DNA of 64,000 nucleotides, from positions 4,856-68,855 of the forward strand of contig JBOGEX010000057.1 of NCBI GenBank assembly GCA_050741915.1, written 5' to 3'. The stretch's first letter is position 1, and every line of letters begins with the position of its first letter. Positions 1 through 64,000 of the stretch are shown one piece after another. The notes beneath the pieces were generated by a model. The model did no database searches. It saw nothing but the letters and a program-made list of their open reading frames with translations, and had not been told where the DNA came from. The DNA is from Acidimicrobiia bacterium. Its GTDB lineage: Bacteria > Actinomycetota > Acidimicrobiia > Spongiisociales > ZC4RG35. A program made the translations under genes and the position numbers.

Positions 1-26
1 CCGACGCCATCCCGCCAGGCTAAGGC

Positions 27-452
27 TCAGTTCTTGGCGGCTTGCGCCCGGAGGCTTTCCTCTCGCTCCCGAAGCTCGGGGGTGAGCTCGGCCCCGAAGT
101 CCTCGGACTCAAATATCGGGCGGATCTCGATCTCGCCCTCGCTAACTCCTTCCGGAGCCGGGCAGCGCTTGACCCATTCGATCGCCTCGTCGAGCGATTT
201 CACCTGCCAGACCCAGTAGCCCGCGATCAACTCCTTCGCCTCGGTAAAGGGGCCGTCGATCACGGTCGGCTTGCTGCCGGAGAAACGTACCCGGGCACCC
301 TTCGAGCTTGGGTGGAGCCCTTCGCCGTCCAGCATCACCCCGGCCTTCACCAGTTGCTCGTTGTAATCCATCATCTGGCCGATGAACTTCTCGTCAGGCA
401 GAACCCCGGCCTCACTGTCCTGGTCACCCTTGATCAGCACCATCACTCGCAT
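27..452 (-). CDS. YciI/DGPF-family (YCII-related) protein
   Basis: ORF 27..485 carries the motif DGPFTEAKELIAGYWVWQV. Start moved to the ATG at 452 (MRVMVLIKG) because AAGGAGGAG lies about 8 nt upstream. Confidence 0.75.
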   Translation of the reverse strand: MRVMVLIKGDQDSEAGVLPDEKFIGQMMDYNEQLVKAGVMLDGEGLHPSSKGARVRFSGSKPTVIDGPFTEAKELIAGYWVWQVKSLDEAIEWVKRCPAPEGVSEGEIEIRPIFESEDFGAELTPELREREESLRAQAAKN

Positions 453-548
453 GATCATCTCCTCCTTCTGGTTGGTTGTTCCCAAGCGTCGACTTACCTA
501 CACGTCGAACGGGAAAGGGCCAGATCGACATTTCGATGCACATTTTTT

Positions 549-600
549 GTGCTGTGGGCTGCAGAGGTTGTTGGACAGCCTCTACAACCCTGGGTTCGCA
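549..600 (-). repeat. Stop-proximal hairpin element, copy R1
   Basis: On the minus strand: tgcgaacccagggttg|tagaggctgtccaacaacctctg|cagcccacagcac. Starts 2 nt after the TAG of gene 602..955. Confidence 0.85.
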
Positions 601-601
601 G

Positions 602-955
602 CTAGCCGAGGACGCGATTTCCTTCGGCCACCAGGTCATCGATGTCGGCTCGGGTCTCCTCCGCCAGCACCCGCCGCACTCCCGGAGATACCGAATCGAG
701 CACCCGGATCATCTTCCTCAGAACTGACCTCTGGGCGTTCATTCGGGCCGCCTCCTCGGCCGGGGTGACCAGGTCGTCGACCACCGAACCCTGGCTCCGC
801 GAGGCGACCAAGGGATCTGACATTCCTCGCACCCACACCAGGGACCGCCGTCCCGGACCCCGGCCCTCAGTGATCGGCTCGACCGCGATGACATCGTCCG
901 AGCGAACGTATCTCCCATAGCCCAGCGCCACCAACTGACCAGATTGAACCCGCAT
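602..955 (-). CDS. Hypothetical protein, possibly DUF370/RemA-like
   Basis: 117-aa ORF starting 10 nt after the histidine kinase stop. It resembles RemA loosely by eye (VIAVEP...GRRSLVWV...SDPLVAS). No search was run. Confidence 0.4.
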   Translation of the reverse strand: MRVQSGQLVALGYGRYVRSDDVIAVEPITEGRGPGRRSLVWVRGMSDPLVASRSQGSVVDDLVTPAEEAARMNAQRSVLRKMIRVLDSVSPGVRRVLAEETRADIDDLVAEGNRVLG

Positions 956-964
956 ATCGGGAAC

Positions 965-3067
965 CTAGCTGACGGCGGTCTCCACGGCCCGGAGGTGATT
1001 CCGGTTTCGCTCGACAGCAGCGGTGGGAAGGGTCATCTCGAACACCGACCATTGCTCGCGCCGCTCGTAGACAAGGTCGCCACCCATCAGCTGGCTGAGC
1101 TTGCGAGCGACCGCCAGCCCCAAACCCATCGAGCCGGGAAGGGCCGGTCCCGAGCTTGATCGCACATACGGCCGGAAGATCTCGTTGACATCCTCGGGCG
1201 GTATCCCAGCGCCGTCGTCACAGAGGGCCAGAGTGGTGAAAAGCGAGTTCTGCTTTACGACCGCCCGCAGGTTGGGACCGCCATAACGCACGGCGTTGGT
1301 CAGGAGGTTCCTGAGCACCTGCCGGAGACGCATTGCGTCCGCCATCACCGGCTGGCTCGAGTCGAGGTCCAGCTCGATCTCGCGATCGCCCGGGAGGTAT
1401 AACTTGAGGCAGTCGGTCAGCTCCTGGTCGATGGCGATCGGCTCCCGATTGATAACGATCGACCCACCGGCGTCGGATCGACCGATGACGAGGAGATCCT
1501 GGACAATGTTGGCGAGCTCGCTCGCTTGGTCGGCAATGACGCCGATGAGATCGCGGACGACCTCGCCGCTGAACTCATCGAAAGAGGTTCTCAACTCTTG
1601 AGCCATTCCCACGATCACCGTCAAAGGGGTGCGCAGCTCATGAGAAACAGAGGTGACGAATTCGTCCTTGGAAGCCAGCAGGGCGGCCAGCTTCTCCTCG
1701 GTTCGTTTGCGCTCGGTGATGTCGACTGCGATCGCACCGAGTCCAATGGGGACTCCTTCTATATCGCGGATCCGTGTGATGGTGGCGAGGGCCGGAACTT
1801 CGGAACCGTCGGCTCCCTGCAGGGTCGTCTCACCCCGCCACGTTCCTTCGAAGGGAACGTCGAGGCCAAGCAGTGCCTGGCGGGCCTCATCGGTAACGAG
1901 GTCTAGTAAGCGAATACGACGCATCTGCTCCGGTCGAATGCCGAGGGCGGCAACTGCGTTGGCGTTGACGTAGATCAGGCGACCATCTAGATCAGCCGCC
2001 ACCACCATGGTCCGCACCTGGTCGAGGAGCGCGGCCTGGAACTCGATGCGCTGGACGACCGATCGCTTTTCGGAGACGTCCCGGATCACGGCCACATAGA
2101 GAGTCGCTCCCTTTTCGCGGGTGCGACCGATGGTGACTTCCAGCGGGACTTCATGACCCAACCGGTGCAGTCCGAAAAGCGAAAGATTGACCGTTTCCCG
2201 GGAGGTCCTGATGGAGCTCCGGTCGAGTGACGGTAGGACTCGATCGATGGAGGCACCGACTAGGTCTGTGGGTCGGAACCCGAGGATCGGGTCGAGTGCC
2301 CGGTTAGCAAACGCAACTCGTCCGCTGTCGTTGAAGGCGACGATGCCGTCGGTAGCGTTGTCCGTGACGACTCGGAGCCGACCTTCTTTCTCTATCAAAG
2401 TTTCGGCCAGTTGTTGGCGCGAACGGAGCAAACGAGTCGACGAGGAAATCAGCCAGATCATGGTCGGAAGGTGAATCGCCACCGCCAGCGCCGAGATGAC
2501 TAGCTGACGCTCGAGAGACCATGGTCCACCCGGATGCAGCACGGCCATGAAGACGGCAGCCGCGAAGAGGGACTCGGCGGAGACAACGAGTACTCCTGCT
2601 CGCCAGCCGTCCAGGGCCAGCACGCCCGCCACCACGATGTAACAAAGCCCAGGAATGAAGGCCCAGACCGGGGGGTCGCCGGCCACAAAGATTGCCGCCA
2701 ACCAGAAAAGATCGATGGCCAGGGAAATGACCAGGGATTTCTCGGGCCGGCTCTTTCGGTGTAATCCGTGGGCGGCAACCGCTAGTGAGAAGAGGGAGAG
2801 CTGCCAGCCCTCCCACCAGCCTGAAACGAACGCCAAGAAACCGAAACCGAAGGCGGCGATCAGCCCGCTAAGAGCGCGAGCGCCGTGGAACGACCCACCA
2901 ATTGCCACGCCCAGAGCAGGGCTGGGGGGACCCCAGGGCGTAGTGGACTTGGCCGCAACCACTCCGAGTACATCGGCAAAACCCGACTTGAACCTTACGA
3001 ATGGGGAAGCAACCAGGATCAGGAAAAACCTGCGATTTAGGACCCTTTTAGAGTCTTCGTTTACCAT
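965..3067 (-). CDS. Membrane-bound PAS-domain sensor histidine kinase
   Basis: Hydrophobic N-terminal third, PAS-like segments, H-box SHELRTPL, and a C-terminal HATPase region (DDGAGIP, GLGLAVA). Confidence 0.9.
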   Translation of the reverse strand: MVNEDSKRVLNRRFFLILVASPFVRFKSGFADVLGVVAAKSTTPWGPPSPALGVAIGGSFHGARALSGLIAAFGFGFLAFVSGWWEGWQLSLFSLAVAAHGLHRKSRPEKSLVISLAIDLFWLAAIFVAGDPPVWAFIPGLCYIVVAGVLALDGWRAGVLVVSAESLFAAAVFMAVLHPGGPWSLERQLVISALAVAIHLPTMIWLISSSTRLLRSRQQLAETLIEKEGRLRVVTDNATDGIVAFNDSGRVAFANRALDPILGFRPTDLVGASIDRVLPSLDRSSIRTSRETVNLSLFGLHRLGHEVPLEVTIGRTREKGATLYVAVIRDVSEKRSVVQRIEFQAALLDQVRTMVVAADLDGRLIYVNANAVAALGIRPEQMRRIRLLDLVTDEARQALLGLDVPFEGTWRGETTLQGADGSEVPALATITRIRDIEGVPIGLGAIAVDITERKRTEEKLAALLASKDEFVTSVSHELRTPLTVIVGMAQELRTSFDEFSGEVVRDLIGVIADQASELANIVQDLLVIGRSDAGGSIVINREPIAIDQELTDCLKLYLPGDREIELDLDSSQPVMADAMRLRQVLRNLLTNAVRYGGPNLRAVVKQNSLFTTLALCDDGAGIPPEDVNEIFRPYVRSSSGPALPGSMGLGLAVARKLSQLMGGDLVYERREQWSVFEMTLPTAAVERNRNHLRAVETAVS

Positions 3068-3127
3068 CGACTACTGGCGCGGCCCCGAGATGAGCCGCCA
3101 AGTGACTCAGTTGGAGGATTCAAAAGG

Positions 3128-4273
3128 ATGCGAAAGTTGGTTGCCGTCGCGCTCGCCGGTCTGCTATTGGCCACAGTCTTGACCCCTGCCGCCGCCCAGA
3201 CCACCGGCTTGTCCTTGAGCACGCCGTACCCTGGCCTAACCGTCGAACCCGGGGACACGGCCGGTTTCGATCTCTCGCTCTCAGCCGACTCGACCGCCGC
3301 CGTGAATCTGGCGGTCGATAGCGTCCCCGACGGTTGGACAGCAACTTTCCGGGGGGCCGGCTTTGTCATCAACCAGGTCACGGTCGGACCCGAACTGGCC
3401 CCCGAACTTCGACTCGATGTGATCGTTCCGACCGGGACCGCCGACGGCGATTACCCCATGACGATCAATGCCAGCGGGGGCGGAGTCACAACCAGCCTCC
3501 CGGTAACCGTGACGGTCCAGGGAGGGGCCCGCGGGTCCGTCGCTCTGGCTCCTGAGTTCCCGGGGCTGCGCGGTCCGGCCAGCTCGACCTTCACTTTTAA
3601 TGTCGACGTCAGGAACGACACCCCATCGGAGGTTCAGCTTGAATTAGCGGCCGAGGGTCCCATCGGCTGGACCGTCGACGCTCGACCGCAGGCGGCATCC
3701 CAGGCCTCATCGATCACTGTCGAGTCCGCTGCCACGGGCAGGGTGACCGTCACCGCCACGCCCCCGAGCACTGTCGCAGCCGGGCTGTACGACTTGCGGG
3801 TCACTGCCCGCGGCGGTGGCGTCGATGCCGAAGCCGCCCTCCAGGTACAGATCACTGGCAGCTTCGCGATGGAGTTGACTACTCCCGATCAGCGGCTCAA
3901 TGCGGACGTCACCGCTGGGAGCCCCGCTCAGTTCCCGCTGGTGATCTTGAATACAGGCTCGGCCGACCTCGCCAACGTCACTCTCTCTGCCACTCCCCCG
4001 GCCGGTTGGGATGTGACGTTTGACTCGGAGAGCATCACCACCGTTCCTGCCGGTGACTTCGCCCAGGTAACCGCCACGATCACTCCCTCGACCGAAGCGA
4101 TCGCCGGTGACTACTCGATCACGTTCCGCGCTACCACCGACGAGGCCGATGCCTCGATGGATGTGCGCAGCACCGTGAGTCCCTCCGCCTTTGGCGGCCT
4201 GGTCGGAATCGGGTTGATCGTTTTGACCCTGGCGGCGTTGGCCTGGGTCTTCAGGCGCTTCGGCCGGAGATAG
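3128..4273 (+). CDS. Secreted, C-terminally anchored protein with three NEW3/CARDB-like repeats (COG1470-like)
   Basis: Signal peptide MRKLVAVALAGLLLATVLTPAAAQ. The pattern ...GW(T/D)(A/V)(T/D)(F/A) repeats three times. C-terminal TM GLVGIGLIVLTLAALAWVF. Lies directly upstream of the ABC ATPase and permease. Confidence 0.75.
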   Translation: MRKLVAVALAGLLLATVLTPAAAQTTGLSLSTPYPGLTVEPGDTAGFDLSLSADSTAAVNLAVDSVPDGWTATFRGAGFVINQVTVGPELAPELRLDVIVPTGTADGDYPMTINASGGGVTTSLPVTVTVQGGARGSVALAPEFPGLRGPASSTFTFNVDVRNDTPSEVQLELAAEGPIGWTVDARPQAASQASSITVESAATGRVTVTATPPSTVAAGLYDLRVTARGGGVDAEAALQVQITGSFAMELTTPDQRLNADVTAGSPAQFPLVILNTGSADLANVTLSATPPAGWDVTFDSESITTVPAGDFAQVTATITPSTEAIAGDYSITFRATTDEADASMDVRSTVSPSAFGGLVGIGLIVLTLAALAWVFRRFGRR

Positions 4274-4275
4274 CT

Positions 4276-5238
4276 TTGACCCACACGAAGACGGGCGCGG
4301 CCACCACCGTCGTCACTCACCAGCTGACGAAGGACTACGGTGAGGCAAGGGTCGTGGACCATCTCGACCTCAAGCTCAAAGCAGGTGAGATTTTCGGTCT
4401 GCTGGGCCCGAACGGGGCCGGCAAAACCACGACCATTCTGATGCTTTTGGGCCTGGTCGAGCCGACCGCCGGCCGTATCGAGGTGCTGGGTCTCGATCCC
4501 TCCCGTCACCCGCTCACGGTCAAACGACGGGTCGGTTATCTGCCAGACGCGGTGGGTTTCTACGACGGCCTGACCGGTCGGGAAAACCTCTCTTTCACCG
4601 CCCAACTCAATCGACTGGGGAATGGTGATGTTCGCATCGACGAGTTACTCGTCGAGGTAGGGCTGGCCGAAGCCCGGGATCAGAAGGCCGGGACTTACTC
4701 CCGCGGCATGAAACAGCGGCTCGGCATCGCTGACGCCTTGTTGAAAGAGCCCGACATTCTCATCCTCGATGAGCCCACCACTGCCATCGACCCCGAAGGA
4801 GTGGCCGAGATCCTGACCATGATCAGGCGGTTGGCCGAGGAACGCGGCGTAACGGTTTTGCTATCGAGCCACCTCCTCCACCAGGTACAAGCCATTTGTG
4901 ACCGGGTTGCGATCTTCGTACGAGGAAAGGTCGTCGCTCAGGGCGCCCCCAATGAGCTCGCTTCCCGAGGGGGCGGGCCCGAGGAGGTGGAGTTCAACAC
5001 CCCTTCCCCCGACGACAAGGTACGGGCTGCCCTCGGGCAAGCTGGCTTTGTGAATAAGCTCGAAACGGCCCGGATCCGCGGCAACTATGTCGCTCGCATC
5101 GACCGCGGTTCGACCAACAAGCTCGTCTCCGCCCTGGTCAATGGAGGCGTGCAACTCGACGGTATCCGCCGGACCTCCGATGATCTCGACGAGGTGTATC
5201 GGCGCTATTTCCATCAGGATGACCAGACTCGTGACTGA
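4276..5238 (+). CDS. ABC transporter ATP-binding protein
   Basis: Walker A GPNGAGKTT, signature YSRGMKQRL, Walker B ILILDEP. TTG start 2 nt after the upstream stop. Confidence 0.92.
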   Translation: MTHTKTGAATTVVTHQLTKDYGEARVVDHLDLKLKAGEIFGLLGPNGAGKTTTILMLLGLVEPTAGRIEVLGLDPSRHPLTVKRRVGYLPDAVGFYDGLTGRENLSFTAQLNRLGNGDVRIDELLVEVGLAEARDQKAGTYSRGMKQRLGIADALLKEPDILILDEPTTAIDPEGVAEILTMIRRLAEERGVTVLLSSHLLHQVQAICDRVAIFVRGKVVAQGAPNELASRGGGPEEVEFNTPSPDDKVRAALGQAGFVNKLETARIRGNYVARIDRGSTNKLVSALVNGGVQLDGIRRTSDDLDEVYRRYFHQDDQTRD

Positions 5239-6196
5239 AGCAACCACACTTCGCACCAATGAGGGATTTGGCAGCGGCTGGCGAGTTGTGGCCCGCAAGG
5301 AGTTTGCCGATCACCTTCTTTCGGGTCGCTTTCTGGTGCTCACCGCTGTCCTGGCGGTGGCGGCGGCAGGGGCGGTGTTCGCCGCCTCCGGGGGAATCCG
5401 GTCGGTGGCCTTTGATACCGCCGGGGTCCCTGCCCTCTTCTTGAAGCTGTTCACCGTTACCACCGACCCCGTTCCATTCCCCCTGGTCGTGTTTGTCGGC
5501 TTTCTCGCTCCCCTCCTTGGCATCATGTTCGGATTCGACGCGATCAGCGGCGAACGGTCCCAGGGCACTCTTCCCCGCCTCCTCGCCCAACCGATTCACC
5601 GCGATGAGGTGATCCTCGGAAAGTTCGTCGGTGGTTTGGCGGTGGTGGCGTTGATGCTTGCCGCGCTCACGCTTTTCGTTTCCGGGATCGGGATCTTCCG
5701 TCTGGGGTTGTTTCCCGAGCCGACTGAGATCGTCCGTCTCTTCGTCTGGCTGGTGGTGGCCATCATCTACGTGGGCTTCTGGCAGGCCCTCGCCACGCTG
5801 ACATCGGTGCTGGTGCCGAGGGCAGCCACCTCGGCCATGATCGCGGTGGGCGTCTGGCTGGTGTTGACCCTCTTCGGCAGCTTTATCTTCCGCGCCGCCG
5901 CCTCCGTCCTGGCCAACCCCGAGGACCAGGTTTCGAGCATCAGGGCAGAGTTGATGTTGTCGCGCTTGTCGCCCTACACCCTCTACAGCGAAACCTCGAC
6001 GGTGCTCTTGGACCCAACCGAAAGGGCGACCGGGCTCTTGACGGCACAGCAGGTCGATCGAGCGATTGTGTCGAACCTTTCGTTGACCCAAAGTCTGTCC
6101 GTGGTGTGGCCGCAGGTGGTGGGGCTTTTGGCACTGACCGCAGCGCTCTTTGCGGTTGCCTATGTGGCCTTTATGCGCCAGGAAGTTCGCGCGTAG
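5219..6196 (+). CDS. ABC-2 type transporter permease
   Basis: Multi-TM protein. ORF 5087..6196 trimmed to the ATG at 5219 (MTRLVTEATT), which overlaps the ATPase end by 20 nt. Confidence 0.8.
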   Translation: MTRLVTEATTLRTNEGFGSGWRVVARKEFADHLLSGRFLVLTAVLAVAAAGAVFAASGGIRSVAFDTAGVPALFLKLFTVTTDPVPFPLVVFVGFLAPLLGIMFGFDAISGERSQGTLPRLLAQPIHRDEVILGKFVGGLAVVALMLAALTLFVSGIGIFRLGLFPEPTEIVRLFVWLVVAIIYVGFWQALATLTSVLVPRAATSAMIAVGVWLVLTLFGSFIFRAAASVLANPEDQVSSIRAELMLSRLSPYTLYSETSTVLLDPTERATGLLTAQQVDRAIVSNLSLTQSLSVVWPQVVGLLALTAALFAVAYVAFMRQEVRA

Positions 6197-6277
6197 TTCG
6201 AGCCGTCACGGAGGGGTTACACTCGCTCCCTACTTGATGACGCAGTCAGCCGTAGTCCGCGCTCTCTCTAGCTGCAT

Positions 6278-6393
6278 GTGTTGTCGACGCTCTCGGGTGG
6301 CCAACCCGAGCGTCGGCAACTGACTACCCCGCGCTCACAACACTGCCCTTCACCCGAGAGCCTGAGTCGTCTCGGCGGTGTCGATTCGTTTTT
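6278..6393 (+). ncRNA. Candidate structured 5' leader (SAM-IV-like riboswitch candidate) of osmC-metY-metX
   Basis: P1-like pairing GTGTTGT (6278-6284) with ACAACAC (6337-6343). This encloses an 11-bp bulged hairpin CGACGCTCTCGGGT-GGCCA-ACCCGAGCGTCG followed by GGCAAC. Downstream hairpin CCGAGA/TCTCGG (6354-6375) and a T5 run at 6389-6393. Confidence 0.3.
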
Positions 6394-6417
6394 CAACCTC
6401 ACCGAAAGGGAAGCAAC

Positions 6418-6933
6418 GTGACAACCATCACGAAAATCAATCAGGTCGATATCGAAACCGTAGGTGCCCTAGTGGCCTCAATTCAGGATGATCCCGGAAA
6501 GGCTGACACCACCTGGAAGGCCGAGGCTCGGTGGCAAAAGGGGTTCCGAGTCGATACCACCTCGCGGGAGTTCACCCCGGTCGCCTACGACGAACCGCCG
6601 GCCCTAGGAGGGACGAACCTCGCCCCTAACCCCGTCGAGCAGATTCTTGGCGCCTTCGGTGCCTGCTTGGCGATTGGCTACGCCGCCAATGCCTCGACGG
6701 CAGGAATCACCATCGACGATCTCCGCATTGAGCTCGAAGGCGATCTCAATCTTCACACCTTCCTCGGATTGGACGACGGCCACGCTGGCTTCTCGCAGGT
6801 CCGCGCCACCGTTCATCTCCAGTCGGGGGCAGACCCGGAAGCAATTGCCGCCCTCCACCAGAAAGTGGTGACGACCTCACCGGTCGGACACACCCTCACT
6901 GGCACGGTGGCGGTTACCGTCGATTTGGCTTGA
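6418..6933 (+). CDS. OsmC-family peroxiredoxin-like protein
   Basis: 171 aa with a GTG start. OsmC-like pattern including PNPVEQILGAFGACL. Confidence 0.8.
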   Translation: MTTITKINQVDIETVGALVASIQDDPGKADTTWKAEARWQKGFRVDTTSREFTPVAYDEPPALGGTNLAPNPVEQILGAFGACLAIGYAANASTAGITIDDLRIELEGDLNLHTFLGLDDGHAGFSQVRATVHLQSGADPEAIAALHQKVVTTSPVGHTLTGTVAVTVDLA

Positions 6934-8250
<1,317 letters not shown>

Positions 8251-8254
8251 GGCG

Positions 8255-9379
8255 ATGACCAGCCCGGGGTCGGGAGCGAAGGCCGAGACCAAGTTCTTCG
8301 ACCTGCCCGCATTCAAGATGCGGAGCGGGGATCTCCTGCCCCGGGTTCGCCTCGCCTATGAGCTGTATGGCGAGATCAATCCGGCCGGCGACAATCTGAT
8401 CCTGCTTTTCCATGCCCTGACCGGAAGCCAGCATGCGGCGGGGTTCACTGCTGCGGTGGAAGGGGTCGAGCGCTGGGTCGAGGAGAACCAGACGGGATGG
8501 TGGGAGGGCTTTGTCGGGAAGGGCATGGCCGTCGATACCGATCGCTTGGCCGTGCTCTGTGTCAACTATCTCGGTGGCTGCTATGGCACCACCGGGCCTC
8601 CATCGATCAACGACGACACTGGCCTCCGATATGGGCCTGATTTCCCTCCGGTCCATCTGGCCGACATCGTCGATACGCAGTTACCTCTCCTCGATCACCT
8701 CGGGGTGCGGGCAGTACGGGCGGTGGCGGGAGCGTCCGTGGGCGCCTTGCTTTCGCTCTCTCTGGCGGCGCGTTATCCCGACCGAGTGCGAAGTGTCATC
8801 GCCCTCGCCGGCGGTCTCGGGGCCACGACTCTCCATCGCATGCTCAACTTCGAGCAGAAGTTAGCGATCCTCAATGACCCCAACTTTGCCGGCGGTCACT
8901 ATTACGACGGCGAGTTTCCATCAGGTGGGCTGGCACTGGCTCGGATCATCAGTCATAAAGCCTTTGTTTCCATCGATGCGATTCGTTCCCGGGCTGGCGC
9001 GGAGGTGATCGATCATCCCTACGTCACTCATCCGGTCGAGAGCTATTTCTGGCACCAGGGGGAGAAGCTCGTCATCCGCTTCGACCCCAACAGCTATCTG
9101 CGGATCATCGATGCCTGGTCGAACTACGACCTGCTGTCCGATACGGGCGCAGCCAGGTACGAGGACGCACTGGCAGCGTGTCGTGACCAGCAGTGGCACG
9201 TGTTCACGATCGACACCGATGCCTGCTTCTACCCCGATGAACAGCGGCAGTTGGTGGAGGCCTTATGGGCGGCGGGGGTTGAGGTGCAGTGGACCAAGGT
9301 CTCGTCGCGAAAGGGCCATGACGCGTTTCTGACCGAACCTGCGCTCTTCGACGAGGCCCTGCGCCAAGCGCTCGCTTAG
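8255..9379 (+). CDS. metX: Homoserine O-acetyltransferase
   Basis: N-terminal pattern F..L..F.M.SG..L....LAYELYGE.N..GDN.IL..HALTGS.H and an alpha/beta hydrolase core GASVGA. Confidence 0.9.
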   Translation: MTSPGSGAKAETKFFDLPAFKMRSGDLLPRVRLAYELYGEINPAGDNLILLFHALTGSQHAAGFTAAVEGVERWVEENQTGWWEGFVGKGMAVDTDRLAVLCVNYLGGCYGTTGPPSINDDTGLRYGPDFPPVHLADIVDTQLPLLDHLGVRAVRAVAGASVGALLSLSLAARYPDRVRSVIALAGGLGATTLHRMLNFEQKLAILNDPNFAGGHYYDGEFPSGGLALARIISHKAFVSIDAIRSRAGAEVIDHPYVTHPVESYFWHQGEKLVIRFDPNSYLRIIDAWSNYDLLSDTGAARYEDALAACRDQQWHVFTIDTDACFYPDEQRQLVEALWAAGVEVQWTKVSSRKGHDAFLTEPALFDEALRQALA

Positions 9380-9570
9380 CCCCCCTCCCCCCTCCCGGCT
9401 TCTGTTTCTCCCCCCAAGGAACGTTCCCCCTCCCCGGCTGCGCCGGTACGACGAGGGGAAAACAGTGAGCGTTGGGGGGAGTACCCCCTAAGGGGGGGTT
9501 TCTCGCGCAGTGAGCGGTCTGCTTCACCCCCCTCCCGGCTTCGCCGGCTCTCCCCCCTGCGGGGGGAGAA
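9380..9570. repeat. C/G-tract modular repeat element, copy A
   Basis: Shares modules with 61174-61310. The string ccccctccccggctgcgccggtac is identical in both copies. cccggcttctgtttctcccc matches ccccggctgctgtttctccc, agcgttggggggagt matches agcgctggggggagt, and ctcccccctgcgggg matches ctcccccctgcggga. Contains the hairpins CTCCCCCC-TGC-GGGGGGAG and CCGGC-TTC-GCCGG. Confidence 0.85.
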
Positions 9571-10717
9571 ACGCGGGGATACCCGTGATGGCCTGGCCGA
9601 GGATGAGGGTGTGGATTTCGTTGGTTCCCTCATACGTGGAGACCGTTTCCAGGTTGGCCATATGCCGGATCACCGGGTACTCGAGCGTGATCCCATTGGC
9701 ACCGAGGACGGAGCGAGCAGAGCGAGCGACTTCGAGTGCGTTGCGGACGTTGTCGAGCTTGCCAAAACTCACCTGCTCCGGACTCAATCGGCCTTCATCC
9801 TTCATCCGACCGAGGTGGAGAGCAAGCAAAGTGCCGCGGTTGACGATCACCATCATCTCCACCAGCTTCCGCTGGGTGAGCTGGAACGAGGCGATCGGCC
9901 CGCCAAACTGCTCGCGTTCCTTCGCATACTCCAGCGCCGATTCGTAACACGCTCGGGCGGCGCCCATCACTCCGAAGAGAATTCCGAAGCGTGCTTCGCT
10001 CAGACAGGAGAGCGGTCCCCGCATCGAAGAAACGCCGGGTAGGACGAACTCGTCTGGGATGCGAACCTCCTCCAGCACCAACTCGGAGGTGACCGAAGCC
10101 CGCAGCGAGACCTTGCGATGGATCACATTGGCGGTGAAACCATTCGTGTCAGTGGGGACGATGAAGCCTCTGATCCCGCCTTCGGTTCGAGCCCAGATGA
10201 TGGCGATGTCGGCGACGTTGCCGTTGGTGATCCACATCTTGGTTCCGTTCAACACCCAATCTGATCCATCCTTGTGGGCGGCGGTCCTCATCGACGACGG
10301 GTCGGATCCGGAGTCAGGTTCGGTCAGGCCGAAGCAGCCAAGAACATCACCCGCGGCCATCTGTGGCAGCCATTCCTGTTTCTGCTCCTCGGAGCCAAAT
10401 CTCCAGATCGGGAACATGGCCAGCGACCCCTGGACCGAGACGAAGCTGCGGGTGCCCGAGTCGCCCGCCTCCAACTCCAGGCAGGCCAAACCGTAAGCGG
10501 TAGCGCTGGTTCCGGCGCATCCATAACCCTCGAGGTGCATCCCCAGCAATCCGAGCTTGCCCATGTCCTTGGCGATTTCATGGGGAAAGGTGCCTTGCTC
10601 CCACCAGTCAGCCACCTCGGGAAGAATTCTCTCTTCGGTGAATTGACGGACCGTGCTGCGGAGGAGCTTCTCCTCGTCGGTGAGGAGCATGTCGAGGTCG
10701 AGGAAGTCAGAGGACAT
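9524..10717 (-). CDS. Acyl-CoA dehydrogenase (glutaryl-CoA dehydrogenase-like)
   Basis: GCFGLTEPDSGSD and TYEGTNEIHTLILGQAITGI. The last ~14 aa (LPPQGGEPAKPGGG) are encoded by repeat copy A. Confidence 0.88.
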   Translation of the reverse strand: MSSDFLDLDMLLTDEEKLLRSTVRQFTEERILPEVADWWEQGTFPHEIAKDMGKLGLLGMHLEGYGCAGTSATAYGLACLELEAGDSGTRSFVSVQGSLAMFPIWRFGSEEQKQEWLPQMAAGDVLGCFGLTEPDSGSDPSSMRTAAHKDGSDWVLNGTKMWITNGNVADIAIIWARTEGGIRGFIVPTDTNGFTANVIHRKVSLRASVTSELVLEEVRIPDEFVLPGVSSMRGPLSCLSEARFGILFGVMGAARACYESALEYAKEREQFGGPIASFQLTQRKLVEMMVIVNRGTLLALHLGRMKDEGRLSPEQVSFGKLDNVRNALEVARSARSVLGANGITLEYPVIRHMANLETVSTYEGTNEIHTLILGQAITGIPAFLPPQGGEPAKPGGG

Positions 10718-10767
10718 CGGCGCAAAGTCTACGGGACCGGTTACGACGGGTGGGGTCGCCCATTCTC

Positions 10768-10819
10768 AGAAATTTGTTGCAGGGCGACCGTCTCCCAGCA
10801 AATCTGTTGCAGGGCGACC
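10768..10819 (-). promoter_or_regulatory. Two 30-nt-phased direct repeats upstream of the acyl-CoA dehydrogenase gene (candidate operator)
   Basis: aaatttgttgcagggcgacc (10770-10789) and aaatctgttgcagggcgacc (10800-10819). The 15-nt core TGTTGCAGGGCGACC is identical. An inverted GGTCGCCC lies at 10755-10762. The repeats sit 53-100 nt upstream of the ATG at 10717. Confidence 0.45.
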
Positions 10820-10867
10820 AGGGGCCGGTCGTGGTGCGCCGAATTTGGCTTGGAACTTGGCGGGAGG

Positions 10868-11656
10868 TTACGAGGAGAACGCAACGGCAAAAGCCGCCGA
10901 CCACCGGCCCATGAGGTTGGTGTAGTGGAGTCCGGCTTCGTCGGGATTACCGGCGGCAAGGGCGTCGATCGATGCCCACACTTCGGTCGCCGACTCGTCG
11001 AGTGCCAGGTCGGCGCTGCTGAAGAGCTCGGCCACGGTTCCGTAATCGAGCTCCAGCATCGAGTCGGATGGAAACTCTCCGAGCCAGGACGACAGATGCC
11101 CGAGCTCGACGATAAGGCTTTCGGGAAGTTGGGCCCGCGTGAGTACGGACGCGGCCTGGTTTGCTCGTTGGATCGCCGGAGGCAGTGGGCTGCGATAGCG
11201 AATCGATCCATGGTCAGTTCCGTCTTCGTTCTCTCGCTGTTCGTAGATACGTTGCTCGGGCGCGAATGGAACGAACCAACGCAAGGGGACATGCCACGCC
11301 GACGTGAGGATTTGCGACTTCATGTCCGGCTCGGACGCTCGCAGCTTGCGCAACTCACGATCGGCCTGACGGGCGACCTCCTCGGGGACAATCGTCACTC
11401 GACCCATGACCTCGAACGCGTTATACAGGGCGAGGACACCTTCCAGCATGCGGAGCTGTGGGCGACGCGGACAAACGAAACGACCACCCCGCCATTCGGT
11501 GATCCAAGCGTCCTCAATCATCGACTCGCCGATAAAGCCGTACGGCTCCCATCGCCTCGTGCGACGCGGGCTCGATTCGGGATGTTTATCCCATGCTCGG
11601 ATGCGATCCTCGGGAAGATATACCCGCAAATACGCTGACTTGATCACGTTGATCAT
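10868..11656 (-). CDS. Conserved-looking hypothetical protein
   Basis: ORF 10868..12502 trimmed to ATG 11656 (MINVIKSAYLRVYLPED), because the upstream part is antisense to the E1 gene. No recognisable domain. Confidence 0.6.
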   Translation of the reverse strand: MINVIKSAYLRVYLPEDRIRAWDKHPESSPRRTRRWEPYGFIGESMIEDAWITEWRGGRFVCPRRPQLRMLEGVLALYNAFEVMGRVTIVPEEVARQADRELRKLRASEPDMKSQILTSAWHVPLRWFVPFAPEQRIYEQRENEDGTDHGSIRYRSPLPPAIQRANQAASVLTRAQLPESLIVELGHLSSWLGEFPSDSMLELDYGTVAELFSSADLALDESATEVWASIDALAAGNPDEAGLHYTNLMGRWSAAFAVAFSS

Positions 11657-11737
11657 CCTATGTTCTGGTTGGTCAGAATCAGTGTCCGTTAGAATCGCGG
11701 CCAAAAGGAGTAGCCCGCTGATCGACGCCCTGAGCGC

Positions 11738-13765
11738 ATGAGCTGGATGCAACGGGACGTTCATCATCGAGACCTGGGTCTTTCCGACTCCCAAATGCTC
11801 GAGATGTACCGGCTCATGCTGGAAACGCGACGGGTCGACGATCGCATGTTTGCGCTCAATCGTCAGGGGCGGGCTCCCTTCGTCGTCGGCTCCTCCGGCC
11901 ACGAAGCCGTGCAAGTTGCCTCGGCTTTTGCCCTCGATCGCGAGAAGGACTGGGTGCTTCCCTATTACCGCGACATGGGAGTCGCCCTGGCGTGGGGAAT
12001 GAGCCTCGACGACGTGTTCCTGGCGGTGTTTGCCCGAGCCGCCGATGGCTTCTCCGGTGGTCGCCAGCTTCCCAATCACTGGTCGGATCGAGATCTCCGG
12101 GTCTTTACCCAGTCCTCGTGCATCGGTACTCAATACCCCCACGCCGCCGGTATCGCCAAGGCCCTCCAGATCCTGGGTGACGACGCGGTAGTCGCGGTCT
12201 ACGGTGGTGAGGGTTCGACATCCGAAGGTGATTGGCATGAAGCCGTCAACTTCGCCGGCATCCATCGGCTCCCGGTCGTCTTCATCACCGAGAACAATCG
12301 TTATGCCATCTCGGTGCCGAGCACGGAGGAAATAGCGGGATCGATCAGCGGGAGAGGTCGTGGCTACGGGATGCACGGTCGACGGATCGACGGCAACGAC
12401 GCTCTCGAGGTGTTTCGCACCGTCAAGGATGCCGTCGAGAGAGCACGCCGGGGCGAGGGTCCAAGCCTGATCGAAGCAGAAACCTACCGCTATTACGCCC
12501 ATACCTCTGATGACGACGACCGCCTCTACCGGAGCCGGGAAGAGGTGGAGGAGTGGCGCCGCCAGGACCCGGTCGTGACCATGAAGCAGTACTTGATCGA
12601 AGAACGTCTGCTCTCCGAGGCCGACGAGAAACGAATCAACCAGGAAGTCACCGCCGCCGTTCTCGCCGCGGTGGATAAAGCCGAATCGTCAGCCGCCCCC
12701 GACGACCCCTACAGCCACGTTTATGCGCGAGTGATCGACCCAGGACCGGCCGCCACCGTTCCCGAACCTGCCGCCCATGGGCCGGTCATCAACCTCATCA
12801 CAGCCATCAACCGTTCCCTCCACGACGTCATGGAGGCGCATCCGGAGACAGTCGTGTTCGGCGAGGACGTGGCCGGAAAGAAGGGCGGAGTCTTCAAAGC
12901 CACCGAGGGACTGACGGAGCGCTTCGGATCCGGTCGTTGCTTCAACACCCCGATCTCCGAATCGCTCATCGCCGGTCTGGCGGTGGGGATGGGCGCTACC
13001 AATCTGCGCCCTATCGCCGAGATTCAGTTCGCCGACTACATCCATCCCGCCTTCGACCAACTCGTGTCCGAGGCGGCCCGGATCTCATACCGCTCCAACG
13101 GGCAATGGACCTGCCCGATCGTCGTCCGGGTCCCCTTCGGCGGAGGCATTCACGGAGCGCTGTACCACTCTCAGTCGATCGAGAGCTACTACGCCCACGT
13201 GCCGGGGCTGAAAGTGGTGATTCCTTCGACCCCGGCCGACTTCAAGGGACTGCTGGCCACCGCGGCAGAGGATCCTGACCCGGTGATGATCCTCGAACCG
13301 AAGAAGCTATACCGACTGGTGAAAGGCCCTTACCCGGAGGGCGAGTGGAAGGTGCCTTTGGGAAAGGCATCGATCCGCCAGAACGGGACGGACCTGACGA
13401 TTCTCACGTACGGAGCGATGGTCCATTACACGATGGAAGCCGTACCGGCCCTGTCCGAACTCGGGATCTCTGCCGAGGTGATCGATCTCCGTAGTTTGCG
13501 TCCCCTCGACTGGCCGACGATCGAGGCGTCGGTGAGGAAGACCAGCCGGGTACTCATCATTCACGAGGACAACGAGTTCGTCGGATACGGAGCCGAACTG
13601 GCGGCTCAGATCGCTGACAAGACCTTCGAATGGCTCGACGCTCCCGTCCGTCGCTATGCCCTCGGCGAAGTTCCGGCCTTCCCGTATGCCCAGGAACTTG
13701 AGGACATGCTTTATCCCAACCCGGAGGGGATAATCCGACATGCCCAGGAGCTCGCCAAGTACTAA
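11738..13765 (+). CDS. 2-oxoacid dehydrogenase E1 component, fused alpha/beta subunits (TPP-dependent)
   Basis: The alpha part has GEGSTSEGDWHEAVNFA and ITENNRYAIS. The beta part has FGEDVAGKKGGVFKAT, CFNTPISE and IQFADYI. Confidence 0.9.
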   Translation: MSWMQRDVHHRDLGLSDSQMLEMYRLMLETRRVDDRMFALNRQGRAPFVVGSSGHEAVQVASAFALDREKDWVLPYYRDMGVALAWGMSLDDVFLAVFARAADGFSGGRQLPNHWSDRDLRVFTQSSCIGTQYPHAAGIAKALQILGDDAVVAVYGGEGSTSEGDWHEAVNFAGIHRLPVVFITENNRYAISVPSTEEIAGSISGRGRGYGMHGRRIDGNDALEVFRTVKDAVERARRGEGPSLIEAETYRYYAHTSDDDDRLYRSREEVEEWRRQDPVVTMKQYLIEERLLSEADEKRINQEVTAAVLAAVDKAESSAAPDDPYSHVYARVIDPGPAATVPEPAAHGPVINLITAINRSLHDVMEAHPETVVFGEDVAGKKGGVFKATEGLTERFGSGRCFNTPISESLIAGLAVGMGATNLRPIAEIQFADYIHPAFDQLVSEAARISYRSNGQWTCPIVVRVPFGGGIHGALYHSQSIESYYAHVPGLKVVIPSTPADFKGLLATAAEDPDPVMILEPKKLYRLVKGPYPEGEWKVPLGKASIRQNGTDLTILTYGAMVHYTMEAVPALSELGISAEVIDLRSLRPLDWPTIEASVRKTSRVLIIHEDNEFVGYGAELAAQIADKTFEWLDAPVRRYALGEVPAFPYAQELEDMLYPNPEGIIRHAQELAKY

Positions 13766-15368
13766 CCCCGCCCGGGTCGACCCTCGGACTGTCGAAGTGG
13801 TGGAGCTTGACCGCGTACTCCAGGACTCGCCAACGCCCGGTCCCCGCCCCAACCGTTGGGCGATTCTTCTCGGGATCGTCGTTCTCGGCCTCGTCGGGCT
13901 GAGCCTGCTGCCGGCTTCGGACCTCGCCCCCCCGAGCGCCGATGCCACTTTGCCCGACCCGGCGGTGGCAACGACTCTGGTGGGGAGTCGTCAGCCCCGA
14001 ATTGCGTTCATCAGTGACGAAACGTTCCCGATGTTTGTCGTCACTGGACTCAAAGGCTTCGTCAGCCTGACCGAACCCGTCTCCTTCGATGGAAGATGGT
14101 GGATCATCGGCAACCGGCCCGACGTTGGCGCGGCCGCTGTCCTCTCTTCGGAGGACGGACGCCTTTGGGATATGGCCTCGGAGATACCGGGCGAAGGGGG
14201 CCTATCGATCCGCATCGATCAGCTCGCAACCGTCGATGATGCTCTGATCGCAGTTGGCAGCGAGGGGAGTTTTATCGGCCCGACGTTCTCCTCGGTTCTA
14301 GCGGGCAATCTCAGCCTATGGCGGTCGGGGGATGGCGTGCGCTGGATTCCGGAGATGATCGATCCCGGAGACCCCAATCTGGCGTTCACCGACATCCAGC
14401 TCGCGGTCAGCGATCGGTCGGCGGTGCTGTACGCAGTGGTCGATTCGACCGCGGCGGCCACCGCCGCGGCCCGCCTTCCGAACCACGTTGTCTCCGGCTT
14501 AGCGAGCGCCCGGTTCAGCCTTCGACCTCAGGGAACCCGCCTCATCGCTACCGGACCTCTCGACATTCAGATAGCAGAAGCTCCCATGACACGGGTGTCA
14601 CAGGCCTCTTCCACCCGTCTCTTTCGCTCGGAGTCCTTGACGGAATGGACCGAGATCGACATCCAGTTCGACGTCAGCGGCAGCATCGTCGCCGCTCCGG
14701 ATGGCGGCTTCTTGACCGGTACAGGAGGGGTTCCGTGGACTTCTGCCTACGGAGTCATCTGGAACCCAAATCCAAGAGCCTATAGCGACTTCGGCTATGA
14801 ACGGTGGGACGACGAGGTGATTCTTGGCTTCTCTCTTGTCGGCAGTAGTCACATGATCGATTTCATCGACGCCGAGGGAACTCTGTCTGTCCAACTTCCG
14901 TCCGAGATGGTGCTCTGCTCGATCAAGGGATCTAATCAGTTGCTGGCGGCGGCTTGCACAACTCCGATGACGTCACCGCGGCCTGTGCAGTGGAACGGGT
15001 TCGAGCTCAGCTCCGACGATCCCAACTGGCTCGAGCTCAGAGATCCGGCCATTTCGTCGGTACGCCAATTTCCACTGCAACGTGTGGCCGGCATCTATGA
15101 CGCTGAAGCAGACACCATCTCCCTGGCCGATACCCGCGGCGTTAGGGAAACCTTCCCGGTCGAAGTTCTTCGGCAACTGGACGGGGACACGCGTACGGCT
15201 CGCTACGCCACCATGCTCAGCGAGGAAGGGCTGACCTGGTCGCGCAGCCAGATCGCCCTGCGGGCCGGGGAGTTCCAGCTTATGGGAGGCGTCAGTGATG
15301 GTTTTTTGGTTGGCATTCGGTCCTCTGAGCCAGGTGCGACCTTTACGGTGCTGGCCGCCGACTTCTGA
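13740..15368 (+). CDS. Hypothetical membrane-anchored extracytoplasmic protein
   Basis: 542-aa ORF with a single N-terminal TM (WAILLGIVVLGLVGLSLL). No recognisable domain, and the start is uncertain. Confidence 0.6.
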   Translation: MPRSSPSTNPARVDPRTVEVVELDRVLQDSPTPGPRPNRWAILLGIVVLGLVGLSLLPASDLAPPSADATLPDPAVATTLVGSRQPRIAFISDETFPMFVVTGLKGFVSLTEPVSFDGRWWIIGNRPDVGAAAVLSSEDGRLWDMASEIPGEGGLSIRIDQLATVDDALIAVGSEGSFIGPTFSSVLAGNLSLWRSGDGVRWIPEMIDPGDPNLAFTDIQLAVSDRSAVLYAVVDSTAAATAAARLPNHVVSGLASARFSLRPQGTRLIATGPLDIQIAEAPMTRVSQASSTRLFRSESLTEWTEIDIQFDVSGSIVAAPDGGFLTGTGGVPWTSAYGVIWNPNPRAYSDFGYERWDDEVILGFSLVGSSHMIDFIDAEGTLSVQLPSEMVLCSIKGSNQLLAAACTTPMTSPRPVQWNGFELSSDDPNWLELRDPAISSVRQFPLQRVAGIYDAEADTISLADTRGVRETFPVEVLRQLDGDTRTARYATMLSEEGLTWSRSQIALRAGEFQLMGGVSDGFLVGIRSSEPGATFTVLAADF

Positions 15369-17131
15369 TGTCGCTTCTCACCGAGTTGTCCGATCTGGTT
15401 GGCAAAGCCTTCGGTGACTTGGGACTTGACCACTCCTTCGGTCAGGTCCAGGTTTCGTCGCGTCCCGAGCTCTCCCAATTCCAGGGCAACGGAGCAATGG
15501 CGGCGGCCAAATCTGCCGGTCGCTCCCCCCGCGAGCTGGCTCAGGAGGTGGTCGAGCGGCTTCGCACTCAGTCTTCGATCCTCAAGAGCGCTGAGGTCGC
15601 TGGCCCCGGGTTTATCAACCTATCCATCACCGACGAAACGCTCGCTCGGTTTGTCAACTCGACCAGTGACGACCCCCGCCTCGGGGTGCCGAAAGCCGAC
15701 CCCGCCCAAGTTGTGCTGGTCGACTATGCCGGACCCAATGTTGCCAAGGCGATGCATGTTGGGCACCTCCGCGCCACCATCATCGGCGATTCGCTCGCCC
15801 GCCTCTTCCGTTTTCTCGGCCACCTCGTAATCCGCGACCCCCACTTTGGCGACTGGGGATTGCAAATGGGTCAGGTGATCGCGGCCATCGAAGAGAAGTG
15901 GCCCGACCTCCCCTACTTCCACTCGGAGGGGCCTTATCCAGAAAGCTCACCGGTGACTCTCGAGGACCTGCAGGAGCTCTATCCGGTTTCGGCGGCCCGG
16001 ACCGAGACCGACGAAGCGTGGGCCGATCGGGCGCGGCAAATCACCATCGACCTCCAGCAAGGTCATCTTGGTTACCGGGCTCTCTGGCGTCATATGAAGA
16101 CCGTCTCGGAAAAAAGCCAGCAGCAAGACTTTGCTCATCTCGGCGTCGAGTTCGACCTCTGGTTTGGCGAGTCCGACGTCGCCGATCAGCTTGGTCCGTT
16201 GGTGGATGACCTGCGGATGCGAGGACTGGCCACGGAAAGCCGGGGAGCACTCATCCTTTCGGTCGGAGAGGAGGGGGACAGTCGCGATCTCCCACCCTTG
16301 ATTCTCGAGACCTCGAAAGGGGCATACCTCTACGCCACCACCGACCTGGCGACAATCGATCACCGGATCCGCGATCTCGGCATCGACCTTGCCCTCTACG
16401 TAGTCGACGCCCGCCAGTCGGATCATTTCCACCTGCTGTTTCGGGCGGCCCGCAAGGCCGGCATTGCCGGCAATCAGGTAGGCCTCGAGCACATTCGTTT
16501 CGGAACGATGAACGGCCCCGACGGCAAGCCGTTCAAGACCAGGGCGGGCGGGATTGTCGCCCTCTCCGACTTGATCGAGATGATCACCACCGCCGCCCGG
16601 GAACGCCTGCACGACGCCGACATCGCTCAGGCTTACCCCGATGCGGAGCGGGAAGAAATCGCTCGCCAGGTAGGGGTGGCCGCCCTCAAGTTTGGCGACC
16701 TCATCAACAACCGCCTCTCCGACTACTTGTTCGATCTCGATCGCTTCTCATCATTCGAAGGAAAGACCGGCCCTTACCTCCAGTACGGAGTGGTTCGAAT
16801 TCAATCGATCGAGCGACGCGCGGCCGCGTTGGGACTGGAGGCGGGCCCGGTGCAGCCGCCTTCGGTCGATGCCGAACGCAACCTGATGCTGGCACTGCTG
16901 CGCCTGCCCGAGGTCGCGGCCAGGGCTGCCGAATTGCGAGCACCCAATCATCTGGCCGAGTACGCCTACGACCTAACCGCGATCTGGAACCGCTTTTACG
17001 AGACCTGCCGCATCATCGACGAACCCGACGAACACCGGCGGGGGTCTTGGATCACTCTCGCCGGGCTGACTCGCCGGGTGTTGGTGACGGTGCTTGATCT
17101 ATTAGGGATCGAAGTCCCGGAGCGGATGTGA
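15368..17131 (+). CDS. argS: Arginine--tRNA ligase
   Basis: Class I HIGH-type motif NVAKAMHVGHLR, typical ArgS length, and a C-terminal ...VPERM. The ATG overlaps the upstream TGA. Confidence 0.93.
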   Translation: MSLLTELSDLVGKAFGDLGLDHSFGQVQVSSRPELSQFQGNGAMAAAKSAGRSPRELAQEVVERLRTQSSILKSAEVAGPGFINLSITDETLARFVNSTSDDPRLGVPKADPAQVVLVDYAGPNVAKAMHVGHLRATIIGDSLARLFRFLGHLVIRDPHFGDWGLQMGQVIAAIEEKWPDLPYFHSEGPYPESSPVTLEDLQELYPVSAARTETDEAWADRARQITIDLQQGHLGYRALWRHMKTVSEKSQQQDFAHLGVEFDLWFGESDVADQLGPLVDDLRMRGLATESRGALILSVGEEGDSRDLPPLILETSKGAYLYATTDLATIDHRIRDLGIDLALYVVDARQSDHFHLLFRAARKAGIAGNQVGLEHIRFGTMNGPDGKPFKTRAGGIVALSDLIEMITTAARERLHDADIAQAYPDAEREEIARQVGVAALKFGDLINNRLSDYLFDLDRFSSFEGKTGPYLQYGVVRIQSIERRAAALGLEAGPVQPPSVDAERNLMLALLRLPEVAARAAELRAPNHLAEYAYDLTAIWNRFYETCRIIDEPDEHRRGSWITLAGLTRRVLVTVLDLLGIEVPERM

Positions 17132-18009
17132 GCGAACCACCGGTCTTGCTCAGGCCTGGCAGACCGGAGGACCTGGAGGCGATCAGGGAGTTCACCACCG
17201 GCACCTTCGCCTGGGGCGACTATGTGCCTGACCGCTATCTCGCCTGGCTTGAGGAGGAGTCGGGGGCGGTTCTTGTGGCGACCGATCGGGTCGATCGGGC
17301 GGTGGCAATAGTTCATGTGCAGAAGATGTCGGCCCGCGAGGGATTCCTGTCGGCGGCGCGAGTGCATCCCGACCACCAGCGACAGGGGATCGGCTCGCTC
17401 TTGAACGGAGCTTCGGTGGATCTGCTGCGGGCGCAGGGAGCAGTGGTCGTGCGTCTCACTACCGAGGAGAACAACGAGGCCGCGCGGAAGCAGGTCGAAA
17501 AGCTTGGCTACCGACCAGTCGCTCGCTTCGTCATGGCCGAGCGGACCTTCGAGCGGCACGGGAGCGAGGCGAACGGCGGGCGGAGATTGCCGGGACCGGA
17601 ACGATTCGACCTGGCCCCGGCCGCGGAGGCGGAGCCCGCCTTCATGGTGTGGACGACCGGAGAGTCGAACCGCGCCGGTCACGGCCTTTACCCTCGCGAT
17701 GGTTGGTCGTTTTGCCGACTAGCCCTTGAAGACCTGGTGCGGAGCGCTCGGCAGCGAAGACTCTGGACCTCGCCGTCGGGTTGGGCCGTAGCAACTCAGG
17801 ACGGCACCGATCTTTGGGTTTCTCTTCTCCTCACCACCGCCGACGAGGCCGACCGGGCGGTGCGGGCTTTGATCGACCTGGCCGAGGAGATGAAGGTCGA
17901 GTGGATGGGAGTGTTGGTGTCGCGGGTTCCCTGGATCGAAGAAGCCCTCCAAAGCGAGCACCTCACACTCAACTATCCCAACATCATCTATGAAAGAGCC
18001 ATCGACTAG
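17128..18009 (+). CDS. GNAT-family N-acetyltransferase
   Basis: Acetyl-CoA motif QRQGIGSLL. GTGA overlap with the argS stop. Confidence 0.75.
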   Translation: MSEPPVLLRPGRPEDLEAIREFTTGTFAWGDYVPDRYLAWLEEESGAVLVATDRVDRAVAIVHVQKMSAREGFLSAARVHPDHQRQGIGSLLNGASVDLLRAQGAVVVRLTTEENNEAARKQVEKLGYRPVARFVMAERTFERHGSEANGGRRLPGPERFDLAPAAEAEPAFMVWTTGESNRAGHGLYPRDGWSFCRLALEDLVRSARQRRLWTSPSGWAVATQDGTDLWVSLLLTTADEADRAVRALIDLAEEMKVEWMGVLVSRVPWIEEALQSEHLTLNYPNIIYERAID

Positions 18010-18506
18010 GTCAGGGCGAGCAGAGCTACCACCCAGACGGTGAACATCACCGGGAGCTCGAGTTCGATGCCCTCGCGGCCCAGGAATCGGCGGATGACCC
18101 AGGCCAATGGCACCCCAAAGAGCGGCACGGGCCACAGCCCCGCCACTCCCGCCCTATCCATCAACTCGACACCTCGCATAAGTGGGGCAGGAAAGTCCTC
18201 AACAATCGGATCGAGAGAGCCCGCGGCGAAGATCAGGATCGCTCCCACCAAGATCGACATCACCGCTCGCGCGATTGCTCGCTCCCACTCGTTGTTGACC
18301 CAAACCAGATTGTCACGACGGGCGGGCCCCTCGGAGGCGATTCCCATCAGGAAGGTCCCGGCCACCGCCAGCACCATCGCCGTCACCAGCCCTGATCCGG
18401 TCGAAAGACCGCTGTCGCGATCTACCAGATCGAAGGAGGCGAGGACGAGAGAGATGCCGAGTCCGGCCAGGGCGGCCCCAAGAGCGAAGAGGCCGAGGTC
18501 GAGCAT
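18006..18506 (-). CDS. Small multi-pass membrane protein
   Basis: Four or five hydrophobic segments. ORF 18006..18905 trimmed because its 5' part overlaps glcF. An alternative GTG start at 18593 would overlap the glcF stop by 8 nt. Confidence 0.55.
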   Translation of the reverse strand: MLDLGLFALGAALAGLGISLVLASFDLVDRDSGLSTGSGLVTAMVLAVAGTFLMGIASEGPARRDNLVWVNNEWERAIARAVMSILVGAILIFAAGSLDPIVEDFPAPLMRGVELMDRAGVAGLWPVPLFGVPLAWVIRRFLGREGIELELPVMFTVWVVALLALT

Positions 18507-18585
18507 GGTCGCAAAGCTGTTGGCCACCAGCCGGGTGTAGTAGCGCCATCCCCCTCTGGTGTGTCCAACGACGGCGGGGGTGGTT

Positions 18586-19812
18586 TCAACCACGTGACAT
18601 CGCTGGCATCGCCTCATGGGAGCGTATCGCCTCCAGATACAGCTCGATGGGATGAGCAACGCGTAAACCCGGGTCGAGATACGTCCGAATCTGCATCTCG
18701 CATCCTGGGTTGGAGGTGGCGACCACTTCTCCCCGACCGTCGATGAGGCTGGCGAGCCGCTCGCCGAGCTCACGGGACGTTGCCGGCCGGAGCAGGCTGT
18801 AGATCCCGGCCGCCCCACAGCAAAGGCCCTCGGGATCGGCATCGGTGATCTGATAACCGGCGGCGGCCAGAATCTGGCGGGGAGGCACGGTGCAGCGCTG
18901 AGCATGGCGGAGGTGGCAGGGATCGTGGAGCACCACCGTCCCCCTGCTGGTGGCGACGGACGGCAGCTTTCCCGCGGAGATGAGCTCGGCGATCACCTCG
19001 GTGATATCGGCCGCTCTCGAAGCGATGTGAGATCCTTCGCCAACCACCTTGCCGTAGCTCTTGAGGTGAGCACTGCAACCGGCGGCCGTTGCTACCACTC
19101 GATGGAGCCCTGCGAAGGCCGTGACGTTGAGAGACGCCAAGCGACGACCTTCTTCGATTCCGCCGTCATGGACGACCAGAGCGCCACAACATGTCTGGCC
19201 CTCGGGCATGACGACGCGGTGGCCCGCTTGCGTCAGGAGATCGACAGCGGCGGCATTAACTCCACTGAACCACTTGCTCATCACACAACCCACCAGCAAG
19301 CCGATGGTGGGGCCAGTGCCGTTCGACTTCGCTGCCCGTATCGGGGTCAGCGGGCGGAGCCCCCGCAAACCTCTCCCGAAGCGACCCGGAACCAACCGAC
19401 CCACGCCCAGACGTTGGACAAGGCGAGCGCCGTCGGTGGCCAGGCCGACCAGCCCCCGGTTGCCGAGAAAGCGACCGAGCAGCCAGTGTCGCAGGCGACG
19501 CTTGGTCGTGGGCCGCTGAACTGCGATCTCGGCTCGGGCTCCTTCCATGGCCCGTCCAAAGGGGACCATGCTCGGGCAGACCGCCTCGCACGCTCGGCAG
19601 TTGAGACAGAACGTCATTGCCTCTTCGAAATCGTCGTCGAGATCGATGACCCCTTCGGCGACGGCCTTCATCGCCGCGATCCGTCCTCGCGGACTGGCGC
19701 TCTCGAGACCGGTCAGCCGGAACGTCGGACAGTGGGGAAGACAGAGCCCGCAGGCGACGCAGGTGTTGAGTTCGGCAGTGGTGGGAGCAAAGTCCGTGAC
19801 CCAAACGGCCAT
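18586..19812 (-). CDS. glcF: Glycolate oxidase iron-sulfur subunit / (Fe-S)-binding CCG-domain protein
   Basis: Two ferredoxin-type motifs, CVACGLCLPHCP and CLNCRACEAVCP. C-terminal Cys-rich CCG repeats (CCG at two sites). Confidence 0.88.
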   Translation of the reverse strand: MAVWVTDFAPTTAELNTCVACGLCLPHCPTFRLTGLESASPRGRIAAMKAVAEGVIDLDDDFEEAMTFCLNCRACEAVCPSMVPFGRAMEGARAEIAVQRPTTKRRLRHWLLGRFLGNRGLVGLATDGARLVQRLGVGRLVPGRFGRGLRGLRPLTPIRAAKSNGTGPTIGLLVGCVMSKWFSGVNAAAVDLLTQAGHRVVMPEGQTCCGALVVHDGGIEEGRRLASLNVTAFAGLHRVVATAAGCSAHLKSYGKVVGEGSHIASRAADITEVIAELISAGKLPSVATSRGTVVLHDPCHLRHAQRCTVPPRQILAAAGYQITDADPEGLCCGAAGIYSLLRPATSRELGERLASLIDGRGEVVATSNPGCEMQIRTYLDPGLRVAHPIELYLEAIRSHEAMPAMSRG

Positions 19813-19814
19813 GG

Positions 19815-20903
19815 CTAGATGCGTCCGGGCAGGCGCCCAGGGTTGAGGATGCGGGCGGGGTCGAAGGCGGAGGCGAGGCGAGCCTGGATGTCGATTCCGG
19901 AAGGGGCGCTTCCCCAGGGTTCGAAGTCTCCAGCGGGCGGTCTTTGCGTCACCACCAGGTGGCCACCGCCTGCCTCGGCCCTCCGTCGCAACTCGTCCAT
20001 TCCTTCGGTGTCATCGGTGGCAAAGGAGATCTCGCCGATTCCGACCTGGTGGATGAAGCCGGCCGGTATCGCCCCGACGAAATCGGAGGCCGATACCGGA
20101 GAAACCCGCAACGACCAGGTCCAGGACCCCAGCGGCAACCCGGGCCAGGCCAGACCGGGCGTGCTCTCGCCGGAGAGGCGGGTCACCTGGGCCGACACCT
20201 CTTCCTCGGTGCCGGCGAGGTAAACGCTGGTTCCTTCCGCACTCTGCAGCACGGCCAAAGGTCGATGTACTTCTCCGTTGAATGTGCCCTCGATGGCGAC
20301 AGTGGCCGTCGACCGTGGAAGGGGCCAGAGCTTGAGACACGCCGACACGATCACCCCCAGGCGTCCGAACGAACCCACGGCAAGTCGGGCCAGGTCGTAG
20401 CCGGTCACGTTCTTCACCACCCGCCCTCCCGCTCGCACCACCCGGCCATCACCCGTGACGATGGTCACTTCCAGGATGCGATCGCGGGTCGGGCCGAACC
20501 GACCGCGCCGATAGCCGGAGATGCCGACGGCGAGTGCTCCGCCCACCGTTCCTTGCCCGGGAACCTCGGCCAATACTGCGGTCTGGCCCCGGCCGACCAA
20601 CTGAGCTTCGAGATCGGCCACCTTCATCCCCCCCTCGACGACGACAGTGAGATCGTCCGGCTCCCAATCGATGATCGCCTGCAGACGGTCGGTGAAGATC
20701 ACCAGATCGGGCTCGACCGGATAGCCATAACCCTGGTGAGTCCCTCCGCCCCAGACGAGCACCTGGCGGGCATCGCCCGATGCTTCGGCGAGCGTCTCGG
20801 ACAGTTCTTCCGTCGAAGCAGGGTGCCGGTGCTCGATATCGACCGGTGCCTCGAGCTGGCGGGCAATCCGAGCCGAGGACGCCCGTATGCTCGTCACACC
20901 CAT
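19815..20903 (-). CDS. glcE: Glycolate oxidase FAD-binding subunit
   Basis: FAD-binding PCMH-type N-terminal region (VLVWGGGTHQGYG). Start trimmed to ATG 20903, overlapping the glcD end by 10 nt. Confidence 0.85.
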   Translation of the reverse strand: MGVTSIRASSARIARQLEAPVDIEHRHPASTEELSETLAEASGDARQVLVWGGGTHQGYGYPVEPDLVIFTDRLQAIIDWEPDDLTVVVEGGMKVADLEAQLVGRGQTAVLAEVPGQGTVGGALAVGISGYRRGRFGPTRDRILEVTIVTGDGRVVRAGGRVVKNVTGYDLARLAVGSFGRLGVIVSACLKLWPLPRSTATVAIEGTFNGEVHRPLAVLQSAEGTSVYLAGTEEEVSAQVTRLSGESTPGLAWPGLPLGSWTWSLRVSPVSASDFVGAIPAGFIHQVGIGEISFATDDTEGMDELRRRAEAGGGHLVVTQRPPAGDFEPWGSAPSGIDIQARLASAFDPARILNPGRLPGRI

Positions 20904-22306
20904 GCCCCGGGAGGAAGGGCACCGCTTTGATCGAAACACCGAGAGCCGGCGGGGAGGATCTTTCCCGGATTGAAGCGGCCCTGGGGATCGAAGGTTTCTT
21001 TTAGGCGCGCCTGGGCATCGAGGTCGGCGGCATTGAACATGAGCGGCATGAGGTCGCGCTTCTCCCGTCCGATGCCGTGCTCGCCCGAGAGGGCACCGCC
21101 CGCGGCCACGCAAACTTCGACCAACTCATCGGCAGCCGCTTGCACTCTTTCGATCATGCCCGGTTCAGAGGCATCGAACATCATGAGGGGATGGAGGTTT
21201 CCGTCGCCGGCGTGAAACACGTTCATCATCAGCAAGTCGTGACGCTGCCCGATCTCGTAAACCTTTTTCATGGTTTCCACCAGGCGAGTGCGAGGGACAA
21301 CAGTGTCATGGAGGTAGTAGTTGGGCGCCGCCTGGGCAACGGCACCGAAGGCGGACTTCCGACACTTCCAAAGCAGGGCGCGTTCGTCTTCGCCGGCGGC
21401 GACCTTCACCTCCAGCGCATTGTTGGCCTGGGCGACTTCGGCGATGAGATCGGCTTCAGCGACAACTCCGGCTGTCTCCCCGACCACCTCGGCCAACAAT
21501 ATGGCGGCAGCATCGGTGGGGAGGCCGGCCTGCAGCCAGTTCTCCACCGCCTGCACAATCCGCTGATCCATCATCTCCAGCGCCGCCGGCACCACCCCGC
21601 GAGCGATGACCCCCGAGACGGTGGCGGCGGCATCCGAGATCGAGGAAAAGGAACAGAGCAACGTGCGGATGTCGGGAGCGATCGGCGTCAGCTTCACCAG
21701 CGCCCGAGTGACCAACCCGAGTGTGCCTTCGGAGCCAACCATGACCCCTCTCAGGTCGAGCCCGATGGGATCCGGCGCCTCCGATCCCAGGATCTGAAGC
21801 GACCCGTCAGGAAGGACGACTTCGAGAGCGAGAACATGGTTGACGGTTGATCCTTCGGCGAGACAGTGCGGTCCCCCAGAGTTGTTGGCCACGTTGCCAC
21901 CGATCGTGCAGGCGGCTTGCGAAGAGGGGTCGGGGGCGAAGTAGAGGCCGTAGCGAGCCGCCGCCTTGGAGAGGTCGAGGTTGATCACGCCCGGCCCCAC
22001 CCAGGCCGTCCTCTTCTGCGGATCGATCTCGTGGATCTGATTCATGCGGGTGGTGACGAGGACGATTCCCCCCTCGGTCGGGACGGCTCCGGCGGCCAGA
22101 CCGGTGCCCGCCCCTCGCGCCACCACCGGAACCCCATGGCGGTCGGCGATCTTGACAATCGCGATCACTTCCTCAGTCGTCTCCGGGATTACCACCACCG
22201 TGGCATTGCCTCGGTACACCCCGGCATCGCGACCATAAAGATGGAGCTCGAGCTTGCTCTCCATCACCCGTTCCGGAGAAAGTGCGGCTCGTAATTCGTC
22301 GATCAT
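20894..22306 (-). CDS. glcD: FAD-linked glycolate oxidase subunit
   Basis: VVARGAGTGLAGGAVP-like motif, the FAD-oxidase C-terminal region GGALSGEHGIG, and gene order with glcE/glcF. Confidence 0.9.
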   Translation of the reverse strand: MIDELRAALSPERVMESKLELHLYGRDAGVYRGNATVVVIPETTEEVIAIVKIADRHGVPVVARGAGTGLAAGAVPTEGGIVLVTTRMNQIHEIDPQKRTAWVGPGVINLDLSKAAARYGLYFAPDPSSQAACTIGGNVANNSGGPHCLAEGSTVNHVLALEVVLPDGSLQILGSEAPDPIGLDLRGVMVGSEGTLGLVTRALVKLTPIAPDIRTLLCSFSSISDAAATVSGVIARGVVPAALEMMDQRIVQAVENWLQAGLPTDAAAILLAEVVGETAGVVAEADLIAEVAQANNALEVKVAAGEDERALLWKCRKSAFGAVAQAAPNYYLHDTVVPRTRLVETMKKVYEIGQRHDLLMMNVFHAGDGNLHPLMMFDASEPGMIERVQAAADELVEVCVAAGGALSGEHGIGREKRDLMPLMFNAADLDAQARLKETFDPQGRFNPGKILPAGSRCFDQSGALPPGAWV

Positions 22307-22318
22307 CTCGAGGCAAGC

Positions 22319-23854
22319 CTATTGCCTGCCCCAGCCTCCGCCCCCCGGGGTCCGCACCAACAAGCGATCGCCGGGCCGAACTGAGAGCGTGGTCTTTCCG
22401 GGCAGACGCTCAGGGACCGAGTTGGGACGGAGCAGCCAGTCTTCACCGGTGGCGCCCGGCTGGCCGCCGGCCAGGCCCCAGGGACGGTGACGGCGGCGCT
22501 CGCCAATGAGTGACAGCTCGGCCTTCTCCAGAAACTCGATCTCGCGCTCGAGCCCCTCGCCGCCTGGGTAGCGACCTTCTCCCCCCGAGCCCGAGCGGAG
22601 GGTGTATCGAGTAACCCGGAACGGATAGTGCATATGCAGCGATTCGATCGGGGTGTTGGCGGTGTTGGTCATACCAGTGTGGATTCCCGACTGCCCGGGC
22701 TTCTGGGGCCGGCCCCCCTGGCCACCCGCCAGAGTTTCGTAGTAGGCGAAGCGCTCGTTGCCGATGAGCACATTGTTCATCGTCCCCTGCCCGGCGGCGG
22801 GGACTCGGTCGGGCGCAACCTGAGCCAGGGCTCCAAGGAGGACATCAGCGATGCGCTGGCTGGTCTCCACATTTCCCGCCGCCACCGCTACCGGCGGTTC
22901 GGCGTTGACTAACGACCCGGGCGGCGCGATTAGGTGGAGAAGTCGGTAACAACCTCCGTTGGCAGGGATGGTGGGGTCGGTGGCTACTCGGACGGCGAAG
23001 TAGAGACAAGACCGCGTCACCGCTTCGACAGCATTGAGGTTGCCCTCTATCTGGGAATGGGTGCCAGAAAAGTCGGCGGTGAGATTCCCGTTATCGATTC
23101 GGACCGCCACCTGGATCGGAAGGTCGATCGCTCCGAACTCCATCACGTCCTCGAATCGATAGACACCATGTGGGAGCTCGCGCAAAGCCGCCTCCATCAG
23201 ACGCTCGCCGTAGTCGAGGAGGGCCATGGATGAAGCACCGAAGGCGTCGAGGTCGGAGCCGATGAGCTCGGTGATACAGGCGGCGCCGACTTCGTTGGCG
23301 CCGAGCTGGGCAGCGAGATCGCCGGCCCGTTCGACGGGCGTCCGCGTCGCCTCGATGAACGGCGAGAGAAACTGATCCTGCCAGCGACCGTCGAGGACCG
23401 CCACCATCGGGGAAACAACGCAGCCTTCCTGCGAAAGACGGGTGGCATCGGCGGGCATCGAGCCGGGGGCGTCTCCGCCGACGTCGGCGTGATGAGCGCG
23501 ATTGGCCACCCAGGCCACAAGTTCTCGGTCGACAAATACCGGTCGGACCAGTGTTAGGTCGTTCAAGTGGGTTCCGCCGGCATAGGGATCGTTGACCGCG
23601 TACTGAGCGCCCGGCCGGGGATCGAACCGGTCGATGATGGCAGCCACCGAGGCCGGCATCGACCCGAGATGGACCGGGATGTGCTCGGCCTGACCGAGCA
23701 TCTCGCCACCCGGTTCGAAGATCGCCACCGAGCAGTCCGCTCTTTCCTTGATGTTCGGTGAGTGGGCGGTTCGTCGCAGCACATCACCCATCTCGGTGGC
23801 CACCGCCGCTATCCGATGGCGAAACACCTCGAGGGCGATGGGGTCATCGATCAC
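22319..23854 (-). CDS. hyuB: Hydantoinase B / oxoprolinase family protein
   Basis: MIDDPIALEVFRHR...ERADCSVAIF and DPYAGGTHLND. GTG start. Confidence 0.9.
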   Translation of the reverse strand: MIDDPIALEVFRHRIAAVATEMGDVLRRTAHSPNIKERADCSVAIFEPGGEMLGQAEHIPVHLGSMPASVAAIIDRFDPRPGAQYAVNDPYAGGTHLNDLTLVRPVFVDRELVAWVANRAHHADVGGDAPGSMPADATRLSQEGCVVSPMVAVLDGRWQDQFLSPFIEATRTPVERAGDLAAQLGANEVGAACITELIGSDLDAFGASSMALLDYGERLMEAALRELPHGVYRFEDVMEFGAIDLPIQVAVRIDNGNLTADFSGTHSQIEGNLNAVEAVTRSCLYFAVRVATDPTIPANGGCYRLLHLIAPPGSLVNAEPPVAVAAGNVETSQRIADVLLGALAQVAPDRVPAAGQGTMNNVLIGNERFAYYETLAGGQGGRPQKPGQSGIHTGMTNTANTPIESLHMHYPFRVTRYTLRSGSGGEGRYPGGEGLEREIEFLEKAELSLIGERRRHRPWGLAGGQPGATGEDWLLRPNSVPERLPGKTTLSVRPGDRLLVRTPGGGGWGRQ

Positions 23855-23873
23855 AACGCACTGTCCACCAATC

Positions 23874-23914
23874 TGTGAAGGTTTGCGCGGGCACTGGCCG
23901 CGAGGACCTTCACA
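23874..23914. repeat. 41-nt palindromic (REP-like) unit 1
   Basis: tgtgaaggtttgcgcgggcactggccgcgaggaccttcaca. Outer stem TGTGAAGGT/ACCTTCACA is 9 bp perfect; inner stem is CGCGG/CCGCG. Confidence 0.85.
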
Positions 23915-23935
23915 GCTAGCACCTCCACGCCCTTT

Positions 23936-23976
23936 TGTGAAGGTTTGCGCGGGCCCTGGCCGCGAGGATCTTCACA
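23936..23976. repeat. 41-nt palindromic (REP-like) unit 2
   Basis: tgtgaaggtttgcgcgggccctggccgcgaggatcttcaca. Matches unit 1 at 39/41 positions, 62 nt downstream of it. Confidence 0.85.
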
Positions 23977-23984
23977 AGTATCTC

Positions 23985-25907
23985 TCAGGTCCATGCGATC
24001 TCGAGAGTCCCGTCAGTGAGAACGATGGCGCTCTCGCCGCGGTTGACAAAAGTGGTGGCCTCTGCCTCCTCGATCAGGGCGGGGCCAACGACCGTCGTTC
24101 CTTCACCGAGGAAGGGACGCCACCAACGAGTCGCTTCGGAACCGTCGGCCAGGGTCCTCACCCCGAGACCTGGCTCGCCCGCCTGAGGAGTGAACGACAA
24201 ATCGTCCCACGTCAGTGCCGGGGGAGCGGTGGCTGCGACTCTGATGGTCACCACTTCGACCTCGTGGTTTTCCAACGCGAACCCGTTGCGAATCCGATGA
24301 GCAGCGGTGAAGTCCTGGCGCAATTGCTCCGCTCCCGATCCTCGCCGGTACGCAACGTTGGTCTCATGCGATTGCCCTCGATAGCGGGTGTCGACGCTGG
24401 CGACAAGCGCAGTCGGAGAGGTGCCGAGGGAAGCCTCCATTTCCCGAGTCGCCTTCTGCTCGAGTTGGGCGAGGGTCTGGTCGAGATCGCTCAAGTCCCC
24501 TCGCAAGCGCACCGTTCGTACCACGTCTTGGCGCTTCGGGCTGAGCAACAAGCCCAGGGCCGAGAAAACTCCCGCATGGGGTGGGACGAGTACGGCAGGC
24601 ATGCCGAGCCCACGAGCCACGCTGGTGGCATGGAGACCGCCGGCTCCCCCGAATGCCACCAAAGCGGCGCTGCGGGGATCGGCGCCCTCTTCGATCGTGA
24701 CCCGGCGCACCGCCCCCTTCATATGGGTGTTGGCAATCTCCAGCATGCCCATCGCCGTGGTCGTTGGATCAATGCCAAGCTTCTCACCGAGACCAGCGAG
24801 AGCTTGGCGGGCGAGGTCGGAACGGAGAGCGGTTCCGTCGGCCAACTCCGTTTCCGATCCCAGCCGACCGATCGCCAGATTGGCGTCGGTGACCGTTGGC
24901 TCAGTGCCCCCTCTTCCATACGACGCCGGTCCCGGAACCGCACCCGCACTGTGGGGTCCGACTCGGAGAATCCCGCCCTGATCGGGCCACCCGATCGATC
25001 CCCCTCCGGCTCCGATCGTCTGAATCGCTACCGAAGGCAGCCGGCACACCAACCCATCGAGGGATCGCTCTCCGGCCATCTGGGGCTCGCCCATCTCGAT
25101 TCGAGAGACATCGGTGGATGTGCCTCCCATGTCGAAGGAGATGACCCGCGCCCACCCGTGGGCTCTCCCACACGCGGCGGCGGCGATCACTCCCCCGGCG
25201 GGACCGGAGAGCAGGATCGACGCCGCCAGAGCGGTGGCACCGGAGATCGATGTCAGGCCCCCGGAGGATCTCATCACCAGGATCCGCTCCACATCGAGGC
25301 GTTCGTCGAGGGCGAGAAGATACCGAGCCACTACTGGCTGGAGATAGGCGTTGAGCACCGTGGTCGCGATTCGTTCGTACTCGCGGAACTCGGGGTTGAC
25401 TTCGTGCGACACGCTCAGGGGCAAAGAGGGATAGCGACGGGCAATGGAATACGAAATGGACCGCTCAAGGGAGGGGTCCGCGAAAGCGTTCAGAGTCGCC
25501 ACCGCCACCACCTCCGGGGCGGCCTCATCGATATGTTGAAAAAGCTCCTCCTCCGATTCCCACCCAATGCGACGTTCTCGTGGGATCAGGGCCTCAGCTC
25601 GATCCGCATCCGAGTCGTAGAGCGAGGGTCGAACCTGGCGGCCAATCTCGATGAGATCCTCGTAGCCGCGGTCCGTTACGAGGAGCGTTCGTCCCCCTTT
25701 TCGTTGCAATAGGGCATTGGTGGCCACCGTCGTTCCGTGCAGCAACAACTGCGGGTCTTTTGGCAATGAACCAAGTCCGGTGACGATGCCGTCGCTCTGT
25801 TCGGCAGTTGTCCCGACCTTGGCCGTGCGCAGGCGCGAGCCATCCCAGTGGACGAAGTCGGTGAACGTCCCCCCGACATCTACTCCGACGACATTCCGCG
25901 AATTCAC
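23985..25907 (-). CDS. hyuA: Hydantoinase A / oxoprolinase family protein
   Basis: N-terminal VGVDVGGTFTDFV, then FDMGGTSTDV. GTG start. Confidence 0.9.
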   Translation of the reverse strand: MNSRNVVGVDVGGTFTDFVHWDGSRLRTAKVGTTAEQSDGIVTGLGSLPKDPQLLLHGTTVATNALLQRKGGRTLLVTDRGYEDLIEIGRQVRPSLYDSDADRAEALIPRERRIGWESEEELFQHIDEAAPEVVAVATLNAFADPSLERSISYSIARRYPSLPLSVSHEVNPEFREYERIATTVLNAYLQPVVARYLLALDERLDVERILVMRSSGGLTSISGATALAASILLSGPAGGVIAAAACGRAHGWARVISFDMGGTSTDVSRIEMGEPQMAGERSLDGLVCRLPSVAIQTIGAGGGSIGWPDQGGILRVGPHSAGAVPGPASYGRGGTEPTVTDANLAIGRLGSETELADGTALRSDLARQALAGLGEKLGIDPTTTAMGMLEIANTHMKGAVRRVTIEEGADPRSAALVAFGGAGGLHATSVARGLGMPAVLVPPHAGVFSALGLLLSPKRQDVVRTVRLRGDLSDLDQTLAQLEQKATREMEASLGTSPTALVASVDTRYRGQSHETNVAYRRGSGAEQLRQDFTAAHRIRNGFALENHEVEVVTIRVAATAPPALTWDDLSFTPQAGEPGLGVRTLADGSEATRWWRPFLGEGTTVVGPALIEEAEATTFVNRGESAIVLTDGTLEIAWT

Positions 25908-25922
25908 GGGCAGAATCGGTGC

Positions 25923-26171
25923 ATGCAGGTCGATCCCACGCCCAACCCCAACGCCGTCAAGTTCACCATCGGCAGGCCCGTCGGTGGGCCGGCCACTTTC
26001 GTTTCTTCCCAGCCCACCGACAACGAAATGGCGTCTGGTCTTTTGGCTATACCGGGAGTCACCAGTGTGTTTCTAACAGCGGACTTCGTGACGATATCGA
26101 AGACTGTCGAAGCCGACTGGGGAGAGATCATCCCCGCCGCCACCGACATTCTCTCCGAACACTTCGGCTAG
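25923..26171 (+). CDS. Nfu/NifU N-terminal-domain protein (Fe-S scaffold-like)
   Basis: TPNPNAVKF...GV(T)SVFL..DF(V)TI(S)K pattern. ORF 25848 trimmed to ATG 25923. Confidence 0.7.
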   Translation: MQVDPTPNPNAVKFTIGRPVGGPATFVSSQPTDNEMASGLLAIPGVTSVFLTADFVTISKTVEADWGEIIPAATDILSEHFG

Positions 26172-26222
26172 TCGGCTTGGGTGAGTTGTCGGTCCGGGGC
26201 TATCAGCCGATACCAAGCCGAC
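26171..26222. terminator. Candidate bidirectional hairpin between convergent genes
   Basis: GTCGGCTTGG (26171-26180) pairs with CCAAGCCGAC (26213-26222), with further pairing possible in the loop. No clear U-tract. Confidence 0.35.
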
Positions 26223-26225
26223 CGG

Positions 26226-27071
26226 CTAGCCGGCGACCGCAGTTCCATCGGGTGAGAACCATCTGACGACGGGCCAGGAACCCCCGAGGGAATCCTCCAG
26301 GGCCACCACGACCCGCCAGAGATCGCCCACCGGGCCGCCAGCGAGCACTGTTCCGGTTTGGGAAGCGGCGGACCTGATGCCTTCGGGTATCTCCGCGCTG
26401 GGAAGCTCGGTGGCCGGAAGGAGATGGGGGAGCTCGATTTGCTCGGGAAAGTCGAGAAGGCGCCAGCCTTCTCGCTGCCAGCGCAGGGTCCACGCCAGGG
26501 CCTGGATCGGGAGTCTCCGGTACTCGTCGCTGCCGAGGGCGGACAGCAGGCTCGCCCGCACTACCACCCGGTAGAGACCTGGACTCTCCTCGGTCACTGA
26601 GAGCGCCCGGACCGATTCGACGAATACCCGCTGGCCCTCGGCGGGAACGGGAAGCGGCGAGTCTGGGGGTAGATAGGGGGCGAGGGTCGAAACCCCCGAA
26701 CCGTCGACCCCCCAGTAGGCCTCCGTCAGCACCTCGGCCCAGGCCGCAGCTTCGCCCGCCACGAGACCGGCCGGGATCGCCATGAGCTCAGCCTCGGTGA
26801 GGGCGGCAGAGCTCGAAGATGTCACCGTGGAAGCGACTGTGGTCGCGCTCGCACTCACGCCGAGGGTGGGGGCCACAACAGTCGGAGCATGTGTTGTTGG
26901 CACCGGATCGCCTCCAGAGACAAGCGCAGCGGTGATCCCGGCTACGGCCAACGCCCCCGCCAGGCCGTAGGCGGCCAGGCGCCAGTTGACCGGGCGGGAA
27001 GGTGCCGACGAACTGAGATGGCCCCAGGGAATGCGCTCGAACTCCTCGGCGTCATGGGGCGGGTCGCTCAC
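26226..27071 (-). CDS. Hypothetical membrane-anchored protein
   Basis: 281-aa ORF with one TM (LAAYGLAGALAVAGITAALV) and a Ser/Thr/Ala-rich linker. Confidence 0.6.
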   Translation of the reverse strand: MSDPPHDAEEFERIPWGHLSSSAPSRPVNWRLAAYGLAGALAVAGITAALVSGGDPVPTTHAPTVVAPTLGVSASATTVASTVTSSSSAALTEAELMAIPAGLVAGEAAAWAEVLTEAYWGVDGSGVSTLAPYLPPDSPLPVPAEGQRVFVESVRALSVTEESPGLYRVVVRASLLSALGSDEYRRLPIQALAWTLRWQREGWRLLDFPEQIELPHLLPATELPSAEIPEGIRSAASQTGTVLAGGPVGDLWRVVVALEDSLGGSWPVVRWFSPDGTAVAG

Positions 27072-27190
27072 TGCTTGAAACTACAAACGGTTTCACTCGA
27101 CTTCAATACCCCTGGGCGAGACGGCTATGGCATCGAGGAAAAGTGATGCCGCCTCACTACCCTTGACCGACTCATGCCGGCACCAAAGCC

Positions 27191-27781
27191 TTGACGACCA
27201 ATTACGACCCCAAGCCCGGGCGGTGGATGCTTCCGCTGGTGGTGCTGGCGATGGTGGCATTCACCTATCTGTTCGTGAGGGAGTTGCCCAACGCGGCGCA
27301 AGGTTCTGAGAACGGCACCAGCACCACGGCCGGGGGGTCAACTACCACCACGGGTGACGGCACTACGACCACTCGCCCCGTCATTGTCGACGAGGCCACC
27401 CGGGCCTACCTCGACACTCTCGCTCCCTATCAAACCCGAATGACCGAGATGCAGACTCAATTGGCTTCCGCCAATAGCGGCTGGGATGCCAACCCGCGCA
27501 CGGTCACTTTTGACCAGGCCGAGGACGCGTTCGTCGCGGTGGCGGAGGGGGCGTCGGCCCTGGCCGCGGAATTGGGCGGGGTCGCACCGCCGCCCGTTCT
27601 CACCGAAGCGCACAACGCCATCGCCACCGCCGCCCAACAGGCGGCGGAAGCGGCTAACAACGCCCTGGCCGGTTTGCGAGCGCCGAGCCCTGACACCGGC
27701 GAACAGCGCCGGACTGCTGTGGCTGCATTCGATGCCGCGGTCACCGCTTTTGCCCAGGCGATCGCTGGCGCCGGAGCTTGA
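27191..27781 (+). CDS. Hypothetical membrane-anchored protein
   Basis: 196 aa with a TTG start, TM WMLPLVVLAMVAFTYLFV, a Thr/Gly-rich linker and an Ala-rich helical C-terminus. Confidence 0.6.
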   Translation: MTTNYDPKPGRWMLPLVVLAMVAFTYLFVRELPNAAQGSENGTSTTAGGSTTTTGDGTTTTRPVIVDEATRAYLDTLAPYQTRMTEMQTQLASANSGWDANPRTVTFDQAEDAFVAVAEGASALAAELGGVAPPPVLTEAHNAIATAAQQAAEAANNALAGLRAPSPDTGEQRRTAVAAFDAAVTAFAQAIAGAGA

Positions 27782-27785
27782 GGCC

Positions 27786-28736
27786 ATGACAATCGAGGTT
27801 CGCCCGGCCGCCTTCGACGACGCGGACTCCTTCCGGCAGGTCATGGCCCATGCTTTCGGCTTTGACCCGAACGAGAAAACGCACGAGCGCTTTCAAACTA
27901 TGTGGGAGCCAGATCGATCGCGTTGTGCCTATGACGACGGAAAGATGGTCGCCACCTTGGGCACGTTCTCCTTGCAACTGTCGGTCCCCGGCGCGGTCTT
28001 GCCGGCAGGCGGAACGTCGATGGTGGCCGTACTTCCTTCGCATCGACGTCAGGGTCTGCTGCGGAAGTTGATGGTGGCCCACCTCCAGGACGTGGACGAG
28101 AGGGAGGAGCCGCTAGCGGCGCTATGGGCTTCGGAGTCTTCGATCTATGGGCGCTTTGGGTTCGGGACCGCCTCGTCCTCGGTCGACATCAAAGCTCCGA
28201 CCGCCTACGGATGATTCCATCGGCTGGCGCCAGAGCCAACTCCGGTGGAACTGATCACCTCCGACGAAGCCCGCACGGTCCTGCCTCCAATCCAAGACAA
28301 GATCAGGTCGGGGTGGCCCGGGATGTTCGCCCGCAACGAGGCCTGGTGGGCCGGCCGTTGGTTTCTCGATCTCGAGGCTGAGCGCGATGGGGCAACCAGC
28401 CTGCGCTTTGGAGTGACGAGCCACGGTGATGGCTATGTGATTTACCGACAGAAGAACAGGTGGTCGGAGGGAAACCCGGGAGGGGAGGTTGTAGTTGACG
28501 ATCTCGTGGCGGAGACACCGGAATCGTGGTCGGGTCTCTGGACTTTCGTTCTCAATCATGATCTCACGAGTCAGGTCATCGCCGACCTCCGCTCGGCCCA
28601 GGACCCACTGCTCGATTTCCTGGCGGCCCCCCGGCGGACCTCGTTGCGGCCAGGCGACGGATTATGGGTTCGCCTACATGACCCTGCCCGGGGATGTTCT
28701 CCTGGGACCCGGCGCCCTGGTGCCCCGAGGTGTTTT
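27786..28736 (+). pseudogene. Eis-like GNAT acetyltransferase, disrupted by an in-frame TGA and lacking its C-terminal domain
   Basis: 27786-28211 (...VAVLPSHRRQGLLRKL...SSIYGRFGFG...TAYG) and 28215-28690 (FHRLAP...GDGLWVRLHDPA) are in the same frame and separated only by TGA at 28212-28214. Recalled M. tuberculosis Eis aligns throughout, with RFARFH opposite AYG*FH. The ~100-aa SCP2-like C-terminal domain is absent. Confidence 0.7.
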
Positions 28737-28740
28737 AGAA

Positions 28741-28792
28741 CGCGAACCCAGGGTTGTAGACGTTGTCCAACAGCGTCTACAGCCCAGAGAAC
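28741..28792 (+). repeat. Stop-proximal hairpin element, copy R2
   Basis: cgcgaacccagggttg|tagacgttgtccaacagcgtcta|cagcccagagaac. The 15-bp stem has two G-U pairs in this orientation. It abuts the glnA stop at 28794. Confidence 0.85.
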
Positions 28793-28793
28793 G

Positions 28794-30218
28794 TCAGACG
28801 TCGTAGAAGAGGTAGAACTCGTAGGGGTGGGGGCGGAGACGAATGGCATCCACCTCGCGCGCCTGCTTGTACTCGATCCAGGTCGAGATGAGCTCCTCGG
28901 AGAACACACCACCGGAGAGAAGGAAGTCGTGGTCCGCTTCCAACGCCGCCAGCGCCTCGTCCAACGAACCCGGCACCGAAGGAAGGTTGCGCAACTCCTC
29001 AGGGGGCAGGTCGTAGATGTCCTTGTCCACCGGGTCGAGCGGTTCGATCCGGTTCTGCACGCCGTCGAGGCCAGCCAGAAGCATGGCCGAGAAGGCCAGG
29101 TACGGGTTGCAGCTTGGATCCGGGCAGCGGAACTCGAGACGCTTGGCGGCAGGCTTCTGGCTGTATTGCGGGATGCGGATGGCGGCCGAGCGGTTACGGG
29201 ACGAATAGACCAGGTTGACCGGGGCCTCGTAGCCCGGCACCAGCCGCCGGTAGGAGTTGGTGGTGGGGGCGGCGAACGCCAGGACCGAGGGAGCATGCTT
29301 GAGTAGTCCACCGATGTACCACCGGGCCATGTCCGACAGCCCCGCATACCCCGCCTCGTCGTAGAACAAGGGCTTTCCATCCGACCAGAGCGATTGGTGG
29401 GTGTGCATCCCTGAGCCGTTGTCCTCGAAGATCGGCTTGGGCATGAAAGTCACGCTCTTCCCGTGGGCCCAAGCGACGCTTTTCACGATGTACTTGTAGA
29501 GAGTCACCTTGTCGGCCATCCGTAGCAAGGTGTCATAGCGCATGTCGATTTCGGCTTGCCCGGCAGTGCCAACCTCGTGGTGCTGCACCTCGATCTCGAT
29601 CCCCGCCGTCTCCAATGACGCCGTCATCTCCGACCGGAGATCCTGGAAATGGTCGGTGGGGGGGACCGGGAAGTACCCCTCCTTGTATCGAGGCTTGTAG
29701 CCGAGGTTCCCGCCCGGCTCTTCCCGACCGGAGTTCCAGGCTCCTTCTTCCGAGTCGACGAAGTAATAGGCCGAGTGCTGGTTCTGACCGAAGCGAGCCG
29801 AGTCGAAGATGTAGAACTCGGCCTCGGGGCCCCAGTAGGAGGTTTCGGCGATGCCGGTCGAGGTGAGATAGGCCTCGGCCTTCTTGGCGACGTAACGAGG
29901 GTCGCGATCGTAAGGCTCGCCGGTCAGGGGGTCATGGACGAAGCAATAGAGGAGGAGAGTCTTCCGGCTGCGAAAGGGATCGTCGACAGCCGAACTGGGG
30001 TCGGGGATGAGGAGCATGTCTGACTCCTGGATGGCCTGGAAACCCCGAATCGAGGAGCCGTCGAAGCCGTACCCCTCTTCGAACCCGTCTTCGGTCAATT
30101 GCTTGATCGGGATAGTGAAGTGCTGCACCTGACCCGGCAGGTCGCAGAAACGAAGGTCGACGAACTCGTACTCCCCGTCCTTGGCCATCTTCAAAACATC
30201 CGCCGGCGAATTCGCCAT
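28794..30218 (-). CDS. glnA: Glutamine synthetase type I
   Basis: [29 protein letters not shown] and [13 protein letters not shown]. Start set at ATG 30218, 8 nt after AAGGAG. Confidence 0.95.
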
Positions 30219-30271
30219 GCAGCTCACTCCTTACTTCCGGTGCTAGTGGACCGGGCATTGTGCCGGAATAG

Positions 30272-32928
<2,657 letters not shown>

Positions 32929-32932
32929 GCCG

Positions 32933-33391
32933 ATGAAGGTGGCGATCGTCATGGGTTCGGGATCCGATCGCCCGGTCATGGAAAAGGCCGGACAAATGCT
33001 CGATCGATTCGGTATCGAATCCGAGACCCGAGTTCTCTCCGCCCACAAGACACCGGACGACGCCGTCGCCTTCGCCACGAGCGCGGCGGCCAGCGGGTTC
33101 AAGGTGATCATCGCCGGCGCCGGGAAAGCGGCTCACCTCGCCGGGGTGATGGCGGCCCAATCGCTCCTGCCCGTCATCGGCGTGCCCTTGAACGCTTCGC
33201 TCGATGGTCTCGACTCCCTCCTCTCCACGGTGCAGATGCCGACCGGGATCCCGGTGGCGACCGTGGCGGTCGACGGCGCGGTCAACGCCGCGCTCTTGGC
33301 CGTGGCGATCCTGGCGATCGATAAGCCCGAGCTGACCAGGCGCCTGGCCGATTACCGGGCACAGTTGGCCACCGACACGCTGGCCGGCTAA
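32933..33391 (+). CDS. purE: 5-(carboxyamino)imidazole ribonucleotide mutase
   Basis: [17 protein letters not shown] and [17 protein letters not shown]...PVIGVP. Confidence 0.92.
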
Positions 33392-34476
33392 GGCGTCACC
33401 GTTCGAATCACCACCAGCCGGTCGGCGGCCGACTCTGCCCCCCAGACCTCGCCCGGTCGCCCCAGCATCTGGCGAACATTGGCTGGGCTGGCGTCCGAGA
33501 GAAAGCTCTCAAAGATCTCCGTCATCGGGTCAAAACGGACGATGGCGTTGGCGCCAAAGTCGGTGAGCCACACCGCGTCGATCTCGTCGACAAAAACCGA
33601 ATATGCCTGCGGGGCGTCGCCTGGCAGACGCCATTCAGTCCAAGTCGAGGTCTTCGGGTCATAGACACCGACCTGACCGGCGTTCCACTCACTCACCCAA
33701 AGACGGCCGGCGGAATCGGACCAAACCCTGCGAAGCCCGGCGCCCGGCGTCGGCGGATCGATCACCGTGACGGCGCCACTAGCTCGATCAATTGCGCCTA
33801 GGTAGCTGCCGGCGAGGGAACTGAAATAGATCTCGCCCTCGGGCGTGGCGGTGATGCCGTATGGCCCCGGCCCGCGTGGGGCAGGAAAGGTTTCGATCGC
33901 GCCGCGGGCGAGATCGAGTCGGCCGTACCACCCTGCTTGTCCGGTGAACCACAACGTCCCCTCGCCGTCGAACGCGGCAGTGTTGAGATTGGCATCGGGG
34001 GCCTCGGCCGGCAATGGGAAGGTGTCAATCGCGAAGGACTCCGGGTCGACGCGCACGATGGCGTTGAGACCGCCATCCGTAATCCACGGTTGACCAGCAG
34101 GTCCGACGATCACACCGTGTGGGGCGGAACCGGGTCCGAGTTCGATCTCTTCTGTTTCACCGCTTTCAGGATCCAACCAACCAAGGGCGCCCCGGCGCTG
34201 GGCGGTATACCAGATGCCGCCATCAACTGCCGGAGCGACATCGTGTGGCCTGGAGCCGGCGGGCACGGGATAGGCATCGAGGACGAACTGTGCTGGCGCC
34301 GCGGGCGCGCTCGTCGACGGAGTCTCGGTGGAGGTAGTTCCGGACTCAGCCACCGTGACTGTCGTTGGTGCGGAGAGGGTGGTCGGAGGAAGGACGGTGG
34401 AGGACGGAGGAGACAAAGACGAACATGCCAGAACCATGAACGCGCTGACAATGGATGCCCGACTTCTGCCCTTCAA
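33388..34476 (-). CDS. Lipoprotein with beta-propeller repeats, Vgb (streptogramin lyase)-like / COG4257-like
   Basis: Repeated GP.GI....G.(I/L)W(F/V)T motifs. A TTG start at 34476 gives (M)KGRSRASIVSAFMVLAC with a lipobox, and makes a TTGA overlap with the upstream stop. Confidence 0.6.
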   Translation of the reverse strand: MKGRSRASIVSAFMVLACSSLSPPSSTVLPPTTLSAPTTVTVAESGTTSTETPSTSAPAAPAQFVLDAYPVPAGSRPHDVAPAVDGGIWYTAQRRGALGWLDPESGETEEIELGPGSAPHGVIVGPAGQPWITDGGLNAIVRVDPESFAIDTFPLPAEAPDANLNTAAFDGEGTLWFTGQAGWYGRLDLARGAIETFPAPRGPGPYGITATPEGEIYFSSLAGSYLGAIDRASGAVTVIDPPTPGAGLRRVWSDSAGRLWVSEWNAGQVGVYDPKTSTWTEWRLPGDAPQAYSVFVDEIDAVWLTDFGANAIVRFDPMTEIFESFLSDASPANVRQMLGRPGEVWGAESAADRLVVIRTVTP

Positions 34477-35642
34477 CTTGCCAGCGCTCCCGCCAGATCC
34501 CCCTTTGGCTCGGCGATAACGTCCTCCAGCTCTAGCCATTCGGCCATTGCTCCCAGCTCCACCCGGATCCGCGCGGCAAGCGAATGAGGGTCGACCCCAG
34601 GCTCCACGTAAGCCCCGCGCACGAGCAGAGCCGACTTGCTGCGGTCGGCTTTGAGATCAAGGCGCCCAACCAAATCATTGTCAATGAGAACCGGAAACAC
34701 GTAGTAACCAAACGTACGCTTGGGGGCAGGGGTATAGATCTCGATGCGGTAGTGAAAATCGAATAGTCGCTCGGTCCGGGGTCGGAACCAGATCAAAGGG
34801 TCGAATGGACAAAGAAAGGCGACCGCCTCGATCTTCCGAGGCACAGAGGCCGCCGGGTCAAGGTAGGCCTTCTCGGTCCAACCCTCGACCTCGACTTCGA
34901 CCGCCTCGCCTGCTGCTACTAGCTCCTTTAGCAACGGCAAGCACGGTTTGTTGGCCTGGCGGAAATAGTCGGTGAGATCCGAGAAGGTGGCGACACCCTG
35001 ATGGCGCAGGGCGCGACGGAGTAACTCCTTGCGCTGTTCGCCCTCCGGCAGATCCCTCGCCAGAACATCTGCGGGGATGACTCTTTCGACGAGGTCGTAG
35101 TGGCGAACGAAGTTGACCCGGGTGGGGACCCCGAGCTTTCCACGCAGGAAGAGGCCCTCCAGGGCAGTCTTGGCTGGCGACCACTCCCACCACGGTCCGA
35201 GTCCGGTCTCGTGGGCATCAAGATCCGAGGGCCGAGTCGGACCGTTCTGGCGGATCTGGGTCAGGACCCTTTCGATCCCACCCGGGTTCTCTTGGCTCCA
35301 TCGTTCGAGGAAGTGCCAGCCCGACACCATTCGATGCCGATAGAGGGGCCAATCCTCCTTAGGAATGATGGCTGCCATATGTGCCCAGTATTCAGCGAGC
35401 TCCGCCTTCGGCCCCCACGTCATCTCGTCGAGCAGCGACATCGGATAGTTGCCGAGTCGGGCAAACATAGGGAGGTAGTGGGCGCGGGTCACGACGTTGA
35501 CCGAGTCGATCTGAAGTACGCCTATACGCTTCAGGACCCGGCGAATGTGCTGGCGAGTAATTCGTCCCTGGGGCCTCGGATCGGCAAAGCCCTGGGCAGC
35601 GAGGGCGACACGGCGAGCTTGAGAAAGAGAGAGCCGCCGCAT
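34473..35642 (-). CDS. Winged-helix DNA-binding protein, YcaQ-family (DNA glycosylase-like)
   Basis: MRRLSLSQARRVALAAQGF...IGVLQIDSVNVV.RAHYLP.F.R and YVFP.L..D..VGR.DLKADR. ORF trimmed to ATG 35642. Confidence 0.7.
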   Translation of the reverse strand: MRRLSLSQARRVALAAQGFADPRPQGRITRQHIRRVLKRIGVLQIDSVNVVTRAHYLPMFARLGNYPMSLLDEMTWGPKAELAEYWAHMAAIIPKEDWPLYRHRMVSGWHFLERWSQENPGGIERVLTQIRQNGPTRPSDLDAHETGLGPWWEWSPAKTALEGLFLRGKLGVPTRVNFVRHYDLVERVIPADVLARDLPEGEQRKELLRRALRHQGVATFSDLTDYFRQANKPCLPLLKELVAAGEAVEVEVEGWTEKAYLDPAASVPRKIEAVAFLCPFDPLIWFRPRTERLFDFHYRIEIYTPAPKRTFGYYVFPVLIDNDLVGRLDLKADRSKSALLVRGAYVEPGVDPHSLAARIRVELGAMAEWLELEDVIAEPKGDLAGALAS

Positions 35643-35670
35643 GGGGAGGGTGAGGGTAGGCGGCGACGTT

Positions 35671-35710
35671 CTGCGCGGATTTTCTCGGCTTATGGCGCGA
35701 AAAATCCGGC
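35671..35710. repeat. Hairpin repeat X1 (related to 54733-54775)
   Basis: ctgcgcggattttctcggcttatggcgcgaaaaatccggc. It shares the first 13 nt and the AAAATCCG arm with X2. Lies in the divergent ycaQ-like/purB intergenic region. Confidence 0.5.
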
Positions 35711-35726
35711 CAGGTACCCTCACGCC

Positions 35727-37037
35727 GTGATAGGCCGCTACTCGCTGCCCGCCATGGCGACCATCTGGTCCGAAACCCATCGCCTCGAGGTGTGGCACAA
35801 GGTCGAGTTGCTGGCGCTCGAGGGATGGGCGAAGTTGGGCGTGGCACCAGTCGAAGCGGTGGAGAGTTTGCGCGAGGCGCAAGTCCCCTCGCCGGAAGAG
35901 GTAGCTGAGCGCGAGAAAGTGACCGACCACGATCTCGCCGCCTTCGTCGATCTCCTTTCTGACCGGGTCGGAGCCGGTGGGGAATGGATCCATTTCGGAC
36001 TCACTTCTTCCGATGTTCTCGACACCGCCGGGGGCGCCATCCTCACCGAGGCTGCTCGACTCCTCCTTGACGGAATCGGCCAACTTTTCGACACTGCTCG
36101 CCGGATGGCTCTGGCCGAAAGGGACACCCCGATGATCGGTCGGACCCACGGCATCTGGGCTGAACCCACATCCTTCGGTCTCAAGATCGCCAGCTGGGCC
36201 TTCGAGCTGGCGCGGGATCACGAACGCATGGCCGCCGCCGAGGAAGCAGTGGGGGTGGGAAAGATCTCGGGGGCGGTGGGAACCTACGCCCACGCCCCAC
36301 CCGAGATCGAGGAGTACGTTTGTCAATCCCTCGGCCTCTCGTCGGAGCCGGCGTCGTCGCAAGTGACCGCACGTGACCGGCACGCCCAGTACCTGGGCGT
36401 CATCGCTCTCACCGGCGCCACCCTGGAACGGATCGCGACTGAGATCCGCCACCTGCAACGTTCTGAGGTGGGTGAGGTGAGGGAACCCTTTCGCGCCGGG
36501 CAGAAGGGCTCATCGGCAATGCCCCACAAACGCAACCCCATCGTGTCCGAGCGCATCACCGGCATGGCCCGCCTGCTCCGAGGCTTTGCTCAGACCGGGC
36601 TCGAGAACGTGGCCCTCTGGCACGAACGTGACATCAGCCATTCCTCGGCGGAAAGAGTTGCCCTCCCCGACGCCAGTCTGCTCCTCCACTACATGCTCTC
36701 GAAGATGAACGACCTCCTCGAAGGCTTGCTAGTCGATCGCGAGCGGATGAAGGCCAATCTCGATGCCTCCCACGGTCTCGTCTACAGCCAGGCAGTGCTG
36801 TTGGCCTTGGTCGAGGCGGGCCTCCAACGCGACGAGGCCTATCGGATCGTGCAGGAGAACGCTCTGCGCAGCTGGGACGAAGGGAGCGAGCTTTATCGGC
36901 TCCTGGCCGACGATCGGCGGGTCATCCTCGCTCCCGAGCGACTCCGCCAGTGCTTCCGACCGGAGGCCTTCCTGAGGCACAGCGGAGCTGTCTTCGAGCG
37001 ACTGGCAGCCGTCAACTTGTCCGATCAAAGGACTTGA
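35727..37037 (+). CDS. purB: Adenylosuccinate lyase
   Basis: (V)IGRYSLPAMATIWSE, GLTSSDVLDT and the signature GQKGSSAMPHKRNP. GTG start at 35727. Confidence 0.93.
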   Translation: MIGRYSLPAMATIWSETHRLEVWHKVELLALEGWAKLGVAPVEAVESLREAQVPSPEEVAEREKVTDHDLAAFVDLLSDRVGAGGEWIHFGLTSSDVLDTAGGAILTEAARLLLDGIGQLFDTARRMALAERDTPMIGRTHGIWAEPTSFGLKIASWAFELARDHERMAAAEEAVGVGKISGAVGTYAHAPPEIEEYVCQSLGLSSEPASSQVTARDRHAQYLGVIALTGATLERIATEIRHLQRSEVGEVREPFRAGQKGSSAMPHKRNPIVSERITGMARLLRGFAQTGLENVALWHERDISHSSAERVALPDASLLLHYMLSKMNDLLEGLLVDRERMKANLDASHGLVYSQAVLLALVEAGLQRDEAYRIVQENALRSWDEGSELYRLLADDRRVILAPERLRQCFRPEAFLRHSGAVFERLAAVNLSDQRT

Positions 37038-39184
37038 TGAGCGGGACTTTCACGGCCGCTCCCCACGGCGACATCCTCCACCTGCTGGTAATGGTCACCG
37101 TCCTTCTCGTCGCCGCTCGCGGCTTGGGGGAACTCAGCTCCCGGCTCGGTCAGCCGAGCGTGGTCGGCGAGATCCTGGCCGGCGTGCTTCTCGGTCCCTC
37201 GGTGCTTGGTGCCGTCGCTCCAGCCCTGGCAGCGTGGACCCTGCCCCAGAACGCGACGCAGGGTTATCTCCTCGAGGTGGTGGGACTGATCGGCGTGATG
37301 CTGCTCTTGATCATCACGGGCTTTGAAACCGACGTGGCCATGATCAAGCGGAAAGCCCGAACCGCTTTCGGGGTCTCCTCGGGAGGGCTGCCGACCTCGT
37401 TCCTTGCGGGCCTGGCGCTGGGCTGGTGGTTTCCGGCCGACCTCCTGGTCGACCCCAGCCAGCGCGTTGTCTTCGCCCTCACGCTGGCGACCGCGCTGGC
37501 GATCACCGCCATTCCGGTCTTGGCGAAGGTGCTCATGGATCTGGGGCTGATGCGACGCGACGTCGGTCAGACCATGCTCGCCTCAGGAATGATCTCCGAC
37601 ATCACTGGCTGGACGATGCTCGGCATTGTTACCTCGTTGGTATCGCTCGGTCGCCTCGCCCCGAGCGCGGTTCTCCAGGCGATCTTGACGGTCGCGTTCT
37701 TCGTCGTCGCCACCGCCACTCTCGGCCGCTATCTCGTCACCCGTGGTCTGGCTCTCGTCCAAGACCGACTAAAAAGTCGCGATCGACTCCTGACGCTAGT
37801 GATCGTGCTCGCTTTCGCTTGGGGCGCATTCACTCAATTCCTCGGGCTGGAGCCAGTGCTAGGGGCGTTTGCCATCGGGCTCCTTTTCGGGCAGATGCGC
37901 CGCCTGCCGGCGGACGTCGGGCAGAAACTCGAAGGCCTGGCGCTAGGAGTCTTCGGCCCGATCTTCTTCGCCATCGCCGGCCTCAAGGTAGATATCACCG
38001 GACTCGCCCAACCCCGTCTGTTGCGGCTGACGCTGCTCGTAGTGGCAGTGGCTACGGCATCGAAGACGATCGGTGCTTACCTGGGGGCCCGCTTCTTCGC
38101 CAAGCAGAGTCACTGGACCGCGCTCGCCTTCGGTAGTGGGCTCAATGCCCGAGGAGCGGTCGGGATCATCGTTGCCTCGATCGGGCTTTCCCTTGGCATT
38201 CTCAGCCAGGAAGTCTTTTCGATGGTCGTGGTCATGGCCGTGATTACTTCGTTGATGGCTCCCTTCGCCCTTCGCTACGTGATGCACCGCATAGAACCAG
38301 AGAAAGACGAAGCAGCCCGCCTTCGGCGCGAAGAAGCGGCCGCCGGATCACTCGTTTCGGAGATTCGGCGCGTGCTCCTTCCTGTGCGACCGCGGGGAAA
38401 CGTCCACGGCGGCGCCCAAACCATCGAGGCGGTGCTCCTCGGGCATCTAGCCCGCGATCACGGGCTAGCTGTGACTTTGATGTCGGTGTCCAATCGCGAT
38501 GGCCGAGCCCAATCGGTGGAGTTCCTCAATCAATTGGAGCCGCTGTTTGGCTTCGGAGCTGCCGTGACCAAACGAGTGGTCGAGGACAATGATCCGGTGG
38601 CCGCAGTTCTGAGCGAAGCCCAGCGCGACTACGACCTTGTCGTCCTCGGCGCAAGCGAGGTCGACTCCACTTCCGAAGCCCTCTTCGGTGGCGTCGTCGA
38701 CGAGATCGTTCGACTGGTCGGCGTTCCCTCGCTCGTCGTCCGGGGATCGTCAGTAGATGCCGATTGGCGGCCCCGGCGAATCGTCATCCCTACCGACGGC
38801 ACTCCCCATAGCCGGCGGGCGGCCGAGCTCGCCTATGCGGTGGCCGAACCCGATGCGTTGATCACTGTTGTCCACGTCGTCTCCCGCGACAGCTCAACCC
38901 TCACCACCGGGGCCGACCGGGCGGCGAGCAAGCTCGAGATAGGTCGCCAGCTAACGGACGATCTGCGGCAGGTGGGCGAGTCGATGGGCATCGCCACCGA
39001 GACCGAGGTTCGGATGGGCCCCGAACCCGAGGACGCCATTCTCGAGACCGCCCGCCGGACAAATGCGGACCTCGTCGTGCTGGGAACGGGAGTCAGAGCG
39101 GTTTCGTCGCGTCTCTTCCTGGGTCCCCGGGTCGAACGGATCTTGGCGGCCTGCCCCTGCCCTGTGGTCGTCATCAACACTTGA
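37037..39184 (+). CDS. Cation:proton antiporter (CPA2/Kef-type) fused to tandem universal-stress-protein domains
   Basis: About 12 TM segments (GQPSVVGEILAGVLLGPS) followed by two Usp-like modules (VLLPV..., IVIPTDGTPHSRRA...VVVIN). The ATG overlaps the purB TGA by 1 nt. Confidence 0.85.
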   Translation: MSGTFTAAPHGDILHLLVMVTVLLVAARGLGELSSRLGQPSVVGEILAGVLLGPSVLGAVAPALAAWTLPQNATQGYLLEVVGLIGVMLLLIITGFETDVAMIKRKARTAFGVSSGGLPTSFLAGLALGWWFPADLLVDPSQRVVFALTLATALAITAIPVLAKVLMDLGLMRRDVGQTMLASGMISDITGWTMLGIVTSLVSLGRLAPSAVLQAILTVAFFVVATATLGRYLVTRGLALVQDRLKSRDRLLTLVIVLAFAWGAFTQFLGLEPVLGAFAIGLLFGQMRRLPADVGQKLEGLALGVFGPIFFAIAGLKVDITGLAQPRLLRLTLLVVAVATASKTIGAYLGARFFAKQSHWTALAFGSGLNARGAVGIIVASIGLSLGILSQEVFSMVVVMAVITSLMAPFALRYVMHRIEPEKDEAARLRREEAAAGSLVSEIRRVLLPVRPRGNVHGGAQTIEAVLLGHLARDHGLAVTLMSVSNRDGRAQSVEFLNQLEPLFGFGAAVTKRVVEDNDPVAAVLSEAQRDYDLVVLGASEVDSTSEALFGGVVDEIVRLVGVPSLVVRGSSVDADWRPRRIVIPTDGTPHSRRAAELAYAVAEPDALITVVHVVSRDSSTLTTGADRAASKLEIGRQLTDDLRQVGESMGIATETEVRMGPEPEDAILETARRTNADLVVLGTGVRAVSSRLFLGPRVERILAACPCPVVVINT

Positions 39185-39188
39185 TTTC

Positions 39189-39240
39189 TGCGAACCCAGG
39201 GTTGACAGCGTTGTAGGACAACGCTGTCAACCCACAGAAC
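39189..39240 (+). repeat. Stop-proximal hairpin element, copy R3
   Basis: tgcgaacccagggttg|acagcgttgtaggacaacgctgt|caacccacagaac. Perfect 16-bp stem GGGTTGACAGCGTTGT/ACAACGCTGTCAACCC. Starts 5 nt after the antiporter TGA. Confidence 0.88.
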
Positions 39241-39282
39241 AAACCACTTCCCGTCGAACGCATTCTCTGGCACGGTTGACCG

Positions 39283-40185
39283 ATGAAGATCGACTATGAA
39301 CTCGGACAACTCGCCGCATCACAAGCTGGTTACTTAGGACATGATCAGGTCATCGAAAGGGGGATGACTCCAAACGCGATCCGTTGGCGTCTGGAAAGAA
39401 ACATCTGGATTCCAATCTCGAAAGGCCTTTATCGGATCGACGGAATGACCAGCGACTACAGGGGCCTGTTACGTGGTGCGACAGCGATCTTGCCCGAGGC
39501 GACCGTTTCACACGAGTCCGCTTCTGAGCTTCATGAGATTCCTTACGTGGGCCGTGGCAAGGCTGTAGTAACCGTCCACGCCGGCACAACCCATGACTTT
39601 CCCGATGTGACAGTTCACCGATCCATCGACTTGCTTCCTCATCACAGAATGAAAGTAAAAGGGCTATCCACGACCACTCCGGCGAGAACCCTCAACGATC
39701 TCCCCGCGGTACTGAGGGCCGAGCAAATGGCCATTGTTCTCGATGAGTCGCTGGCGGCCAAGATCGCCCCCATCGATGAGGTTGAGAGAGTCTTTCACGA
39801 GGTGGCCCGACGGGGACGGACTGGATCGGCACTGATGAGATCCCTTCTTCGGGAAAGGATTGGCTCTGACCTGATTCCCGCAACCCGAATCGAGCGGGTC
39901 GGTATGAGGGTGTTTGAGGACGGTGGTCTCGCTCGACCGATATTCCAATATCCGGCTCCCTGGGACCCGAATCGACGCATTGACTTCGCGTGGCCCCTGT
40001 TCTGCGTTGGCTGCGAGTGCGACAGTCGAAGGTGGCACACACGGTTGAAAGACTTCCAGAACGATCGAGATCGCGACAATCTCGCCCTCAATTACAACTG
40101 GCGCGTCTTCCGTTTCACTTGGGAAGACTTTCACCAGCGTCCACATCTGGTTGTTTCCCAACTCAGAACTGCCCTTGCCGCATGA
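39283..40185 (+). CDS. AbiEi-like N-terminal / DUF559 (Vsr-type endonuclease-fold) C-terminal domain protein
   Basis: The N-terminus has LAASQAGYLGHDQV...G.....I.WRL.......ISKGLYR. The C-terminus has RIDFAWP....GCECDSRRWH...D..RDN.L....WRVFRFTW.D. Codon usage is visibly AT-richer than in the neighbouring genes. Confidence 0.75.
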   Translation: MKIDYELGQLAASQAGYLGHDQVIERGMTPNAIRWRLERNIWIPISKGLYRIDGMTSDYRGLLRGATAILPEATVSHESASELHEIPYVGRGKAVVTVHAGTTHDFPDVTVHRSIDLLPHHRMKVKGLSTTTPARTLNDLPAVLRAEQMAIVLDESLAAKIAPIDEVERVFHEVARRGRTGSALMRSLLRERIGSDLIPATRIERVGMRVFEDGGLARPIFQYPAPWDPNRRIDFAWPLFCVGCECDSRRWHTRLKDFQNDRDRDNLALNYNWRVFRFTWEDFHQRPHLVVSQLRTALAA

Positions 40186-40204
40186 CTTCGTTGTTCTGAT
40201 ACGT

Positions 40205-40240
40205 GAATGGGGTGACCATACGTGAATGGTCACCCCATTC
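40205..40240 (+). terminator. Perfect 14-bp hairpin downstream of the DUF559 gene
   Basis: GAATGGGGTGACCA-tacgtgaa-TGGTCACCCCATTC. It is built around a direct repeat of ATACGTGAATGG (40199-40210 and 40218-40229). No U-tract. Confidence 0.4.
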
Positions 40241-40269
40241 TCATCCTTGGTGGTGGCGCCAGCCCATGA

Positions 40270-40322
40270 GAAGCTGTGGGCCCAGAGCGTTGTGGCACCA
40301 CTCCAGCAACCCTGGGTTCGCT
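40270..40322 (-). repeat. Stop-proximal hairpin element, copy R4 (degenerate stem)
   Basis: On the minus strand: agcgaacccagggttg|ctggagtggtgccacaacgctctg|ggcccacagcttc. The 5' flank is conserved at 15/16 positions. Its first G is the G of the ROK kinase TAG stop. Confidence 0.75.
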
Positions 40323-41205
40323 AGGGCACCAGCCAGGCTGCGCCCCGCACGCCGCTTGAGTCTCCGTGCCGATTTCTCAGCAATTGCGTAGAGACGGTGG
40401 GGGTGAAGGCATAACCAGCCCACAGCTCGGGGACTCTCTCGTAGATCTCGTCGACGTTGCTCATCCCTCCCCCGAGGACGATTGCATCAGGATCGAGCAC
40501 GTTGATGATGGTGGCAAGGGAGCGAGCGAGTCGGTCGCAGTAAAGGTCGAGATGAGCAACTGCCCGGACGTCGCCGTGACGAGCCGTCTGCACTACATCG
40601 ATGGCGGTAGGGGTGCCGGAGCGAGCCGCAAAGGCAGGGCCGGAGAGAAAGGTCTCGATGCAGCCGCTGAGCCCGCAATAACAATTCGGCCCTGGCCGCT
40701 CGTCGTCCCGCGGCCATGGCAGCGGATTGTGGCCCCATTCCCCGGCAACGGCATTAGGTCCAGAGAGCACCCTCCCGTCGACCACAACCCCTCCTCCTAC
40801 TCCCGTCCCGATGATGACGCCAAACACCACCGGCAGGTTGGCGGCCGCTCCATCGCGCGCCTCCGAAAGTGCGAAGCAGTCGGCATCGTTTCGTAAGACG
40901 ATCGGTCGTCCCAGGGCTCTTTCCAGATCAAGATGGAAAGGCTGGCCGTTGAGCGCGATCGAGTTTGAGTTCTTCAGCAAACGAGTTGCGGGGTCGATGG
41001 CACCGGGGGTGCCGATGCCGACCGTCGACAGAGTCGGCCCGTGAGTCCTTTCAAGCTCGGCGACGAGCTCGGCGATGCGGACGACGGTGGCGTCGTAGTC
41101 GCGGCGAGGGGTGGGGACACGGACACGCCCGCGTTCTATGCCAGCGTCGTCGAGCACGACCCCTTCGATCTTGGTCCCGCCGACATCGATCCCGATTCGG
41201 TTCAT
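40321..41205 (-). CDS. ROK-family sugar kinase (N-acetylglucosamine kinase-like)
   Basis: IGIDVGGTKIEG, NDADCFALSEA, GTGVGGG, and the Zn motif GEWGHNPLP...CYCG..GCIETFLSG. Confidence 0.88.
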   Translation of the reverse strand: MNRIGIDVGGTKIEGVVLDDAGIERGRVRVPTPRRDYDATVVRIAELVAELERTHGPTLSTVGIGTPGAIDPATRLLKNSNSIALNGQPFHLDLERALGRPIVLRNDADCFALSEARDGAAANLPVVFGVIIGTGVGGGVVVDGRVLSGPNAVAGEWGHNPLPWPRDDERPGPNCYCGLSGCIETFLSGPAFAARSGTPTAIDVVQTARHGDVRAVAHLDLYCDRLARSLATIINVLDPDAIVLGGGMSNVDEIYERVPELWAGYAFTPTVSTQLLRNRHGDSSGVRGAAWLVP

Positions 41206-42332
41206 CAGCGAGCAGCGGCCGAGTACACCGATGCCAGAAGATCGTTGAAGTTCACCACCGGGGCCAGCACCAGTTCGCCCGCCGACGTGCGCAGATCTCC
41301 CACCCGAACCGAGATGCGATTGACGCCGTCTTGGCCGATTCCTCGATAACGCCAGGCGGTCGCCACCGCGTCACCAAAGGACCAACCCGAGTCGACTTTG
41401 ACGGCACCAGCGACTGCCTCTAGACGCGTGCCAAGCGAGCCGAGCGAGTCGAAGTTGGCGAGGCTGCGAGCTAGTTGGAAGAGGATGTCTTGCTGACGGT
41501 GTTGACGATCGAAGTCGGACCCGGCCACAACCTTCCATTCGCCCTCGATCAGCGACTCGGTGTGACGCGATCTTGCCCAGGCCAGCGTCGTGTAACCGTC
41601 CGCCCAGATGCATCCCCCCGGAAGGTCGAGGCCAGAGCGGGGGTCGCGGGCGGGATAGTCGGTACAGATCGAGGTCCCGCCGAGGGCGTTGACCAGTGAG
41701 GCAAAGCCATCGAAGCTGACCCGGGCTACATGGTCGACGGGGATTCCGGTAAAACCCTCGACCATCAAGGCAATCAGCTCGGTGCCGCTGGCGATACCCT
41801 GGCAGCCGCCCAGGCCGGAATTGATGCGGCTCCAACCGTTGGTGCAGGGATTTTTCACATAGAGATCGCGCGGTATCGATACCAGGATGGGGGCAGCGCC
41901 ATCGGTGGGAGCCAGAGCCAGGATGATGGTGTCAGCTCTAGATCCCGATGCATCGCTTCCCACGCCTAGATAGGCGTCGAACATCTCGTCGGGAAGGGCG
42001 TGGCCAATTGCCGAGCTGTTGCTATAGACCCGGCGGCGAGCGTTCGAGCGGAGCGCCGCCAGCTCCTCGAAGAGATCCGGGGGGATCAGATCCGGCCGAG
42101 ACTGGCGCAGACGGGCCTCGCTCTTCTGGAGTTCGACAACGGCGGCCGCTACGTCCGCCTCCGACCGTTGCCCGAGCGCGAGCGCGGCGCCTGCAGGGTC
42201 GAAGGATTCGGTAGCCACCGCGTCAAAAGTCAGCCAGACCTGGGTGACCAGGAAACTGGCGAGACCAAGAATCATCCCTCCCGCGAGGATGATGCCGCTG
42301 CGAATGGGATGTTCACGAACGTAGCCAGCCAA
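41205..42332 (-). CDS. LCP-family (LytR-CpsA-Psr) cell-envelope protein
   Basis: TM GIILAGGMILGLASFLV, then ADTIILA......SIPRDLYV and GGTSICTDYP. The start is uncertain (TTG 42332 proposed). The stop overlaps the kinase ATG by 1 nt. Confidence 0.78.
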   Translation of the reverse strand: MAGYVREHPIRSGIILAGGMILGLASFLVTQVWLTFDAVATESFDPAGAALALGQRSEADVAAAVVELQKSEARLRQSRPDLIPPDLFEELAALRSNARRRVYSNSSAIGHALPDEMFDAYLGVGSDASGSRADTIILALAPTDGAAPILVSIPRDLYVKNPCTNGWSRINSGLGGCQGIASGTELIALMVEGFTGIPVDHVARVSFDGFASLVNALGGTSICTDYPARDPRSGLDLPGGCIWADGYTTLAWARSRHTESLIEGEWKVVAGSDFDRQHRQQDILFQLARSLANFDSLGSLGTRLEAVAGAVKVDSGWSFGDAVATAWRYRGIGQDGVNRISVRVGDLRTSAGELVLAPVVNFNDLLASVYSAAAR

Positions 42333-42363
42333 AGGCCCAAGCCTCCAGGTGAATTCGAAGATG

Positions 42364-42795
42364 CTACGAGTGAGGGGCGCCGGTCGTCGGCATCGGCGAG
42401 GCCCTGCTGATGTAAACAGTGCCCGTGAAGTGGCCGATGACTTTGCCGTCGGTTCGTCTGATGAGAATGCGATAGGTCGCCAAAGTCCTTCCCCGATGAA
42501 TCTCGGAGGCGGTGGCTGTGAGCTGGTCACCGTTCCGACTGGCGGCTGAGAACACCATGTGCGTGTCAATCGCCGATGCATCCTCAGGATACGAGTTGGC
42601 ATAGAGCGAAAGTGCGCAGTCGGCCAGGCTGAAGACCGCTCCGCCGTGGGTGGCGCCGTGAAAGTTGGTGAGCTGATCGGTCACGGTCATCGCCACCGAT
42701 AGCGAGTCCTCACCGACCTCGACCAAGCGGATGCCGAGCATCTCGGCGTAACCGTCGTTGCGGAGCCGCTCTTCGACCCGCCCCCTGTCGATCAC
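42364..42795 (-). CDS. PaaI-family hotdog-fold thioesterase
   Basis: LGIRLVEVGEDSLSVAMTV...NFHGATHGGAVFSLAD. A GTG start at 42795 makes a GTGA overlap with the upstream stop. Confidence 0.8.
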   Translation of the reverse strand: MIDRGRVEERLRNDGYAEMLGIRLVEVGEDSLSVAMTVTDQLTNFHGATHGGAVFSLADCALSLYANSYPEDASAIDTHMVFSAASRNGDQLTATASEIHRGRTLATYRILIRRTDGKVIGHFTGTVYISRASPMPTTGAPHS

Positions 42796-43469
42796 GGGCT
42801 CGCCAACCAGGCGCGAAAAAGACGGCGCGAGGCCGCGTCGAGCTCGACGTCGGACCGCTCGAGATCGGAAACGAACTCCGCCAGTGAAACGCCTGCCCTC
42901 TCGAGCAGGGTCGATTCCTCGTCGCCCCATCGCTTGGCCTGCTCGAGATCGGCATCGGGATGAAACTGCAGTGCCAAAGCCGAACCCACTCGGAAAGCAT
43001 GTGGATAGCGATCGCTTTCGGCCAGCAGCACTGCATCCGTCGGGAGGTCAAAGGTGTCCTGGTGGAGAGCGAGCACCTGGCGGCCGGCGGCAGACAGCAC
43101 CGGATCGGATTTGCCCTCATCGGTACATCGAAGGCTGACGACTAAAGCTTCAGGAACAGCCGCCGGATAAACCTCCCCGCCCAAAGCTGCGGCCAGCATT
43201 TGGCTCCCGAGACAGATTCCCAGGACCGGCACGTCTCTCTCGACCAGCGCTCGTAGCCACTTCTTCTCGTCGGCAAGCCACGGGTGCTGACCCTCCTCGT
43301 AAGCCCCCATGGCGCCGCCCAGGATCACAACCCGATCGAAGTCCACGTCTGAGGGAATCGGTTCGTTCCGATGGATCAGGTAACGCTCGATCTCAGCTCC
43401 CGCTTGGGCCAAGGCATCGTCGAGCCGGCCCGTGGTCTGGTCGCAATGCATGATCAAACCCACGCGCAT
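42792..43469 (-). CDS. Class I glutamine amidotransferase-like protein
   Basis: VVILGGAM and the nucleophile elbow PVLGICLGSQMLA. Start set at ATG 43469. Confidence 0.78.
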   Translation of the reverse strand: MRVGLIMHCDQTTGRLDDALAQAGAEIERYLIHRNEPIPSDVDFDRVVILGGAMGAYEEGQHPWLADEKKWLRALVERDVPVLGICLGSQMLAAALGGEVYPAAVPEALVVSLRCTDEGKSDPVLSAAGRQVLALHQDTFDLPTDAVLLAESDRYPHAFRVGSALALQFHPDADLEQAKRWGDEESTLLERAGVSLAEFVSDLERSDVELDAASRRLFRAWLASP

Positions 43470-43582
43470 CGTCCGACAGTAACCGCGGGTCGGCCCACCC
43501 GGGTCGTCGCCTGCCTCCCGCCCTTGGCCGGCAAGGACCGGCTCATCCTGGGCACTGTTTTCCGTCGGTACCATCGAAGTCC

Positions 43583-44449
43583 ATGGCGGAGTTGCAGCAG
43601 GTGGGTGCCGGCAAGGTCCGCGATATCTATGCAATCGACGCCGAGCGGCTGCTCATGGTCGCCACTGATCGGATCAGCGCCTACGACGTAGTTTTACCCG
43701 ATCCCATCCCCGACAAGGGGCGGGCGCTGACCGCCCTCTCGCTCTTCTTCTTCGACCTGCTCGAAACCCCCAACCATCTCCTGGGCACCGACCTCCGCGA
43801 CCTGGAAGTGCCCGAGGATTGGGCAGGGCGAGCGATGGTGGTCAAGCGAGCCGATGTCATTCCCATGGAATGTGTTGTGCGGGGTTACCTCTATGGCTCG
43901 TCCTGGCGGGAGTATCGCCACGGCGGTGGGCCGACCACCGAACATCTGCCTCCTGGCCTACGCCTGGCCGACCGGCTCGACGAACCGATCTTCACGCCCG
44001 CCACCAAAGCCGCCTCCGGTCACGACGAGAACCTAGACGAGGCCGGAGCCAGGGACTTGGTCGGTGACGACACGTATGACGAGCTGCGCCGGAGGTCGAT
44101 CGAGATCTATCTGACCGCCGCCGGCCATGCCGCCCACCGCGGGGTGATTCTCGCCGACACCAAGTTCGAATTCGGCACTGCCAACGGAGATTTAGTTCTC
44201 ATCGACGAAGTCCTCACTCCCGACTCATCTCGTTATTGGCCCGCCGATCACTGGGAACCCGGGAGCGACGTTCCCTCCTTCGACAAGCAGTACGTGCGTG
44301 ATTGGCTCGACCAAAGCGGGTGGGACCAAAACCCGCCCGCTCCCTTCTTGCCGGGAGCCGTGATAGAAGGAACCCGGGCGCGCTACATCGAGGCTTACGA
44401 ACGAATCACGGAAAAGTCGTTCAACGATTACCGGCGAGGTTCTGCTTGA
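43583..44449 (+). CDS. purC: Phosphoribosylaminoimidazole-succinocarboxamide synthase
   Basis: GKVRDIY.........TDRISA.D, ADTKFEFG and LTPDSSRYW. Confidence 0.93.
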   Translation: MAELQQVGAGKVRDIYAIDAERLLMVATDRISAYDVVLPDPIPDKGRALTALSLFFFDLLETPNHLLGTDLRDLEVPEDWAGRAMVVKRADVIPMECVVRGYLYGSSWREYRHGGGPTTEHLPPGLRLADRLDEPIFTPATKAASGHDENLDEAGARDLVGDDTYDELRRRSIEIYLTAAGHAAHRGVILADTKFEFGTANGDLVLIDEVLTPDSSRYWPADHWEPGSDVPSFDKQYVRDWLDQSGWDQNPPAPFLPGAVIEGTRARYIEAYERITEKSFNDYRRGSA

Positions 44450-44688
44450 GGGTGAGGGTGGCCATCACCCGGAGACCGGAGATCGCCGATCCCGAGGGGG
44501 CGACGGTGAGGAGAGCGCTTTCTGATCTCGGCTACGAGGAAGTCCGGGCCGTTCGCTTCGATCGTTCGATCGTTCTTGATGTCGAGGGAGATGACGTCGC
44601 TCGAGCCCGAGAACGAGTCGTCGAGATGTGCAATCGGCTCTTGGTCAACCCCGTCTTGGAGGACTACACGGTCGAGGTCGAAACGTGA
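44446..44688 (+). CDS. purS: FGAM synthase subunit PurS
   Basis: About 80 aa with I.DPEG..V..AL..LG...V..VR. Sits between purC and purQ. The start is TTG 44446 (TTGA overlap) or GTG 44452. Confidence 0.85.
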   Translation: MRVRVAITRRPEIADPEGATVRRALSDLGYEEVRAVRFDRSIVLDVEGDDVARARERVVEMCNRLLVNPVLEDYTVEVET

Positions 44689-45329
44689 GCAAAGTCGCGG
44701 TAGTGCTCTTTCCGGGGACCAACTGCGAGCTCGACACGGTGGAGGCGCTCGGCAATCTTGGGGCCGACGCCGAGATTGTTTGGCACACGGAGTCCAACCT
44801 CGCCGGCCATGACGCGGTTGTGCTTCCCGGAGGCTTCGCCCACGGCGACTACTTGCGCACCGGAGCCATCGCTCGGTTTTCACCCGTGATGGACGGCGTC
44901 GCTCGCATGGCGGCCGCGGGGCGGCCGGTGCTCGGCATCTGCAACGGGTTTCAGATTCTATGTGAGGCCGGACTTCTTCCGGGAGGATTCATCGCCAATC
45001 GCGACTTGTCCTTCCTTTGCAAGTGGGTGGAACTCGAGGTCGCCGATCAAGGCTCGATTCTCACTTCGGGCCTGGAACCAGGAACTCGTTTGCGATTGCC
45101 GCTCAACTCCTACGAAGGCAACTACGTAGCGCCCTCGGCTCAAGCTCGGGTGGTGCTGATTTATCGCGACGACCCCAACGGCTCGGACCATTCAGCTGCG
45201 GCAATTGCCAACGACGCGGGCAATGTGGTGGGAGTAATGCCCCATCCCGAACGCGCCTCCGCTGATTGGCTGGGATCAGTCGACGGAAACCTACTGCTCG
45301 GCTCCTTCCTGCAAGCCGCGGCGGCATGA
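44685..45329 (+). CDS. purQ: FGAM synthase glutaminase subunit
   Basis: [35 protein letters not shown] and PHPER. GTGA overlap with the purS stop. Confidence 0.93.
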
Positions 45330-47554
45330 GGACCGAGGAGGTCGAACTCGAGTCCGAAGAGAGCGAGGTCCTCACCCTGCACAACCGCCTCGGTCTGACT
45401 GACGACGAATTCCGCCAGATTGTCGATCGCCTGGGCCGGGAGCCAAGTCGGGCGGAGCTGGCCATGTATTCGGTGATGTGGTCCGAACATTGCTCATACA
45501 AATCGTCACGGGTCTATCTGAGTCGGTTTCCGACCGAGGCGCCGTGGGTGGTGGTCGGTCCCGGTGAGAACGCCGGAGTGGTCGATGTCGGAGAGGGATG
45601 GCTGGCAGCGCTGCGGATCGAAAGCCACAACCACCCGTCGTTCGTAGAGCCATATCAAGGAGCGGCGACGGGCGTGGGGGGAATCATCCGGGACATCTTC
45701 ACAATGGGAGCGCGTCCCATTGCGCTCTGGGATTCGCTCCGCTTCGGTCCGCTCGACCAGCCGAAAAACCGCTATCTATTCGCTGGAGTGGTGGCCGGGA
45801 TCGCTAGCTATGGCAATGCCGTCGGGGTGCCAACCGTCGGCGGCGAGGTGGCGTTCGCCGAGCATTACTCAGACAATCCGCTCGTCAACGTGATGTGTTT
45901 GGGTTTGATGCGCACCGACGATCTGGTCCTGGCCACATCTGGCCCGCCGGGGACGATGGCCATCCTCCTCGGGGCCCCAACCGGGCGGGACGGGATCGGG
46001 GGGGCTTCGGTTCTCGCCTCAGCTTCCTTCGATGAAAGCTCGCTGGAGAAGCGCCCCGCGGTCCAGGTCGGAGATCCTTTCGAGGAAAAGAAGCTCATCG
46101 AGGCGTGCCTCGAGCTCTACCGGCGCAAGCTCGTCTTGGGTGTCCAGGACTTGGGAGCGGCCGGACTTTCCTGCGCTATCAGCGAGCCGGTGTCCCGCTC
46201 CGGTAATGGAGTGAGGATCGATCTCGACCGAGTTCATACGCGTGAGCCGGACATGTCCGCCCTCGAACTCCTGATGTCCGAGTCGCAGGAACGAATGATG
46301 GCTTTCGTTCACCCCGACAAGGTCGCTGAGGTGATCGAGGTCGCCCGGCGCTGGGAAACCGAAGCCTCGATCCTGGGCGTGGTGACCGATTCACTCAATG
46401 TCGTCGTCTCCTTCGCCGGTGAGGTCGTGGCAGATATCCCGGCCCGGTCCCTCACCACCGAAGCCCCGCGCTACCAGCGACCGTTGGGCGAACCGGGATG
46501 GATGGAGGATCTCTGGTCCAACACCGTCAAGTTCGTTGCCCAGCCGGCCATCGCCACCGGGTTGCTGCAGCTTCTTTCGGAACCCGAGCTCGGATCGAAA
46601 GAGTGGATCTACGAACAGTACGACCACATGCTGTTCTTGAACACGGTGGTGGGACCCGGCCACGACGCCACCCTCTTGCGGTTGAAGGGAACCGAGCGGG
46701 GCCTCGCCCTCACCACCGACGGTAACGGTCGGGTTTGCTACCTCGATCCCCGCCGGGGAGCGGCTCGCCTCGTGTGGGAGGCCGCTCTCAACGTCGCAGT
46801 GGTGGGAGCCGAGCCATTGGCCGTGGTCGACAACCTCAACTTCGGTAACCCTGAAAAGCCCGAAGTCATGTGGCAGTTTCGGGAGACCGTCGAAGGGATC
46901 ACCGAAGCCTGTGAGGCCTTGGGGGTGCCGGTGGTGGGAGGGAACGTCTCGTTCTACAACGAGACCGACGGCCTCGACATTTATCCGTCGCCCGTAGTCG
47001 GGATGCTGGGTCTGGTGGAGGACCTTCGACTCCCGCCCTCGCGCCTCGACCGGGCAGGTGCGGGGATGGGGATCTATCTCGTCGGCAACGAATGGGCGCC
47101 GAACCTGGCCGGATCGGCGTTCGAAAAGGTCACCTTCGGTCACGTGGGGGGGCGACCAACGGGACCTGATCGCGCCATGGGTAACGCCACGGTGACGGCC
47201 GCCCGGAGAATGGCGCAGGCCGGTGTACCCGTTCTCCACGACATCTCGATGGGTGGGCTGGCGATGGCAATCGCCGAGATCTGCATCGCCTCTAGGGTTG
47301 GAGCCACCGTTACCTACAGCGACTGGCGCTTTCTGTTCAGCGAGGACCCTCATCGCTTTCTCGCCGTCGTTCCTGCCTCCCAGGATGATCTGATCAGAAA
47401 GACTGGCAGTGAGCTCGGAGTTCCCTTCACCCGGATCGGGAGCACGGGCGGTGATGCCATCGTCTTCGATCGCGGGGGAGTGCGGGCTGCGGTCGATCTT
47501 GCCGTGGCCTCCGCAGCGTGGCGAAAAGCATTACCCGAGCATCTACGAACCTAA
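45326..47554 (+). CDS. purL: FGAM synthase subunit PurL
   Basis: [33 protein letters not shown] and typical size. ATGA overlap with the purQ stop. Confidence 0.93.
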
Positions 47555-47591
47555 GGCCTGTGAACGACCGTTCTTCGCCCCTGCGCCGGCT

Positions 47592-49328
47592 TTGGCAATA
47601 CTCGGGGCCCATCGACGAAAAGTGGTTTGGGCCACATCGTTCTCGGTGCTCAACAAGCTGGCGGACGTTCTTCCCGAACTGGTGATCGGGGCTGCCGTCG
47701 ATGTGGTCGTGCGAGGCGCCGACTCTTTCGTGGGACGGGCGTTCGGCATCTCCAGTCGCTTCGATCAATTGCTCCTACTGGCTTCGGTCAACTTCATCAT
47801 CTGGTTGGTCGAGTCGATCACCGAGTACATCGCCAACCTGGGATGGCGCAACCTGGCCCAGACAATCGAGCACGAAGCGCGTATGGATGCCTATCGCCAC
47901 GTTCAGGAACTCGAGATCGCCTGGTTCGAGGACCGCTCCACTGGCGGTCTGCTTTCGATCCTCAACGACGACGTCAATCAGTTGGAGCGATTCCTTGATG
48001 TCGGCGCTTCCGATTTCATCCGTACCTTCGTCAACGTCGTATTCGTGGGGGTAGTTTTCTTCACCGCCTCGCCGATGGTGGGGCTGGTCGCTTTCCTTCC
48101 GATCCCGCTGATCGTCTGGGGCTCGATCGTTTATCAAAAGCGCCTGTCGCCCCGTTACCAGCATGTCCGCGAGAGCGCTGGAGACCTGGGCGCTCTCCTC
48201 GCCAACAACCTGGCTGGAATCGCCACCATTCGCGCTTTCTCGGCCGAGGAACGCGAGTCCGATCGGGTCGAAGGCATGTCGGATCGCTACCGGCTGGCCA
48301 ATCGGGATGCGATCAAGCTGTCGTCGGCATTCGTTCCCATCATCCGCCTCGCCATCCTCACGGGCTTCACGCTGACCCTCATCCTCGGTGGGCGCGCCAC
48401 CTTGGCGGGAGCCATGGAGGTGGGCGTATTCTCGGTTCTGGTCTACATGACCCAGCGTTTGTTGTGGCCGCTAACCCGGCTAGGGGAGACATTCGACCTC
48501 TATCAGCGGGCAATGGCCTCGACCCGGCGCATCCTCGATCTGCTGGCGGTCTCGCCGACCATCATACCCGGCTCGGCTCGCCTGCCACACCCGGTACAGG
48601 GTCAGGTTTCCTTCGAGTCGGTCGACTTCGCCTACTCCGATGGACGACTGGTCCTCTCCGACCTCAGTCTTTCGGTGCCTGCGGGCGAGACCCATGCCAT
48701 CGTTGGCGCTACCGGCGCCGGCAAGTCGACCTTGGTCAGGCTCTTCCTCCGTCTCTACGACCCGTCGGCGGGACGGATCACTTTCGATGGCACCGACCTG
48801 CGGGACCTCTCCTTCGCCTCGCTGCGACATTCGATCGGGTACGTGGGCCAGGACGTCTTCTTATTCCAGGGGACGGTGCGGGAGAACCTGACCTACGGCC
48901 GACCCGATGCGACCGAGGCCGAGATCGAAGAAGCCGCCGCTCTGGCCGAGGCGACCGAGTTCATCAAGGAGCTGCCCGTCGGGTACGAGACGGTGGTCGG
49001 CGAACGGGGACAGAAGCTGTCCGGTGGTCAGCGCCAGCGACTTTCAATTGCCCGGGCAATCCTGCGCGATCCGCCCGTCTTGGTGCTCGACGAGGCCACG
49101 TCTTCGGTAGATAACGAGACCGAGGCGGCGATCCAGCACTCGCTCGATATCGTTGGCAAGGACCGCACGGTCATCGTGATTGCCCATCGCTTGTCGACCG
49201 TCCGATACGCCGATCGGATTCACGTCCTCGAGGACGGACGTCTGACGGAAGCCGGCACCCACGACGAGTTGGTCGGAGGCGGTGGCCTCTACGCTGCCTT
49301 GTGGAGAGTGCAAACGGGAGTCCGATAA
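47592..49328 (+). CDS. ABC exporter, fused permease/ATPase (MsbA/MdlB-like)
   Basis: Six-TM N-terminal half, Walker A GATGAGKST, signature LSGGQRQRL, Walker B VLVLDEATS. The start is uncertain (TTG 47592 proposed). Confidence 0.88.
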   Translation: MAILGAHRRKVVWATSFSVLNKLADVLPELVIGAAVDVVVRGADSFVGRAFGISSRFDQLLLLASVNFIIWLVESITEYIANLGWRNLAQTIEHEARMDAYRHVQELEIAWFEDRSTGGLLSILNDDVNQLERFLDVGASDFIRTFVNVVFVGVVFFTASPMVGLVAFLPIPLIVWGSIVYQKRLSPRYQHVRESAGDLGALLANNLAGIATIRAFSAEERESDRVEGMSDRYRLANRDAIKLSSAFVPIIRLAILTGFTLTLILGGRATLAGAMEVGVFSVLVYMTQRLLWPLTRLGETFDLYQRAMASTRRILDLLAVSPTIIPGSARLPHPVQGQVSFESVDFAYSDGRLVLSDLSLSVPAGETHAIVGATGAGKSTLVRLFLRLYDPSAGRITFDGTDLRDLSFASLRHSIGYVGQDVFLFQGTVRENLTYGRPDATEAEIEEAAALAEATEFIKELPVGYETVVGERGQKLSGGQRQRLSIARAILRDPPVLVLDEATSSVDNETEAAIQHSLDIVGKDRTVIVIAHRLSTVRYADRIHVLEDGRLTEAGTHDELVGGGGLYAALWRVQTGVR

Positions 49329-49361
49329 CGCTGGGCCCGGTCCCGTTCCCCACCAACCGGC

Positions 49362-49790
49362 CTAGCCGAGGGGGTGCCTCCACCGCAGGCCCCGGAATCG
49401 AGCGAAATCACGATCGGTGGTCATCCATTCAGATCCCGACTCAATCGCCAGTGCCGCCAAATACGCATCGGAAATGAGGTTTCCTTTTGCTCCCGCAGTC
49501 GCGCAAAGGTCGGTAAATATGCGCCAGTGCCTTGGTCCGGGGGCGATCAGAACGCCATTGGGCCTGCCGCGAAGACCGTCCAGTTGCGAGATCACCTCTC
49601 CAAGCGGCGTCGGGGGGTCAAAAATCCTGGGATGAGTCAGGACGCGGACAACTCCACTTAGCACGAGCTCTGACAATCCAAAGGCCTCTGAAGAGTTGGC
49701 CACCCCCGTTAGCCACCCGAGGAATTCAGCATGCCGAGGCGCATCCGCACGGAGGGCATACACAAGGACGTTGACATCCGGAAGGATCAA
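49362..49790 (-). CDS. vapC: PIN-domain ribonuclease toxin VapC
   Basis: MILPDVNVLVYA and the C-terminal ...ISDAYLAALAIE.G....T.DRDF.RF. 4-nt overlap with the upstream antitoxin gene. Confidence 0.88.
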   Translation of the reverse strand: MILPDVNVLVYALRADAPRHAEFLGWLTGVANSSEAFGLSELVLSGVVRVLTHPRIFDPPTPLGEVISQLDGLRGRPNGVLIAPGPRHWRIFTDLCATAGAKGNLISDAYLAALAIESGSEWMTTDRDFARFRGLRWRHPLG

Positions 49791-50041
49791 TCCTCCTCCA
49801 TGAGGTCCAACAAGGCCACGCTGTCATCGAGGTCAACCCCCGGCTGCAAACCATTGCCGTCGAAAGGCGTGATCCGAAACGTTTGGCTATCGACCTCAGC
49901 TGCATCCCGTCGCGCTAGCTCTGCGCGCAGTGCGTCCTCAATGACGCTGGTAAGCGTGTGGCCGCGTCGAACAGCCTCGGCCTTGACTCGCCGCAATAGA
50001 TCGTCGTCGAAGTTGATAGTGGTTCTAATACAGCAAAGCAT
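49787..50041 (-). CDS. vapB: Type II antitoxin VapB (ribbon-helix-helix type)
   Basis: RTTINFDDDLLRRVK at the N-terminus, 84 aa, directly upstream of and overlapping vapC. Confidence 0.82.
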   Translation of the reverse strand: MLCCIRTTINFDDDLLRRVKAEAVRRGHTLTSVIEDALRAELARRDAAEVDSQTFRITPFDGNGLQPGVDLDDSVALLDLMEED

Positions 50042-50122
50042 ATCGCATGCTCATCTTGCTGCCTTAGCATCCCTGGACCCTTGTGGCGCGAGGCGTCGAG
50101 AAGTGGCGAATACCATGACCAA

Positions 50123-51577
50123 ATGAACCAAGAATCGGGAGAGGCCTGCGGGGTTTTCGGGGTGTACGCCCCCGGCCAAGGTGCGTCCGATCTCTGTTAT
50201 TACGGCCTCTTCGCCCTTCAACACCGGGGCCAAGAGTCGGCCGGGATAGCCACCTCCGACGGGCGAACGGTGACTATTTATAAGGATCTCGGATTAGTGG
50301 CGCAGGTCTTCTCAGACACAAACCTGGCCGGCCTCGAGGGTCATATCGGGATCGGCCACACCCGCTACTCGACCACCGGATCGAATCGTTGGGAGAACTC
50401 ACAGCCCGCCCACCATCAGGTGGGAATGACCTCGATTGCTCTCGCCCATAACGGCAACCTCACCAACACGGCTGCCCTCAGCGAACGGCATCCACTGGCA
50501 CCTGGGCAAGGCAGCTCCGACTCGGCGGTGATGGTGGCGGCGATTGCGGCCGCGACGGATGACGATCGCAGTGATGGGCGCGGTCTGGAGATGGCGCTGA
50601 CGGAGACCCTTCCAACCTTCGAAGGGGCCTTCTCGTTGGTCTTGATGGATCAGGGCCGGCTCTTCGGCGTGCGCGATCCCTACGGTTTCCGACCCCTCTG
50701 CCTGGGGCGTCTGCCCGAGACAGTCACTGGCCAAGCGGGGTGGGTGCTGGCGTCGGAAACTGCCGCCCTCGACATCGTGGGCGCTTCGTTTGTCCGGGAG
50801 GTGGCTCCCGGAGAAGTGGTGATCATCGATGCCAGCGGAATGCGATCGAGCTTTCCGTTTCCACGCACCCAACCCCAGCTATGCGTCTTCGAGTTCGTGT
50901 ACTTCGCCCGACCAGATTCCCAGCTGGGGGGAAGGAACGTCTATTCCTCCCGCTACGAGATGGGGCGGCGGCTGGCGTCCGAGCACCCTCTGGAAGCCGA
51001 TGTCGTCGTCCCCGTCCCCGAATCGGGTATACCGGCCGCGCAGGGCTTTGCAGCCGTATCCGGTATTGCCTATGCCGACGGTCTGGTCAAGAACCGTTAT
51101 GTCGGCCGCACTTTCATCGAGCCCAACCAACTGCTCCGCGACCGGGGGGTGAAGCTGAAGCTCAACCCGATCGTCGACACCCTCGTCGGAAAGCGAGTTG
51201 TTCTCATCGACGATTCGATCGTCCGGGGGTCGACCACTCGCCAGCTTGTCTCCCTGGTCCGGGAGACGGGTGCGAAGGAGGTCCACCTTCGCATATCTTC
51301 TCCTCCCTATAGGTGGCCCTGCTTCTACGGAATGGACACCTCGGATCGCAACTCGTTGATCGCCGCTCGGATGGAACCGGAAGAGATTCGCCGGCATGTC
51401 GGGGCCGACTCCTTGGGCTACCTATCACTCGACGGTTTACTGGCGGCAACCGGTGCTGACCCTCGGGGGTTCTGCCACGCCTGCCTTTCAGGTGAATATC
51501 CAACGGATGTCGAGGGCGCTCAGGGAAAGTTCTGGTTGGAGGAAATGGGCACCGAAGACCTGGTCCGCCATCCTTGA
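50123..51577 (+). CDS. purF: Amidophosphoribosyltransferase
   Basis: N-terminal ...EACGVFGV, LQHRGQESAGI, the PRPP loop VVLIDDSIVRGST, and a Cys cluster near the C-terminus. Confidence 0.94.
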   Translation: MNQESGEACGVFGVYAPGQGASDLCYYGLFALQHRGQESAGIATSDGRTVTIYKDLGLVAQVFSDTNLAGLEGHIGIGHTRYSTTGSNRWENSQPAHHQVGMTSIALAHNGNLTNTAALSERHPLAPGQGSSDSAVMVAAIAAATDDDRSDGRGLEMALTETLPTFEGAFSLVLMDQGRLFGVRDPYGFRPLCLGRLPETVTGQAGWVLASETAALDIVGASFVREVAPGEVVIIDASGMRSSFPFPRTQPQLCVFEFVYFARPDSQLGGRNVYSSRYEMGRRLASEHPLEADVVVPVPESGIPAAQGFAAVSGIAYADGLVKNRYVGRTFIEPNQLLRDRGVKLKLNPIVDTLVGKRVVLIDDSIVRGSTTRQLVSLVRETGAKEVHLRISSPPYRWPCFYGMDTSDRNSLIAARMEPEEIRRHVGADSLGYLSLDGLLAATGADPRGFCHACLSGEYPTDVEGAQGKFWLEEMGTEDLVRHP

Positions 51578-52569
51578 GCAGTTATCGATCAGCCGGGGTC
51601 AGCCTCGACGGTGCCGACCGCCACGTCGATGCGATCGCTCCCCTGGTCACATCGACCTGGACCTCTTCGGTTAGAGGGACGTTCGGCGGCTTCGCCGCCG
51701 GGATCAAAATCCCGCCCGGCTATCAGAACCCGATCCTGATGATGACCACCGACGGGGTGGGAACCAAGCTGGAACTCGCCCGGCAGACCGGGCGCTGGGA
51801 CGGGATCGGCTCTGACCTGGTGGCGATGGTGGTCGATGATCTGGCGGCCTCCGGGGCGACACCTCTGGGCCTGGTCGATTACATGGCCGTCGGCGCCCTC
51901 GATCCCGAGCGCGACACACGAGTGGTCGCTTCGATCGCCGCCGCCTGTCGCGACGCTGGGGTGGTACTGCTCGGGGGCGAGACCGCCGAGCATCCGGGAG
52001 TCATGGAGGCCGATCAGATCGACCTCGCGGCGGCGGCATTGGGGGTCGTTGAGGAGGGAGCGGAGCTAGGACCGGCTCGGGTTTCCGAGGGCGACTTGGT
52101 GGTCGGCCTTCTTTCTCCCAACCTTCGATCCAACGGATTCTCCTTAGTGCGAAGAATCGTGGCAAGCCGGGATCTCGACGAGCCGGTGCGGGGCGAGGCC
52201 GCCTCGCTGGGAGAGGTCTTGTTGCGCCCGTCGCTCATCTATGCGCCTGTGGTGCAGCCTGTGCTCCGCTTTTGCCACGCCGCCGTCCATGTCACCGGAG
52301 GCGGGCTATCAGGCAATCTCCCACGCGTGCTGCCGAACGGCCTCGGGGCGAAGATCGACTCGAGGCGGTGGCAAGTTCCTCCGATTTTTTATCGACTGCG
52401 AGAATGGGGCGGGATTCCGGAGGAAGAGCTTTTCTCAGTCTTCAATATGGGCATCGGCTTTTGCCTCCTGGTTCCACCCGACTCCCTGGAGCAGGTGATG
52501 GCGACTACCAGGGGAGTCGTGATCGGGGGAGTGACTACCGGCTCTGGCGTCGAATTGTCGTCTCGTTAG
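51574..52569 (+). CDS. purM: Phosphoribosylformylglycinamidine cyclo-ligase
   Basis: YRSAGV, TDGVGTKL, VDDL...GA.PL...DY and GGETAE.PG. TTGA overlap with the purF stop. Confidence 0.92.
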   Translation: MSSYRSAGVSLDGADRHVDAIAPLVTSTWTSSVRGTFGGFAAGIKIPPGYQNPILMMTTDGVGTKLELARQTGRWDGIGSDLVAMVVDDLAASGATPLGLVDYMAVGALDPERDTRVVASIAAACRDAGVVLLGGETAEHPGVMEADQIDLAAAALGVVEEGAELGPARVSEGDLVVGLLSPNLRSNGFSLVRRIVASRDLDEPVRGEAASLGEVLLRPSLIYAPVVQPVLRFCHAAVHVTGGGLSGNLPRVLPNGLGAKIDSRRWQVPPIFYRLREWGGIPEEELFSVFNMGIGFCLLVPPDSLEQVMATTRGVVIGGVTTGSGVELSSR

Positions 52570-52578
52570 CCTGGGAAG

Positions 52579-53862
52579 ATGAGCGATCTGATTTCTCGCC
52601 ACCGACAGGTCATCGCGCCTGTCATCGCTTTCGATACGGAGATCGTGGCCGAACGGGCAGCAGGGATCTGGGTCTACGACTCCGAGGGTCGACGTTATGC
52701 CGACTTCGCATGCGGGACCGCCGTGGTCAACCTGGGGCATAACCACCCGGCCGTGGTCGAGGCAGCTCATCGCCAGATCGATCGTTTCATCCACTCGGGC
52801 TGCATCTTCCGCTACGACACCCTCGTGGAAGCGGCTGAGATGCTGGCCGAGCTGACCCCTCCGGCAATTGAGAAGTTTGGGTTCGCCAACTCCGGTTCGG
52901 AGGCGGTCGAGGCGGCCGTGAAGCTGACTCGCAAAGTCACGGGCCGGCAGGGCGTGATCGTGTTCCGGGGAGGATTCCATGGCCGAACGATGGGCTCGGT
53001 CAGCTACACGACCTCGAACTCCAAGTACCGGGATGGATACCACCCGATCCTGGGTTCGGTGTTCGTGGCGCCGTTTCCACATCCCTATCGATGGGGGATG
53101 ACTGACGAGCAGGCCGTCGACTACTGCCTCTGGGATCTCGACATGATGTTTCGTCATGAGGTCAGCCCGCAGAACATCGCCGGGTTCCTCGTCGAGCCCG
53201 TTCAGGGGGAGGGTGGGTATTACCCGGCGCCCCCCAACTTTCTCGATGAACTGCGGGCTCTGGCTGACCGGCACGGAATCAAGATCATCTACGACGAAGT
53301 GCAAACTGGCTTCGGCCGGACCGCCGAGTGGTTCGCTACCGACCTCTACCGAGCCAAGCCCGATGTAATCGCTCTGGGCAAGGGCATCGCCAACGGGCTT
53401 CCACTTTCGGCCTACGGAGCCTCAGCCGAGATGATCGACGCCTGGCCACGCGGTTCCCACGGCACGACCTTCGGTGGAAACCCGGTGGCCACGGCGGCGG
53501 CGGTGGCGGTGATGAACACGATGGGCGATCTCTTGCCTCATGCTCGCGACCTCTCATCGCGCGCCTTCGAGCACCTGGCGAAACTGGCGGCAGATCACCC
53601 AACTATCGGCGACGTGCGCGGGCACGGCCTGATGATCGGAATTGAACTTATCTCCGACACAGAAACCCGCATGCAGGATGCGGCGGCGTTTGCACACGTC
53701 CAGAGCTACTGCCTCGAGCGCGATCTGATCATCATCGACTGTGGGCCCGATGGGAATGTCATTCGCTACATCCCGGCGCTCATCACCACCGAGGAGCAGC
53801 TCGACTGGTCACTCGACCTCATTGACGAGGCGCTCTCTGACTACGAAGGCAAGGCCCACTAG
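52579..53862 (+). CDS. Class III (PLP-dependent) aminotransferase, 4-aminobutyrate aminotransferase-like
   Basis: NSGSEAVE.A.K, FHGRT, DEVQTGFGRT and TFGGNPV. Confidence 0.88.
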   Translation: MSDLISRHRQVIAPVIAFDTEIVAERAAGIWVYDSEGRRYADFACGTAVVNLGHNHPAVVEAAHRQIDRFIHSGCIFRYDTLVEAAEMLAELTPPAIEKFGFANSGSEAVEAAVKLTRKVTGRQGVIVFRGGFHGRTMGSVSYTTSNSKYRDGYHPILGSVFVAPFPHPYRWGMTDEQAVDYCLWDLDMMFRHEVSPQNIAGFLVEPVQGEGGYYPAPPNFLDELRALADRHGIKIIYDEVQTGFGRTAEWFATDLYRAKPDVIALGKGIANGLPLSAYGASAEMIDAWPRGSHGTTFGGNPVATAAAVAVMNTMGDLLPHARDLSSRAFEHLAKLAADHPTIGDVRGHGLMIGIELISDTETRMQDAAAFAHVQSYCLERDLIIIDCGPDGNVIRYIPALITTEEQLDWSLDLIDEALSDYEGKAH

Positions 53863-53910
53863 GCGATCCCGGGCGTGGAACTCCGCCACCGGCAGCAACG
53901 TCCAACCCCC

Positions 53911-54732
53911 ATGCAACGCTGCAAGCCACTAGTTCTCCTCGCCCTCACGCCCTTGCTGTTCGCCTGTGGAGCCTCTTCGGGAGGCCTGGCCGACGACCTC
54001 AAGCTCAACGAAGACCCAGCATCAATCCTCCTCGCCGTCACCAGTGCCGGGGGTTTCGTTCCGATTGAGTTCATGGTCAACCAAGGCCCCTACCTGGTTC
54101 TGACGCGGGGTGGAGAACTGATCCATCAAGGACCTCAGATTGAGATCTATCCAGGGCCGCTTCTCGCCAACTGGCTCGTGACCCAGCTCGATGAGGAATC
54201 GATGCTCTTCGTTCTGGAGGAACTCGATGCGCTCAACTTCGACGAGATCGGTCAGGTCGAGAAAAACGACGCCACCGGAGTGGCCGACGCCCCGATCACA
54301 ACAGTGCGTTTCTACAACCAGGACGGACAGCACTCCTTTGCCGTCTATGCCCTCGGGATTTCGGATCAGTCAGCCGACAGCCGGGTGCCGATCCTCGCCA
54401 ACCTGGTCGAACGACTCGGAACCCTCACGAATTTTTCGTCCCAGAGCTACGTGCCTGAAGCAATACAGGTCGTCGCCGGGGTGGGTGCCGGGGAGATCGA
54501 TGCGGCAGTCGCCAATGTTCGCGACTGGCCCTTGCTGGATTCGTACGCCGGCATGGCCGAGATCGGGTTCGATTGGCGTTGCGCGACCTTTGAGGGAGAT
54601 CAAGCCCAGCAACTTCTCGACGTGTTCGCCGAAGCCAATCAGGCCACTCGCTGGACCCTCGAAGGATCTGAGTATCAGATCCTGGTGAGGCCCTTCTTTC
54701 CGAACGAAGATCCCTGCGAACCTCTCGGCTAG
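53911..54732 (+). CDS. Hypothetical lipoprotein
   Basis: MQRCKPLVLLALTPLLFAC lipobox signal. ORF 53875 trimmed to ATG 53911. Confidence 0.6.
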   Translation: MQRCKPLVLLALTPLLFACGASSGGLADDLKLNEDPASILLAVTSAGGFVPIEFMVNQGPYLVLTRGGELIHQGPQIEIYPGPLLANWLVTQLDEESMLFVLEELDALNFDEIGQVEKNDATGVADAPITTVRFYNQDGQHSFAVYALGISDQSADSRVPILANLVERLGTLTNFSSQSYVPEAIQVVAGVGAGEIDAAVANVRDWPLLDSYAGMAEIGFDWRCATFEGDQAQQLLDVFAEANQATRWTLEGSEYQILVRPFFPNEDPCEPLG

Positions 54733-54775
54733 CTGCGCGGATTTTTGGCGCTATAGGTCAGGAAAATCCGCGCAC
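54733..54775. terminator. Perfect 12-bp hairpin between convergent genes (repeat X2)
   Basis: TGCGCGGATTTT (54734-54745) pairs with AAAATCCGCGCA (54763-54774) around a 17-nt loop. Its 5' arm and flank are shared with 35671-35710. Confidence 0.5.
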
Positions 54776-54785
54776 AACGAGTGGG

Positions 54786-55040
54786 TCAGGCGCGACTCTT
54801 CATCTGCCGCCAGATGAGAAGCGCGACGATGGCGCCGATGATCGAGCCGATCAGGCCCGCAGTCGTGAACTCGTTGAAGGTACGGCCCGTGAAGAGCACC
54901 GCCAGTAGTCCTCCCACGAAGCTTCCGACGATACCGAGCAGCAACGTCGGTAGGAATCCCATCGCATCTCGACCAGGAACCAGCGCCCGGGCCACGAGCC
55001 CGGCGATCAGGCCGACGAGCAGGAACCAAATGATGCCCAT
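54786..55040 (-). CDS. GlsB/YeaQ/YmgE-family (transglycosylase-associated) small membrane protein
   Basis: MGIIWFLLVGLIAGLVARALVPG and GIVGSFVGG. 84 aa. Confidence 0.85.
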   Translation of the reverse strand: MGIIWFLLVGLIAGLVARALVPGRDAMGFLPTLLLGIVGSFVGGLLAVLFTGRTFNEFTTAGLIGSIIGAIVALLIWRQMKSRA

Positions 55041-55122
55041 GTCTCTCCCTCGTTAGTGGATGGCGAAATCCAAGATATACGCTACCCAAAGGGCGTGTCG
55101 GGCAAATGTGACGGGAAGGTGC

Positions 55123-56211
55123 TCAGCCCTCTCTGCGGATCACGAACAGCTCGTCGTTCCACCAGATCTGTCCGTACTTCTCCATCACCGCCCTGGTGGC
55201 ATCGAGGTATCGGCCCGAACTCATCGCTTCGGCGAGCCGGGTCTCGTCGATCTGAGCGACATAGGTGGCAGCGTTCCACGCGGCAACCACGGACGAAGTG
55301 CCGATGTGAGCTGCCTCCTCTGAGGGCATGGTGTGGAGTGAAAAGCGAAAGATCGCTTCCTCGTCGCTCAAGGCCGGGAAGGAAAGGTCGGACTCGGACT
55401 CGAGCTGGCGAGCCGCTTCCGCCACGACATCCGCCCCGCTGTGGGAAAACGGCTCTTCCTCCGGCCAGACCCCGCGGATGATCTCCATCCCCGGATCATT
55501 GCCGGCCGCCTGCACGCCGATCAGCAGCCCTCCGGACGAAAGCGCTCGGGCCAGCGGAGCTACCACCAACGACACCTTGCGCTCCAACGGCGTTCGCGCC
55601 CGGTAGGCCTGGGAGGCGATGGCAAGGTCATAGTTGATGCTCCCGTTGCGCCTTGGGATCAGCGGCTCCAGGAGGAAGCGATGATCCTGACGGTAAAGGA
55701 CCAATGCCGCCGGGTGGAGGTTGATTGGGTTCCCCGTCTTCTCGCTCGTGGTTATCTGCCAGTCGGCCGCCAGTTGACCGAAGAGTTCTGAGATCTGTTC
55801 GCCGAACTCGGCGCTAGTCGTGCCGGCAAGGGCCACCTCTCGCCACCGACCCGATGGCCCCACGTTCAGAACGGGAGCATCTGCGAACCGAAGGTTGGTG
55901 ACCACCACCACCATCTCCGGGTGCTCCAGGAAGCGATCGGGAAGCCGGGCGATTCCCTGGCGCACATCCTCGATCGAAATCTCCTTCGCCACCACCAGCC
56001 AGGGCACAAAGGTCCATCGACGATGGAGCCGCCGCATCAGGTTGGTGAGCAGGGCACCGTCTCCCATCCCGGCGTCGAAGATCCGCAGTCCCGGTTGACT
56101 CAGACGGAGAGCCTCTGCCTCCTGGGCGATGCGATCGGCCACCACCACCTTCTCGTCGGTGGCATTGACGAACATCGTGTATGCCGCCCTGGTGTCGAAG
56201 AAGCGAGCCAT
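55123..56211 (-). CDS. Hypothetical protein with class I SAM-methyltransferase-like motif I
   Basis: LRIFDAGMGDGALL resembles the (V/I)(L/F)DxGxGxG motif I. The rest is not recognisable by eye. Confidence 0.45.
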   Translation of the reverse strand: MARFFDTRAAYTMFVNATDEKVVVADRIAQEAEALRLSQPGLRIFDAGMGDGALLTNLMRRLHRRWTFVPWLVVAKEISIEDVRQGIARLPDRFLEHPEMVVVVTNLRFADAPVLNVGPSGRWREVALAGTTSAEFGEQISELFGQLAADWQITTSEKTGNPINLHPAALVLYRQDHRFLLEPLIPRRNGSINYDLAIASQAYRARTPLERKVSLVVAPLARALSSGGLLIGVQAAGNDPGMEIIRGVWPEEEPFSHSGADVVAEAARQLESESDLSFPALSDEEAIFRFSLHTMPSEEAAHIGTSSVVAAWNAATYVAQIDETRLAEAMSSGRYLDATRAVMEKYGQIWWNDELFVIRREG

Positions 56212-56217
56212 GCCCGA

Positions 56218-57861
56218 TCAGGCGATCGGTAACACCTGAAAACCGGACCCATCGACGGTGACCATCGCCGCTGCAGCCTCGAGGCCCGCTAGGGCCGCAA
56301 CAATCTCATCCGCCCGGGCCTGGTCGACCACCCCGATCCCGTCGGTGCGGCGGAGAAACCTCATCTTTTCGATCATCTGTGGCAGGGGACCGGGATCGCT
56401 CGCCACCAACGTGACTGTCCGATTACCGACGGCTCTAACGGGGGTAACGGCGGCCGTGACCGGTGCGTGCTGTGAAAGGGCGGGCACAACATCTCTGCGC
56501 AGCTTCACAACGTGCCACGTGAGTATCCCAGCTACGACCACGGTCGGAATACCCCAAGCGAGCGAATCTCCCAGGTCCGAGGGGTCGCCCGAGAGCGCGG
56601 CCCGCAGGAGGAAAAACAACACTGTGATCAGGGCGATGGCGCCGGTGATGGCCGAACCGAAGAAGAGGAGGAGCAGGGCGGCCCGCCGTGAGAGCGACTG
56701 CGGTTCGTTGAGTACGACGACCTTTCCCCAATAGCGAACCGTGAGGGCACCGGTAACTGCCAGGCTCACGATCGCACCGATGAACGCTCTCCCCTCGTCG
56801 TCAATCAGGGCAGAGGATCCGAGAGTCGAGAAGACCAGCCCGGTGAGAAAGATCAGTGACGTCGCAAAGCCCACCAAAGAGCTCGCCCCGAAGAGATACT
56901 CGACCGCTCGCACGGGCTCGGTTCGGGCTTTGCCCAGCATTGGGCGGTGATGCCAGTAGGCCAAGACTCCCACGAAAAGGCTCGTCGCCAGCCCGGGAAC
57001 GGCATCTAGCGCTTCGGACCTCTCCAAGTTCAAGAGGAGGACCAGGCTGATGTAGAGGAGCGAAGACAATGCCACCACCGCGGTGAACCAGGACGTCACC
57101 GCGACGAAGGCCACGTAGATGTCCCGGAGCAAGCCAGGCCGCCGAGCCATCCGCTGCAACCAGAAAAAGACGAACAACGGAACTCCGACGACGAGAAGGA
57201 TTGTTCCCCACTTCAAATCGTCATAGAGAGGATCGATTCCGAGCAGAACCGTTCGATCCCCGAGCAGGGTGGAAAGAGTGCCGTGGACAATGAAGCTCAC
57301 ACCGGCGATGGTGAGTCCGAGGCCGACCAGAGATCCCCAGAGAAGACGGATCTCGTCAAGGTCGTCGGCCGACCCCCGCCAGCGTTCGAGAAGACCCCAA
57401 AGGGCTCCAAAGGTCAGCAACTGAGCGACCGCCGAGGCCCGGTACTCCGCCAAGTTGAGAGCGAAAGCCAGCAGCCCGATCACCGCCACCACCACCACCG
57501 ATAGGGCGATGGCAATTGATACTGCCAGATAGAGACTGCGCCCCGCACTCGGCAAAGCGTCCCGGCGGCGCTCGAAAGCAATCCACACCGCAGCCCACAC
57601 CGCCCCCGAGACGATCAGGGTCGAAAGAGTGAGGGCTATGTCCCCCGGATCCTTGAACAGGACTCCGTCGCCGGGAAGGATCGAGGAGACCAGCGAGGAA
57701 AAGGAGGCGGTGGCCAGGACCGTGGCGATGACCAGGATCAGGTAGGAAACGATCTCGGCAACGGAGTTGCCGGTCCCAGTGCGTGGTCGCCGGGCTACCA
57801 AGACCAGCGGCAGGGCAATGACTGCCGCCACGACGACGAGGAGAAGAAAGACGAGGCTCAT
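56218..57861 (-). CDS. Hypothetical polytopic membrane protein (about 12 TM) with a small soluble C-terminal domain
   Basis: 547-aa ORF, continuously hydrophobic for about 450 aa, then about 90 soluble residues. Its start is 2 nt after the stop of the upstream small gene. Confidence 0.6.
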   Translation of the reverse strand: MSLVFLLLVVVAAVIALPLVLVARRPRTGTGNSVAEIVSYLILVIATVLATASFSSLVSSILPGDGVLFKDPGDIALTLSTLIVSGAVWAAVWIAFERRRDALPSAGRSLYLAVSIAIALSVVVVAVIGLLAFALNLAEYRASAVAQLLTFGALWGLLERWRGSADDLDEIRLLWGSLVGLGLTIAGVSFIVHGTLSTLLGDRTVLLGIDPLYDDLKWGTILLVVGVPLFVFFWLQRMARRPGLLRDIYVAFVAVTSWFTAVVALSSLLYISLVLLLNLERSEALDAVPGLATSLFVGVLAYWHHRPMLGKARTEPVRAVEYLFGASSLVGFATSLIFLTGLVFSTLGSSALIDDEGRAFIGAIVSLAVTGALTVRYWGKVVVLNEPQSLSRRAALLLLFFGSAITGAIALITVLFFLLRAALSGDPSDLGDSLAWGIPTVVVAGILTWHVVKLRRDVVPALSQHAPVTAAVTPVRAVGNRTVTLVASDPGPLPQMIEKMRFLRRTDGIGVVDQARADEIVAALAGLEAAAAMVTVDGSGFQVLPIA

Positions 57862-57862
57862 T

Positions 57863-58330
57863 TCAAACTCCCGAGCAGAAGATGTAGTAGGGGAGCTCGT
57901 CGATGAAGAGGGAATTTCCCTCTCGAACCAAGGTGAAGCTCATTTTGGTCTCGTATCTGTAAGGCTCGAAGCCGTCGCTGGCCTCGATGACGGTTACGTC
58001 CAGGTTGACAATTACCGTTGGGCCCGCCTCGATGACGTCATCGATGACAATTCGGGTCGCCTCGGTGTGATCTCGGACGAGGTCGGCAGGCGTGCACTCA
58101 GCCCTCGACTCCTCCGACAACAAAGCGTGGGCCGCCTCGTAGTTATCGTCGTTCAAAGCCAGGAGGAAAGCTTGCACGGTGCCTTCAGGGGTGTCGCGGG
58201 AGAACTGGGTAACAGGGCGGATTGCGTTGACGATTGCAGCCGCCACGACTAACACCGCCACGATCAGTCCCACGACGACTCCCAGCCCAAGGCCGGTCCT
58301 CGCAGCGGTGTCGGTGCTCTCGTTGGTCAT
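57863..58330 (-). CDS. Hypothetical membrane-anchored protein
   Basis: 155 aa with one TM (LGLGVVVGLIVAVLVVAAAIV), then a soluble alpha+beta-looking domain. Confidence 0.55.
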   Translation of the reverse strand: MTNESTDTAARTGLGLGVVVGLIVAVLVVAAAIVNAIRPVTQFSRDTPEGTVQAFLLALNDDNYEAAHALLSEESRAECTPADLVRDHTEATRIVIDDVIEAGPTVIVNLDVTVIEASDGFEPYRYETKMSFTLVREGNSLFIDELPYYIFCSGV

Positions 58331-58392
58331 GGGATCAGGTTGGCCTGGCGGTTGGGTCCGCGCAATCCGGTAACACCCTGAATCGGCGAGAT

Positions 58393-58971
58393 CTAACCGA
58401 CGCCGTTTCGACAGAACGCCAGGATCTCCGCAGCCAGGCCACCCCGGTCAAGTCGACCTCTCGGGCGATACCAGCGCTCGACCGCGTTAAGAACCGACAA
58501 GATCATGATCGCGGCTGTGGTGGGATCGAGATCGGCTTGAAAGGAACCGTCCTTGGCGCCGGCGATCAGGACGCGTCTGAAGGCAGCTTCGTACTTGTCG
58601 CGAGCAGCAAGCACACGACCGCGGTGGGCGTCGTCCAAGGCATCCGCCTCATAGAGAAACGTCCGGGCTTCGTCGATGTGATCGAGAACAACGTCGAGAT
58701 GACCCTCAACCAGGGCGGTGAGCTGGTCCGCTCCGGAACCTCCTGCTCCTTCGGCCCGATCGGCGGCAGCCTGGAAGAGGGCGCCGCCCTGCTCCACCAC
58801 CTCGACTAACAGATCGGCCTTGGACTCGATGTGGCTGTAAAGCGACGAACCCAAGAGACCCACCTCGCGAGCCAAATCGCGCATCGAGGTTCCGTGATAG
58901 CCGCGGGAAGCGAACAACCGACTGGCGGCGCGGACGACATCCTGGCGGGTGCGGGACCGAGTGACCGTCAT
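58393..58971 (-). CDS. TetR-family transcriptional regulator (PaaR-like by position)
   Basis: HTH region RLFASRGYHGTSMRDLAREVGLLGSSLYSHIESK. The ATG at 58971 directly abuts the paaE stop. Confidence 0.85.
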   Translation of the reverse strand: MTVTRSRTRQDVVRAASRLFASRGYHGTSMRDLAREVGLLGSSLYSHIESKADLLVEVVEQGGALFQAAADRAEGAGGSGADQLTALVEGHLDVVLDHIDEARTFLYEADALDDAHRGRVLAARDKYEAAFRRVLIAGAKDGSFQADLDPTTAAIMILSVLNAVERWYRPRGRLDRGGLAAEILAFCRNGVG

Positions 58972-60029
58972 ACGTCGTAATCCACGGTGACGGCATCGGT
59001 CAGGGGATGCGCCTGACAGGTGAGGACGTAACCAGCTTCGACCTCTGAGTCCACGAGAGCCCAATTCCGGTCCATCTTCACCTGGCCGCCGACCACCCTG
59101 GCCTTACAGCTCGCACACATGCCTCCTTTGCAGGAGTAGGGGAGCTCGGGGCGAACGCGCAGGGCAGCATCGAGGATCGACGTCTCCGGCCGCATTCGGG
59201 TCGCGCTGCGGCGGCCGTCAAGGGTGAGCTCGAGAGCGATCGTTCCTTCGGCTGCTTCGGGTTCGGCCGGAAGAGTGTTGAGGTCGAGAGGACCGGCGAA
59301 GAAGAGCTCGTCGTGAACAAGGTTGGCGGCGACGCCGCGATCTTGCAGTAGCTGACGGGCGTTCATCACCATCTCGAACGGTCCACACAGGAACCATTCC
59401 TTGGGTGTGGCAGGGCCCACTACCCGGTCGAGCAGCTCTTCGAGTCGTGAGCGGTCGAGTCGGCCGCTGAAAAGCGATGTCACTCCGCTCTCCCGGCTGA
59501 GAACGTGGATGAGCTGAAGGCGTTCGGGGTAGCGGTCCTTGAGGCCCTCGAGCTCATCGAGAAACATCACGCTCTCGGCGGCCCGGTTGCCGAATATCAC
59601 GGTGAAGCGACATCCCGGCTCGGATTCGAGGAAAGTCGAAACGAGCGACAGGACGGGGGTGATACCGCTACCAACTGCGACCGCCCCGTAGTGGATCGGA
59701 CGCGGTTCGGTGGTGAACTCGCCGACTGGCGACATGACCTCGAGCTCGACGCCGGGCCTGAGTGCCGAGTTCGCCCAGGTGGAGAAGGCACCACCGGGAA
59801 GCTGCTTCACCCCGATACGGAGATCCCCGCGATTGGCGTTGGCGCAAATCGAATAGCTCCGGCGGACATCGGCACCATCGATGTCGGCTCTAACCGTCAC
59901 GTGTTGACCCGGCAAGTAGCCAAAAGCGTCGGCAAGGTTCCCGGGCACTTCGAAGGTGACAGCGACCGCCTCGCCGGTGAGCCGCTCGACTTCCGTCACC
60001 TTCAGACGATGAAATCCTTGGGAGCTCAT
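58968..60029 (-). CDS. paaE: Phenylacetyl-CoA epoxidase reductase subunit
   Basis: FNR-like RRSYSI and GSGITP, plus a C-terminal plant-type 2Fe-2S motif CKGGMCASCKA...C. ATGA overlap with paaD. Confidence 0.9.
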   Translation of the reverse strand: MSSQGFHRLKVTEVERLTGEAVAVTFEVPGNLADAFGYLPGQHVTVRADIDGADVRRSYSICANANRGDLRIGVKQLPGGAFSTWANSALRPGVELEVMSPVGEFTTEPRPIHYGAVAVGSGITPVLSLVSTFLESEPGCRFTVIFGNRAAESVMFLDELEGLKDRYPERLQLIHVLSRESGVTSLFSGRLDRSRLEELLDRVVGPATPKEWFLCGPFEMVMNARQLLQDRGVAANLVHDELFFAGPLDLNTLPAEPEAAEGTIALELTLDGRRSATRMRPETSILDAALRVRPELPYSCKGGMCASCKARVVGGQVKMDRNWALVDSEVEAGYVLTCQAHPLTDAVTVDYDV

Positions 60030-60481
60030 CGCAATTCTTTGAAGAGGTCGAACGGTTCCCCGCATGAGCTACAAACCATCAAAGCCTTGCAGGCGGTGGA
60101 TCCGAACTCGCTGACCGTACGGGAGACGGCTTGGCAGAGTGGACAAAAGACATTGGCAGACAGATCGGGCGGCGCAATGCCGTTACCGGCGAGGAGTTGC
60201 CGGCCCTGGTCGGTGATGTCGTCCGTGGTCCAGGCAGGGTGCAACACTGTTCTCACCACCGCCGCGAAACCTTCGCTCGCAAGTGTCGCTTCGATGTCCG
60301 ATCGAATGACTTCCATCGCCGGGCACCCCGAGTAGGTGGGGGTGATGCTCACGGTGACCGTGTTGTCTTCGATCTCGACTGAGCGCAGGATGCCAAGGTC
60401 GGCAATCGACAAGAACGGGATTTCCGGGTCGCAGACGCGGGCAACGATCGCCACCGGATCGCCTGTGGTTCCGATCACCAT
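60026..60481 (-). CDS. paaD: Phenylacetyl-CoA epoxidase subunit PaaD (DUF59 type)
   Basis: VCDPEIPFLSIADLGILR...TPTYSGCPA and a C-terminal CPLC...CSSC. ORF trimmed to ATG 60481. Confidence 0.88.
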   Translation of the reverse strand: MVIGTTGDPVAIVARVCDPEIPFLSIADLGILRSVEIEDNTVTVSITPTYSGCPAMEVIRSDIEATLASEGFAAVVRTVLHPAWTTDDITDQGRQLLAGNGIAPPDLSANVFCPLCQAVSRTVSEFGSTACKALMVCSSCGEPFDLFKELR

Positions 60482-61314
60482 TTTGCACCCGGATAGGCCC
60501 GAGCCATCCACTGCATGTCGGCCAGGATGTGGCCAAGTTTTTCGGTGTGGAGCCCCTCCCGTCCACCTCGTCGGGCAACTGGAGGCTGGGCCAGGTCGAG
60601 GCCGGCATTGGCGAGGGCTGGCCGAAGACGGTTCTCGAAACTGGGACGAAGGTCGGGATGGGCGTCGAACATCTCGTCGACAAAACGGGTCATGGCATCG
60701 AGACCGGCTTGCATCCGGCGATGGCTCTCGTCGGTACCGGCGCCGAGACGCTCGGCCCAGGTGGAAGAGTGACGCCAGTGATAGCGAGCCTCGAGCAACG
60801 CCTTGGCTGCCAATCCTGCCACGACGGGGTCTGAGTCTGAGCTGAGCCGTTCCCAAAGGTCGATCTGGTAGCAGTCGATCAAAAGGTGGCGGGCGATGGT
60901 TTGGCCGAAGTCGCCATTGGGCTGCTCGCAGATCAAGAGGTTGCGGAACTCGCGCGCACCCCGTTTCATCGCCAGGTCGTCCTCCGTTCGGCCTTCACCT
61001 TCGAGGGCGCCGTAATGGGCGAGAAGGCCGCGGGCGACGCCGAGGTGATCGAGGGCGATGTTGCCGACGGCGAGGTCGAGCTCGAGATCGGGGGCCGAGG
61101 CGACCCAGCCCGAGAGCTGCTGGGCGAGGATGAGGTTGTCATCGGCGTGCCCGAGGACGGCAAGAAGGGACACGCCCCCCCCTTCCCCGGCTGCTGTTTC
61201 TCCCTCCAACGAGCGTAGCGAGCGCTGGGGGGAGTGGCCCGAAGGGCCGGGGGGGGATCCCCCCTCCCCGGCTGCGCCGGTACTCCCCCCTGCGGGACGA
61301 GCGACAGCGCTCAC
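60475..61314 (-). CDS. paaC: Phenylacetyl-CoA epoxidase subunit PaaC (N-terminus either extended through the repeat or starting at GTG 61173)
   Basis: The core starts at LLAVLGHADDNLILAQQLSGW. The 47 codons upstream (61314-61174) are repeat copy B, in frame and GTGA-coupled to the paaB stop. An alternative GTG start lies at 61173. Confidence 0.85.
   Translation of the reverse strand: MSAVARPAGGSTGAAGEGGSPPGPSGHSPQRSLRSLEGETAAGEGGGVSLLAVLGHADDNLILAQQLSGWVASAPDLELDLAVGNIALDHLGVARGLLAHYGALEGEGRTEDDLAMKRGAREFRNLLICEQPNGDFGQTIARHLLIDCYQIDLWERLSSDSDPVVAGLAAKALLEARYHWRHSSTWAERLGAGTDESHRRMQAGLDAMTRFVDEMFDAHPDLRPSFENRLRPALANAGLDLAQPPVARRGGREGLHTEKLGHILADMQWMARAYPGAKW
61174..61310. repeat. C/G-tract modular repeat element, copy B
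   Basis: See copy A for the shared modules. Contains GGCCC-gaag-GGCC, GGGGGGGG-at-CCCCCC and CCGGC-tgc-GCCGG hairpins. It fills exactly the space between the paaB stop and the conserved paaC core. Confidence 0.85.
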
Positions 61315-61649
61315 ATCTGGCCGACTTCATCGGGAATGTCGTAATGAGTGGCGTGGCGGTACGGCTTCTCGATCGAGCCGAAGAAAGCGGGAGCGTCGTC
61401 TGGGTCGGACGCGACGATCTCGCTCGAGGCCACCACCCAGATGCTGACACCTTCCACCCGTCGGGTATAAACGTCGCGGGCCGAAAGCAATGCCGACCCG
61501 GCGTCCGAGGCATGGAGACCGCCCACGTGAACATGAGAAAGGCCCCGCTTCTGGCGAATGAATACCTCCCACAGTGGCCAGACCGACTCGGCCTCGCGAC
61601 CGACTTCGGTTTCCGCCTCGCCAGCGACCTTGGGCACCGAATAGGTCAT
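61311..61649 (-). CDS. paaB: Phenylacetyl-CoA epoxidase subunit PaaB
   Basis: [25 protein letters not shown]...AL..ARDVY.RR. ATGA overlap with the paaA stop. Confidence 0.9.
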
Positions 61650-62578
61650 GACGCTCCCCTGTTCCTCTCCCCAAAGGCGGCCGCGGCCTCGCGCACCCAA
61701 GCCCCTTCTTCCCACGCCTTGCGCTTGTGTTCGATGCGCTCGGTGTTCATCGGGCCGTGTCCCTTGACCACGGACCAGAACTCGTCCCAGTCGATCGGCC
61801 CGAAGTCGTAGTGCTTGCGGCCCTCGTTCCAAGCCAGGTCGGGATCAGGAATGACCAGGCCCAGATAATCGGCTTGGGGGACGGTCATGTCGACGAACTC
61901 CTGACGAAGATCGTCGTTCGAAACTCGTTTGATCTTCCATTCGATCGATTGCTCGGAGTGAGTCGAGTCCGAGTCGTGAGGACCAAACATCATCAACGAA
62001 GGCCACCACCATCGGTTGAGCGCGTCCTGTGCCATCGCTTTCTGCTCTGCAGTTCCCTGGCAGAGAGTGATCATGATCTCGTAACCCTGTCGTTGATGGA
62101 AGGACTCCTCGAGACAGATCTTCACCATGGCTCGCGCATAGGGTCCGTACGAGCAGCGCTTGAGCATGACCTGGTTGGTGATGGCGGCGCCGTCGACCAA
62201 CCAGCCGATGGTGCCCATGTCAGCCCAAGACAGGGCGGGGTAGTTGAAAATGGACGAATACTTCTGGCGGCCGCTGTGCAGCAACTCCATCAACTGGTCG
62301 CGGGATACGCCAAGCGTCTCGGCGGCGGAGTAGAGATAGAGGCCATGGCCCGCTTCGTCCTGGACCTTGGCGATGAGAATCGCCTTCCGGCGCAAGGTGG
62401 GTGCGCGGCTGATCCAATTGCCCTCGGGTTGCATTCCGATGATCTCGGAGTGGGCGTGCTGGGCGATCTGACGGACGAGCGTCTGGCGATAGGCCTCGGG
62501 CATCCAGTCGGCGGGTTCGATCTTTTCCTCGGCCTCGAGCAAAGCCCGAAACTTCGCTTCCCCGTTGGCGCTTGGCAT
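61646..62578 (-). CDS. paaA: Phenylacetyl-CoA epoxidase catalytic subunit PaaA
   Basis: Di-iron ligand regions QHAHSEIIG and DEAGHGLY. Start moved to ATG 62578 (AGGAG lies 5 nt upstream), because the first 12 codons of ORF 62614 are the operator palindrome. Confidence 0.92.
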
Positions 62579-62586
62579 TGCTCCTA

Positions 62587-62612
62587 GACTAACGAACGAT
62601 CGTTCGTTAGTC
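62587..62612. promoter_or_regulatory. 26-bp perfect palindrome, candidate PaaR (TetR) operator in front of paaA
   Basis: GACTAACGAACGATCGTTCGTTAGTC. It lies 9-34 nt upstream of the paaA ATG, and its right end overlaps the TGA of the upstream thioesterase gene. Confidence 0.7.
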
Positions 62613-63408
62613 AAGGCCTATAGTCGACTACCTGGGCCTGGCTGATCCGACCGAGCGGACCGACGGTGTCGAAAACCAGGGTGTCGGCCATCCCGATCCC
62701 GGATCGATGCTGACGAGCCACCGATTGCATCCCGACCCATTCCCCCACCGGAAGCCGATCCGAGTAGAGGGTGATGTCGGGGTTGATGTAGAGCCACTCC
62801 CGCGGGTCGAGGCTCTGGGAGTTTCCATTCGACATATCGGCGATCGTTGCCAGGCGAACGAATGGGCTCAGCTCTTCCCCCTCGACCACCGGATACTTCA
62901 GTCGGAACCACGAGGTTCCGGGGCCATACGAGAGAAAGCTGTCGTCGACCGTCCGCACCTCGACCGCCTGGTAGTGGAATCGGGGCAATCCTTCCCGCGG
63001 CCCAAACCGGTCCGACCACCTCATCGGTTCCAGCGCCTCGGGCGGAGGCGGAGGCTCCCATTCCGGGATCAGCGGCTGCAGATCGAGTTCTGCCAGGCGA
63101 ATCTTGAGCGCCGAGACTCGACCCACCTCGAGGTCGGCGGCATAGAGGAAGGCGTCAACCACCTGGATCCGCTTCCCGTCTCTCCGGACCACGGTCTCAG
63201 TCCGGAGAGGAGACATGGGAACCGGCCGAAAGAGGTCGACAGTAAAGCGGACGACCTGCATCGGTACCGCGGTTGGCACCAGATCGACCGCTCTCGCCAG
63301 TAGTCCGGCCGGCGGACTCCCATGCTGGGTGTGATCGTCCCATCCCCCTCGAACCAATTCCGAGGGGACAAAAACGTCATCGTCCTTCGTGAACAGCGCC
63401 TGTGTCAT
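62611..63408 (-). CDS. Double-hotdog acyl-CoA thioesterase-family protein
   Basis: [40 protein letters not shown] pattern of the TesB-like/thioesterase superfamily. ORF 63843 trimmed to ATG 63408. Confidence 0.65.
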
Positions 63409-63714
63409 GAGCCGGAAACCGTAACGGTCCCGGCACGGTGCCCCCCAACCCGATGCCCACCAAATTTGGTCACTGACGAACGCTTCCCGGCAAACTTGGA
63501 ACTGGCGCCCCGGTACTCGTTCGCCAGCTACCGAATTAGCCAGGAAGCGGGCGAGGGCGACCGAATTTGGATTTCTTGCCGGCAAGTCCTTGCGTTCCGC
63601 GCCACACTGAGCGCCTACGGATTCATCTTCGCCGTCGTGGTTGTCCCAATGGTCACCATCGCCCAGTTGGTTCTCGCCTCGTTCCTCGTGCTTGCGATCG
63701 GTACCGGCTGAGCG

Positions 63715-64000
63715 ATGTTGCAGATCGAGGACCTCCACAAGTCCTATGGCCGGGTCAACGCTCTTAACGGTTGCAGCTTCGCCGCGGTCCCCAGCCGAAT
63801 GCTCGGCTTCCTCGGACCCAACGGCGTCGGTGCCGGACTCCACCTAGTAGGCGCCGAGACCGAGATCCCGAGCGCACACGAGCTCCTCGCACCGACGCTC
63901 GTTCGTTCCCAAACGCTGTCGACTCTGAATGAGGCCGTATTTCGGGACGAGATCCCGGCCGACGTCGCCCGCGAGCGCCTCCGCCGCATCGGGAGGATGC
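63715..64000 (+). pseudogene. ABC ATPase N-terminal fragment whose similarity ends inside Walker A (partial, runs off the window)
   Basis: MLQIEDLHKSYGRVNALNGCSFAAVPSRMLGFLGPNG is canonical ABC. It is followed by VGAGLHLVGAETE instead of AGKTT. A convergent minus-strand reading frame ends with TAG at 63844-63846. Confidence 0.35.

What the first reader, a model, noticed from the sequence alone, without database searches (positions are those of the whole stretch)
61174..61310. A C/G-tract repeat element sits in frame between paaB and paaC, GTGA-coupled to the paaB stop (MIRU-like behaviour)
**Seen in sequence.**
- The 137 nt between the paaB stop (61311-61313) and the first conserved paaC residues (GTG 61173, VSLLAVLGHADDN) are a copy of the element also found at 9380-9570.
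- Shared modules include the identical string ccccctccccggctgcgccggtac, ccggct(g/t)ctgtttctccc, agcg(c/t)tggggggagt and ctcccccctgcggg.
- The element is open in the paaC frame for all 47 codons ([47 protein letters not shown]).
- That frame begins with a GTG that overlaps the paaB TGA.
- On the sense (minus) strand the RNA is G-tract rich. It can form GGCCC-UUCG-GGCC, CCGGC-GCA-GCCGG and G6-8/C6-8 helices, and it has multiple G3+ runs, so a G-quadruplex is possible.

**Established knowledge.** Mycobacterial MIRUs are intercistronic repeats that keep small ORFs overlapping the flanking stop and start codons.

**Inference.** This is an intercistronic mobile or expanding repeat that is tolerated because it preserves translational coupling. 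It is either translated as a low-complexity N-terminal extension of PaaC or acts as a structured spacer.
Basis: partly seen in the sequence, partly recalled or inferred. Interest (0 to 1): 0.66.

Follow-up and report, generated by a model that had tools for sequence, protein, structure and literature searches.

The report
In-frame hairpin repeat inside paaC start
A 137-base copy of a GC-rich hairpin repeat found in many Acidimicrobiia genomes sits just after the start codon of the paaC gene and has stayed in frame in every relative examined, so it is most likely translated as a floppy tail on the enzyme, much like the palindromic elements found inside Rickettsia genes.

Summary
Window 61174-61310 is a copy of the element at 9380-9575, in the same orientation and sharing a 24-nt identical string. 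Its frame is open and starts at a GTG that overlaps the paaB TGA.

Three points change the reading.
- **The GTGA overlap is not part of the element.** It is the ancestral paaC start, also present in element-free relatives. The element therefore lies inside the first codons of paaC, not between the genes.
- **An open frame alone means little.** Five of the element's six frames are stop-free.
- **The frame is conserved.** Seven orthologous junctions carry different module sets, spanning 87-228 nt from the start to the conserved DDN. All are multiples of 3 and stop-free. Three of them have no other canonical in-frame start. The element is therefore translated there, as a Gly/Pro/Ser-rich tail that AlphaFold2 predicts to be disordered.

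The element belongs to a mosaic family of G6AG/CTC6 hairpins with covariation, found in many Acidimicrobiia MAGs and in some Proteobacteria. Most copies start 0-40 nt after a stop codon. About a quarter are carried in frame inside or at the ends of genes: LigA, E2 acyltransferases, CtaD and the window's own glutaryl-CoA dehydrogenase.

It behaves like REP/BIME elements in its anatomy and like Rickettsia palindromic elements in being carried in frame. It is not a MIRU. In this window a unique GTG at 61171-61173 could also serve as a start.

The parts
61311..61313 (-). paaB stop codon TGA
   Evidence: sequence. The ORF 61311..61832 ends ...[14 protein letters not shown]. The PaaB Pfam family is on record for the orthologous genes.
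61312..61314 (-). GTG overlapping the paaB stop (ATGTGA). This is the ancestral paaC start codon and is not part of the element.
   Evidence: The same ATGTGA junction starts paaC in the element-free relatives L011, L007, L008 and L009.
61174..61310 (-). Compared with the empty site in L011, the inserted DNA starts after GTG AGC, at about 61308.
61259..61301 (-). Module U1 with a degenerate first hairpin: CTCGTCCC-GCA-GGGGGGAG, then TA, then hairpin CCGGC-GCA-GCCGG, then GGAGGGGGG. It encodes ..RPAGGSTGAAGEGG.
   Evidence: It aligns with 25 other U1 copies. Hairpin 2 is 98.5% paired across copies, with two pairs changed on both sides.
61196..61256 (-). Module U2: a C8 run, hairpin GGCCC-TTCG-GGCC, then A, then stem CTCCCCCC...GGAGGGAG around a 19-nt loop, then AAAC. 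It encodes PPGPSGHSPQRSLRSLEGET.
   Evidence: The same module is present in L001, L010, L020, L021, L028, L035, L038, L102, L108 and L237.
61174..61195 (-). Tail: the 3' half of a U1 (AGCAGCCGGGGAAGGGGGGGGC). This purine-rich tract could act as a Shine-Dalgarno sequence for the GTG that follows.
   Evidence: The tail ..GGGGAGGGGGGCGCG is shared by all element-bearing junctions.
61171..61173 (-). GTG directly after the element. It is a possible secondary start, unique to this genome, and is the one gene callers chose (232-aa product P0001).
   Evidence: P0001. The homologous codon is GCG or GCC in L001, L002, L005, L006, L010 and L237.
60475..61170 (-). Conserved body of paaC (1,2-phenylacetyl-CoA epoxidase subunit C).
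   Evidence: Pfam PF05138 and 3299 homologues. It aligns with E. coli PaaC structures from query residue 54.
9380..9575 (-). Second copy of the element (U1, spacer, U2 with a nested half-U1, tail). It fills the space between the convergent metX and glutaryl-CoA dehydrogenase genes.
9524..9568 (-). Last 14 codons and the stop of glutaryl-CoA dehydrogenase (LPPQGGEPAKPGGG*), all encoded by the element.
   Evidence: Solved GCDH homologues end 0-2 residues after the ...TG..AF motif.
9377..9379 (+). metX (homoserine O-acetyltransferase-like) stop codon TAG. The element starts at the very next base.

Best explanation
**What it is.** The 137-nt stretch is one copy of a dispersed, mosaic family of GC-rich hairpin modules. 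U1 is CTCCCCCC-GCA-GGGGGGAG, then a 5-bp hairpin with a GAA or GCA loop, then a G tract. U2 is a small hairpin followed by a CTC6/G6AG stem. The family is common in Acidimicrobiia.

**Where it sits.** It was inserted two codons into paaC. The native paaC start codon is the GTG that overlaps the paaB stop (GTGA).

**How it most likely works (inferred steps).**
1. Ribosomes that finish paaB re-initiate at that GTG.
2. They read through the element in the frame ..PAGGSTGAAGEGGSPPGPSGHSPQR..
3. The product is PaaC with a disordered N-terminal tail of about 47 residues rich in Gly, Pro, Ser and Ala. The tail lies outside the fold.

**Why it persists.** The insertion survives only where it is in frame and stop-free. 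That is why every lineage that gained, lost or swapped modules at this site kept a length divisible by three.

**Specific to this genome.** A GCG-to-GTG change right after the element, preceded by the element's G-rich tail, may also allow a near-native-length PaaC to be made. The two starts are not mutually exclusive.

**Shown:** family membership, position relative to the ancestral start, frame conservation, lack of alternative starts in three relatives, and in-frame carriage of other copies in conserved proteins.

**Inferred:** actual translation in this organism, harmlessness of the tail, and how the family moves.
For: **Family membership.**
- There is a second copy in the window.
- There are about 47 further homologous regions in Acidimicrobiia and a few proteobacterial genomes.
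- Hairpin 2 covaries: 98.5% of cells are paired, 10 cells are changed on both sides, and 0 of 500 shuffles reach that.

**Ancestral start.** Element-free paaC orthologues start at the same ATGTGA overlap. Examples are L011 (82% identical protein), L007, L008 and L009.

**Frame conservation.**
- The distance from the overlapped GTG to the DDN codons is 180, 162, 90, 87, 96 and 228 nt in the window, L001, L002, L005, L006 and L010.
- L237 is a seventh variant, in frame up to the end of its contig.
- All are divisible by 3 and stop-free.
- At least five or six separate length changes are needed, which gives roughly (1/3)^5-6 if unconstrained.

**No alternative start.** L001, L005 and L006 have no in-frame ATG, GTG or TTG other than the overlapped GTG.

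**Tail outside the fold.** AlphaFold2 gives pLDDT below 50 and no secondary structure for residues 1-46, and the fold starts near residue 50. Alignment with PaaC structures starts at residue 54.

**Other copies carried in frame.**
- The LigA adenylation domain in L125 has 24 residues where E. coli LigA has 2.
- E2 acyltransferase linkers in L035, L013, L109 and L056.
- A cytochrome c protein in L121.
- C-terminal tails of CtaD (L077), an ATP-dependent ligase (L063) and the window's own GCDH.
Against: - In this window a canonical GTG follows the element directly, with a purine-rich tract 5 nt upstream. Gene callers chose it (P0001, 232 aa). Here, unlike in the relatives, the element could be an untranslated spacer.
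- Openness of the frame is close to the compositional expectation.
- The junction variants share ancestry: they have a common 3' tail. The number of independent in-frame events is therefore smaller than seven.
- There are no expression or proteomic data.
- Non-canonical starts (CTG, ATC) after the element in the relatives cannot be excluded.
- A profile of the element peptide found almost nothing in the protein database, so the extent of in-frame carriage rests on about 47 loci only.
Confidence: 0.7

Rival explanations
1. Untranslated structured spacer. In this genome paaC starts at GTG 61171-61173, using the element's G-rich tail as a ribosome-binding site. The element is then only an intercistronic hairpin cluster that may stabilise or partition the paaAB and paaCDE parts of the mRNA, as REP/BIME elements do.
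For: The GTG at 61171-61173 is unique to this genome and gives a PaaC of native length (8 residues before HADDN, compared with 5-12 in other orthologues). AAGGGG lies 5 nt upstream. Gene callers chose this start. Most copies of the family are extragenic and close to gene ends.
Against: The homologous codon is GCG or GCC in six relatives, and three of them have no other start. The frame is conserved in all seven variants, which an untranslated spacer would not require. In the minimum-free-energy fold, the G tract and the GTG are paired with the CACUCCCCCC tract. This is weak evidence, because the ensemble is diverse.
Confidence: 0.2
2. MIRU-type coupling. The repeat carries its own small ORF, which starts at the upstream stop and ends at the downstream start, and so passes ribosomes on to paaC.
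For: The element's frame starts at a GTGA overlap with the paaB stop. MIRUs are described as inserting at start codons with -4 spacing (PMC12548453).
Against: There is no stop codon at or near the downstream start, and the frame runs straight into PaaC. The GTGA overlap predates the element. There are no tandem units. Other copies sit after stop codons or inside genes rather than at start codons.
Confidence: 0.02
3. An ordinary, vertically inherited low-complexity N-terminus of PaaC, or a chance compositional resemblance, rather than a repeat element.
For: PaaC N-termini vary in length and are low in complexity across Acidimicrobiia.
Against: The same modules occur at unrelated loci in the window and in dozens of other contigs. 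The closest element-free orthologue (L011, 82% identical) has an 11-codon N-terminus. The motif count is 5 against 0.26 expected.
Confidence: 0.03
4. A cis-regulatory RNA, for example a G-quadruplex or a protein-binding hairpin, that tunes the PaaC:PaaB ratio. This could hold in addition to translation of the element.
For: The sense strand has many G runs. The hairpins are conserved by covariation. The family sits at gene ends, where REP-like elements are known to affect mRNA stability and translation (PMC3184786).
Against: There is no Rfam match. The folding energy is not different from shuffles (z = -0.6 and -1.2). Copies occur in both orientations relative to the neighbouring gene, about 15 the same and 11 opposite, which argues against an RNA-strand-specific role. 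G runs are flanked by complementary C runs that would compete with a quadruplex.
Confidence: 0.05

Closest known systems
Rickettsia palindromic elements (RPEs; Ogata et al. 2000, as summarised in PMC10969869)
   Same: Both are dispersed palindromic repeats of about 50-190 nt that are found in frame inside unrelated housekeeping genes. Both are translated, or here must be read through, as an extra peptide segment placed in loops, linkers or termini where the fold tolerates it.
   Different: The sequence and composition are unrelated: this family is about 75% G+C and built from G and C tracts. The hosts are free-living Acidimicrobiia and Caulobacterales. This family is modular, with U1 and U2 in varying order, whereas RPEs are fixed units. 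Most copies here are extragenic, whereas RPEs were noted for their high intragenic fraction. The family is stop-poor in nearly all six frames, whereas each RPE has one conserved reading frame.
REP sequences and BIMEs (bacterial interspersed mosaic elements) of Proteobacteria
   Same: Both are short GC-rich imperfect palindromes with many copies per genome. Both lie mostly just downstream of stop codons and between convergent genes. Both combine into mosaics of several motif types and occur in both orientations. Stems are maintained by compensatory changes.
   Different: There is no GTAG-type 5' tetranucleotide. Association with a RAYT transposase was not examined. REPs are by definition extragenic, whereas about a quarter of these copies are carried in frame in genes. 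The host phylum is different.
MIRUs (mycobacterial interspersed repetitive units; Supply et al. 1997, as summarised in PMC12548453 and PMC3184786)
   Same: Both are actinobacterial repeats found at an operon junction with a -4 (NTGA) stop/start overlap, and both are compatible with translational coupling.
   Different: MIRUs carry their own small ORF, which ends at the downstream start, and they form tandem arrays. Here the frame is fused to the downstream protein, there are no tandem units, and the overlap is older than the insertion.
Intragenic MITE and ERIC fusions (Delihas 2007, 2011)
   Same: Both are small non-autonomous repeats with open frames that fuse to host ORFs.
   Different: No terminal inverted repeats and no target-site duplication were found at this junction.

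Membership tests
MIRU | [quoted passage not shown] | tested here: not met
   The frame from the GTGA runs without a stop into the PaaC core.
MIRU | The ORF of the repeat starts at or overlaps the stop of the upstream gene. | tested here: met
   GTG 61312-61314 overlaps TGA 61311-61313. The same overlap exists without the element in L011, L007 and L009, so it is not contributed by the repeat.
MIRU | Head-to-tail tandem units of about 46-101 bp. | tested here: not met
   Tandem Repeats Finder reports no array at 61100-61400, and only a 7-nt C-run repeat at 9380-9396.
MIRU | Sequence similarity to the mycobacterial MIRU consensus. | not tested
   No MIRU consensus was available in the tools. The nearest relatives of the window are Acidimicrobiia MAGs.
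REP / BIME | Short GC-rich imperfect palindromes that form stem-loops. | tested here: met
   There is an 8-bp G6AG/CTC6 hairpin and a 5-bp hairpin. Across 26 copies, 97.9% of cells are paired and the changes are compensatory.
REP / BIME | Many dispersed copies, mainly extragenic, near 3' ends and between convergent genes. | tested here: met
   Several copies were found per MAG, for example at least 8 loci from one MAG. About 34 of 47 regions are extragenic, and at least 22 start within 40 nt of a stop codon. Several lie between convergent genes.
REP / BIME | Mosaic clusters that combine different motifs in variable order. | tested here: met
   U1-U2 (window, L020, L021), U2-U1 (L028, L038, L010) and U1-U2-U1 (L035) arrangements were all found.
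REP / BIME | Conserved 5' GTAG-type tetranucleotide next to the palindrome. | tested here: not met
   The conserved 5' flank of U1 is (G)TTT, not GTAG.
REP / BIME | Association with a RAYT (Y1) transposase flanked by the repeats. | not tested
Rickettsia palindromic elements (RPE) | Copies inserted in frame in unrelated protein-coding genes and read as part of the protein. | tested here: met
   PaaC, LigA, four E2 acyltransferases, a cytochrome c protein, CtaD, an ATP-dependent ligase and GCDH all carry copies in frame. Pfam domains lie on both sides where the copy is internal. Actual translation is inferred.
Rickettsia palindromic elements (RPE) | Insertion sites are compatible with the protein fold (surface loops, linkers, termini). 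| tested here: met
   The PaaC tail is predicted to be disordered. The LigA insertion replaces a 2-residue loop. The E2 insertions lie in inter-domain linkers.
Rickettsia palindromic elements (RPE) | Sequence homology to the RPE-1 to RPE-10 families. | not tested
   No RPE sequences were at hand. Homology is very unlikely given about 75% G+C here.
MITE | Terminal inverted repeats and a target-site duplication. | tested here: not met
   The two ends of the element are not complementary. Comparison with the empty site in L011 shows flanks GTGAGC and GCGTCC, which do not form a convincing duplication.

The most novel reading that the evidence does not exclude
This is an undescribed family of mobile hairpin modules, found across phyla (Acidimicrobiia, Caulobacterales and other Proteobacteria), whose sequence is shaped to be readable. 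It is nearly free of stops in all six frames. In the frames actually used in genes it encodes flexible Gly/Pro/Ser/Ala/Glu peptides: SPPAGGSTxEAGEGG, FLPPQGGxPAxPGGG and PPSPxxxVLPPAGGE. It can therefore colonise the ends, linkers and loops of essential genes in free-living bacteria. It would act as a recurrent source of disordered tails and linkers, and would be a GC-rich counterpart of the Rickettsia palindromic elements.
Probability: 0.35. Interest if true: 0.75.

Novelty: new member of a known kind. Interest (0 to 1): 0.55.

Why it matters
**Annotation.** In these genomes, start-codon calls next to the repeat are unreliable. For the same junction, callers gave products of 232, 238, 248-251 and 273 residues.

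**Biology.**
- In-frame carriage of selfish palindromic DNA is best known from the reduced, AT-rich genomes of Rickettsia.
- Finding the same behaviour in GC-rich, free-living Acidimicrobiia would show it is a general outcome of repeat spread under purifying selection. It occurs here even inside the LigA adenylation domain and in E2 linkers, and related modules are present in a cultured Brevundimonas.
- It also offers a route by which disordered tails and linkers can arise.
- The paaB-paaC junction shows how a -4 overlapped start lets an insertion survive: it must stay in frame.

Tried and rejected
- **Rfam scan of the whole window:** no family matched.
- **Single-sequence folding of either strand:** very stable (-84 and -81 kcal/mol), but not different from dinucleotide shuffles (z = -0.6 and -1.2). 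Energy alone says nothing for G/C-tract sequence, so covariation was used instead.
- **Metagenome scan with the paaB 3' end (GARGTMGGSCARATGTGA):** It yielded only a few true junctions and one new element-bearing variant, L237.
- **Profile of the element-encoded peptide against the 5.8-billion protein set:** four weak hits only. The query is too short and compositionally biased.
- **Viral contigs:** no copy found.
- **Literature searches:** nothing found on this family, including a search for the literal hairpin sequence. The Caulobacter CIR paper was not held.
- **Upstream copies as N-terminal fusions:** this was considered for copies that lie upstream of genes. Most have a plausible start codon after the element and were scored as 5'-UTR copies.
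- **Stop-codon depletion of the family:** 28 observed against 112 expected from shuffles. This is real, but it is not an independent test because the copies share a consensus.
Full report
**1. The observation**

On the minus strand, paaB ends ...GQM-TGA at 61311-61313. A GTG at 61312-61314 overlaps that stop. The frame it opens runs for 47 codons ([47 protein letters not shown]) to a second GTG at 61171-61173, where the conserved PaaC sequence VSLLAVLGHADDN begins.

The 137 nt in between align with window 9380-9575 on the same strand at 75% column identity, with three indels.
- A 24-nt string is identical in both copies, and two 42-nt blocks are 81-83% identical (D8, D14, D15).
- The core motif CCCCCYYCCCGGCTKCKSY occurs five times in the window, all within these two places. 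The expectation is 0.26, and none of 100 shuffles reached five.

- Five of the six frames of the element are stop-free, and shuffles of the same composition have 3.35 open frames on average.
- The GTGA overlap does not belong to the element (section 3).

**2. What the element is**

Read in the sense of paaC, the element is built from modules.
- **U1:** (G)TTT-CTCCCCCC-GCA-GGGGGGAG, two bases, a 5-bp hairpin with a GAA or GCA loop (CCGGC-GCA-GCCGG here), then GGAGGGGGG.
- **U2:** a C run, a small hairpin (GGCCC-TTCG-GGCC), an A, a CTCCCCCC...GGGGGGAG stem around a loop of 3 to about 25 nt, then AAAC.

The window copy at paaC is U1 (with a decayed first hairpin), then U2, then a half-U1 tail. 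The copy at 9380 is U1, a spacer, U2 with a nested half-U1, then a tail.

- BLAST with the window copies and two junction copies found about 47 regions outside the paaB-paaC locus that match beyond that hairpin.
- Most are in Acidimicrobiia or Actinomycetota MAGs, with several loci per MAG. Some are in MAGs labelled Acidobacteriota.
- A few are in Proteobacteria, including the cultured Brevundimonas basaltis DSM 25335.
- The same 8-bp hairpin also heads other, different repeat families in Acetobacteraceae, Lindowbacteria, Planctomycetota and Dehalococcoidia.

The modules occur in different orders: U1-U2, U2-U1 and U1-U2-U1.

The second hairpin was not part of the search pattern, and it keeps its pairing through compensatory changes. 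Variants include CCGGC/GCCGG, CCGCC/GGCGG and CCCGC/GCGGG.
- 98.5% of cells are paired.
- Two pairs are changed on both sides, in 10 cells, and 0 of 500 shuffles reach that.
- Slid registers give 50-68% pairing.

Other structural checks:
- There are no tandem units.
- There are no terminal inverted repeats.
- There is no Rfam match.
- Single-sequence folding energies are no better than shuffles.
- No copy was found in viral contigs.

**3. The junction in relatives**

PaaC homologues were collected, and the DNA of eleven relatives was fetched.

Element-free relatives have the same ATGTGA junction, with 8-12 codons from that GTG to the conserved DDN motif. These are L011 (82% protein identity), L007, L008 and L009. 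The GTG overlapping the paaB stop is therefore the ancestral paaC start. The element was inserted two codons downstream of it, inside the gene.

Seven junctions carry the element, each with a different module set.

| Junction | Modules | nt from overlapped GTG to DDN |
|---|---|---|
| window | U1'-U2-tail | 180 |
| L001 | short U1-U2-tail | 162 |
| L237 | U2-...-U1-U2-tail | 198 nt, in frame up to the contig end |
| L010 | U2-U2-x-U1 | 228 |
| L006 | U1 only | 96 |
| L002 | decayed U1 | 90 |
| L005 | decayed U1 | 87 |

- Every length is a multiple of three and every frame is stop-free.
- All seven share the 3' tail ...GGGGAGGGGGGCGCGTCC. This points to a single ancestral insertion followed by several module gains and losses.
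- At least five or six separate length changes all kept the frame. Without constraint that would happen roughly once in 250-700 times.
- L001, L005 and L006 have no in-frame ATG, GTG or TTG between the overlapped GTG and the PaaC core. The codon matching the window's GTG 61171-61173 is GCG or GCC in every relative.
- In those genomes the element has to be translated for PaaC to be made at all.

**4. The protein**
- AlphaFold2 on the 279-residue form gives pLDDT below 50 and no secondary structure for residues 1-46. The helical fold starts near residue 50.
- Alignment with the E. coli PaaC structures starts at residue 54.
- The extension is thus a disordered Gly/Pro/Ser/Ala-rich tail outside the fold.

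**5. Other copies of the family**

Flanking genes were called with a codon-usage likelihood trained on called genes of the relatives. Key cases were checked against Pfam and solved structures.

Of about 47 regions, about 34 are extragenic.
- At least 22 begin within 40 nt after a stop codon, often 0-20 nt. Several fill the gap between convergent genes.
- Both orientations relative to the neighbouring gene occur, about 15 the same and 11 opposite. This is the REP/BIME pattern (PMC3184786).

Six or seven copies are internal and in frame.
- NAD-dependent DNA ligase LigA (L125): the adenylation domain is split, and 24 residues stand where E. coli LigA has 2.
- E2 acyltransferase linkers in L035 (the same MAG as L001), L013, L109 and Brevundimonas L056.
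- A cytochrome c protein (L121), and possibly L047.

Six copies supply C-terminal tails.
- CtaD (L077), an ATP-dependent ligase (L063), and the copies in L066, L108 and L047.
- The window's own glutaryl-CoA dehydrogenase ends ...ITGIPAF-LPPQGGEPAKPGGG*, whereas solved homologues stop 0-2 residues after AF.

Frame usage and stops:
- The frames used in genes are SPPAGGSTxEAGEGG, FLPPQGGxPAxPGGG and, on the other strand, PPSPxxxVLPPAGGE.
- The Arg- and Cys-rich frames were not seen in genes.
- Copies upstream of genes mostly have a plausible start after the element and were scored as 5'-UTR copies.
- The family has fewer stops than its composition predicts, 28 against 112. The copies share a consensus, so this is descriptive only.

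**6. Mechanism and rivals**

The best-supported account is an in-frame insertion of a REP/BIME-like mosaic repeat into the first codons of paaC. Ribosomes that re-initiate at the overlapped GTG read through it. It is tolerated because it encodes a harmless disordered tail. It is kept in frame because otherwise PaaC is lost.

The main rival applies to this genome only. The unique GTG at 61171-61173, with AAGGGG 5 nt upstream, may be used as a start, as the gene caller assumed (P0001). The element would then be an untranslated spacer. I cannot decide between them by computation, and both starts may be used.
- About 0.65-0.7 that read-through from the overlapped GTG occurs here.
- About 0.9 that it occurs in L001, L005 and L006.

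The MIRU model is not met. As described in PMC12548453, it requires a small ORF within the repeat that ends at the downstream start, and here there is no such stop. Chance resemblance and an ordinary low-complexity N-terminus are excluded by the dispersed copies and by the empty site in L011. A regulatory RNA or G-quadruplex role is neither supported nor excluded.

**7. Comparison and novelty**
- In anatomy and distribution the family resembles REP/BIME elements. RAYT association was not tested, and there is no GTAG flank.
- In its in-frame carriage inside housekeeping genes it resembles Rickettsia palindromic elements (PMC10969869).
- I found no description of this family in the searchable literature.
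- I rate it a new member of a known kind. It is of moderate interest as a single locus. It would be of higher interest if the cross-phylum, 'readable in any frame' character of the family holds up.

Noticed in passing
window 9524-9568 (minus strand): The glutaryl-CoA dehydrogenase gene has lost its native stop. It ends 14 codons inside the second copy of the element (LPPQGGEPAKPGGG*). The convergent metX stop (9377-9379) abuts the other end of the same copy.
   Followed up: yes
L125:2629-2677; L035:2796-2955; L013:277-321; L109:4338-4384; L056:1306-1407; L121:4632-4678: Copies of the same repeat are carried in frame inside conserved proteins: the LigA adenylation domain, E2 acyltransferase linkers and a cytochrome c protein. 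One carrier is the cultured Brevundimonas basaltis DSM 25335.
   Followed up: yes
PaaC orthologues P0025, P0030, P0045, P0054, P0055, P0069, P0073, P0076: Other Acidimicrobiia clades have a different N-terminal PaaC extension containing TPDARRQTPD. It looks like a heptanucleotide tandem repeat, (ACGCCAG)n, read through three frames. Others carry SNLKP/SSLEP-type or SAIRDPLSANF-type extensions. The first codons of paaC appear to be a recurrent hotspot for insertion or expansion.
   Followed up: no
window 547-599, 28742-28794, 39188-39243, 40274-40321: A different repeat of about 51 nt that contains a palindrome (GCGAACCCAGGGTTGTAGACGTTGTCCAACAGCGTCTACAGCCCAGAGAAC). It is present four times, in both orientations.
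   Followed up: no
window 23874-23914 and 23936-23976: Two tandemly spaced 41-nt palindromes (TGTGAAGGTTTGCGCGGGCACTGGCCGCGAGGACCTTCACA), 95% identical and 62 nt apart. They look like a paired operator or terminator.
   Followed up: no
window 35667-35719 and 54727-54779: A 53-nt inverted pair, 79% complementary, built around CTGCGCGGATTTT...AAAATCCG. This may be another small repeat family.
   Followed up: no
L014, L022, L030, L034, L043, L051, L089, L091 and others: The hairpin CTCCCCCC-GCA-GGGGGGAG also heads other repeat families in Acetobacteraceae/Roseomonas (…GAGAGGGTTGGGTGAGGGGGG), Lindowbacteria, Planctomycetota and Dehalococcoidia. In Caulobacteraceae the loop is TGC rather than GCA relative to hairpin 2.
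   Followed up: partly
L108:6217-6336: Downstream of this copy lies a secreted protein whose hydrophobic signal segment starts right after the element. The only positively charged n-region available (..RRGEGRRSRERGA) is encoded by the element, from a TTG inside it. This may be a second case of an element-derived N-terminus.
   Followed up: partly
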